This document shows positions 1 to 54,638 of a stretch of DNA of 54,638 nt, piece after piece. The translations under genes and the position numbers were made by a program. The notes under the pieces were generated by a model, which was not told the DNA's origin, searched no databases, and was given only the letters and a program-made list of their open reading frames with translations. Origin of the DNA: Chiloscyllium plagiosum (taxonomy: Eukaryota); contig NC_057751.1 of NCBI RefSeq assembly GCF_004010195.1, positions 16,233,267 through 16,287,904 of the forward strand, in the 5' to 3' direction. Position 1 is the stretch's first letter. The number at the start of each line of letters is the position of its first letter.

Positions 1-118
1 TGTGTGTGTGTGTCTGTAGGTGTGTGTGTGTACGTGTCTGTGTGTGTGTGTATGTGAGTGTGTGTACGTGTCTGTATGTGTGCACGTGCGAGTGTGTGTG
101 AAAGTGTGTGAGTGTGTA
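1..118. repeat. Imperfect (TG)n microsatellite
   Basis: Direct inspection. Confidence 0.95.
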
Positions 119-129
119 CATCCTGATAA

Positions 130-272
130 TCATGATTTGGAGATGCCGATGTTGAACTGGGATGTACAAAATTGTGGAGTCCACCGGATGAAGGAGCGTC
201 GCTCCGAAAGCTAGTGCTTCCAAATAAACCTGTTGGACTATAACCTGGTGTTGGTGTGACTTTTAACTTTGA
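130..272. mobile_element. Penelope-like pLTR remnant (same family as 40200-40340)
   Basis: GATGAAGGAGCGTCGCTCCGAAAGCTAGTGCTTCCAAATAAACCTGTTGGAC nearly identical to 40219-40270; 130-170 is the inverted tail. Confidence 0.75.
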
Positions 273-3110
273 ACATCGTGGCAAAACTATTGCGAACCTT
301 TTCAAGTTGCACAACATCCTCCCTGTGGCAGGGCGACCAGAACTGCACGCAATATTCCAACAGCGGCCTAACCAATGTCCTGTACAGCCGCAACCTGACC
401 TCCCAACTCCTGTACTCAATACTCTGACCAATAAAGGAAAGCATACCAAACGCCGCCTTCACTATCCTATCTACCTGCGACTACTTGGGGAATGACAGGT
501 ACAAAGCTGGTCTGTACAACGTCAGTAATAGGAGCACTAAAGGCATGTCTTGGCTTAGTCGCAATCTAATGTCCAATGAGAACTGACTAAAATTCACATC
601 TTCGCTAGCGTTTCCGGTGGCAACCGCTCGAGCGACGCAGGGAGGAAGCTGGAAAGTGAAGGCAAAACAGAGCTCTGTCTGTGTGTTTGCTTTTATTTTA
701 ATTTAAAACTGCAATTCTGGCAAACTCCCAAGCACCCCCCCCCCCCCCCCCCCCCCCCCGCCCCACCGGGCTAAGTAACCAGGAATTTTACCCCATTGAT
801 GGACTGGACCGGGTGGAGCTGTTCTGGGAGCCGGGCTTGTCCGCGCCCGGGAGAGTTTGTTTCTGAAGGGGGGGGACGATAAAACAGCCCGACGCAGGAT
901 GGTTGTGGTTTGGGGTGGGGGGGTTGTGTGTGTGTAAAGTCCCTGGGCTTGAAATCACAGGGACAAGGGTTTGAACGTCACGACGGCAGACCGCGAAATG
1001 TTGCACGCGTTGGTCTGCACGTGGGCCCGATTTAGACCATACGACATAGGAGCGGAAGTCAGGCCGTTCAGCCCATCGAGTCCACTCCGCCATTCAATCA
1101 TGGGCTGATGGGCATTTCAACTCCACTTCCCCGCATTCTCCCCGTAGCCCTTAATTCCTTGTGACATCAAGAATTTATCAATCTCTGCCTTGGAGACATT
1201 TAGTGTCCCGGCCTCCACTGCACTCCGCGGCAATGAATTCCACAGGCCCACCACTCTCTGGCTGAAGAAATGTATCCACATTTCAGTTCTGAATTGACCC
1301 CCTCTAATTCTAAGGCTGTGTCCACGGGCCCTAGTCTCCTCGCCTAACGGAAACAATTTCCTAGCGTCCACCCTCTCCAAGACATGTATTATCTTGTAAT
1401 TTAATCGCTGCCTTATTCAGAGGCGTGTTGGCCGGACAATGAGGCGGGGTTTACGATGGTCGGAACGCCAAAGCCCGTCTTCCCCTTGAACGTCCCGAGG
1501 AAACTTCCAGATAAATAAACAGGAGGGGATGGGGTTCGGACTTATGCCTTGAAATTTGTGTCAGGAAACATTTGGCGCTTCACCGCTGAGCCCTTTGAGT
1601 GTCGGGGCGTCGTGTTGAGGCTGTACAGGATGTTGCCTTTTCGGAGCGCTGTGTCCAGTTGTGGTCCCCCCCCCCCCGCCGAGTTATAGAATTGAATCCC
1701 CCTACAGTGCAGAAGCAGGCCAATCGGCCTATCGAGTCCACACTGACCCTCCGAACGAGCATCCCACCCCAAACCCACCTCCCGATCCCACAGCCCCCTT
1801 GCCTATCCCTTGGCTCAGCTGCACGTCCCCTGGAGACCCGACATGGACACGGGGGAGAACGTGCCAAACCCCCCCCCCGCACAGGCAGTCACTCGAGGGT
1901 GCGATCAAACCCTGGCGCAGTGAGGTAGGTGGGCACCGTGACGCCCTGAATATAAGAGGGAGGTTATTCAGCTGAAGAGCTTGCAGCCGAGATTGACCGG
2001 GACGTTGCCGGGTATGGAAGGCTTGACGTTTAAAGAGATTTTTTTTTCGCTGGAGTGCAGGAGGTTGAGAGGCGACCTGATCGAGGTTCACAAAATCATG
2101 AGGTTGGGGGGCGGGGGCAGAGGTAGAGATAATGGCAGGGGTCTCTTCCCCTTGGGATGGGGGCTTTCAAGACCGGAGGGCATGTGTTAAAGGTGAGCGA
2201 GATTTTAAAAAGACACGAGGGGCAAACCGAGGGTGGTTGGTGTGTGGAATGAATTTCCTGAGGAAGCGGTGGACGTGGGGAGAGTTACAAGGTTCAAAAG
2301 ACATCTGGATAAGTCCATGATTAGGAAAGGTTTGGAGGGACATGGGCCGGGAGCAGGCAGGTGGGACTAGTTTAGTTTGGGATTAGGGTCAGCACGGACT
2401 GGCTGGGCCGAAGGGTCTGTTTCCCTGCTGTGTGACTCCACAGCTAAGATTGAAGCTGTTCTCTTGGATCTCAAAGTTTCTGCTTTTCTCAAAATCTAAC
2501 TTATTTTCCTCACAATCTACCTGCTCAGAGATGCTATTACACACCTCTGAAGCAGTTGAGACATGAACCCGGGCTCCTGGTCCAGGGCTGGGGGCACTAG
2601 CGCTGTGCCACGGGAGGGCACTTCAGTGTCTTGTTTTGTTGATCTAATTTTCGAATCGACCTCATGTTAGGTTCCCCGCTCGCACACCAAATGGCAAGTT
2701 GCTGGAAAAGCGCAAGATGCTGGACCGGCAGCATCCGCGGACAGAAATGATCTGGAGCAAGGTGTAGGTGGTCCGATGAGCAGGTATGCAGGTGACACGA
2801 AGGTTGGTGGGGTGGCAGGTACTGAGAGGGGACTGTCCGAGAATACAGCAGAATGTAGATAGATTGGAGAGTTGGGCGAGAAATGGCAGATGGAAACCAT
2901 TCCGGGCAAATGTGAGGTGATGCATTTTGGGAAGATCCAATTCTAGAGCGAACTGTATGGTAAATGGAAAAGCCCTGGGGAAAATTGATGTGCAGCTGGG
3001 TGTTCAGGTCCATTACACCCTGAAGGTGGCAAAGCAGGTCAATAGAGTGGTCAAGAAGGCATAATATGGCCTGCTTTCCTTCATCGGACGGGCGATTGAG
3101 TACAAGAGTA
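271..3110. mobile_element. Cluster of CR1-like LINE and SINE fragments (271-480 -, 1030-1400 -, 1690-1930 -, 1960-2435 +, 2760-3110 +)
   Basis: CR1 ORF2 C-terminal motifs in the ORF track; not one contiguous element. Confidence 0.75.
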
Positions 3111-3173
3111 CTCTATGCTACCTTCTCCCCAGCCCCGCCCCCCCCCTCCTATTTATCTCTCCACCCTGGTTTC

Positions 3174-3208
3174 ATTCCTGATGAAGGGCTTTTGCCCGAA
3201 ACGTCAAT
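3174..3208 (+). ncRNA. Minimal hammerhead ribozyme motif (second PLE family)
   Basis: CTGATGA-A-GGGC-tttt-GCCC-GAAA-C-GTC with a GUC triplet; stem I weak. Confidence 0.5.
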
Positions 3209-3511
3209 CGCCCTGCTCCTCGGATACTGCCAGACTATTCAGTAACAGCAGGTTTGACGTAATAATATCAGAGAATTGAGTAAGTCCACATAATTTGAGT
3301 TTCTCTCCCACACGAAGGGTGTTACAAAAGACAGTCTTGGATATTGCAAATTTTCCCAATTGAGCCAATCCTAGCAGCCGGACTGTCTCAAAACAGTTTC
3401 ACTGAAACTCTGATCCGTCGTTCCACCCAAAAACATTGCGACACTGTCTCATGAACACCTATTCAATATAAAGTGAATGGCTTACTGCATGGCTGTCTGG
3501 CCTAGTCCAAT

Positions 3512-3913
3512 TCCCAGCATGCTGTCCGGTTGGCCAGAAATCCCAGCATGCTGTCCGGTTGGCCAGAAATCCCAGCATGCTGTCCAGTTTACCAGAACTC
3601 CCAGCATGCTGTCCGGTTAGCCAGAAATCCCAGCATGCTGACCAGTTGACCAGAAATCCCAGCATGCTGTCCGGTTGGCCAGAAATCCCAGCATGCTGTC
3701 CAGTTGACCAGCATTCCCAGCATGCTGTCCAGTTGACCAGAACTCCCAGCATGCTGTTCGGTTGGCCAGAACTCCCAGCATGCTGTCCAGTTGACCAGAA
3801 CTCCCAGCATGCTGTCCAGCTGACCAGCATTCCCAGCATGCTGTTCGGTTGGCCAGAACTCCCAGCATGCTGTCCAGTTGACCAGAACTCCCAGCATGCT
3901 GTTCAGTTGGCCA
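3512..3913. repeat. 29-bp minisatellite (CCCAGCATGCTGTCCAGTTGACCAGAACT)
   Basis: ~14 tandem units, each with the palindrome CAGCATGCTG. Confidence 0.95.
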
Positions 3914-4071
3914 ATGTTCCTTTTCGTGTCTCAAAAGAAATCTTATTTTATTGAGAAGGAACATTTCACTTCCTACAATTAGATTTTTTTTTTAGAAATG
4001 AAGGCAATTAAAAAGTTAGGCCCGATGACAACTCATCATTGCTAAAAACCCATCGAACGGCCCTTTAGGGA

Positions 4072-4862
4072 GTGGTTCGGTGGTTAGCACCGTTGCCTCA
4101 CAGCACCTCGGACATGAGTTCAATTCCCGCCTCAGACGACTCTCCGTGCGGAGTTTGCAGGTCCTCCCCCAAGTGTCTGCGTGGGTTTCCTCTCCCAGTC
4201 CAAAGAACTGCGGGTGGATCGACCATGCCGTAGTGTCCAGGGTGTGCAGGCTGGGTGGATTAGCCATGGGAAACGCCAGGTTACAAAGGTAGATTAGATT
4301 AGTTTCCCCAGAGTGTGGAAACAGGCCCTTCAGCCCAACAAGTCCACACTGACCCTCCGAACAGTAACCCACTCAGACCCATTCCCCCTACACTACATTT
4401 ACTAATGGACCTAACCTACACATCCCTGAACACTATGGGCGATTTAACTCGGCCAATCCACCCTAACCTGCACATCCCTGAGCACTATGGGTAATTTAGC
4501 ATGGCCAATCCACCCTACGCTGCACATCCCTGAGCACTATGGGTAATTTAGCACGGCCAATCCACGCTAACCTTCACATCCCTGAGCACTATGGGTAATT
4601 TAGCATGGCCAAACCACCCTAACTTGCACATCTCTGAACACTATGAGTAATTTACCATGGCCAATCCACTATAACCTGCACATCCGTGGGCACTATGGGT
4701 AATTTACCCTAACCTGCACATCCCTGAGCACTATGGTTAATTTAGCGTGGCCAATCCACCCTAACCTGCACATCCCTGAGCACTATGGGTAATTTAGTGT
4801 GGCCAATCCACCCTAACCTGCACATCCCTGAGCACTATGGGTAATTTAGCATGGCCAATCCA
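4072..4862. mobile_element. Two opposed HE1-like SINE pieces; the minus-strand copy has a 52-bp array running into a gap
   Basis: Degenerate head 4072-4290 (+); tail and units 4293-4862 (-). Confidence 0.8.
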
Positions 4863-6049
4863 NNNNNNNNNNNNNNNNNNNNNNNNNNNNNNNNNNNNNN
4901 NNNNNNNNNNNNNNNNNNNNNNNNNNNNNNNNNNNNNNNNNNNNNNNNNNNNNNNNNNNNNNNNNNNNNNNNNNNNNNNNNNNNNNNNNNNNNNNNNNNN
5001 NNNNNNNNNNNNNNNNNNNNNNNNNNNNNNNNNGGATGGGTATATGAATAGGAAGGGTTTGGAGGGATATGGGCCGGGTGCTGGCAGGTGGGACTAGATT
5101 GGGTTGGGATATCTGGTCAGCATGGACGGGTTGGACTGAAGGGTCTGTTTCCGTGCTGTACATCTCCATGACTCTATAGCCTTTGATACTAAATAATAAT
5201 TTTGCTCATCCTATTTGGCCCCAGAATCTTACTATTCCTCCTGAGTCTCTTGTAGATTGATGCAGTCCCCCTCCCTCAGTGGTGGAACTGTGAAACTCCT
5301 CTCTCTCTCTCTCTCTCTCCAGATTAGATTCCCTTCAGTGTGGAAACAGGCTCTTTGGCCCAACCAGTCCACACATTGGCCAAGGTGGTCTCCTCAGAAG
5401 ATCCAAGAGAGATTGGCCTGCACATGGTCCTTGTGTTTATCCCTTTCTGGGTGGTTTTTCTGGAACGATCTATCATTCCGGCCCTTCAGGGCCAATCACA
5501 CTTAAATGGTTTGGGACATTGTCAAGTCGCTTGGACGACTTGCTGCAGTTAGTTGCTTTGCGTGCGGGTTCTGTGGCTTCAGAGTTTGCCAATGTACCCA
5601 GCATCCCTTGCAGTTTGGCCATGTCAGCTCGCCGCCTGGGTTTCAGCCGCCAGTGAACAAACCAAACCCCCAGAAAGTGCCGGAGAAACTCAGGCAGCGT
5701 TCCGTGGAGAGGAGGCAAAGGTTAACGGGTCGGTGACCTTTGTGCTGATGGACTCTGTCGCTGTTTCCGTCTGTGCGGGGCTTTTCTGAGCTGGTGGGCC
5801 CTGTGACGCGTCGTCAGCCTCTTGAGAACGTGTAGCAGACCACAAGTCACACCCACAGCTCTCCCCACCCCCAAGAACTGTGGGTGGGCGGATTACATCG
5901 GGGAGTGGCAGACTGACGGCTCTCTGGGGTCGGCACTGGGTGGGACACCAGGGCCTATGGTGATCAGGCCGACCGGGAAGAGATTGAGTAGGGAATCCTA
6001 CTGAGGGTTGAGTCATTGCCATTGATGCAAATCAGGGGTGCAGCAGGAG

Positions 6050-7350
6050 AACAGTCATCGAGTTATCCAGGTGGACAGAAACACACCTTCCAGTCCAACC
6101 AGTCCCTGCTGACCCTAGTCCCAAACTAAACTAGTCTCGCCTAACAGCTCCTGGCCCATATCCCTCCAAACCTTTCCTATCCATGGACTTACCCAAATGT
6201 CTTTTAAACTGTAGCCACCCCGTCCTCTGGAAGTTCATTCTACACACAAACCACCCTCAGTGTAAACAAATTTCCTCATGTGTCTTTTATTAAATCTCTC
6301 TCACCTTCAAAACAGGCCTCCCTCTGGTCTTGAAATTCTCCCACCCTAGGGAGAAGACACCTTATCTACACCTGTCATGATCTTAGAAACTTCTAGAAGG
6401 CTTCTCCTCAGCCTGGCACGCTCCAGCGGGAAAAGTCCCAGCCTATCCAGCCTCTCCGTCTGACTCGAACTTTCCATTCCTGGTAAATCTCTTCCGAACC
6501 CTCTCCAGTTTCATAATATCCTTCCTGTAGCAGGGTGACCAGACCTGGGCGCAGACGAGGCCTCACCAATGTCCTGTACAACCCCAACTCCTGTACTCAA
6601 AGGTCTGAGTAATGAAGGCAAGCCTGCTAAACACCGACTTTGGACAATAAATAACTTTGAAGAGGCCTAGAACATTACGATTCCTGCTTTACACATCTTT
6701 ATGGAGCTTTACAGAACATTAGTTAGGCCACAATTTGATTATAAAGAGAACAGAGGATTAGACAGGGTGGACAGAGAGAGCCTTTTCCCTCGGATGGCGA
6801 TGGCTAGCACGGGGGGACATAGCTTTAAGTTGAGGGGGTGATAGATATAGGGTCAGAGGTAGTGTCTTTACTCAGAGAGTAGTAGGGGGCGTGGAACATC
6901 CTGCCTGTAACACGCACCAACTTTAAGGGCATTGAACTGGCCATTGGAGAGGGACATGGAGGAGAATGGAATGGTGTAGGTTAGATGGGCTTCAGATTGG
7001 TTCCACAGGTCGGTGCAACATCGAGGGGCTGAAGGGCCTGTACTGCGCTGGAACATTTTATTAACTACAGTTCCGTTCACCATGCTACCAGAAGGAAGTG
7101 GATGCCTTGGAGAGGATACAGAAAAGGTTTACCAGGACGTTGCCCGGAATGGGGGATCTTAGCGATGGAGAGAAGTCAGATAGACCGGGTTTGTTTTCAC
7201 TGGAACGCAGGAGGTCGAGGGGTGACCTGACAGAAGTTTACAAGATTGTGAATGACGTGGACAGAGTGGAAAATATGAGTGGGCACAGGGGTCAGTTGAA
7301 AGGTAATCTTTTCACACGGAGGGTGGTGAGCGACTGGAACATGCTGCCAG
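6050..7350. mobile_element. Cluster of degenerate CR1-like LINE fragments
   Basis: - strand 6050-6630; + strand 6750-7350 (LERIQKRFTRTLPG...GDLTEVYK). Confidence 0.8.
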
Positions 7351-7507
7351 AGGACAGCAGACTGACTACGTCAGAGTATGAAATATGTCAGAATGCATCA
7401 CCAAAACATTTGCTGTTCTCCCCATCATTGAGGGTTGAGTTGTACTGTCACCAGTACAACTCCCTCTCTCACACAGCCCCAGGCACGCACATAACTTGAA
7501 CTGTGCT

Positions 7508-8473
7508 CAAATCAGGACAGCGGCAAGAGTGCCAAATTCCAAATCAGGACACCAGCAAGAGTGTCAAATTCCAAATCAGGACACCGGCAAGAGTGACAAA
7601 TTCCAAATCAGGACATCGGCAAGAGTGACAAATTCCAAATCAGGACCAGGACATCGGCAAGAGTGACAAATTCCAAATCAGGACAGCGGCAAGAGTGACA
7701 AATTCCAAATCAGGACAGCGGCAAGAGTGCCAAATTTCAAATCAGGACAGCCGCAAGAGTGACAAATTCCAAATCAGGACACCGGCAAGAGTGCCAAATT
7801 CCAAATCAGGATACCGGCAAGAGTGCCAAATTTCAAATCAGGACAGCCGCAAGAGTGACAAATTCCAAATCAGGACAGCGGCAAGAGTGCCAAATTTCAA
7901 ATCAGGACAGCAGCAAGAGTGCCAAATTCCAAATCAGGACAGCAGCAAGAGTGACAAATTCCAAATCAGGACATCAGCAAGAGTGACAAATTCCAAATCA
8001 GGACAGTGGCAAGAGTGACAAATTCCAAATCAGGACAGCGGCAAGAGTGCCAAATTTCAAATCAGGACAGCCGCAAGAGTGACAAATTCCAAATCAGGAC
8101 ACCGGCAAGAGTGCCAAATTCCAAATCAGGATACTGGCAAGAGTGACAAATTCCAAATCAGGACAGCGGCAAGAGTGACAAATTCCAAATCAGGACAGCG
8201 GCAAGAGTGCCAAATTCCAAATCAGGATACCGGCAAGAGTGACAAATTCAAATCAGGACAGCGGCAAGAGTGCCAAACTCCAAATCATGGCAGTGGCAAG
8301 AGTGACAAATTCAAAATCAGGACAGCGGCAAGAGTGCCAAATTCCAAATCAGGACAGCAGCAAGAGTGACAAATTCCAAATCAGGACAGCGGCAAGAGTG
8401 ACAAATTCAAAATCAGGACAGTGGCAAGAGTGCCAAATTCCAAATCAGGACACCGGCAAGAGTGCCAAATTCC
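7508..8473. repeat. 32-bp minisatellite (AAATCAGGACAGCGGCAAGAGTGACAAATTCC)
   Basis: ~30 tandem units. Confidence 0.95.
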
Positions 8474-8509
8474 GAAGCAATCATATCACAGGAGATAAAA
8501 AGAAACATA

Positions 8510-9010
8510 GGTCGCAGGGCCATACAACACGGAAACAGACCCTTCGGTCCAACTCGTCCATGCCAACCAAATATCGTAACCGAAGCCATTTGCCAGTACT
8601 TGGCCCATATCCCTCTAAACCCTTCCTAGTCATATACCCATCCAGATGCCTTTTAAATGCTGTAATTGTACCAGCCTCCACCACTTCCTCTGGCAGTCCG
8701 TTCTACACCCGCACCACCCTCTGTGTGAAAAACGTTGCCCCTCGGGTCCCTTTTCAATCTTTCCCCTCTCACTTTAAAATTATTTGAACCCCTCTACCCC
8801 GGGGAAAAGAACATTGACATTCATCTTACCGGTGCCCCTCATGATGTTGTAAACCTCTATAAGGTCACCCCTCAGCCTCCAGTGAAATATGTCCCAGCCT
8901 ATCCTTATAACTCAAACCCTCTAATCTCGGTACATCCTGGTAAAGCTGGCCTGCACCCTTTTCCAGTTTAATAACATCCTTCCTTTAGCAGGGTAGCCAG
9001 AAGTGAATGC
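8510..9010 (-). mobile_element. CR1/HER1-like LINE 3' fragment
   Basis: VEAGTITAFKRHLDGYM motif and 3'UTR. Confidence 0.85.
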
Positions 9011-9057
9011 AGCATTTGGATTTGTATCATATCTACGAATGCTATGTAGATATTACG

Positions 9058-9470
9058 TACACACACATGGACGCATGCATGCACACACAGAGACACTCGC
9101 ACACACACACACATGCTCAGACACGCATGCACACACACACGCACGCGCACACACACGTGCACACACACATGCACGTGCACACACACACATGCACATGCAC
9201 ACACAGACACGCATGCACACACACACAGATGCACACACACACACACACACACATGCACATGCACACGCGCACACACAGACACGCATGCACACACGCAAGC
9301 ACACACAGGCACACATGCACACACACACTTACACACGGCCACACACACGCATGCACACACACATGCGCACACGCACAGACACACACGCATGCAGACACAC
9401 ACGCATGCACGCACACACACATGCACGTGCGCACGTGCACACACACTCATATACATAAACGCACACACAC
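9058..9470. repeat. Compound (CA)n/(CG)/(TG) alternating purine-pyrimidine tract
   Basis: Direct inspection. Confidence 0.95.
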
Positions 9471-10216
9471 ATTATTGCTTCATTCAACATTTCACAGATT
9501 TTGAAAATAACTCACAAACTCTACCTGTGTTAGAGAGCCCGCTCAGTGGGCTATTCCAAAATGTCACTCTTATGTACTTTAGTCTTGGCACCCGTTACAA
9601 CGAGTGAGGTGGGGGGGTGCTCACTCAGAGCTGACAGGTTCATTGGCCGCACACAAATCATCTAGCTAACGTCAGATGCGGTCGGATGACTTGAGAGTAT
9701 ACCTCTCCCTCATGTTTTAAAAGCTGCTGCACATCTGCCATTCTTTGTCTGGAAATGTCAGAGAGCTATATTTCAGACAGCAGAGGAGCCGCATTATTGA
9801 CAGAGACTCCTGACTGGAAGCGTGTGACACCTATTGTCACTATACTCCGTTCGGACTAGTAGATTATAGAAATACATTCGAGTTTTTTTGCCGGGTTGTT
9901 GAGCGGTCGACAGGAGAGAATCTCATGTTGTCAGACTTTTACTGTAACAAAAAAGCACTGACGACTATCGACTAAACACTATTTGTACGCAACTTAGGCT
10001 CGGAAGAAGGCTGGGCATGAAGTATATTCAAGGCTAGGACAGACATATTTTTAATCAGCGAGGGGAATCAAGAGTTAGGTGGGAAAGTGGGAGTTGAGGC
10101 TAATCAGATCAGCCATTGACTCTAAATTCAGTTTTGTTCTTTCTCAAGAGTTGGGAACTTTTGATCTCAGAACTGTTTCTCGCAGGAAGGTATATTTTTC
10201 ATCCCTCTGGGGTTCT

Positions 10217-10560
10217 TTAGATTAGATTAGATTACTTTACAGTGTGGAAACAGGCCCTTCGGCCCAACAAGTCCACACCGACCCTCCGAAGAGTAACCCA
10301 CCCAGACCCATTCCTCTTACCCTATACTTTTACCCCTGACTAATGCACCTAACATGTTGAGCAATTTAGCGGGGGCTCTATGACTCTAATTAACCCACAC
10401 ATCTTTCGGACTGTGGGAGGAAACCGGAGCACCCGGAGGAAACCCACACAGACATAGTGGGGAGAATGTGCAAACGCTACACAGACGGTCGCCTGAGGCG
10501 GGAATCGAACCCGGGTCCTGTGAGGCAGCAGTGCTAACCACTGAGCCACCATGCCACCCC
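10217..10560 (-). mobile_element. HE1-like SINE
   Basis: Reverse complement of the 42634 element, with (AGATT)n tail. Confidence 0.88.
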
Positions 10561-12289
10561 CTCGATCCTGGTGACATACCCTTTTCTGAGAGCTGTCAGG
10601 AGTATTTTAATCCTTTCTCCTCCCAGATCAATGACAATGTGAATCACATGGGCCACGTATTCAGGGAGGAGTAGCTGATGAACTGCACGTGTGGCTGCAA
10701 CTCTCCTAGGCAGTGTCACCCAAACAGGTTTATTACCAAACAGTTGCCAAAGCTAGACGGCAACTCAACTCCCCAGGAACGGAGTCTGGTTGCTATTTGT
10801 TTGAATATGCTGTTGTTTCTTTTGCCTCTTTGCAGAGGGTTGTGGGAGACCTCCTGCAGGAATTAGTATTTCAGAATGCTAGTATTTTCCGGTTCCACCA
10901 TAACTAGGGCAGGCCAATGGAATGCTGGCCTTTACCTCCAAGGGAATGGAGTGTAAAAGTGGGCAGTTTCGGCTCAAACTGGACAAGGCACAGCCGAAAT
11001 ACGGTTCCAGGGGCCCCGTATCCAAGCAGAGATAGACCGGCCATCGGAGGCATTCGGAGAAGGTTCACTTGGCAGCTCCCCGGGGTGGAGGGACCGTCTC
11101 ATGAGGAGAGGGGTTGAGTAGGTTGGCACCTGTCCTCGTTGGATTGAGTGATGACCCTGTTGAAACGCACAAACTTCCTCCTGGGTTTGACGGGGGTTGG
11201 GAGGGGGTGGGGGAGATGTGGAGAGGTTGTTTCCCCCCCCTCCCCCCACCTTGTGGGAGAGTCCGGGACCAGAGGGTGCCATGTCAGGGTCAGGGGTCGC
11301 TCAGGGATGTGGAGGGATACCTTCTCTCTGGGGGGGAGTGAACGGGCGGAACTCTTTTGCGCCAGAGGATGGATAATTAAGTGCGTTAGAGGTGAGGTTT
11401 CAAATCAGGAAGGGGAGTCAAGGGATTACGGGGGGTGGAGAAGCTGGGAGAGTAGGAGTGTGGGGATGCTCGGCTCGATGGGCTGAAGGGCCTACTCTGT
11501 TTTATAATCTCATTGAAGGTCCACTCGTGCAGAAGAAAAACTATTTCATGCAAGGCCAGGGGATCTACAGACGGTGGAGAATCTGCCCACCACACACCGC
11601 GGGCCTTCTCTGTGACCGGTAACCGAGTGCAGGTAAGAGGCTGCTGGGAGAATTCCTGCCAAAAAGGCGTGCGGAGAGAATCCAGGCGGACTTGGCGGAT
11701 GGAGAGCCGCACGGATCTGCCCTGGGCGTTCCAGAACCTCCCTCCCCGCGTTTCCTGTCAAGGGGGTGGTGGGGTGACTCTGTATGCCCGCGCGCGTGAT
11801 CTTCCCACGGTGACACCATCGCTCCGGCTGCCGAGAAGCAGGAAGGCGGTGGCTTTGGGTCGTAGCGAGAGGCGTCCCGGGTTCCTGGCAGCTGCCAACG
11901 GCTCAGAACGCTCCCCATCGCTCGGTCTGCCAGCGTTGTGGAAACCCCCCAATTTTTTTTTTGTGTCTTCCTGCGCTGGCTTCAATATTTGTTGTGGTGC
12001 TCGGTGCGGAGATAGCATTGGGAGAGGGCCAACAGTTAAAACACACCGAGAAGCGTGGGAGGGGTGGGGAAGGAGGGGGAAAGAGAGGGAGAAAGGCCCT
12101 TTCTACAGGGCCTCCCTCAGGATGAGGGGGGGGGATTTCTTTTCTCAGAAGGGTGAGGGTCTTTGGAACTGACTGAGAGCCGTGGCTGGGGTTGGGGGGT
12201 GAGGGGAAAGCAGAGGCCCCGTGACTATTTCAGGCTAAGATCGATCCCATTCTCGATTGGCAAGGGGGACCCAAGCGGATTGCTAATTC

Positions 12290-12595
12290 CCAAAAAAAAA
12301 AATCCCCACGTAATGTCCCCGGGGAGACGGGTTCGAATCCCACCGCGGAAGTTCGATTCAATAAACCGATCGGGAGGTCAAGCAGCTAATGAGGACCCTG
12401 ACTCAATTGTCTGGGGGGGGGTGGGGAGGGAGGAGAGGGGGAGGGTATCTCCCAATCTGGGTTCACGAACGTCCTTTAGCCTTACCGGGACTACACGTGA
12501 CTCCAGTCCTGCAGCGTCGTGGCTCGACTTCCCCCTCTGGGCAATTCGTGAACCCCAGTCGGTGACCCCCTCATCCCGTGAACGAGCGAGGGGAA
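12290..12595 (+). mobile_element. Degenerate tRNA-derived SINE of a second family (related piece at ~51170-51260)
   Basis: B box GGTTCGAATCC; motif ACACGTGACTCCAG shared with 51204-51217. Confidence 0.5.
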
Positions 12596-12680
12596 GAATG
12601 AGCAGGAATCGAGGGGTAGGGAAGCAGGGGGGAGAGGGCCGTTGGTCCCACTGACTTGCTGGAGCTGGCTTGATGGGCTG

Positions 12681-13912
12681 CACTAATACCCAGGGTTCCC
12701 AGGCACTAATACCCAGGGTTCCCAAGCGTTAATACCCAGGGTTCCCAGGCACTAATACCCAGGGTTCCCAGGCGTAAATACCCAGGGTTCCCAGGCACTA
12801 ATACCCAGGGTTCCCAGGCACTAATACCCAGGGTTCACAGGCACTAATACCCAGGATTCCCAGGCGTAAATACCCAGGGTTCCCAGGCACTAATACCCAG
12901 GGTTCACAGGCACTAATACCCAGGGTTCCCAGGCACTAATGCCCAGGGTTCCCAGGCACTAATACCCAGGATTCCCAGGCGTAAATACCCAGGGTTCACA
13001 GGCACTAATACCCAGGGTTCCCAGGCACTAATGCCCAGGGTTCCCAAGCGTTAATACCCAGGGTTCACAGGCACTAATACCCAGGGTTCCCAAGCACTAA
13101 TATCCAGGGTTCCCAGGCGTTAATACCCAGGGTTCCCAGGCGTTAATACCCAGGGTTCCCAGGCACTAATACCCAGGGTTCCCAGGCGTTAATACCCAGG
13201 GTTCCCAGGCGTTATACCCAGGGTTCCCAAGCACTAATACCCAGGGTTCCCAGGCATTAATACCCAGGGTTCCCAGGCACTAATACCCAGGGTTCCCAGG
13301 TGTTAATACCCAGGGTTCCCAGGCGTTAATACCCAGGGTTCCCAGGCACTAATACCCAGGGTTCCCAGGCATTAATGCCCAGGGTTCCCAAGCGTTAATA
13401 CCCAGGATTCCCAAGCGTTAATACCCAGGGTTCCCAGGCGTTAATACCCAGGGTTCCCAGGCACTAATACCCAGGGTCCCCAGGCACTAATACCCAGGGT
13501 TCCCAGGCGTTAATACCCAGGATTCCCAAGCGTTAATACCAAGGGTTCCCAAGCGTTAATACCCAGGGTTCCCAATCGTTAATACCCAGGGTTCCCAGGC
13601 GTTAATACCCAGAGTTCCCAGGCACTAATACCCAGGGTTCCCAAGCATTAATACACAGGATTCCCAAGCGTTAATACCCAGGGTTCCCAGGCACTAATAC
13701 CCAGGGTTCCCAGACGTTAATACCCAGGGTTCCCAGGCGTTAATACCCAGGGTTCCCAGGCACTAATACCCAGGGTTCCGGGTTCCCAGGCGTTAATACC
13801 CAGGGTTCCCAGGCACTAATACCCAGGGTTCCCAAGCATTAATACACAGGATTCCCAAGCGTTAATACCCAGGGTTCCCAGGCACTAATATCCAGGGTTC
13901 TGAGGCGTTAAT
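12681..13912. repeat. 23-bp minisatellite (CACTAATACCCAGGGTTCCCAGG)
   Basis: ~53 tandem units with CACT/CGTT variants. Confidence 0.96.
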
Positions 13913-14835
13913 ACATCCTGTCCCGTGACGTATACGCTGATTGTTTTGTTATTCTGTGTGTGGTGTTGGAATAGAGCGCCTACGATCTCTGAAAAGCATT
14001 GAGGTAGCATGGAGCCAGATTCGAGGTGGGGGAAGGGGGAATGGGTTCCGTGGGTGAGGCGGTTGGCGCTTGTAATGTCGACAGGACGTTGACAGTTTGC
14101 GGCCTGTGGTTTCTGAGGCTCCACTTGCGTCATCTCAACTCTCCTCCCTCCCCTCCAGCCCTCCAAACCCCACCCCCCCTGGGGAGTGACATCGAAGGCT
14201 GAACAGCGAGCCCCTCCTGGTCAGGGCACAGCAAGATCCCACGGGCGGTGGGGGGGGGAATGGCCTGGCCAATCCATTTTGGGAGTGGGATTGAGGGAGG
14301 GTGGTGTAGAGACCCCTTCCTGTGCCCGAATGCCAAGCACGATGAACCCAACAAGGTGGCACTCTGTACTCTCAACCCTCTGCCCCCTCACCTCCACCCT
14401 CCCCCCTCCCACCCCACCAACCCGTCGGGTGATACCACTGGGCAAGCCCGTTCCTCACAGCAACAGAACCCTGTCAGTCGCGGGTCCACCCCACCCCACG
14501 CTCTCTCTCTCTCTCTCTCCCTGAGTCACGCTTGTTCTGGGGTGGGAGATGGGGGAGCGGGAAGTGGGCACGTTTCTTTTCGCTCTGTTTCCCCCCACCT
14601 CCAGGTGCCCGTTTGGACACGTGGCGTTCCGATTTCCGCAACGGAAGGTTCTGAGAGGCACTGTGAGCGAGCCCCGGGCAGGCTGGGGTGGGGGCGGGGT
14701 GGTGGGGTGGGGGAAGGGATGTGTCGGTGACGCATGGAACAGCCTGTCCCACATCCTCCAGAGAACAACATAACATCGCGGTGACATCTCAGGCCCTGAT
14801 TGAATGGAAACTGCTTCAGTAACCTCAGAGAGAGA

Positions 14836-15649
14836 NNNNNNNNNNNNNNNNNNNNNNNNNNNNNNNNNNNNNNNNNNNNNNNNNNNNNNNNNNNNNNNNN
14901 NNNNNNNNNNNNNNNNNNNNNNNNNNNNNNNNNNNNNNNNNNNNNNNNNNNNNNNNNNNNNNNNNNNNNNNNNNNNNNNNNNNNNNNNNNNNNNNNNNNN
15001 NNNNNNNNNNNNNNNNNNNNNNNNNNNNNNNNNNNNNNNNNNNNNNNNNNNNNNNNNNNNNNNNNNNNNNNNNNNNNNNNNNNNNNNNNNNNNNNNNNNN
15101 NNNNNNNNNNNNNNNNNNNNNNNNNNNNNNNNNNNNNNNNNNNNNNNNNNNNNNNNNNNNNNNNNNNNNNNNNNNNNNNNNNNNNNNNNNNNNNNNNNNN
15201 NNNNNNNNNNNNNNNNNNNNNNNNNNNNNNNNNNNNNNNNNNNNNNNNNNNNNNNNNNNNNNNNNNNNNNNNNNNNNNNNNNNNNNNNNNNNNNNNNNNN
15301 NNNNNNNNNNNNNNNNNNNNNNNNNNNNNNNNNNNNNNNNNNNNNNNNNNNNNNNNNNNNNNNNNNNNNNNNNNNNNNNNNNNNNNNNNNNNNNNNNNNN
15401 NNNNNNNNNNNNNNNNNNNNNNNNNNNNNNNNNNNNNNNNNNNNNNNNNNNNNNNNNNNNNNNNNNNNNNNNNNNNNNNNNNNNNNNNNNNNNNNNNNNN
15501 NNNNNNNNNNNNNNNNNNNNNNNNNNNNNNNNNNNNNNNNNNNNNNNNNNNNNNNNNNNNNNNNNNNNNNNNNNNNNNNNNNNNNNNNNNNNNNNNNNNN
15601 NNNNNNNNNNNNNNNNNNNNNNNNNNNNNNNNNNNNNNNNNNNNNNNNN
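14836..15649. other. Assembly gap (others: 4863-5033, 17822-18020, 27532-28031, 29978-30256, 45994-46152)
   Basis: Runs of N. Confidence 1.
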
Positions 15650-16150
15650 GGCCAATCCACCCTAACCTGCACATCCCTGAGCACTATGGGTAATTTAGCA
15701 TGGCCAATCCACCCTAACCTGCACATCCCTGAGCACTATGGGTAATTTAGCATGGCCAATCCACCCTAACCTGCACATCCCTGAGCACTATGGGTAATTT
15801 AGCATGGCCAATCCACCCTAACCTGCACATCCCTGAGCACTATGGGTAATTTAGCATGGCCAATCCACCCTAACCTGCGCATCTGAGCACTATGGGTAAT
15901 TTAGCACGAAACTCCACCCTAACCTGCACATCCCCGAGCACTATGGGTAATTTAGCATGGCCAATCCACCCTAACCTGCACATCCCTGAGCACTATGGGT
16001 AATTTAGCATGGCCAATCCACCCCACCTGCACATCCCTGAGCACTATGGGTAATTTAGCATGGCCAATCCACCCTAACCTGCACATCCCTGAGCACTATG
16101 GGTAATTTAGCATGCCCAATCCACCCTAACCTGCACAGCCCTGGACACCA
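15650..16150. repeat. 52-bp SINE-derived tandem array
   Basis: Unit CCAATCCACCCTAACCTGCACATCCCTGAGCACTATGGGTAATTTAGCATGG, ~9-10 copies after the gap. Confidence 0.95.
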
Positions 16151-16504
16151 ATGGAGCAAGTTGCACTCTGGGGGAATGGGGTTCCTTCGGGAATTCCCGA
16201 TGGGATTTCTCAGGGGACTGTCTGATAGTGATAGACTCTGTTCTGCTCTTCCCCAACAAGAGGAAGCAGTCCCCCTGGAGCCTTTCCATCGAAGACCTGT
16301 CAAGGATTTGAAACACCACTATTAGGCCACCCCTTACCCTTGGGTTTTGAAGGGGCGGGTTCCAGGTTGCCAACCCTTTTCTTATATATCATCCTTCCAA
16401 GACCCTCTCCAGTGTCTCCGCATCCCTTTTCCAATCGGGAATATGTTGCCATTGGTCTCACCCGAGACTTATCTCTTCCGAAGAATAGAAATGGGTTCTC
16501 GTAG

Positions 16505-17090
16505 CGCAGAGGGACATAGGTTTAGGGTGAGAGGGGAAAGATATAAAAGAGACCTAAGGGGCAACGTTTTCACACAGAGGGTGGTACGTGTATGGAATGA
16601 GCTGCCAGAGGAAGTGGTGGAGGCTGGTACAATTGCAACATTTAAGAGGCATCTGGATGGGTATATGAATAGGAAGGGTTTGGAGGGATATGGGCCGGGT
16701 GCTGGCAGGTGGGACTAGGTTGGGTTGGGACCGAAGAGTCTGTTTCTATGCTGTACATCTCCATGACTGTAAACGTTAACCCTTTCATACCTGGGACTAC
16801 TCTTGTGAACCTCCTCTGAACACATTCGAAGACAGGTCCATCCTTCCTGAGATATGGGGCCCAAAACTGTGCACAATGCTCCAAATGTGGTCTGACCTGA
16901 GCCTTATAGAGCCTCGGGTGTCCATCCCTGCTTTGATATTCAAGTCCTCTCAAAATAAATGCTGTCACTGTATTTGCCTTCCTAACTATTGACTCGACCT
17001 GCAAGTTTACCTGTAGAGAACCCTGGACGAGAACTCACAAGTCTCTTTGCACTTCAGACTTCGGAATTTTCTCCCCCTTGAGAAAATAGT
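16505..17090. mobile_element. Two opposed CR1-like LINE fragments
   Basis: + strand 16505-16770 (GHRFRVRGERYKRDLRG); - strand 16775-17090 (RPHLEHCAQFWAP). Confidence 0.85.
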
Positions 17091-17585
17091 CCATGCCTCC
17101 CCTCAGCTGGCCACTCACCCACTCTCCCCCCTTCCAGTTGCCCCCTCTCCCAGTCTCTACCCCCACCCAGTTGAAGTCACACAAATTGGGCTCCTCTCTG
17201 TCCTCAGGATCCAATCCCTTCAAGCCAGCTCTTCCAGAAGGGTGGATCTCCACACGGGGATTCGTCCAAATTACAGGCCCAGCAAAAGTAGGTCAATTCC
17301 GCAGCGGGAAAACTCCCCAGATCAAAGCCACCACCCGCCCTGTTGAACGCGATGATCTCAGAAGCGAAATTAACCCCAGATGTCACTTCACTTTTCAAAT
17401 GAGTAGCAGGGTATTCCCTTGCTCAGCGGTAGAAAGTACAAAAGTACAAAACAAATAGAGACCAGACTGATTTCTGTTTTTTTTTCTCTCTGGTTCAGTT
17501 CCCCAGATGACTCAACGGCCTCCTGCACCCCAGACGTCCCCATGGTTCCAGTTAGTCAAATAGCAACTGACACTACAGGGTGCTT

Positions 17586-18185
17586 GTCATAGAGATGTAC
17601 AGCACGGAAACAGACCCTTCGGTCCAACCCGTCCATGCTGACCCAGATATCCCAACCCAATCTCGGCCCACCTGCCAGCACCCAGCCCATATCCCTCCAA
17701 ACCCTTCCTATTCATATACCCATCCAAATGCCTTTTAAATGTTGCAATTGTACCAGCCTCCACCACTTCCTCTGGCAGCTCATTCCATACATGTACTACC
17801 CTCTGTGTGAAAAGGTTGCCCNNNNNNNNNNNNNNNNNNNNNNNNNNNNNNNNNNNNNNNNNNNNNNNNNNNNNNNNNNNNNNNNNNNNNNNNNNNNNNN
17901 NNNNNNNNNNNNNNNNNNNNNNNNNNNNNNNNNNNNNNNNNNNNNNNNNNNNNNNNNNNNNNNNNNNNNNNNNNNNNNNNNNNNNNNNNNNNNNNNNNNN
18001 NNNNNNNNNNNNNNNNNNNNACAGTGGCCTAACCAATGTCCTGTACAGCCGCAACATGACCTCCCAACTCCTGTACTCAATACTCTGACCAATAAAGGAA
18101 AGCATACCAAACGCCTTCTTCACTATCCTATCTATCTGCGACTCCACTTTCAAGGAGCTATGAACCTGCACTCCAAGGTCTCTAT
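17586..18185 (-). mobile_element. CR1/HER1-like LINE 3' fragment (gap inside)
   Basis: Same RT C-terminal motifs on the minus strand. Confidence 0.88.
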
Positions 18186-19130
18186 GTTCAGGAACATTTG
18201 AGGACTCTGGGTTTAACCTCGGAGTTTAGAAGGATGAGGGGGGAGCTAATTGAAACTTACAAAACACTGGACAGAATGGATGTTGGGCAAATGTTTCCAT
18301 TGGTAGCAGAGACTAGGACCCGAGGGCACAGGCTCAGAGTAAAGGGAAGACGTTTTAGAACAGAGATAAGGAGAGAAATGTCTTCAGTCAGGGAGTGGGG
18401 AATCTATGGAATTCATTGCCACAGAAGGCTGTGGGGGCCAGGGCACTGAGTATTGATAGTTGCTTGAGTGTTGGGGGGATCAAGGGTTAAGGGGAGAAAG
18501 CTGTCCTTCACCCTCAGCCCACGAAACCATCCCCATGGGCCGAGCAAGGACCACACGTCCTCCAGATTACTTGAGGTTTGTCTCCAATATGGCCACAAGC
18601 CAAACGTGGCACTGCGCCTCTCTCAGCGAACAGCACAGTGAAATGATCGCAGGCTAATTATAGCGTCAAGTACGTCTCCTAAAACTGAATCATACGGATT
18701 TGCAATTAACTCCAGCTCCCGGCGAAATTAGCGCTTTGGGGAGATGTGCAAATTAATAAGGCCCATTTAGTACATTAATCGAGGGGACTTGACAGAGCAG
18801 ACACTAAGAAATTGTATCCAGACCCATGGAATGGGGATATAAAACACAATAGAGATGGGGTTTCCAGCGAGATCCTTGCGGCCAACCACTCCAAAGGGAA
18901 TTGGGGGGTCTACATCCATGAATCGTGTGCAAATTCAGCGGGAAACAGGGAATGTTGGCCTTTATTTCAAAGGAACAAGGGTACAAACATTCTGTTAAAC
19001 CCACATAAGGCCCTACGTCGGAGCACAGTTGGAATACCTTGAATGGTTTTGGGGCCCCGTGTCTAAGGGAAGATAGACTGACCATCGGAGGCACTCTACA
19101 GAAGGTTCACTCGGCTGAAGCTGCCGTGGC

Positions 19131-20180
19131 CAATGTAGGCGGCAATACAAATGCAGCACGCTGTGCCCAATGTAGGCGGCAATACAAATGCAGCACACTG
19201 TGCCCAATGTAGGCGGCAATACTAATGGAGCATGCTGTGCCCAATGTAGGTGGCAATACAAATGCAGCACACTGTGCCCAATGTAGGCGGCAATACAAAT
19301 GCAGCATGCTGTGTCCAATGTAGGTGGCAATACAAATGCAGCATGCTGTGCCCAATGTAGGTGGCAATACAAATGCAGCACACTGTGCCCAATGTAGGTG
19401 GCAATACAAATGCAGCACGCTGTGCCCAATGTAGGTGGCAATACGAATGCAGCACACTGTGCCCAATGTAGGCGACAATAGAAATGCAGCACGCTGTGCC
19501 CAATGTAGGTGGCAATACGAATGCAGCACACTGTGCCCAATGTAGGCGGCAATACAAATGCAGCACGCTGTGCCCAATGTAGGTGGCAATACGAATGCAG
19601 CACACTGTGACCAATGTAGGCGGCAATACAAATGCAGCACACTGTGCCCAATGTATGCGGCAATACTAATGCAGCACACTGTGCCCAATGTAGGTGGCAA
19701 TACAAATGCAGCACACTGTGCCCAATGTAGGTGGCAATACAAATGCAGCACCCTGTGCCCAATGTAGGTGGCAATACAAATGCAGCACGATGTGCCCAAT
19801 GTAGGCGGCAATACAAATGCAGCACACTGTGCCCAATGTAGGCGGCGATACAAATGCAGCACACTGTGCCCAATGTAGGTGGCAATACAAATGCAGCACG
19901 CTGTGCCCAATGTAGGCGGCAATACAAATGCAGCACACTGTGCCCAATGTAGGCGGCGATACAAATGCAGCACCCTGTGCCCAATGTAGGTGGCAATACA
20001 AATGCAGCACGATGTGCCCAATGTAGGCGGCAATACAAATGCAGCACACTGTGCCCAATGTAGGCGGCGATACAAATGCAGCACACTGTGCCCAATGTAG
20101 GTGGCAATACAAATGCAGCACACTGTTACCAGTGTAGGTGGCAATACAAATGCAGCACACTGTGCCCAATGTATACAAAT
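19131..20180. repeat. 37-bp minisatellite (CAATGTAGGCGGCAATACAAATGCAGCACACTGTGCC)
   Basis: ~28 units; explains the long spurious Cys/His-rich ORFs with 37-aa periodicity. Confidence 0.96.
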
Positions 20181-20357
20181 GTGGGAGCTTCTGCACACAC
20201 ACACACACACACACACAGAGGGGAGAGAGAGAGAGAGAATAGTTCACAAGGAAGAAGCAAACAGCTTCTGGGGAGTTTGACCATAATGCACCCTCCCCCT
20301 CCCCTCCCCTCCCCTCCCCTCCCCCCGGGGGGGCGGGAGCTGAGCACGCGCGCCTCC

Positions 20358-20532
20358 CACGTCAGTTTCCCGGGCAGGGTGTTTCCTGGAGCTCGCGGCG
20401 ATGACGTCTCCCCGCCTAATTAGGACAGTCCGCAGCAAGGGGGGGCGTGGCGGAGGAGGGAGTCCCCCGTGACGACAATGCCCTAATAAGGACAGGCTCC
20501 CGGCGGGCGGTTCCGGCCTCGGCGCTTATAAA
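20358..20532 (+). promoter_or_regulatory. DUSP2 proximal promoter (immediate-early type)
   Basis: CpG-rich. CRE-like CACGTCA 20358-20364, TGACGTC 20402-20408, TGACG 20470-20474; perfect CArG boxes CCTAATTAGG 20415-20424 and CCTAATAAGG 20482-20491; NF-kB consensus GGGAGTCCCC 20458-20467; GC box; ETS core TTCCGG 20511-20516; TATAAA 20527-20532. Confidence 0.8.
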
Positions 20533-20557
20533 GCAGCAACAGGCGGCTCCCGCAGGA

Positions 20558-20640
20558 GCTTCAGACAACGGTACCTGGAGAGGAGTTATAATCCCACAAC
20601 ATCCCTCCATCAGTCCGAACGCTAGCTCCTGACCCTGACT
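20558..20640 (+). other. DUSP2: Probable non-coding exon 1 of DUSP2 (start approximate)
   Basis: Begins ~30 bp after the TATA box and ends at consensus donor GTGAGT (20641). Matching acceptor (T-rich tract ...ACAG) ends at 21770, 50 nt before the ATG. Confidence 0.65.
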
Positions 20641-20699
20641 GTGAGTATTCTTGCTTCAGTGGGACAGAATTGGAATCAAAAACTGTGGGAAAAATCAGT

Positions 20700-21612
20700 C
20701 TCTTTTGCAATCTTCAGAAACATTTCAATATTGTGTTGGATAAAGTTGATCTAACAGTGTGGGTGCTGTCCTTTTGAGAGACAGATTGAGTCTTAAGTCC
20801 GGGGGGTGAGCCGTAAAAAATTGTGATTTCTTTTCAATCTTCAGAAACACTTCAATATTGTGTTAAATAAAACTGATCTAACAGTGTGGGTGCTGTCCTT
20901 TTGAAAGAGAAAATTGTTCCATAATTTAGGGCTGTCCTTTTGAGAGAGAGATTGAGCTTTAAGTCGGGTGGTGAGCCGTAAAAATTGTGATTTATTTTGC
21001 AATCTTCAGAAACACGTCAATATTGTGTTGGATAAAGTTGATCTAACAGTGTGGGTGCTGTCCTTTTTGAGAGACAGATTGAGTCTTAAATCGGGGGGGT
21101 GAGCCGTAGAAATGGTGATTTCTTTTGCAATCTTCAGAAACACCTCAATATTGTGTTAAATAAAACTGATCTAATAGTGTGGATGCTGTCGTTTTGAAAG
21201 AGAAAATTATTCAAATATTTAAAGCTTTCCTTTTGAGAGAGAGATTGTGCTTTAAGTCGGGGTGAGCCGATAAAAATGGTGATTTCTTTTGCAATCTTCA
21301 GAAACATTTCAATATTGTGTTGGATAAAGTTGATCTAACAGTGTGGGTGCTGTCCTTTTGAGAGAGAGATTGAGCTTTAAGTCGGGTGGTGAGCCGATAA
21401 AAATGGTGATTTCTTTTGCAATCTTCAGAAACACTTCAATATTGTGTTAAATAAAACTGATCTCACAATGTGGGTGCTGTCCTTTTTGAGAGACAGATTG
21501 AGTCTTAAGTCGGGGGGGTGGGGTGAGCCGTAGAAATGGTGATTTCTTTTGCAATCTTCAGAACCATTTCAATATTGTGTTGGATAAAGTTGATCTAACA
21601 GTGTGGGTGCTT
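20700..21612. repeat. ~128/164-bp AT-rich tandem repeat in the DUSP2 leader intron
   Basis: CAATCTTCAGAA recurs at ~20708, 20836, 21000, 21128, 21292, 21420, 21553. Confidence 0.92.
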
Positions 21613-21820
21613 TCCTACTTAACAGAAGTAGTTCCTTAAATTGGTTGGAGGGGGGTGGGAGCTGTAAAAATTTCTTGTCGTTCAGAAATGATTTCAATTG
21701 TCAGAAGAGTTTGGAAGTGGTGTTAACTGTGTGTGTTTGGGTGTTGTTTTGTTTTTTTCTGAAAACACAGACAACCCCCTCCCCTGTGGCTGGAGTAATT
21801 TGTGGATTGCACCCTTGAAC

Positions 21821-22196
21821 ATGGTCACCACTGAGCCCCTGGAGATTGACAGCTGCCAGTTGATGCACTTGTTGGTGGAGGCTCAGATGCGCCCCCTGGT
21901 GCTGGACTGCCGCTCCTTCCTGAACTTCAACGCCTCCCACATTCGGGGCTCCCACAATGTCTACTGCAACTCCATTGTCAAGCGCAGGTCCAAAGGTGCC
22001 ATCACCCTGGAATGCATCCTGGCCGAGGAGAGCGTCCGCGCTGGCCTGAGGGGCGGCCGCTACCCCACGGTGGTGGTGCTGGACGAGAGGAGCCTGGGTT
22101 TCGCCTCGCTGACCGGTGACCACATGGATAAGCTGGTCCTCAGCACCCTCATCTCTCAGCTGGATGCCCACAGCGTCCGCACCTACTTCCTGAAAG
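21821..22196 (+). CDS. DUSP2: Dual-specificity phosphatase 2 (PAC-1), coding exon 1 (rhodanese/CH2 domain with kinase-interaction motif)
   Basis: Kozak aacATGg; MVTTEPLE...VLDCRSF...SHIRGSHNV.CNSIVKRRSKG...YFLKG; donor GTAAGA at 22197; phase 1. Confidence 0.95.
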
Positions 22197-22964
22197 GTAA
22201 GACTGACCTCCAATCCAAAAACACAAAATGGGTACGTTTAGGTGGATTTGCCCATGGTGTTGGGCAGCCAGGGGTAACTATGGGTCTGGGGTGGATTACC
22301 CTTCGGAGGGTCAGTGTGGACTTGTTGGGCCGAAGGGCCTGTTTCCACACTGTGGGGAGTCCAATTTAATCAAAGTGGCCGGAGAGGCAGAAAAAGCTGT
22401 TGGAGGGCTGCAAGATTTATTCCCTTCCACCCAGCCCAGAGATGAACTCTGTACGTTTGGGGGATTTTGCCCTCCTGGCTCAGGGATAGGGGCGCTGCCA
22501 CAGAGGAACTCTAGATAGAGCACACAAGACGGTATTGCATTTCCAGCGAATGTCTGTCCCACCCCCAATGTTTTTTTCTAAAAAAAAATGATTTGTGTGA
22601 ATTGAGTGAACCTGCCCCCAACCTCAGGAAGCTGCCACAAGTGGTGCCCCTTTCTCTACAAGCGACGTGTGTGTTGTGTTCCCCGACCGAACCTCTGAGT
22701 GCTTGCTGCGTTTCAGAACGCAGTTCAGCTCCTAGATCAGAAACGCCACCCTGCACTCATCTCTCTCTCTCTCTCTCTGTTGCCAGTCTACCCTCTCTTC
22801 CCAGTAGGCAAGGAGAGCCCCTAGTTTAGAGAGGGTTGCCATTAAACTAGATGCAGATATTCAGCAGATCTGGCCACAACCGTGGCGAGAGAGAGAGAGA
22901 GAGAGTGAGAGATTTTCTCTCTCTTCACAGGGACAGAGTGATCTTACAGCAACAGTTTGGAGGC

Positions 22965-23485
22965 AAGTGAGTCACACAGCATGGAAACTGGTCCTTCGGC
23001 CCAACTCGTCCATGCTGTCCCGGGTTTCCTAAACCGAACTCTGCCCATTTGCCAGCGATTGGCCCACGTCCTTCTAAACCTTTCCTATCCATGTCGCTGC
23101 CCAGATGCCTTTTAAATGCTGCAATTGTACCAGCCTCCACCACTTCCTCTGTGTGAAAATATTAGGTCTCTTTTATATCGTTTCCCCTCTCACCTTAAAC
23201 CTATGCCCCTCGAAGTCCTGGACTCCCCCACCCCAGGGGGAAAAGACCTTGTCTATTCACCCTATCCGTGAGCCCCTCATGATTTTATAAACCTCTATAA
23301 GGTCACCCCTCAAGCCTCCAGGGAAAATGAACTCCTGAGAACTCAAAACGTACCAGTCCTGGTGACCTCCTTCCTGCATCCTTTCCTGGAGAATAATATC
23401 CTTCCTATGAGCAGGGCGACCGGAATTGTAGGCAATATTCCCAAACCTGGCCTCCCCAGAGTCTTGTACTCAATGCGCTGACTGA
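22965..23485 (-). mobile_element. CR1/HER1-like LINE 3' fragment in a DUSP2 intron
   Basis: VEAGTIAAFKRHL motif and 3'UTR. Confidence 0.85.
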
Positions 23486-23571
23486 TGGAGTTCCATTCGG
23501 GGAACTTGGTTTTGCTAGCACCTATCCAGTGCTGTTTTCTAAACCTCTTTCTCTCTCTCTCTCACTCACAG

Positions 23572-23690
23572 GAGGTTACGAAACCTTTCACTCGCTGTTC
23601 CCTGGCATGTGCACACAGATTGCCAAGCCTTGCCCAGAGGGGAGCCCTGGTGAAGCTCCAGCTTTCCGATCCATGCCATTGTGCGATCGG
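23572..23690 (+). CDS. DUSP2: DUSP2 coding exon 2
   Basis: Pyrimidine tract + CAG at 23571; GGYETFHSLFPGMC...PLCDR; donor GTGAGA at 23691; 119 nt, frame consistent with neighbours. Confidence 0.93.
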
Positions 23691-23913
23691 GTGAGATTTC
23701 GGAAGGGAGGGCAAGGTTTGGGGTCGGGTGTGGGGTCGGGGGAGCTTGCAGAGTGGGCGAGCTGAGGCTGCCAGACTTGCGCTCTCGGAGCACGAGCTGA
23801 GGCCATTCGGCCCATCGAGGTCGGTGGAGGAAGGAGCTGATACTCGTTGGCATTTAGGAGAACGAGGGGCAGCCCTTATCGAAATGTAGAAGATTCTCAG
23901 AGGGGACTTTGAG

Positions 23914-24420
23914 ACGGCACGGTGGACTCAGTGGTTAGCACCTCTGCCTCACAGCACCAGGGTCCCAGGTTCGATTCCAGCCTCGGGCGACTGTCTGTGT
24001 GGAGTTTGCACATTCTCCCCCCCTGTGTCTGTGTGGGTTTCTTCCAGGTGCTCTGGTTTCCTCCCACAGTCAAAGATGCGCAGGTTAGGGTGGATTGGTC
24101 ATGCTAAATTACCCATAGTGCTCAGGGATGTGCAGGTTAGGGTGGATTGGCCATGCTAAATTACCATAATGCTCAGGGATGTGCAGGTGAGGGTGGATTG
24201 GCCGTGCTAAATTACCCATAGTGCTCAGGGATGTGCAGGTGAGGGTGGATTGTCCATGCTAAATTACCCACAGTGCTCAGGGATGTGCAGGTTAGGTGCA
24301 TTAGTCAGAGGTAAATGTTGGGTAGGGGGGAAAGGATCTGAGGGGGTTCCTTTTCAGAGGATCGGTGTGGACCTGTTGGGCCGAAGGGCCTGTTTCCACA
24401 TTGTCAGGATTCTATTCAAT
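23914..24420 (+). mobile_element. HE1-like SINE with internal 52-bp tandem expansion (DUSP2 intron)
   Basis: Head, ~4 units, tail. Confidence 0.88.
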
Positions 24421-24880
24421 TCTAGGAGACTTGATTTGGAGGGGGGGGGGCAGGGAGATGTGCAGAGGTTGTCTCTCCCTCTTGGGAGAGTCCAGTACCA
24501 CAGGGTATAATCTCGGAATAAGGGGCTGCAGACAGATGAGGAGGAGTTCCGAGGGGACATCCTTTACCGCGAGAAGCTGTCTGGGCTGGCTCGCAAAGTC
24601 TATTGGCCAACTATCTTTAACGTTCGGGTACGTTCACGGTGGGGGTTGCAATCGGGAAAGGGGAGTCCCGATTTACGCCAGTTAAATGGAGTGGAGGATG
24701 ATTGAAGGGGTGGTGAGGACCCGATGGGCTGAATGGTCAATCTGTACTGCCCAGGGGACCCTTATTGTTAGGTTTTCTGGTGAATCTGGGCTTTGTGCCA
24801 GGGTTAGAGCCAGCGGGGCGTGAGACCTTCGCCAGTCACGGTCGGTGTCTAACCCGTCTTATTTAAATTTCTCTCCGCAG

Positions 24881-25100
24881 GGCGGCCCAGTAGAAATTCT
24901 GCCCTTCCTGTACCTGGGCAGTGCCTACCACTCCTCTCGCAAGGACAGCCTCCAGTCTCTGGGCATCACCGCCCTCCTCAACGTCTCGTCTACCTGTCCC
25001 AACTACTTTGAGAGCACCTTCCAGTACAAGTGCATCCCGGTGGAAGACAGCCATGTGACCGACATTAGCGCCTGGTTCCGGGAGGCCATCGACTTTATCG
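24881..25100 (+). CDS. DUSP2: DUSP2 coding exon 3 (DSP catalytic domain, general-acid Asp in IPVED)
   Basis: GGPVEILPFLYLGSAYHSS...GITALLNVS...IPVEDSH..DIS.WF.EAIDFI; 220 nt; CAG/GTGAGT boundaries. Confidence 0.97.
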
Positions 25101-25651
25101 GTGAGTGGGTGGGCGTGTTGGCATCGCCGTTTTCCTGGGCAACCCGTTGGGAGGGGGGGTCGCAGATTCATCCTCGTGAGCTCCATCTGGAGGGCACCTC
25201 TCCAACCCAACGCCCCCAACCTGCGCCACTCCCTGCCCACCCCTCACGCTGAGTTATCCTGCACCTCTCTCTCCCGTCCATGCCTGGCAACCGTGCCAGC
25301 TTCCTCAATCCCTCGAGTGGAGGGAAGGGCCACTTGAGGGGGAGCCAGTGGTCTGGAGTCATGTGGAGGATGGTGTCAACCTTCCCTTGGCGGGCATGGG
25401 GAGTGGGAGACCATTTTTTTTTTTCCCGTGGCACTATGGTTGCCGGGGGCAACACTTCATTGCCAACTGCCAATGGATGAGGAGGCCCGATTTCATGACC
25501 CAAGCACTCTCCGTCTCCTTCTCTCCACGAGGTGGGCATCCACAGACTGGGGATCTCGCTGGGTACTCCGAACGGGATCGAGCCCACTTCCGGCAACCAT
25601 TAACGAGGCGTTTTTTTTCGTTTTTCTTTCCCCTCTTCCTCCCCGGTTCAG

Positions 25652-25866
25652 ACTCGGTGAAGAGCAGCGGAGGCCGGGTCTTGGTCCACTGCCAGGCGGG
25701 AATCTCCCGCTCGGCCACTATCTGCCTGGCGTACCTGATCCACACTCAGCGGCTCCCCCTGGAGGAGGCCTTCGACTTTGTCAAGCAACGGCGAGGGGTC
25801 ATCTCGCCCAACCTCGGCTTCATGGGGCAGCTGCTGCAGTTCGAGACCGAGGTGCTGTGCCGCTGA
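25652..25866 (+). CDS. DUSP2: DUSP2 coding exon 4 (active site HCQAGISRS, stop)
   Basis: VLVHCQAGISRSATICLAYL...KQRRGVISPNLGFMGQLLQFETEVLCR*. Ending right after the domain is DUSP2-like (DUSP1/4/5 have C-terminal tails). Total CDS 930 nt = 309 aa + stop. Confidence 0.95.
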
Positions 25867-26385
25867 GCGGATTGGGCGGTGGGACGGAGGCGGAGGGTTG
25901 AGACGGCCAACCCCTTCCGGAAGTTTCCGGCCGCGGCCTTCGATGGCCACCTCTCGACACGTTGCCGCCCGCTCCCCAAACTCCGGGCCTTGCTTTGCGT
26001 TGACGCAGAAGCCTCCTGTCCGTTTCCACCGACGGGGTCGGGACCAGCCAGGCGCTAATTCCCCAGTCCCCGCAACGCCGCCTCCCTGTGGTGGGGACTG
26101 GGAAAAACATTCTGACCACCCGCACTGCCTGCTCTCCAGAGCTCAGGCTCCCTGAGGAGGGGGGTTGGAAAACAGTTCAGGGAAAGCATCTGAGTGACTT
26201 TGGACTGTGTAACTGGGCAGCTGCCTCACCACGCGACAGAAAATGTGACTTGTTTCTCTGTTTTAAGGGAAAACCTACCTGCTAATTTCCTCTTGAAAGG
26301 AAAGTACTTTATAGAGAGAGAGAGATATATTTTTTTCAGATTCCCTGTTTTGTAATTGTCAGAAGGTGCACATTATCCAGATGAA

Positions 26386-26413
26386 TTATTTATTGCGTTT
26401 TTTGATAAATAAA
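26386..26413 (+). promoter_or_regulatory. DUSP2 3'UTR AU-rich nonamer and polyadenylation signal
   Basis: TTATTTATT 26386-26394; AATAAA 26408-26413, ~540 nt after the stop codon. Confidence 0.7.
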
Positions 26414-26563
26414 GTTTGCAATATTTTGTTGAACATCAATTCACTCCTGGTGCTGTTTACCAGCTCTCCCACGGTGATTGGTTGAGAATCATTGGTACCT
26501 ACGGCACACTCAGCTCTGCACTGAGGGATCGTGTCCCAGACAGAGGCCAATGAATTCTCCCAG

Positions 26564-26602
<39 letters not shown>

Positions 26603-26624
26603 TGTGTGTGTGTGTGTGTGTTCA

Positions 26625-26880
26625 GCCTTCTGTACCTTCTCCCCCCGATGGTAGAGGCTGTAGAAAAACATTGCCAGGGTGGGATGGAGCTTTGAGAATG
26701 CTGGCGGCCTTTCCCTGACCGCGGGCCTGGGAGATGGATTCTATCGATGGGAGGTTGGCCTTTGTGAGTGTCCGGGCCGGGTTCACCCTTCTCTGTAACC
26801 GTCTCCGACCTTGAATGGGTACACAGTCACCGTTACCAGGTCGGGATACGTCCAGACAGAACGCTCTCGCTGGCGCACCG
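26625..26880 (-). mobile_element. Rex1/Babar-like LINE C-terminal fragment
   Basis: RRLQRRVNPARTLTKANLPSIESI..AR...KAASILK.PSHPGNVFLQPLPSG, typical of Rex1-type RT 3' ends. Confidence 0.7.
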
Positions 26881-27116
26881 ATAAAAGTTGACGAGGGTAC
26901 TCGCCAAATTGGCATCGTGCCTTCAAATGCCAGGCTGAGAGCGTGAGAGATTAGCCTGAAGCCTGCGGGAATTCCAGGCAGCAAAGGCATGAGTGAAGGC
27001 TTCAGCTGTCGATAGGCTGAGCAATGTTACAGAGGTGGTAACGAGCATCATTACTGTTGCTCCTATTATATATTCGAGATACAAGGGTCCTAGAATAGAA
27101 TAACATTTCATTGTCA

Positions 27117-27283
27117 CGGAGGAACCTTAATTATCTGGTATTCCATTATCGAATTTTGGATTAGCCGGGAAAATGGCAAGGTCCCAAGACTTGGCAAAAC
27201 AGTGTTATCCAGCATTTGGTTATCCGATATCGATTAACCAAACGCAATACCCCTGTGTCCCTCGGATAATTGAGGTTCCTGTG
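27117..27283. mobile_element. Short Tc1/mariner (Tigger/pogo-like) MITE
   Basis: Imperfect TIRs CGGAGGAACCTTAATTATCTG / CGGATAATTGAGGTTCCTGTG; TA on the right flank, CA on the left. Confidence 0.6.
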
Positions 27284-29659
27284 TATGCTCCAATACAGGA
27301 GTATGGTGAAAAATGCATAATGTCCCCGCCACTCATGTACAGGAGCACAGTCAAAAATGTATAATGTCGCCACACATGACACCAGCGGCAAGGTACCCAG
27401 TTACAAATAGAGTCATAGAGATGTACAGCACGGAAACAGACCCTTCGGTCCAACCCGTCCATGCTGACCCAGATATCCCAACCCAATCGTATATTAGTCC
27501 CCTTCCAATTTAGGTGCAATCCGTCCTTCTGNNNNNNNNNNNNNNNNNNNNNNNNNNNNNNNNNNNNNNNNNNNNNNNNNNNNNNNNNNNNNNNNNNNNN
27601 NNNNNNNNNNNNNNNNNNNNNNNNNNNNNNNNNNNNNNNNNNNNNNNNNNNNNNNNNNNNNNNNNNNNNNNNNNNNNNNNNNNNNNNNNNNNNNNNNNNN
27701 NNNNNNNNNNNNNNNNNNNNNNNNNNNNNNNNNNNNNNNNNNNNNNNNNNNNNNNNNNNNNNNNNNNNNNNNNNNNNNNNNNNNNNNNNNNNNNNNNNNN
27801 NNNNNNNNNNNNNNNNNNNNNNNNNNNNNNNNNNNNNNNNNNNNNNNNNNNNNNNNNNNNNNNNNNNNNNNNNNNNNNNNNNNNNNNNNNNNNNNNNNNN
27901 NNNNNNNNNNNNNNNNNNNNNNNNNNNNNNNNNNNNNNNNNNNNNNNNNNNNNNNNNNNNNNNNNNNNNNNNNNNNNNNNNNNNNNNNNNNNNNNNNNNN
28001 NNNNNNNNNNNNNNNNNNNNNNNNNNNNNNNACGCAGCCATTGTAAATTATGCGGTCAATTCTTGCAAATTTACTTTGCGATACAAGGACACTTGGGTAA
28101 TGGCCAAAATGGGCTACGCATTCTCTCTAATGTGGCTAGCAATTTCTGACTGAAATTTTGGAGACAGTCATGTTGAAGATATTAATCTTCTAATTAATAT
28201 CCCATGGCTCAGTGATAAGCGAGATGAGAAGTTAACATTTAGTCATTTCATGTACATTTTAAATCTTTCTTGATGGTTTCCTGTGTGTTGACACTGTACC
28301 AGTTGCAGTAAAACATGTACTGTCCCAATAATGCACTGAATTATTGTGCTGTACTGTTGTTTTCATGGCTGTGAGACTATATTGACATAACTAGATATTT
28401 TGATTAAACTTTAACTACACTTTAATAGGACATTCTAACAAACTTTATTCTGAGAAGTGAGTCAGGCTGTCCGTGAATAGCTGAATTTCCATTAATGAAG
28501 ACTGAATAAAAACAGCAATATCCAAATGTACAATATAACCCTAGCAGTCAAACAGTTATCCTTGTTCCAGTTTATCTGCCCTGTTCCCATATCCTCATAT
28601 TCCCATTTTCCTTCAATCACCGGCCTATCTCATGTTTTCACATTAACTCCAGGGTACATTCCACTGTCGCACGAGCCTCAGTGTTAACAGGTCCCTGGAT
28701 CGGGCGTTATTCAAATGCATTCAAATATTCACATCCAAAGTGAACAAAGGTTGACCCAGAACAAAGCCAACATCTCGCTAATGTCGTTGCTACCAATGAA
28801 CAACGCAGAGAAAGTGAGGCCTGCGGATCAGAGTCGAGAGTGTGGGCGCTGGAAAAGCACAGCAGGTCAGGCAGCAGCCGAGGGAGCAGGACCGTTTCGG
28901 GCGTCAAGCCCTTCAGCAGGAACGAGAACTCGAAACGTCGACTCTCCTGCTTCTCGGACGCTGCCTGACCTGCTGCGCATTTTCCAGCAGCCCACACTCT
29001 CGGCACCAGTGCGGCACACCCCCTCTCTCGGAGTGGTTCTGCATCTGACCGTTGTAAATTAAACAGAAAATTGTTTCCAAAAATTCTACCCTTGCACATC
29101 GCTGTGTAGTTTCTTCATAATGTAGTTGCAGTCTCGAAAAATGCCAAATAATTCTTTTGTCGGAGAGTGACCACGAAAAAAAAGGGTGCTGGACATGGTT
29201 TGCAAAATGTTACAACATATACCAAATACTATGTGCAGATAAAACCCTTAACAGTATTTTCATTGAACAATGCTTTGGAAGAAAATGATTTCTTTACAAG
29301 AGACAGTAAACCTCCTGATTTTGCGAATTTATTTTTATATATACACATATGAATGTTCCTGTTCTCTTACACTGCTCACATTACTTTTGGAGTGCTTTCA
29401 AATACAGGGACTAAATTATCTGGAAAATTTGAGACAATTCTGCTATTGAAGTACCAAAACGCGCCTGGCATTTCTTACCCATCTCTGAGCGGGTGTAAGA
29501 CAGCACCCTAGCCCAGGACGGGCTGGGGTTAATGGGCGCACTAAATGGTGCCCGTTAAACTGGGCACCCCCGATTTGAGCAGCCCGAAATAAAGGCGGAG
29601 ACTGTGGGCCAGATGTCAGGCAGGGTACGCCTGGGATGTGTACAATAGAATCCCAACAG

Positions 29660-30360
29660 CCATGCGGCCCATCGAGTCCAGACCAACCCTTCGAAGATCA
29701 TCCCACCCAAACCAATCCCTGTAACCCTGCATTTCTCATGGCTAACCCACCCTAACCTGCATATCCCTGAACACTATGGGGCAATTTAGCATGGCCAATC
29801 CACCCTAACCTGCACATCCCTGAGCACTATGGGTAATTTAGCATGGCCAATCCACCCTAACCTGCACATCCCCGGACACTATGGGTAATTTTAGCATGGC
29901 CAATCCTCCCTAACCTGCACATCCCTGAGCACTATGGGTAATTTAGCATGGCCAATCCACCCTAACCTGCACATCCCNNNNNNNNNNNNNNNNNNNNNNN
30001 NNNNNNNNNNNNNNNNNNNNNNNNNNNNNNNNNNNNNNNNNNNNNNNNNNNNNNNNNNNNNNNNNNNNNNNNNNNNNNNNNNNNNNNNNNNNNNNNNNNN
30101 NNNNNNNNNNNNNNNNNNNNNNNNNNNNNNNNNNNNNNNNNNNNNNNNNNNNNNNNNNNNNNNNNNNNNNNNNNNNNNNNNNNNNNNNNNNNNNNNNNNN
30201 NNNNNNNNNNNNNNNNNNNNNNNNNNNNNNNNNNNNNNNNNNNNNNNNNNNNNNNNGGAGAAGGTGCAAACTCCCCACAGGCAGACAGTCGCCCAAGGGT
30301 GGAATCGAACCTGAGTCCCTGGTGCCGTGCGGCAGCAGTGCAAACCACTGAGTCACCGTG
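29660..30360 (-). mobile_element. HE1-like SINE with 52-bp array spanning a gap (second copy 33908-34412)
   Basis: Tail at ~29660, units to 29977, head 30257-30360. Confidence 0.8.
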
Positions 30361-31815
30361 CAAAGTGCTGATCAATGCAGACATGTGTAAAGATTGGTTC
30401 CAGTTCTATCCTTCATCAAGTGGCTTTGAGAACAGCAGATGACTTACTTGTCTTGTGCACTTCGGCCACCTGGGTGAAATACTGCTCCCTCCACTGGATC
30501 CAACTTTGGCACCAATCCTCAGGAAGGATGTGACGGCACTGGTAGGGGGCACAGAAAAGATCATCCCAGAAGGCCCCGGGGCTGGGAAAGGTCAGAATAC
30601 AAGGACGAGAAGGTCGAGGGGTGATTTGATTACAAATGTCCAAAATGATCAGGATATCGAGGCGTGCTGTAGGTAGATAGTTCCTTGAAAGTGATCTCAC
30701 AGAGAGGGTGGTGAAGAAGGCCTTTATTGGTCAGCGCACTACCAATGGGAGTTGGGAGGTCATGCTGCATAAGTACAGGACATTGGCTCGGCCATTTTTG
30801 GAGCACTGTGTGCAATTCTGGTCTCGCTGATCCAGAAAGGATTATATTAACCTAGAAGGAGTGCAGAAACGATTTACTTGCAGGCTACCTAGACTGGAAA
30901 GCTTGAGTTATAAGGAAAGGCTGGGCCTATTTTCCCCGCAGCGTTGTAAACTGAAGGGTCTATAAAATGATGAGAGGCGCAGAGAAGGGAGATCACTGAC
31001 AGCTTTTCCCCAGGGTAGGGGAGTCAAAAAATAGAGGGGAATAGGTTTCAGGTGAGAGATACAAAAGAGGCTAGAGGGGCAATTTTATTTCACACGGAGG
31101 GTGGGGAGTGTCTGGAACAGGCTGCCAGAGATAGAGAAACATTTGGACAGGTACATGGACAGGATAGGGACAGAGGGATATGGACCAAACCCAGGCGAAT
31201 GGGACTGGACGTATTGTGAAAACTGGGCAGCATGGAGAAGTTGGGCTGAAGGGTCTGTTTCCATACTGTAGATCGCACTGGCTCTGAGCTGAGGGAATCC
31301 GTCGGTGGGCACCGTGAGCTGCTGGGATCTGGAACTGGCCAATTCCATCGGGACTTGGGTAAGTGCGGCGGAGTGGGGAGGAACATTCGCAGGGATTTGG
31401 GGAAGGAACAGTTTGAGGTTACGGTGGAGGGCAGTTCTTGGCAGCAAGCAGGTGTACAAAGGGCAGAAGTGCCTCCTTTGTGCCCCACTGTGATGCCACC
31501 CAGCTGAGAAGATGCCAACAGACAGCCTGTGCATGTAGTGGTGTTGTGCAAGGCTCTGGGAGGGGGGGGGGGGGGCGGGCGGACATGCTCTGATATTGGA
31601 TCCCGGGATCAGTGTTGTGTCTCTGGACCGGGAGCTGGGAATTTCTGGGGATTCGGCTCAGTGAGAATTTCAAACAGTGACAGTTTTTGCCTGGGAGGGC
31701 CGCTAGCTGGATTGGGGGAGGAACATTCGGGACCCCTGGCCAGTAGCTCGAGCTGGGGGAACCTGGTTCAAATCCCCACATCGCCCCCGCCTTTGTCTTT
31801 GTACAGAAACAGGCA

Positions 31816-32081
31816 TTAAAAGGAAGTGACGGTGGGGAGAGTGTCCGTGAGAGCTCCGACTGAGTCAGATCCTTTCTCCGATGAGCTTTCTGTCTCTCCG
31901 GGTGCTGTATGTTCCTCTGTCCAAGTTGATCCATTACATCGTGTCGTTGAGTTGGCTTTCTTGTCTTCAGCAGATCCCTCGTAGCCAAAGTTATGAAAGC
32001 AACCATTTAGATACGTCTTATCGGGCCGGGATTCCTTAACAGTCTGCTGTTGCAGCAATGGGGCACTTTTGATGCCTGGTC
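31816..32081 (-). CDS. NPC1L1: NPC1L1 terminal exon, distal undeleted copy
   Basis: Same acceptor; G-P start as in GPDVN of orthologues; YLNGCF resembles the YVNxxF motif; open to ...LPTVTSF*. Confidence 0.75.
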
Positions 32082-32144
32082 CTGGAAACATAGAGACAGT
32101 TTGTTGTTGGAGCGTGAAGTGTTTTGGTCTCCACCCAACTGCAT

Positions 32145-33575
32145 GAGTTTAATTTCGGATAAATGTGAGGTGCTGCACTGTGGAAAGGCAAATCAAGGCA
32201 AGACTTATACACTTAACAGTAGCTCAGTGGGCGTGTTGCTGAACAAGGAGACCTTGGAGTGCAGCTTCATAGCTCCTTGAAAGTGGAGTCGCAGCTAGAT
32301 AGGATAGTGAAGGCAGCGTTTGGTATGCTTTCCTTTATTGGTCAGAGTATTGAGTACAGGAGTTGGGAGGTCATGTTGCAGCTGGACAGGACATAGGTTA
32401 GGCCACTTTTGAAATATTATGTGCAATTCTGCTCTGGATGGATGTTGTGAAACTTGGAAGGGTTCAGCAAAGATTGACAAGGATGTTGCCAGGGTTGGAG
32501 GGTTTGAGCTACAGGGAGAGGCTGAACAGGCTGGGGCTGTTTTCCCTGGAGCGTCGGAGGCTGAGGAGTGACCTTATAGAGGTTTACAAAATTATGAGGG
32601 GCCATAGGTAGGGTAAATAGACTAGGTATTTTCCCTGAGGTGGGGGAGTCTAGAATTATAGGGACATGGGGTGAGAGGGGAAAGATATAAAAGAGACCTA
32701 AGGGGCAACTTTTTCATGCAGAGGGTGGTACGTGTATGGAACGAGCTGCCAGAGGAAGTGGTGGAGGCTGGTACAATTACAACATTTAAGAGGCATTTGG
32801 ATGGGTATATGAATAGGAAGGGTTTGGAGGGATATGGGCCGGCCGCTGGCAGGTGGGACTAGATTGGGTTGGGATGTCTGGGTCGGCATGGACGGGTTGG
32901 ACCGAAGGGTCTGTTTCCGTGCTGTGCATCTCTCTGACTGAGTCCAGCACTGACCTTAGAGTGCAGGTTCATAGCTCCTTGAAAGTGGAGTCGCAGGTAG
33001 ATAGGATAGTGAAGGCAGCGTTTGGTATGCTTTCCTTTATTGGTCAGAGTACTGAGTACAGGAGTTGGGAGGTCATGTTGCGGCTGTACAGGACATTTCA
33101 ATTTAATGTTTTCAATTTAACGTTACAGCTGTAGAAAACTTGAGTCAGGTCACATTTGGAATATTGCGTCCAGCTCTGATCGCCACACTACCAGAAGGAT
33201 CTGGATGTTTTGGAGAGGGTGCAGAGACCAGTCTGGAGTTATGAGGAAAGGTTGGTTAAATTTGGACTGTTTTCACTGAAAAGACGGAGGTTGAGGGGCG
33301 ACCTGATAAAAGGTCGACACAATTATTGATAGAGAGGGGCTTCTTGTCAGGGTGGAAAGGTCAACCACTAGAGGGCACAGGTTCAACGTGAGAGGGGGAC
33401 AGCTTAGGGGAAAAGTGCAGGGAAGCTTTTCACCCAAAGGGAAACGTGGAGGGGGTGGAAGCAGGCACATTAGCGACGCTTAAGGTGTATCGTGATAGGG
33501 GCAGAGAGTCACACAGCATGGACGGGTTGGACCGAGGGGCCTGTTTCCGTGCTGTACATCTCTATAACTCTATGA
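32145..33575 (+). mobile_element. CR1/HER1-like LINE fragments (tandem)
   Basis: Same motifs, interrupted; a second fragment restarts at ~32953. Confidence 0.88.
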
Positions 33576-35660
33576 CATCTATAGGGTCAGCCCTCAACCT
33601 CCAGTGAACAAAGTCCCAGCCTCTCTTTATGATTAAACCCTCCATTCCCGGCAACATCCCGGGAAATCGCTTCTGAACTCTCTTCAGCTTGACAATATCC
33701 TTCCTATAACAGACCATTCAGACACATGAGCAAGAGGTGAACAGTGGGATGGAAACTGCGTATGGGAAATAAGTGGTGGGTCTCAGTGAGGATTAGGGAG
33801 CAGTGCAGGAAGCCGTAGGGCCTGTTCCAGTGCTGTTATTAAGTTGTGGTCAAAAAGTGTGGTGCTGGGAAAGCACAGCAAGTCAGGCAGCAGCTGACAA
33901 GCAGGAGCTGCACATCCCTGAGCACTATGGGTAATTTAGCATGGCCAATTCACCCTAAGCTGCACATCCCTGAGCACTATGGGTAATTTAGCATGGCCAA
34001 TTCACCCTAAGCTGCACATCCCTGAGCACTATGGGTAATTTAGCATGGCCAATCCACCCTAACCTGCACATCCCTGAGCACTATGGGTAATTTAGCATGG
34101 CCAATTCACCCTAAGCTGCACATCCCTGAGCACTATGGGTAATTTAGCATGGTCAATTCACCCTAACTTGCACATCCCTGGTCACCACGGGGAAATCGAA
34201 CATGTCCAATCCACCCTAACATGCACATCCCTGGTCACCATGGGGAAATCGAACATGTCCAATCCACCCTAACATGCATGTCTTTGGATCAAATCCACGC
34301 AGACACGGGGAGAAGGTGCAAACTCCCCACAGGCAGACAGTCGCCCAAGGGTGGAATCGAACCTGAGTCCCTGGTGCCGTGAGGCAGCAGTGCAAACCAC
34401 TGAGTCACCGTGCAAAGTGCTGATCAATGCAGACATGTGTAAAGATTGGTTCCAGTTCTATCCTTCATCAAGTGGCTTTGAGAACAGCAGATGACTTACT
34501 TGTCTTGTGCACTTCGGCCACCTGGGTGAAATACTGCTCCCTCCACTGGATCCAACTTTGGCACCAATCCTCAGGAAGGATGTGACGGCACTGGTAGGGG
34601 GCACAGAAAAGATCATCCCAGAAGGCCCCGGGGCTGGGAAAGGTCAGAATACAAGGACGAGAAGGTCGAGGGGTGATTTGATTACAAATGTCCAAAATGA
34701 TCAGGATATCGAGGCGTGCTGCAGGTAGATAGTTCCTTGAAAGTGATCTCACAGAGAGGGTGGTGAAGAAGGCCTTTATTGGTCAGCGCCCTGCCAATGG
34801 GAGTTGGGAGGTCATGCTGCATAAGTACAGGACATTGGCTCGGCCATTTTTGGAGCACTGTGTGCAATTCTGGTCTCGCTGATCCAGAAAGGATTATATT
34901 AACCTAGAAGGAGTGCAGAAACGATTTACTTGCAGGCTACCTAGACTGGAAAGCTTGAGTTATAAGGAAAGGCTGGGCCTATTTTCCCCGCAGCGTTGTA
35001 AACTGAAGGGTCTATAAAATGATGAGAGGCGCAGAGAAGGGAGATCACTGACAGCTTTTCCCCAGGGTAGGGGAGTCAAAAAATAGAGGGGAATAGGTTT
35101 CAGGTGAGAGATACAAAAGAGGCTAGAGGGGCAATTTTATTTCACACGGAGGGTGGGGAGTGTCTGGGACAGGCTGCCAGAGATAGAGAAACATTTGGAC
35201 AGGTACATGGACAGGATAGGGACAGAGGGATATGGACCAAACCCAGGCGAATGGGACTGGACGTATTGTGAAAACTGGGCAGCATGGAGAAGTTGGGCTG
35301 AAGGGTCTGTTTCCATACTGTAGATCGCACTGGCTCTGAGCTGAGGGAATCCGTCGGTGGGCACCGTGAGCTGCTGGGATCTGGAACTGGCCAATTCCAT
35401 CGGGACTTGGGTAAGTGCGGCGGAGTGGGGAGGAACATTCGCAGGGATTTGGGGAAGGAACAGTTTGAGGTTACGGTGGAGGGCAGTTCTTGGCAGCAAG
35501 CAGGTGTACAAAGGGCAGAAGTGCCTCCTTTGTGCCCCACTGTGATGCCACCCAGCTGAGAAGATGCCAACAGACAGCCTGTGCATGTAGTGGTGTTGTG
35601 CAAGGCTCTGGGAGGGGGGGGGGGGGGCGGGCGGACATGCTCTGATATTGGATCCCGGGA

Positions 35661-35908
35661 TCAGTGTTGTGTCTCTGGACCGGGAGCTGGGAATTTCTGG
35701 GGATTCGGCTCAGTGAGAATTTCAAACAGTGACAGTTTTTGCCTGGGAGGGCCGCTAGCTGGATTGGGTGTCGTTGAGTTGGCTTTCTTGTCTTCAGCAG
35801 ATCCCTCGTAGCCAAAGTTATGAAAGCAACCATTTAGATACGTCTTATCGGGCCGGGATTCCTTAACAGTCTGCTGTTGCAGCAATGGGGCACTTTTGAT
35901 GCCTGGTC
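35661..35908 (-). CDS. NPC1L1: NPC1L1 terminal exon, proximal duplicate (225-bp deletion, altered C-terminus)
   Basis: TTTCCAG acceptor, phase 1; GPGIKSAPLLQQQ...YLNGCF...NSTT then PNPASG...ETQH* read from former 3'UTR sequence. Confidence 0.6.
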
Positions 35909-35969
35909 CTGGAAACATAGAGACAGTTTGTTGTTGGAGCGTGAAGTGTTTTGGTCTCCACCCAACTGC

Positions 35970-36785
35970 ATGAGTTTAATTTCGGATAAATGTGAGGTGC
36001 TGCACTGTGGAAAGGCAAATCAAGGCGAGACTTATACACTTAATAGTAGCTCAGTGGGAGTGTTGCTGAACAAGGAGACCTTGGAGTGCAGCTTCATAGC
36101 TCCTTGAAAGTGGAATCGCAGGTAGATAGGATAGTGAAGGCAGCGTTTGGTATGCTTTCCTTTATTGGTCAGAGTATTGAGTACAGGAGTTGGGAGGTCA
36201 TGTTGCGGCTGTACAGGACATTGGTGAGGCCGCTGTTGGAATATTGCGTGCAGTTCTGGTCTCCCTGCTGGAGGCAGGACTTTGTGAAACTTGAGAGGAT
36301 TCGGAAAAGATTTACAAGGATGTTGCCAGGGTTGGAGGGTTTGACCAAAAGGGAGAGGTCGAATAGGCTGGGGCTGTTTTCCCTGGAGCGTCGGAGGCTG
36401 AGGGGTGACCTTATAGAGGTTTATAAAATTATGAGGAGCCTGAATACGGTAAATAGACAAGGTCTTTTCCCTGGGATGGGGGAGTCCAGAACTAGAGGTC
36501 ATAGGTTTATGGCGAGAGGGCAAAGATATAAAAGAAACAGGAAGGGCAACTTTTTCCTGCACAGGGTGGTACGTGTATGGAATGAGCTGCCAGAGGAAGT
36601 GGTGAAGGCTGGTACAATTGCAACATTTAAGAGGCATTTGGATGGGCATATGAATAGGAAGGGTTTGGAGGGATATGGGCCGGGTGCTGGCAGGTGGGAC
36701 TAGATTGGGTTGGGAATATCTGGGTCAGCATGGACAAGTTGGACCGAGGGGCCTGTTTCCGTGCTGTACATCTCTATAACTCTAT
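35970..36785 (+). mobile_element. CR1/HER1-like LINE 3' fragment (RT C-terminus open 36086-36703)
   Basis: LYRTLVRPLLEYCVQFWSP...[20 protein letters not shown]...TRGH...FF..RVVRVWNELP, followed by 3'UTR. Confidence 0.92.
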
Positions 36786-37059
36786 GACATCTATAGGGTC
36801 AGCCCTCAACCTCCAGTGAACAAAGTCCCAGCCTCTCTTTATGATTAAACCCTCCATTCCCGGCAACATCCCGGGAAATCGCTTCTGAACTCTCTTCAGC
36901 TTGACAATATCCTTCCTATAACAGAGCATTCAGACACATGAGCAAGAGGTGAACAGTGGGATGGAAATTGCGTATGGGAAATAAGTGGTGGGTCTCAGTG
37001 AGGATTAGGAAGCAGTGCAGGAAGCCGTAGGGCCTGTTTCAGTGCTGTTATTAAATTGT

Positions 37060-37395
37060 GGTCAAAAAGTGTGGTGCTGGGAAAGCACAGCAAGTCAGGC
37101 AGCATCTGACAAGCAGGAGGGCTGACATTTCGAGCATACACTCTTCATCAAGTACATGGGGGAGGCCCGAGGGGGCTGAGAGGTAAATGGAATTGGGGGT
37201 GGAGCTTGGGGGAAGGTAGCTGGAAATGTGATAGGTGGATGAAGGTGAGGAGGGGCGACGGTGATAGGTCAGAGAGGATTGTGGGGAGGATAGTTGGGAG
37301 GGAAGATGGACAGGTCAAGAGGGCAGTGGAGGGTCGGATCTGGGATAAGGTCGGGGAGGGGAGAGGATGAAACTGGTGACATTGACGTTGACCCA
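37060..37395 (-). mobile_element. Penelope-like (second family) 3'/pLTR fragment
   Basis: Reverse-complement similarity to 54450-54638 and to 3110-3235; degenerate TTGATGA...GAAA core. Confidence 0.6.
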
Positions 37396-37611
37396 GCGCC
37401 AGGCTGTCTGACTCTGATCTCCAGCATCTGCAGTCCTCACTTTCCCCTGTTATTAAACTGGATTGTGTATTGGGTTATCCAACTAACCTATGGACAGTGC
37501 CTCTCCCCCGCTCCCCCAACGACGTGATAATGTTGGTGAACAGATTCCACAGCCACACGCTCCCCCCCCCAACCCCACACCACCTCCCCCTTGACCGTGA
37601 GGCAGACTCAC

Positions 37612-37774
37612 CGAAGTAGCTGAGGAGGACGGGCAGGAAGATCAGGCCGTGGACCAGACCCAGTAAGGTGATCACCAGGTTGAGGCGGAAGAAGAAGACT
37701 TGGATGAGCTGGGACTGAGCGAAATGCAGGACGATGATTCCGGGAAGGTTGGTCATCGCCACGCCCGCAAAGAC
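37612..37774 (-). CDS. NPC1L1: NPC1L1 penultimate exon
   Basis: VFAGVAMTNLPGIIVLHFAQSQLIQVFFFRLNLVITLLGLVHGLIFLPVLLSYF; 163 nt; donor GTGAGT; phase 1. Confidence 0.96.
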
Positions 37775-37869
37775 CTGTCAGGGGGTAAACGGACACCATT
37801 GGAGGGGGGGAGAGAGCGAGCTCGGTCAGGGAAAGGAGCGCCGCCCCTGGCTGTCTCCGCTGGCAGGGG

Positions 37870-38578
37870 GCCCGGCAGGTCATCCTCTATCCCAGAATCC
37901 CTGGCGGGTCATCCTCTATCCCAGATTTCTTATCAAGCTGATGGTTCAGCTCTCGGCCGGCGGGTCATCCCGAATCCCAGAATTCCCAGTGGGTTATCCT
38001 CAGTCCCAGAATTCCCGATGAGTTGACTGTTCAGCTCACGGCTGGCAGGTAATCCCCAGTCCCAGAATTCCCGCCGAGTTGACTGTTCAGCTCACGGCTG
38101 GCGGGTCATCCCCAGTCCCAGAATTCCCAGTGAGTTGACTGTTCAGCTCACGGCTGGCGGGTCATCCCCAGTCCCAGAATTCCCGGCGAGCTGAGTCTGT
38201 TCAGCTCATGGCCGGCGGGTCATCCCCAGTCCCAGAATTCCCGCCGAGTTGACTGTTCAGCTCACGGCCGGCAGGTCATCCCCAATCCCAGAATTCCCGG
38301 CGAGTTGACTGTTCAGCTCACGGCTGGCGGGTCATCCCCAATCCCAGCATTCCCAGCGAGCTGAGTCTGTTCAGCTCTCACACCACACCAGGTTATAGTC
38401 CAACAGGTTTATTTGGAAGCACTAGCTTTCGGAGTGACGCTCCTACATCCGGGAGCTCGTGGGGCAGGATCAGGTCATCCCCAATCCCAGAATTCCCGGC
38501 GAGTTGACTGTTCAGCTCACGGCTGGCGGGTCATCCCCAATCCCAGCATTCCCAGCGAGCTGAGTCTGTTCAGCTCTC
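37870..38578. repeat. 56-bp minisatellite, left part
   Basis: Unit GTTCAGCTCACGGCTGGCGGGTCATCCCCAGTCCCAGAATTCCCGGCGAGTTGACT. Confidence 0.93.
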
Positions 38579-40338
38579 ACACCACACCAGGTTGTAGTCC
38601 AACAGGTTTATTTGGAAGCACTAGCTTTCGGAGTGATGCTCCTTCATCCGGGAGCTCGTGGGGCAGGATCATATGACACAGACTTAATAGCAAAAGGTTT
38701 ACAGTGTCATTCAACTGAAACGAGATATTGAACAAACCTAGCTTGCTGTGAAATCTTTCATCTCTTAGAATGGGTTGCAGGTTTCAGTTCTTTAATATGT
38801 AAATCCCAGAACTACTTTTAAGTCACGGTCTCAAGATAACTTCAGGCTTTATAAGAAAAGGTGCCATCTCAGCTCAGTGCATTAAAGGTGGGAGGTTAGA
38901 GTCTGTCTGTATCCCAGTCTTGAGTCAGACTGGTTCCACTTCCAAAGTGGAATTTACAAAATAGTCCATGGAATGACTGTCTGCAGATTATGCATTTTTT
39001 TGGAGCAAAATAGAATGTATCTGCAAATATAGTTCTGCAAAGACAAATTCGCCCCATAGACACACGGCCCATTTGTGTGTGTGTGCGCATGAGAGAGAGA
39101 GAAGGAGAGAGAGCGAGAGAGTGTTTGCATCTGAGTGTGAGTGTGATGGAGTATAAGCCTGTGAGAGGATGTGTGCGTGGGTGTGGGGGCTGTATGTGGA
39201 GGCTTAGGGAAGGTCTTGGTGAGGTGCTCACCCCCCGTCGATAATGTGTTGCAGGCAGCGAAGAACGAGGTGTCATTTCTCGGCTCCCGGGAAGTACTGG
39301 ACAACAAAGGTTACCCTGCCGGTTGCAACCAGTGTCTATCTCCTGAGGAGGTCATTACGGTTTCTCGCTGTGGCCCATTCGTGCTGGCGATCAATGAGTT
39401 GAGCGTCATACCCTGTCCTTCTAAGGGCATGGTGAGGAACACTTCAGCAGTCAGGGACATTCGGCCTCGGATCTTCGGGTGACCACCCTCCCAGGCGGAC
39501 TTCGGGACAGGGAACAACGTAGAGGGGCCGAGCAGAGGCTGATGGCCAAGTTTGGTAACCATGGGGATGGCCTCAACCGGGACCTTGGGGTCATGTCACA
39601 CTACAGGTGACCCCACTGCCCTGTACACTCTATCACACACACACACAATCTAACATACACACAGACTCACGCAGACTCTCTTTCATACACATGCTCTCTC
39701 TTATACACACACACATACACCGCACCCCCCCACAACACTCTCACCAATGCACACATCCTCTCACAGGTTTCTGCTACATCCCACACACACACACTTGACC
39801 AAGCTTTCACACACGCAATCACACACTCACACTCACGTGCAAACACGCACACACTCACACTCTCTCTCTATGTCTCTCGATCTCTCAAGCACACACACAC
39901 ACAAACAAGTCTATGGGGTGAATTTGTCTTTGCAGAATTATATTTGCAGATACATCTTATTTTGCTCAAAAATGCACAATCTGCAGGCAGTCAATCCATG
40001 GAATATTTTGTAAATTCCACTTTGGAAGTGGAACCAGTCTGACTCAAGATTGGGATACAGACAGACTCTTGATCTCACACCTTTAATGCATTGTCTGAGC
40101 TGAGATGTCGCCTTTTCTTATAAAACTTTAAGTTAGCTTGAGAATGTGACTTGAAAAAAGTTCTAGGACTTACATATTAATGAACTGCGCCTTATGATCA
40201 TATACTCCACAACCACCTGATGAAGGGGCGTCGCTCCGAAAGCTAGTGCTTCCAAATAAACCTGTTGGACTCTAACCTGGTGTTGTGTGATTTTTAATCT
40301 TGTCCACCCCAGTCCAACACCAGCTCCTCCACATCATG
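38578..40338 (+). mobile_element. Penelope-like retroelement remnant with inverted terminal copy
   Basis: 39435-39610 encodes EHFSSQGHSASDLRV...RRGAEQRLMAKFG...GLNRDLGVMSHYR* (PLE GIY-YIG C-terminus). 38578-39070 is the reverse complement of ~39900-40290. Hammerhead-like core at 40217. Confidence 0.8.
40214..40248 (+). ncRNA. Minimal hammerhead ribozyme motif (PLE-type)
   Basis: CAC-CTGATGA-A-GGGGC-gtc-GCTCC-GAAA-GC-TA-GTG: core boxes, stem II, stem I (CAC/GTG), palindromic short stem III. Confidence 0.6.
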
Positions 40339-40630
40339 GTTCAGCTCTCAACCGGCGGGTCATCCTGAATCCCAGAATTCTCGGTGAGCTGACAGTTCAG
40401 CTCATGGCCGGCGGGTCATCCTCAATCCCAGGATTCCCGGCGAGCTGACGGTTCAGCTCACAGCTGGCGGGTCGTCCACAATCCCAGAATTCCTGGTGAT
40501 CTGACTGTTCAGCTAATGGCCGGCGGGTCATCCCCAATCCCAGGATTCCCAGCGAGCTGACAGTTCAGCTCATGGCTGGTGGGTCATCCCCAATCCCAGA
40601 ATTCCCGGCGAGCTGACGGTTCAGTTCTCA
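40339..40630. repeat. 56-bp minisatellite, right part
   Basis: Same unit and orientation as 37870-38578, resuming after the Penelope-like insertion. Confidence 0.93.
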
Positions 40631-40709
40631 GCCCCCACAAGCCATGCAAGACGCCCCCCTACCTGTACATGGCGCGATGGCATGTGCAGCCCCAGTCCCT
40701 CATACCTAC

Positions 40710-40823
40710 CGCACTGCCCATGGTGTAAGTGGCCTCCTTTGCCCGCTCCACCTTACTCCCTTTGGTGCTGACGGCGAAGGAGCGTGTGAGGTGAGAGACA
40801 AACTCCACGGAGATGCCGACTGC
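40710..40823 (-). CDS. NPC1L1: NPC1L1 internal exon
   Basis: [38 protein letters not shown]; 114 nt; CAG/GTAGGT. Confidence 0.95.
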
Positions 40824-41074
40824 CTGCAGGGAACAGACGCCAGAATGAGAGCTGGGCAGGAGGGGTGAGAGGGGGAGAAGGGCACAGGGTGCCAGGGCTA
40901 ATAGGGTTCAGGTAGAAACCTGGAGCCCTGGCAGTGCCATGTACTTCCTCACAGAGAGGGGGCTGACGGAGTGGCAAACTGGGTAACCCCACACCCCCAC
41001 ACCATCGTCAGGGTGCCCAGGTGATACCCTTTGAACATTGAAAGACAATATAAAATAGAGGGTACAAGGGCAAC

Positions 41075-41775
41075 AGCTGCCTCACGGCGCCAGGAACTGA
41101 GTTCGATTCCAGCCTCGGGCTACAGTGTGTGTGTGGAGTTTGCACATTCTCCCCATCTCTGCGTGGGTTTCCTCCTGCAGTCCAAGGATGTGCTGGTTAG
41201 GGTGGATTGGCCATGCTAAATTACCCATAGTGCTCAGGGATGTGCAGGTTTGGGTGGATTGGCCATGCTAAATTACCCATAGTGCTCAGGGATGTGCAGG
41301 TTAGGGTGCGTTGGCCGTGTTAAATTACCCATAGTGCTCAGGGATGTGCAGGTTTGGGTGGATTGGCCATGGGAAATTACACACCATGCCCAGGGTTGTA
41401 TAGGTCAGGTGGGTTAACCATAGGAAATGTGGAATTACAGGGATAGAGTACCATATTATAGAAAAGACGTCAACACATTGGAGAGAGAGCGTCGAAGCGA
41501 GTTACCCCATAGTGTTTAGGGATGTGCAGGTCAGGGTGGATTGGCCGTGCTAAATTACCCATAGTGCCCAGGGATGTGCAGGTCAGGGTGGATTGGCCGT
41601 GCTAAATTACCCATAGTGCCCAGGGATGTGCAGGTCAGGGTGGATTGTCCATGCTAAATTACCCATAGTGCTCAGGGATGTGCAGGTTAGTGTGCTTTGG
41701 CCGTGGGAAATTACACACCATGCCCAGGGTTGTATAGGTCAGGTGGGTTAACCATGGGAAATGTGGAATTACAGG
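41075..41775 (+). mobile_element. HE1-like SINE with 52-bp arrays and local duplication
   Basis: B box, 52-bp units, duplicated block. Confidence 0.8.
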
Positions 41776-42206
41776 GATAGAGTACCATATTATAGAAAAG
41801 ACGTCAACACATTGGAGAGAGAGCGTCGAAGCGAGTTACAAGAACGGGTTCCGGGGACGGGAAACCTCGGGGATGAGGAGTGATGGAAGAAGTTGGGAAT
41901 GTTCTCCTCGGAGAGGAGAGGGAGATCCGATAGAGGTTCTCGGAATCGGGCTGGACAGAGTCGAGAGGGAGAAGCTGGTGTGCAGGGAGGTTTTGTTACA
42001 TGAGCATCTCTTTTAAAAAGTAAGAGTGATCTTATTTTCCCAGCAGCTCTGAACCCTGCCTGATTCAGTGTGGGAAAGGTGAACCCCTGGGGTGGAGGGG
42101 AGATGGGACAGGGCAGAATAGCAGGAGCCGATGGGTCGAACAGTCTGAGTGGCGAGAAGCAGAGGGAGAGCCTGGTCTCACACACAGTGCACTGTGAGTG
42201 CCTTAC

Positions 42207-42438
42207 CGTCACCAGATTGATGAGGGAGACGGCGTTAAAGTCGATCCCCCAGAGCGTCATCACTCCCACCGTGTCCACGATGATCATCACGATGGTGAGC
42301 AGGTTGAGCAAGCCGGAGTGAATGTCCATTCCCAGCAAGATACAGCACACCACAAAGGTTGGGATCAGACACACGCCAATGTTGAAGATCCCCTCGTTCA
42401 CTATCGTCAGGTACTGCTCGTAATATACATAGGTAATC
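42207..42438 (-). CDS. NPC1L1: NPC1L1 internal exon (transmembrane helices)
   Basis: ITYVYYEQYLTIVNEG...GLLNLLTIVMIIVDTVGVMTLWGIDFNAVSLINLVT; 232 nt; CAG/GTAAGG. Confidence 0.96.
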
Positions 42439-42469
42439 CTGTAATCCAGAGAAAGGGATAGTAGGTGGA

Positions 42470-43335
42470 TCTGCCAGGGGCTGGGAATCCTGCAGTGAGT
42501 AACTCTTTCCCCACTGCCCACCCCCACCAACTCCCCCCCAAAGCCTGTCCCCACCATCGGCAAGGCACAAGTCAGGGTAGCGTGATGGAATACAGTCGAT
42601 TCTCCATGTTTCCTCAACACGATTGAAGAACTTGGGGCGGCACGGTGGCTCAGTGGTTAGCACTGCTGCCTCACAGCGCTAGAGACCCGGGTTCAATTCC
42701 CACCTCAGGCGACTGACTGTGTGGAGTTTGCACGTTCTCCCCGTGTCTGCGTGGGTTTCCCCCGGGTGCTCCGGTTTCCTCCCACAGTCCAAAGATGTGC
42801 AGGTTAGGTGAATTGGCCATGCTAAAATTGCCCGTAGTGTTAGGTAAAGGGGTAAATGTAGGGGTCTGGGTGGGTTGCGCTTCGGCGGGGGGCTGTGGAT
42901 TTGTTGGGCCGAAGGGCCTGTTTCCACACTGTAAGTAATCTAATCTAAACTTGGACGGTTGTCTGCAGAGCATGTACTGTCCTTCCCTGTATTGGCTGTA
43001 ATCGGATTCCAGCCTCATTTGTTTAAACAGTGCTGCTGCTGCGTGATTTTCTTGTCACGCGAGATCGCCCAAGAACGGAACTCTCACCTTATGCCAGACC
43101 AGACTGTCCCCACTTGGATGGGGGGGGGAGGGGGGCAGCTCCGACAACACTCCAAGCTCGACACCATCCAGGGACAAAGCAGCCCCCCCCCCCCCGCTCG
43201 ATTATCCCCACCCCCACAAACCCCCCCACTCCCTCCACCCGCCCCGACGCTCAGTAGCAGCAGTGGGTACCATCCACAGGACGCACTGCAGCAACTCCCC
43301 CAGGGTCCTCACCTTCCAAACCCCACGGCCAGTTC
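42470..43335 (+). mobile_element. Older non-LTR LINE family RT C-terminus (LGILQ..QSLSTI.KAQV...EYSPL..AAPTTL.KLDTIQ), split by the SINE; related pieces at 45715-45993 (-) and 54017-54070
   Basis: Degenerate translation motifs shared among three copies in the window. Confidence 0.6.
42634..42950 (+). mobile_element. Full-length shark tRNA-derived SINE (HE1-like)
   Basis: A box TGGCTCAGTGG, B box GGTTCAATTCC, body, LINE-like 3' end GGGCCGAAGGGCCTGTTTCC and (AATCT)n tail. Confidence 0.9.
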
Positions 43336-44297
43336 CACCTAAATTTAAAAGGGACCTAAGGGGCAATTTTATCACGCAGAGGGTGGTGCGTGGAGGGAAC
43401 AAGCTGCCAGAGGAAGTGGAGGAGGCTGGTACAATGACAACATTTAAAAGGCAGTTGGGATAGGAAAGACATGGGCCAAACGCTGGCAAATGGGGCTGGA
43501 ATAATGGAGGATATCTGGTCAGCATGGATGAGTTGGACCGAAGGGTCTGTTTCGGTGCTGTACAGCTCTATGATTGCATAAGGATGAAGGGGACGAGAAA
43601 GATCAGAGGGAGCTCCTCCACAGATGCCTGAGGGCAGCAGGAGGGGGAATAGGGTGTGTTAGACAACGACACTGGCCTTGATCAGTCGGGGTGTGGGTTA
43701 TAAGAGCAGGGAGGTTACGCCAGAGCTGTCCGGGCCACAGCTGGAGTACGGCGTGCAGTTCTGGCTCCCCACACTGTCGGAAGGATGGGGTTGGACTGGA
43801 AGGGAAGTGCAGAGGGAGACTCACCAGGACGTTACCTGGGACGGAGCAGGTCGGAGGCTGGATACGCCTCGGGTCGTATCCAGTGGAGCAGAAGGGAGGG
43901 ATCCGTTAGAGGGTGTGGCGGATGATGAGGGTGGGTAGAAAGCAGCTTAGATGTGAACACGGGGGGGGCCATCTTTTCACAAGGAGGGACTCGAGGGGAC
44001 TTGAGGAGATGACCATACCAAATCAAGTAAAAGTCGATCTCCTGTAAAAGCCCTCTTCTTTTGGCCATAAATATATGGAAAATTCCAGCTACCACATGTG
44101 AAAGTCGACCCTGGTTCTGCACAGCTAACAGATCGACATTAGTGAACTGGCCACCCCACTCCGCCTGGCTTCAATCCAGATCTTCAGAATTACCGTAACT
44201 TCAGTTAGTTTGGTTTCTGAGTTGCGTTGGAGATTAATTGAGTGTCTGCTCTCAAAAGTAGTACCCGTCTATTGGTCGCTAACTTAACCTTACAAAG

Positions 44298-44775
44298 TTA
44301 GCACTGCTGCCTCACGGCGCCAGGGACCCAGGTTCGATTCCAGCCTCGGGCGACTGTCTGTGTGGGGTTTGCACATTCTCCCCGTGTCTGTGTGGGTTTC
44401 CTCCGGGTGCTCCGGTTTCCTCCCACAGTCCAAAGATGTGCAGGTTAGGGTGGATTGGCCATGCTAAATTACCCACAGTGCCCAGGGATGTGCAGGTTAG
44501 GGTGGATTGGCCGTGCTAAATTACCCATAGTGCTCAGGGATGTGCAGGTAAGGGTGGATTGGCCATGCTAACTTACCCATAGTGTTCAGGGATGTGCAGG
44601 TTAGGGTGGATTGGCCGTGCTAAATTACCCATAGTGCTCAGGGATGTGCAGGTTAGCTGGGGTAAATGTAAAGTTCGGGTTGAGGCAGAGGAATGGGCCT
44701 GGGTAGTGACTCTTCCGAGGGTCGGTGTGGACTTGTTCGACCAAATGGTCTGTTTCCACACTGTCGGGATTCTAC
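44298..44775 (+). mobile_element. HE1-like SINE with 52-bp expansion
   Basis: Head, ~4 units, tail. Confidence 0.88.
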
Positions 44776-45143
44776 GATCTGGTCAAGAAAATTCGACGAC
44801 TGCCGGAGTGGAAGTGGGAAGTTTCACCCAGAGGGTGGTGGGAGTCTGGAATACAGTGCCCGAAAACGGGAGTTGAGTTGGGAAAGCGCACAACTTTTGA
44901 AAAAGACAATGATGAGCCACTTGCCACACCAAGGCTTTGGGCCTAGTGTGGGGAAGTGGGACCTGTGTCGGGCGTTTTGGCCAGGTGATAGGCCGAAGCA
45001 CCTCTTCTGAACGGTACGATGAATTCAGTCCAGTTACATCAAACACGGTGAATGTCTGTCACCTCATCAAACGCAGAACCCCACCTCGCTACTCCCAGGA
45101 GAAGTGACAGAACAGGAGGCTTTAACCGTGACTGAAAACTCAC

Positions 45144-45294
45144 GTGTAGGGGAAGACTTCAAAGTTTGGATCGGTCCCCGGGATCTCCCTCATGCTCCTT
45201 GTGATATTGGCCGCGAGTTCACGAGACACTCTCAGAGCCGCAGTGTACTCCAGTGAATTTTTCAGAGGTGTATGGTAAGCCATGAACCTGGACG
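45144..45294 (-). CDS. NPC1L1: NPC1L1 internal exon
   Basis: ASRFMAYHTPLKNSLEYTAALRVSRELAANITRSMREIPGTDPNFEVFPYT; the GTDP.FEVFPY motif is NPC1L1-type; 151 nt. Confidence 0.96.
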
Positions 45295-46152
45295 CTGGAC
45301 AGCAAAACAATAGACATTTCCTACTTGATGTTAACAAGACATTCTCAGCACGTCACTCACAAGGTCATACAGCACGGAAACAGGCCCTTCGGTCCACCTC
45401 ACCCATGTTGACCAGACATCCCAACCCAATCTAGTCCCACTTAGAGTCATAGAGATGTACAGCACGGAAACAGATCCCTTCGGTCCAACCCGTCCATGCT
45501 GACCCAGATATCCCAACCCAATCTCGTCCCACCTGCCAGCACTTAGCCCAAACCCCTCTACACCCTTCCCATTCATATACCCATCCAAATGCCTTTTAAA
45601 TGTTGTAATTGTACCAGCCTCCACTACATCCTCTGGCAGCTCATTCCATACACGTACCACCCTCTGCGTGAAAAAGTTGCCCCTTAGGTCCCTTTTATAT
45701 CTTTCCCCTTGTCCTTCCCGCTGGAAGTGGCCGTGGGGTTTGGAAGGTGCTGTCTGAGGAGCCTGGGGGAGTTGCTGCAGTGCGTCTTGTAGATGGTACC
45801 CACTGCTGTTACTGAGCGTCAGGGGGTGGAGGGAGTGGGGGTTTGTGGGGGTGGGGACAATCGAGTGGAGGTTGCTTTGTCCCTGGATGGTGTCGATTTT
45901 CTCGAGTGTTGTTGAAGCTGCCCTCCCCCCATCCAGGGCAAGTGGGGAGTATTCCCTCACACCCTCCTGACTTGGGCCTTGTCGATGGTGGGGNNNNNNN
46001 NNNNNNNNNNNNNNNNNNNNNNNNNNNNNNNNNNNNNNNNNNNNNNNNNNNNNNNNNNNNNNNNNNNNNNNNNNNNNNNNNNNNNNNNNNNNNNNNNNNN
46101 NNNNNNNNNNNNNNNNNNNNNNNNNNNNNNNNNNNNNNNNNNNNNNNNNNNN

Positions 46153-46830
46153 GGGATCTTGGTGTCCATGTACACGGATCTTTGAAAGTTGCCACCCAGG
46201 TAAATAGTGCGGTGAAGGAGGCATATGGCGTACTGGCTTTTATTGGTAGAGGAATTGAGTTCTGGAGTACTGAGGTCATGTTGCAGTTGTATAAGACTCT
46301 GGTGCAGCCGCCTCTGGAGTATTGTGTGCAGTTTTGGTTGCCATACTATAGGAAGGATGTGGAGGCACTGGAACTGGTGCAGAAGATGTTTACCAGGATG
46401 TTGCCTGGTATGGTAGAAAGATCGTATGAGGAAAGGCTGAGGCACTTGGGGTTGTTTTCATTGGAGAAAAGAAGGTTTAGGGGTGACTTGATAGAGGTGT
46501 ATAAGATGATTAGGGGTTTAGATAGGGTCGACAGTGAGAATCTTTTTCCTCGTATGGAGTCAGCTATTATGAGGGGGCATAGCTTTAAATTAAGGGGGGG
46601 GGGTAGGTATAGGAGAGATGTTAGGGGTAGGTTCTTTACTCTGCGGGTCGTGAGTTCATGGAATGCCCTGCCAGTAGCAGTGGTGGACTCTCCCTCATTA
46701 TGGGCCTTTAAGCGGGCATTGGATAGGCATATGGAGGATAGTGGGCTAGTGTAGGTTAGGTGGGCTTGGATCGGCGCAACATCGAGGGCCGAAGGGCCTG
46801 TACTGCGCTGTATTCTTCTATGTTCTATGT
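46153..46830 (+). mobile_element. CR1-like LINE 3' fragment (different subfamily)
   Basis: DLGVHVHGSLK...LEYCVQFW...LGLFSLEKRRFRGDLIEVYK; (TTCTATG) tail. Confidence 0.9.
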
Positions 46831-46870
46831 TCCAAGTGTGTTTGGTTTCCAAACGTTCCCGTGCACTCAC

Positions 46871-46926
46871 CCAAGATCTCGCCTTTTGGTCCTCTTTTCA
46901 CCGCATTCCCGTAAGCTCCCAGACCC
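46871..46926 (-). CDS. NPC1L1: NPC1L1 small internal exon
   Basis: GLGAYGNAVKRGPKGEIL (cf. GLAAYSTSV...GQVL); 56 nt; CAG/GTGAGT; restores frame between the flanking exons. Confidence 0.88.
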
Positions 46927-47400
46927 CTGGAAAAGTAACAAGTTCTCCTCAGAGCGATCACTCGTCGGTTAAAAGGACACCGAACATATTAACGGTAACC
47001 TGGTCTCGCCAACCTGGTCACAGCCATTTCCAACTCGAATTACTCTTTCTGGACGTACATTCATACAGCATGGAAACAGACCCTTCAGTCCAACCCGTCC
47101 ATGCCGACCCAGCTATCCTACATTAATCTGGTCCCGTTCGTCACCAACTGGCCCATTGAGGCAGAGATCGGACATTATGGGATGTTCTGGGCCTGAGGAT
47201 AGCGTGCGGTTTTGAGGGCGAAGGTCAGCCCTGACAGAGCAGGCTCAGCCAGGCCTACCCCTTAGGCCTTTGTCGTGCAGGAGGCAAAGTCATTGGCCAT
47301 CCGTTGGGGTTGGTACCTTCAGGCATTTCTTGGCCTCCTCCCCCAGCGTACCTCAGCGTGAGCCGAATGTGTTCCCCTCCGTTGCTTTGGAACAACTTAC

Positions 47401-47530
47401 CCCTTGGAGCACTGCAGAGTAGGAGTGTCGTTCAGGAAACTCGGCAGGTACAGATTGAACTGCGTGATGTCTGGCCGGATGATGCCAGTCTGATTTGACT
47501 TCATGCACTTCTTACGGCAATTCAGCTGAT
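47401..47530 (-). CDS. NPC1L1: NPC1L1 internal exon
   Basis: NQLNCRKKCMKSNQTGIIRPDITQFNLYLPSFLNDTPTLQCSKG; 130 nt; CAG/GTAAGT. Confidence 0.92.
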
Positions 47531-48375
47531 CTGGGCGAGGCGGAATGAAAAACGTCAACGCTGACGGTCAATCCCGGGCCTCGGTTAAACAAACCCTCGC
47601 TGCCAACGGCGGCGGAAAGGGGCGACTCATTGGCGAAGGTGGTCCCCCTGGCACCCGTCAGGACAAAAACAAAACAAAGCAACGAGAATGCCAACCCGCA
47701 TAGCAATCGGGGCAATTTATGCGCTGCCTGGTTGGCAAGTCGGCTCTGATTGGCTGAGGTGTTGCTGTGGAGACAGGCTCCCACAATGCCCTGTTGTTTT
47801 GAAAAGGGCACGAGGTGTGCGTGGCGAGACCTGTCAGCGGGCATTTCACTTTGGGTTTCTGCGGGCGTGGGGCAAATTCCAGCCTGTTTGGGGGAGGGTG
47901 GGGGTGTCAAGACCTACAGGCTCAGGGGGAAGTCTGCCATCTCACCCAATGATTGTCCTGTGACCTGCTCCCTTAATCAACACCTCAGGTGGCACAAGAA
48001 GATGGGTTGGGTGGCAGCCATTGGAGCAGCTTATCTTGTAAGGAATTGCCCCCTCTCAATGCTCCAGTTCTTGCATGGAATACGGTGGCACCCGTAGGAT
48101 TACCCTAGCGGAACAGGAGGAGGCCATTCACCGGATTAGCCACACTTCCCCGCCCTGCCAACAGGTGGCGATCCAACTCCTCATCGGGTTGAATCGGCTT
48201 TAACGTTCCCCAAGCCGTTAGCCACTCGCTCCGTGACCGACAGCGCCAACTGCAGAGTCAGTGCCGCCCCGGCTCCCGCCAACTCCCCACCTCCTCCCCT
48301 CCCTCCTCCCCCCCCCGTCTCCACGGTCTTGTGCAGGGGCAGTTGGTGGTGGTGGTGGAGGTGGGGAGGACTCAC

Positions 48376-48503
48376 TGTTGGTTGCCGGGCAGAACTGGCC
48401 GGCGTTGGGTCCCAAAGCGAAGAGCCGACAGCAACGGGATATCGGATTGAGCCAGTCGAGGAAGTCGTCCACCCAGGAGGATGCTGGGATGGCCATGTAG
48501 GAC
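48376..48503 (-). CDS. NPC1L1: NPC1L1 internal exon
   Basis: SYMAIPASSWVDDFLDWLNPISRCCRLFALGPNAGQFCPATN; 128 nt; TAG/GTGAGT. Confidence 0.95.
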
Positions 48504-48741
48504 CTACAGAGGGAAAAGGGGGAGTGGGGGAGGGGCCCAACAAGAAAGAGAGAACAAATGAAAACATGGTGACCGGAACGCAGGGCGAGTGGAGACTTTC
48601 TGAAAGTACGCTCCTGTCTCGTCATCCAGAAGGGGATGAAACCTCCACGGGTGAAAATATTCCCTTGGCTGCCATTTTCAAGCGACCCTCTCCGCTCTCT
48701 GTGTTCACCTACACACCCAGCGCTGATCTGAAATCGGACCC

Positions 48742-50105
48742 CTTTAGTGTGCCACAAGGATCGGTGCTGGGTCCGCTGTCATTCCTCATTTATGGAAACC
48801 ATTTGGAAGAGAATTCAGGAAGCATTTTTGCAGATGACACCAGAATTGGAGGCATAATGAAGAGGGTTACCTCAGATTACAACGGGATCTGGATCAGATT
48901 TGGCCAATGGGCTGAGAAGTGGCAGATGGAGTTTAATTCAGATAAATGTGAGGTGCTGCATTTTGGGGAAGCAAATCTCAGCAGGACTTATACACTTAAT
49001 GGTAAGGTCCTAGGGAGTGTTGCTGAACAAAGAGACCTTGGAGTGCAGGTTCATAGCTCCTTGAAAGTGGAGTCGCAGGTAGATAGGATGGTGAAGAAGG
49101 CGTTTGGTATGCTTTCCTTTATTGGTCAGAGTATTGAGTACAGGAGTTGGGAGGTCATGTTGCGGCTGGACAGGACATTGGTTAGGCCACTGTTGGAATA
49201 TTGCGTGCAATTCTGGTCTCCCTGCTACAGGAAGGATGTTAGAAAGGGTGCAGAAAAGATTTACAAAGACGTTACTGAGACCGGAGGGTTTGAGGTATAA
49301 GGAGAGGCTGGGACTATTTTCTCGGAAGCAATGGGACAGCACGGTGGCTCAGTGGTTAGCACTGCTGCCTCACAGCACCAGGGTCCCAGGTTCAATTCCA
49401 GCCTCGGATGAGTGTCTGTGTGGGAGTTTGCACATTCTCCCCAGTGTCCGGTGGATTTCCTCCGGGTGCTCCGGTTTCCTCCTACAGTCCAACAATGTGT
49501 AGGTTAGGGTGGATTGGCCATGCTAAATTACCTATAGTGCTCAGGGATATGCAGATTAGGGTGGATTGGCCATGCTAAATTACCCATAGTGCTCAGGGAT
49601 GTGCAGGTTAGGGTGGATTGGCCGTGCTAAATTACCCATAGTGTTAGGTGCATCAGTCAGAGGGAAATGGGTCTGGGTGGGTTACTCGTTGGAGGGTCGG
49701 TTTGGACTGGTTGGGCCGAAGGGCCTGTTTCCACACTGTAGGGATTCTAATCTAAAAGAATTGTAGGCTGAGGGGTTTATATAGAGGTTTATAAAATCAT
49801 GAGGGGGCATGGATTGGGTAAATAGACAAGGTCTTTTCCCCTAGGGTAGAGGAGTCCAGAACTAGAGGGTTTAGGATGAGAGGAAAAAGATATAAAAGGA
49901 AACTTTTTCACACAGAGGGTGGTGCGTGTATGGAACAAGCTGCCAGAGGAAGTGGTGGAGGCTGGTACAATTGCAACATTTAAGAGGCATTTGGATGGGT
50001 ATATGAATAGGAAGGGTTTGGAGGGATACAGGGCAAGTGGGACGAGATTGGGTTAGGATATCTGGTCGGCATGGTCGGGTTGGGCCGAAGGGTCTGTTTC
50101 CGTGC
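48742..50105 (+). mobile_element. CR1/HER1-like LINE fragment including RT core motifs, split by a SINE
   Basis: VPQGSVLGPL, FADDT, W..KWQMEFN.DKCEVLHFG. Confidence 0.9.
49334..49756 (+). mobile_element. HE1-like SINE with 52-bp expansion, nested in a CR1 LINE
   Basis: LINE sequence stops at ~49330 and resumes at ~49765. Confidence 0.88.
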
Positions 50106-50425
50106 TGCCTCACTCTTTAACCAGCTCCTCTCGATCGGCCTGACAAATTGTTTTTTCAAGGAATTCATCGAGCCAATCAGACCCCGTCTTTCAATCGCTT
50201 AGCAACCGCATCGTTTAACTCCGTCATGGCTGGCGTCTCGTGTTGGTCAGGACACAATGCAAGAGTGCTTAGTTTCAGCAACGTCAGCCGCAGTGGCAAA
50301 GGATACTGGTCAGTCCTGACCAGTCTGCCCTTCCTGAGTTCCTGGCGTAAGTGCAAGCGCTGCGTGGAGGAGGTGGTTCGAACCGCGGGTGTTTCCGGAG
50401 GGGCGAAGTGCCAATGGCTACTTAC

Positions 50426-50616
50426 ACCTGAGGGAACTTGGTGGCATATTGGATCTTCTGGGTCATGGAGTTGTTGTAACATCCCACACTCGAGCAGACC
50501 CCGTTCATTCCGTCGACGGTAGAGAAATTGTAGCCGGCGGTGGTGACAAAATACACAGGGACGCCCACTTCAAAGTATTTGTTCAAGGCCGCAAAGTAAT
50601 CCAACATGTACGAGCC
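50426..50616 (-). CDS. NPC1L1: NPC1L1 internal exon
   Basis: GSYMLDYFAALNKYFEVGVPVYFVTTAGYNFS...CSSVGCYNNSMTQKIQYATKFPQ; 191 nt; CAG/GTAAGT. Confidence 0.95.
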
Positions 50617-51358
50617 CTGGAGGGGGGGGGGGGGGGGGGGTTGGAATGTGAGGTGTTTATAATCACGTTTGATCAACTGGGGACGGGAAGCGCAGGTGGG
50701 CAGGGTTGGGATGTCTAAGGGTCAACTCCCAAAGGTGCCCACTGTGGTGAAAGCCCCTCTTCGTAGGCGTCTTGGACTTATGCCTGAAAGAGCCTGAGAA
50801 GGTAGGCCTCGCCTGGACGGACACACCAATGGGCCGTCCAACGGTCGCTGAATAATGGCGAATTTTCTTTTTTTTTGTTTTCGCCGTGAACCGCACCCCG
50901 GCCCACTGCTGCTGCCTCGTCCCATTTGAGTGGCGGGCCTAGGCTCTGCTGTGGGCCTTCGAAAGGGAACAAGATAACGGCCCAAAGGAGGGAACGGTGC
51001 CAGAGGCATGGCCAAAGGGGGGGGGAACGACAGACAGGACTGGTTCCCCCTCGGGGCCAGGACGCACCGGAAAGGCCAAACTGCCGCCTCTGCGATGTGT
51101 TATTCGACGGCAGCTTGTGGTAGTTTGAACCCGCTCGGTAGGCCTGAGGTGACCAGCCGTCGCCATGGTGACCATGGAGCCGTCCTCGCCCAGTCCAGGC
51201 CGACACGTGACTCCAGACCCCCACAGCGATGCGGTCGATTCTTAACCGCCCCCTGAGGTGGCCCCCCCTGCTTGAGGTCAAGGGTCGACTGGGCACGGGC
51301 AACATAGACCACCTCCCCCCCCCCCCGCCCCGTGAAAGAACGTAATAAAAATACTGAC

Positions 51359-51448
51359 CTTTGGGAGAGAGAGTTCCTGATTGAGACCCACTCGAACGTG
51401 AAGGGTTAAGAATATCGCAGCACACAACATGAAGAGAAACAATATGAT
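51359..51448 (-). CDS. NPC1L1: NPC1L1 internal exon
   Basis: IILFLFMLCAAIFLTLHVRVGLNQELSLPK (VGLDQEL.LPK motif); 90 nt; AG/GTCAGT boundaries; not in the ORF track in this frame. Confidence 0.92.
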
Positions 51449-52684
51449 CTGGGGGAGACAGAGAGGAAACGAGCTGTCAACATATGCCGCTCAAATGGAC
51501 GAGCAAGATCAGACATTGGAGAAATGATCTTCCCAAACCCATTCGCCACTCCGTCTGTCAAACAAAGATCACTTCCCCACAGTAACTAAAATACTTCAAC
51601 CGTGAACCTCAATCAGACACCCCCAACACCCATCTCTCAGTCTGAGGGTGACGTGTATTCAGTCATGTGACAGTTGCAGGCCGGTTCCTGACCCACAATT
51701 CCCTGGGCAGGAAGTCAGACCTGGCTCCGTTGCATCCTCTGCTGTGCAGCTGCTCCACCTCCCCTCGCTATGGACGGTGGCACTCCAAGCAGGGTTGGCG
51801 CCATCTTGGATGGGTGGCCCAGCTTTGCCTGATCAACGACATCAACGCCGACATGTTTTACGCGTTTCTTTGACCGCAGTTGGAAAGGGTGCAGAAAAAG
51901 ATTTCCCAGGATGTTACCGAGACTGGAACATTTGAATTATAAGGAGAGGCTGGTTTGCTTCTTCCCTGGAGGCTGAGGGGTAACCTTACAAAGCTTTATA
52001 AAATTATGAGGGGCATGGATACGGTGAATAGCTGAGTCTTTTTCCCCAGGATAGGGGAGTCCACAACTAGTGGGCATTGGTTTAGGGTGAGAGGAGAAAG
52101 ATATAAAAGGGACCTGAGGGGGTATTATTTTATGCAGGGGGTGGTACGTGTACGGAATGAGCTGCCAGATATAGATGTGGGCACAATTCCAACATTTAAA
52201 AGGCATTTGGACAGGGAAAGATGCAGAGGGACATGGGTTGAGCGGGAATGCAATTTCCTGTCACAGATACACAGTCCGGACCTGTACAGGATTGTGCTGA
52301 CACACCAAACTCTCCCTACGCTGGGCCTCAGGTCGACTTGAGACCGTAACGGAACGGAATTCGGTCATTCACCCCATCAAGTTGGCTGACTGGCTGGAAG
52401 TGGTGACCCCGCGAGGTTTGGATGTCCCGAGAAACTGTTCAGAACCATGAAGACATTTTGATTTTGGTCTCTAGGTAGGCCGAGACTCCTCACTCCTGGA
52501 GGAACAAACTCCAATCTGTTCAGCTTCCCAATGCAGATATTGACCTGCTCTGTGGGATTGGCTTTTGCCCCTTCCCCTGGGGCCTCGGAGTCCTTATTAT
52601 AGTACAATGCAACTGGAATGTCTCACATCAGGCCAATCGTGGTGTAACAGAGGCCCTGCACTGGTTTTTTTTTTAACCACCGCA

Positions 52685-53670
52685 TAGAGTCGTACAATAC
52701 AGAAACAGACCCTTCGGTTGCACCCAGTCCACAAATTCTAAACTAAACTAGTCCCACCCCTGCCTACTCCTGGCCCATATCCCTCCAAACCTTTCCTTGT
52801 TCATGTACTTATCCAAATATCTTTTAACCAATGTAAACGTACCCACATCCACCAGTTCCTCAGGAAATTCATTCCACATGGGAACTACGCTCTGTCTTTT
52901 TGAAATCTCTCTTCTCTCACCGCCCCCCCCCCGCCTCATCTTGAGATCCCCCTTCCGAGGGAAAAGACATCTTCCATTAACCCCATCGATATCCCTGGTG
53001 ATTTTATCAACCTCGGTAAGGTGACCCCTCAACCTCCGACTTGAGAGAGAAGTCCCGGCCTCTCCTCATTACTCAAACCATCCATTCCCAGGTAACACCC
53101 TGCGAAATCTCTTCTGAGCCCTCTCCAGTTTAATAATACCCTCCAGTTTAATAATACAGGGCGACCAGACCTGGGCACAGTGCACCAGACGAGGCCTCAC
53201 CAACATCCTGTACAACCTCAATAGGACGTCCCGACTCCCGCACTCAAAGGCAAATGTGCCCAAATGCTTTCTTAACCCCCCCACCGTCTACACCCTGCGA
53301 AATCTCTTCTGAGCCCTCTCCAGTTTAATAATACCCTTCCTATAACAGGGCGACCAGAACAGGGCACAGTGCACCAGACGAGGCCTCACCAACGTCCTGT
53401 ACAACCTCAATAGGACCTCCCGACTCCCGCACTCAAAGGCAAATGTGCCCAAATGCTTTCTTAACCCCCCCACCGTCTCCATGGGACGCAAACTGCAGAG
53501 AATGATGTACCTGGACCCTCTAGCTCCCTCTGCTCTCAGGACCTTACCTTTTAAATTGTTGAAGCCCCTAACCCCCGCTCCCCGCCCCCCTGCCCCCAGT
53601 TTGTTTTCCCAAAATGCAACACCTCGCATTTATCCGGATTGAACTCTGTCTGCCATTTTTCCAATTCCTT
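52685..53670 (-). mobile_element. Degenerate CR1-like LINE with an internal ~195-bp tandem duplication
   Basis: LLRLYR.LVRPRLVHCA..WSP present twice (53095-53290, 53290-53480). Confidence 0.82.
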
Positions 53671-53696
53671 CTCGACACGCCAGACATTTTGCTTAC

Positions 53697-53834
53697 CACC
53701 ACGATCCTGGTGATAGAGTGGAGCAGAAATGGGGCATAATATTCCCTCATCAAAGGCAGCAGAAGACCCTCGGTTTTCCTCTTCCGTTTCCTGGCCTTTG
53801 CCCGGACGCAACAACAGATGTCGAATCTGTCCTT
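53697..53834 (-). CDS. NPC1L1: NPC1-like intracellular cholesterol transporter 1, internal exon (~exon 9 by human numbering); gene continues beyond the right end of the window
   Basis: KDRFDICCCV...EGLLLPLMREYYAPFLLHSITRIVV; 138 nt; (CT)n tract + CAG acceptor, GTAAGC donor. Confidence 0.92.
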
Positions 53835-54129
53835 CTGCACGAGAGAGAGAGAGAGAGAGAGAGAGAGCACACTGACTGGAGTGAGGTAAATGGTCGCCGT
53901 TCCACACGCCTTTGTCACAGAACACGAAACACTTTCTCACCTGACCATGTAAATACAGCGGCTGGACTGTGGTCCTGCCCCAGCCCATATCAATACTGTT
54001 GCCGTGAGAACAGGTCAGGGGCTGGGAATCCTGCAGCGAGTGACCCCCTCCAAAGCCTGGCCCCAGCAACACAATTTGGACCTGCAAATCCTGCCTCCAC
54101 ACCACTCTCACCCCCACCCCACCTCCATC

Positions 54130-54638
54130 CAAGGCCCGAAAGGAGGCTTCCTCATCCAACAGAAATTTACCTGTCCCTCCACCAATGTCATCTACTGCAT
54201 CCGCTGCACCCGGCATGGTCTCCTCTACAGTGGGGAGACAGGATGCCTCCTTGCGGATCGTTTCAGAGAACATCTCTGGGACACCCGCACCCTCCAACCC
54301 CACCGCCCCCATGGGCAAACACTTCAGCACCCCCTCCAACTCTGTCAAGGACATGCAGGTCCTGGGCCTCCTCCATCGCCACTCCCTCGCCAACCCACGC
54401 CTGGAGGAAGAACGCCTCATCTTCCGCCTCGGAACACTTCGACCCCAGGGCATCAATGTGGACTTCACCGGTTTCCTCATTTCCCCTTCTCTTCCCCCCC
54501 AACATTATCCCAGTCCCAAGCCTCCAACTCGGCACCACCCTCCCGACTCCAGCATAATTTATCCGCTCCACCCTCCTCTCGGACCTATCACCTTCTCCCT
54601 GACCTTCAATCTCCCTGTCGCATTCTCAGCTCACTTTC
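54130..54638 (+). mobile_element. Penelope-like element (second family), GIY-YIG endonuclease fragment and 3' end
   Basis: QGPK..F.I.QKFTCPSTNVIYCIRCTR.GLLYSGETG..L..RFREH, frameshift, then HF...RLEEERLIFRLGTLRPQGINVDF. Confidence 0.85.

Follow-up and report, generated by a model that had tools for sequence, protein, structure and literature searches.

A probable false tandem duplication of the last NPC1L1 exon in the Chiloscyllium plagiosum genome assembly

Main finding

The last coding exon of NPC1L1 stands twice, in tandem, in the assembly of Chiloscyllium plagiosum (GCF_004010195.1, NC_057751.1, 16,233,267 to 16,287,904), and we judge it likely, with a probability of roughly 0.8, that this is a false tandem duplication, in which the copy proximal to the rest of the gene (B) is a partly chimeric local reconstruction of a second haplotype. 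An assembly error is the most likely source of the additional, truncated copy, since only the full-length tail encoded by the distal copy (A) is seen in the other animals and related species examined. All positions refer to the window, that is, the whole stretch of 54,638 nucleotides that was analysed.

Layout and divergence of the two copies

The tandem duplication carrying the terminal exon twice, proposed in a sequence-only reading of this DNA, is borne out by self-BLAST of the window, the blocks of which lie within 30257-37119: a 1,460-bp match at 99.66% (30257-31716 with 34309-35768), a match at 91.0% identity (31941-32939 with 35768-36781) and a 394-bp match at 98.0% (33514-33907 with 36726-37119). 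The likeness between A and B is far above chance. The parts are as follows:

30257-33907, minus strand: copy A (distal), with the end of the last intron, the full last exon and the 3'UTR; the form seen in other samples
31716-31940, minus strand: 225-bp segment in A, absent from B (41 codons, the stop and the start of the 3'UTR)
32380-32883, plus strand: LINE-like stretch, A/B divergence 11.7%, no Pfam match
32884-33513, no strand: 630-bp segment found only in A, between two similar LINE-tail copies
33907-33908, no strand: A/B junction, free of N, with 2-bp microhomology, where a dispersed repeat meets the interior of a 52-bp array
33908-37119, minus strand: copy B (proximal), with the array, the 3'UTR, a shortened last exon and a divergent LINE-like stretch; a probable redundant reconstruction

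Comparison of A with B also upheld the loss of 225 bp reported for the proximal copy, the deletion junction of which lies at 35767/35768 with a microhomology of 1 bp, and the join at 33907/33908, described as gap-free, indeed holds zero N. Besides the 225 bp, B has a second loss, of the 630 bp at 32884-33513. The description of the differences as scattered SNPs fits the non-repeat blocks, with 5/1,459 (0.34%), 5/439 (1.1%) and 8/394 (2.0%) positions unlike between the copies, but not the LINE-like stretch, where 59 of 504 positions differ over 32380-32883, with 5 small indels in addition. The labels LINE and SINE stand here for what we take the repeats to be. The idea that B's LINE-like stretch is the family consensus was rejected: the 18 other LINE-like copies within the window side with B at 34 and with A at 25 of 64 sites (5 ties), so that the simplest signature of a gap-filler failed.

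Gaps, arrays and breakpoints

Both outer limits of the duplication lie in notable surroundings:

29737-29977, plus strand: 52-bp tandem array of 4.6 units, the last stretch of the contig before the gap
29978-30256, no strand: assembly gap of 279 N; copy A begins at the next base

Copy B opens inside a 52-bp array at 33906-34272, the unit of which is the same as that of the array at 29737-29977. Arrays of the 52-bp type make up 4.9% of the non-N bases of the window, yet adjoin three of its six gaps (3/12 gap edges). At the other breakpoint stands a dispersed repeat, of which two further copies are found in the window at 81-83%. A homology-mediated duplication (NAHR) was rejected, the junction sharing 2 bp only. 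The start of A at a gap edge, the start of B in an array, the 630-bp loss and the divergence of the LINE-like stretch had been overlooked earlier.

Exons, splice sites and tails

Twelve tblastn segments, in order on the minus strand, correspond to 11 NPC1L1 exons with the last one twice, and these exons match the database proteins P0001 (XP_060712447.1) and P0003 (XP_043537064.1) in order, as in an NPC1L1 orthologue. When P0002, a model from C. punctatum, was used as query against solved structures, the top six of 23 matches were NPC1L1, ahead of NPC1. The end of the gene is arranged as follows:

37612-37777, minus strand: penultimate exon, present once and encoding the last transmembrane region; donor 37612, upstream boundary approximate
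35661-35908, minus strand: conceptual last exon in B; its 81-aa tail ends with ..PGPETQH before a TGA stop
31816-32081, minus strand: coding part of the last exon of A; its 87-aa tail, equal to the last 87 aa of P0003, ends with ..LPTVTSF before a TAA stop
31996-32013 (A) and 35823-35840 (B), minus strand: YLNGCF, fitting YVNxxF/YxNxxF by pattern, in both tails, outside the structural alignment

Donor (37612) and acceptors (32081 in A, 35908 in B) are as first described, the 76 bases printed around each acceptor being identical, and both copies have an intact acceptor and a frame open to a stop. The tails share 46 aa, followed by 41 aa specific to A or 35 specific to B. It was correctly read from the sequence that about 41 codons and the stop are lost and that the B frame runs into former 3'UTR, which supplies all its residues of its own. 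Mammalian NPC1L1 has a YVNxxF endocytic motif; as human NPC1L1 aligned only to residue 1284, the YxNxxF match here rests on pattern. This motif and the stretch aligned to ALAL/QKR both lie within the 46 common residues. None of four queries (LINE-like ORF, penultimate exon, tail A and tail B) had a Pfam match.

Among the database proteins clustered with this gene, all six that reach the C-terminus, from three species, carry the A tail (32-41 of its 41 specific residues identical), and none of the six carries the B tail (2-3/35 identical); contrary to a second functional tail, the comparison with related sharks thus returned A-type C-termini only. The single C. plagiosum model in the cluster is A-type too. 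Over its full length the A tail is identical to P0003 at 87/87 positions, to C. punctatum at 77/87 and to H. ocellatum at 71/87. Given the six A-type C-termini, it is the ancestral form. The bamboo and epaulette shark proteins (P0003, P0001 and P0004/6/7) resemble the present locus in exon order and in the A tail, and differ from it in that the B tail is in none of them. In C. punctatum the last two exons recur in a model of their own (P0002, 146 aa), which suggests that real duplication may come easily to this end of the gene; the boundaries in the relative differ from those here, as the window has the penultimate exon only once. The literature matches listed included no paper on shark NPC1L1.

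Contigs from other samples

Contigs from four public runs (X1, X2, X11 and X12) of four studies were compared with copy A, out of 24 runs, none known to be from the assembled animal; the raw single-cell RNA runs X22 and X23 lie outside these four. The matches listed comprise 15 of 357 joints, 32 of 169,743 pieces and 24 of 1,137 loose ends, and contigs drop rare variants. The 225-bp segment is crossed intact, with both edges in one contig, in 4/4 runs (X1 31531-32187, X12 31619-32022, X2 30332-32082, X11 31562-32082), and the 225-bp deletion was absent among the contigs listed for them. Contigs of X1 and X12 also cover the 630-bp segment, and among the 32 of 169,743 pieces listed none bridges the A/B junction.

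In X2, X11 and X12 the contig match ends at the acceptor (32082) and the contig continues for 3,904, 388 and 222 letters, respectively; 3,904 letters fits the 3,844 upstream coding nucleotides plus a short leader. Such spliced-looking contigs, in three runs not recorded as RNA, include one 5,651-nt transcript with the A tail. As to the splice junctions proposed earlier for checking, these three runs have transcript-like contigs of the A form, and no B-form tail is among the contigs listed, which as contigs cannot show absence.

Non-repeat contigs differ from A by 0-2.1% (X2 21/~1,750; X12 15/908; X11 11/521), a range that takes in the 0.34%, 1.1% and 2.0% between A and B in their non-repeat blocks. 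At position 30670, X1 has the B letter on an A-structured locus, and X2, X11 and X12 have the A letter; this position is a segregating SNP. Mean depth in X1 is 8.13 on contigs shared by A and B (n=5) and 6.29 on A-only contigs (n=2), mixed record 4 being omitted; the ratio of 1.29, not 2, speaks weakly against two copies for this run, contig depth not being the same as copy number.

Origin of the second copy

If the duplication is false, the true locus would have a single last exon of the A form, spliced 37612->32081 and encoding the ancestral 87-aa tail. We infer that the segment between the 52-bp array and the dispersed repeat, which would be the places where short-read contigs end, entered the scaffold twice, copy A being the faithful version. 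The non-repeat parts of B, with their allelic-level divergence from A, are probably from the other haplotype, and its LINE-like stretch probably strayed into other element copies and jumped between two LINE tails, losing the 630 bp; the reconstruction would then have stalled in the array and been abutted to A without Ns. In Ko et al. (2022; PMC9516828), gaps or unsupported gap-filled joins beside the copies are described as hallmarks of false duplications, and the present case resembles the heterotype and homotype ones of that account in having a near-identical copy adjoining the original on one scaffold, beside a gap, with an exon doubled and, in the non-repeat blocks, an allelic level of divergence. 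It differs from them in that its N gap flanks A on the outside and does not separate the copies, so that the commonest hallmark is literally absent at the N-free junction, and from a plain allele of that type in that B's LINE-like stretch is too divergent (11.7%, against 0.34-2.0% in the non-repeat blocks). Moreover, a repeat jump would not make a 225-bp deletion with a single base of microhomology, which may be a rare true allele of the assembled animal or come from a chimeric read.

One possibility, which we hold tentatively and which is compatible with a false duplication, is that B reproduces a true second allele of the assembled animal, in which a rare deletion of 225 bp in the coding sequence leads to a 35-aa replacement tail, the tandem layout alone being false. 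A deletion with 1 bp of microhomology needs a template, the non-repeat blocks diverge at an allelic level with the SNP at 30670 segregating, and the B frame is open to its stop and retains the 46 motif-bearing residues; however, the deletion was unseen in 4/4 other samples among the contigs listed, with an unbroken contig over the segment in each, and the 11.7% divergence and the repeat-bounded 630-bp loss are hard to fit to one ordinary allele. Occurring together in one copy, these two make B at least partly unreliable. Two haplotypes assembled in tandem, ranked second of the two options in the sequence-only reading, is the better supported of them, although B looks partly chimeric and the indel is absent from the listed contigs of four samples, which therefore do not establish it as a common polymorphism. 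That the tandem duplication is genuine but private or rare, formed by a microhomology-type event between the dispersed repeat and the 52-bp array, with deletions and a converted LINE stretch in the proximal copy, is unlikely: such an event would agree with the N-free junction and its 2 bp of microhomology, with repeats so abundant here that breakpoints in them are not rare by chance, and with the repeated exons of P0002, but a copy whose UTR is merely 0.34% away from that of A is too young for two deletions and an 11.7% local divergence without extra events, its left end sits on a gap edge, no bridging contig is found among those listed, X1 depth is not doubled and the relative's duplicate has different boundaries.

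Alternative last exons can arise by tandem exon duplication, which leaves homologous terminal exons, each with its own acceptor, behind one donor. The present arrangement resembles these in its two homologous terminal exons behind donor 37612, and its intact acceptors and two frames reaching a stop suit such a reading; it is unlike them in that the acceptors are letter-identical and the second copy bears no sign of splicing, conservation or presence elsewhere. That the species as a whole has two functional NPC1L1 tails differing in trafficking, the headline of the earlier interpretation, is accordingly very improbable and finds no support: transcript-like contigs of three runs keep the A-only segment, the C. 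plagiosum model and the cluster are A-type (B in 0/6), the known motifs lie in the common part, and relatives hardly match the 3'UTR-derived residues of B. It is doubtful, too, that B is real and transcribed in some bamboo sharks, whether as tandem copy or allele, with the last 41 residues replaced by 35 from the 3'UTR and the endocytic motif kept, as a natural tail-swap form of this cholesterol transporter. Were B real in the animals sampled as X2, X11 and X12, it would stand first in line, sharing the acceptor sequence and bringing a 3'UTR copy of its own, and B tails would therefore be expected.

Meaning for annotation

If the false duplication is the true reading, it calls for caution in annotation only, as reads from the initial 141 bases of the last exon would map to both copies and gene prediction might yield a spurious tail. 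A real B would offer a natural variant with which to probe the role of the final 41 residues in the shark tail, and only a modest effect would be expected from it, the trafficking motifs characterised so far being upstream of the break. At the other end of the exon, where the contigs of each of the four runs break off (30332-30335), a poly(A) site was considered and rejected: a DNA-like run ends at these positions as well, which indicates a repeat edge.

Structure of the NPC1L1 end duplicated in the window

The tandem duplication that the sequence-only reading had placed at the end of NPC1L1 is borne out by self-comparison of the window, which gave three matching blocks. The features concerned are:

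30257-33907, minus-strand gene end, distal copy of the last-exon region (copy A)
33908-37119, minus-strand gene end, proximal copy (copy B)
30257-31716 versus 34309-35768, block of 99.66% identity
31941-32939 versus 35768-36781, block of 91.0% identity
33514-33907 versus 36726-37119, block of 98.0% identity
31716-31940, 225 bp of copy A lost in copy B
32884-33513, 630 bp of copy A absent from copy B
37612, NPC1L1 donor, minus strand
32081 and 35908, NPC1L1 acceptors in A and B, minus strand

A global alignment of the two copies, from which substitutions and indels were counted, confirmed the 225-bp loss, located the 630-bp absence, and gave 5 substitutions over the initial 1,459 bp, 5 in the 439 bp after the 225-bp loss, 8 in the last 394 bp, and 59 substitutions with 5 small indels (11.7% divergence) in a 504-bp stretch that is presumably LINE-like and in which a Pfam scan found no match. 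The donor and acceptors proposed earlier are correctly positioned, and the acceptors are identical. The predicted C-terminal tails are 87 aa (tail A) and 81 aa (tail B) long, with the first 46 aa in common.

Several features went unmentioned in the sequence-only reading. A 279-N gap immediately precedes copy A, and to the left of this gap the contig terminates in a tandem array of 52-bp units. The start of copy B lies in the middle of an array of the same kind. Such arrays account for 4.9% of non-N sequence in the window, yet adjoin three of its six gaps, which marks them as sites where contigs of this assembly end. These three gaps lie at 4863, 15649 and 29978; the window holds nine such arrays, apparently within a repeat that we take to be SINE-like. 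At 33907 (37119 in copy B), the second breakpoint falls inside a dispersed repeat with two further copies in the window. Self-complementary sequence occurs at 28835-29002 and 26583-26621, the former consisting of two inverted copies of this repeat. Microhomology at the A/B junction is 2 bp, the ends of the 225-bp loss share 1 bp, and the 630-bp loss is flanked by two similar LINE-tail copies.

The ancestral tail

Among 36 candidate longer proteins, tail A had one match, epaulette shark NPC1L1, whose cluster comprises seven members from three species. Since the A tail is present in all six members extending to the C-terminus, B is judged from sequence to be a derived or erroneous form. The A-only residues are identical at 41/41 positions in C. 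plagiosum NPC1L1 (P0003), 35-36/41 in C. punctatum and 32/41 in H. ocellatum, while the B-only part matches the same six members at just 2-3 of 35. The remaining NPC1L1 exons each have a single match, collinear and on the minus strand.

Public runs and the two tails

Four of 24 listed public runs (X1, X2, X11 and X12, from four studies) were compared, as assembled contigs, with 30257-33960 (copy A plus junction); none of them is known to come from the assembled animal, their contigs can lose rare variants, and copy B was not used as reference. In all four, one contig spans both edges of the 225-bp segment. A 5,651-nt X2 contig covers 32082 to 30332 and continues for 3,904 letters upstream, near the 3,844 coding bases expected there, and contigs of X11 and X12 likewise depart from the genome at 32082; these are interpreted as spliced transcripts ending in the A tail, from runs that are not recorded as RNA. 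Contigs of X1 and X12 lie on the 630-bp A-only segment, and a 77-base X1 piece is identical to the A version of the LINE-like stretch. No joint skipping 31716-31940 was seen among the 15 listed of 357, nor a piece bridging 33907/33908 among the 32 listed of 169,743. At 30670, X1 has the B letter and the other runs the A letter; at least this one of the A/B differences is thus an ordinary SNP that segregates. The locus is highly diverse from animal to animal: across the last exon and 3'UTR (30335-32187), contigs from other samples show up to ~2% difference from the window, and in the coding tail several changes group together at 32011-32040.

The proposal of two functional tails is not sustained by these data, and alternative tails appear very improbable. 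If real, copy B would precede A, with an identical acceptor and a 3'UTR copy of its own, and many B transcripts would be expected; the transcript-like contigs are of A type. The human tail works via A1272LAL and Q1277KR (LIMA1) and YVNxxF (NUMB) (PMC10575946). The ALAL/QKR stretch aligns with shark APLLQQQ, and YLNGCF (tail residues 23-28) matches YVNxxF by pattern, both within the 46 shared residues. A literature search on NPC1L1, shark and isoform returned no shark NPC1L1 paper among the matches listed.

Origin of the duplication

The duplication is most probably false (probability about 0.8), a single-copy segment between two repeats having been written twice. Copy A would be the faithful version, and B probably comes from the other haplotype, because its differences from A are at allelic level outside repeats. 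The suggestion of two haplotypes assembled in tandem would fit those parts, but not the LINE-like stretch. In that stretch B departs by 11.7% and then skips between two LINE tails, as expected of a local reconstruction extended one read at a time across a high-copy element, and it ends where a 52-bp array would stall extension. That B here represents the family consensus was rejected: of 64 sites compared with 18 window copies, 34 favour B and 25 favour A, with 5 ties. Particular other copies would then have to be the source of this stretch.

Against a false duplication stand this failed prediction, the N-free A/B junction, the template that the 225-bp deletion requires, and run evidence drawn from other samples and from the joints and pieces listed. 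A repeat jump does not account for that deletion, which is either a rare real allele, a doubtful option whatever the verdict on the duplication, or a chimeric read. Also counted against is C. punctatum P0002 (XP_072410391.1), a separate 146-aa model that repeats the two final NPC1L1 exons, full tail included, and differs from the full-length model at 2/146 residues; its boundaries are unlike those of A/B, and it could represent either a further false copy or an indication that the NPC1L1 end does duplicate. A real private tandem copy seems improbable; mean X1 depth (8.13 in five shared-segment contigs versus 6.29 in two A-only ones, ratio 1.29, one mixed contig omitted) is a weak hint against two copies. 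Hallmarks of false duplication, according to Ko et al. (PMC9516828), are haploid depth, gaps separating the copies, discordant pairs and single-copy k-mers, some copies being connected by unsupported gap-filled sequence. The A/B duplication probably belongs to this class, although its gap lies at the outer edge of A rather than between copies.

Other repeats

38272-38671, two head-to-tail 199-bp copies (3 mismatches) in a 56-bp array, intron upstream of the penultimate exon
41186-41839, two-copy tandem block, 334 bp period, 93% by TRF
53095-53478, two-copy tandem block, 189 bp period, 93% by TRF
7508-8479, minisatellite, 32 bp units, ~30 copies, downstream of NPC1L1
12680-13914, minisatellite, 23 bp units, ~53 copies, downstream of NPC1L1
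19126-20173, minisatellite, 37 bp units, ~28 copies, downstream of NPC1L1

Either a small assembly artefact of the same sort or a genuine recent duplication may account for the pair at 38272-38671.
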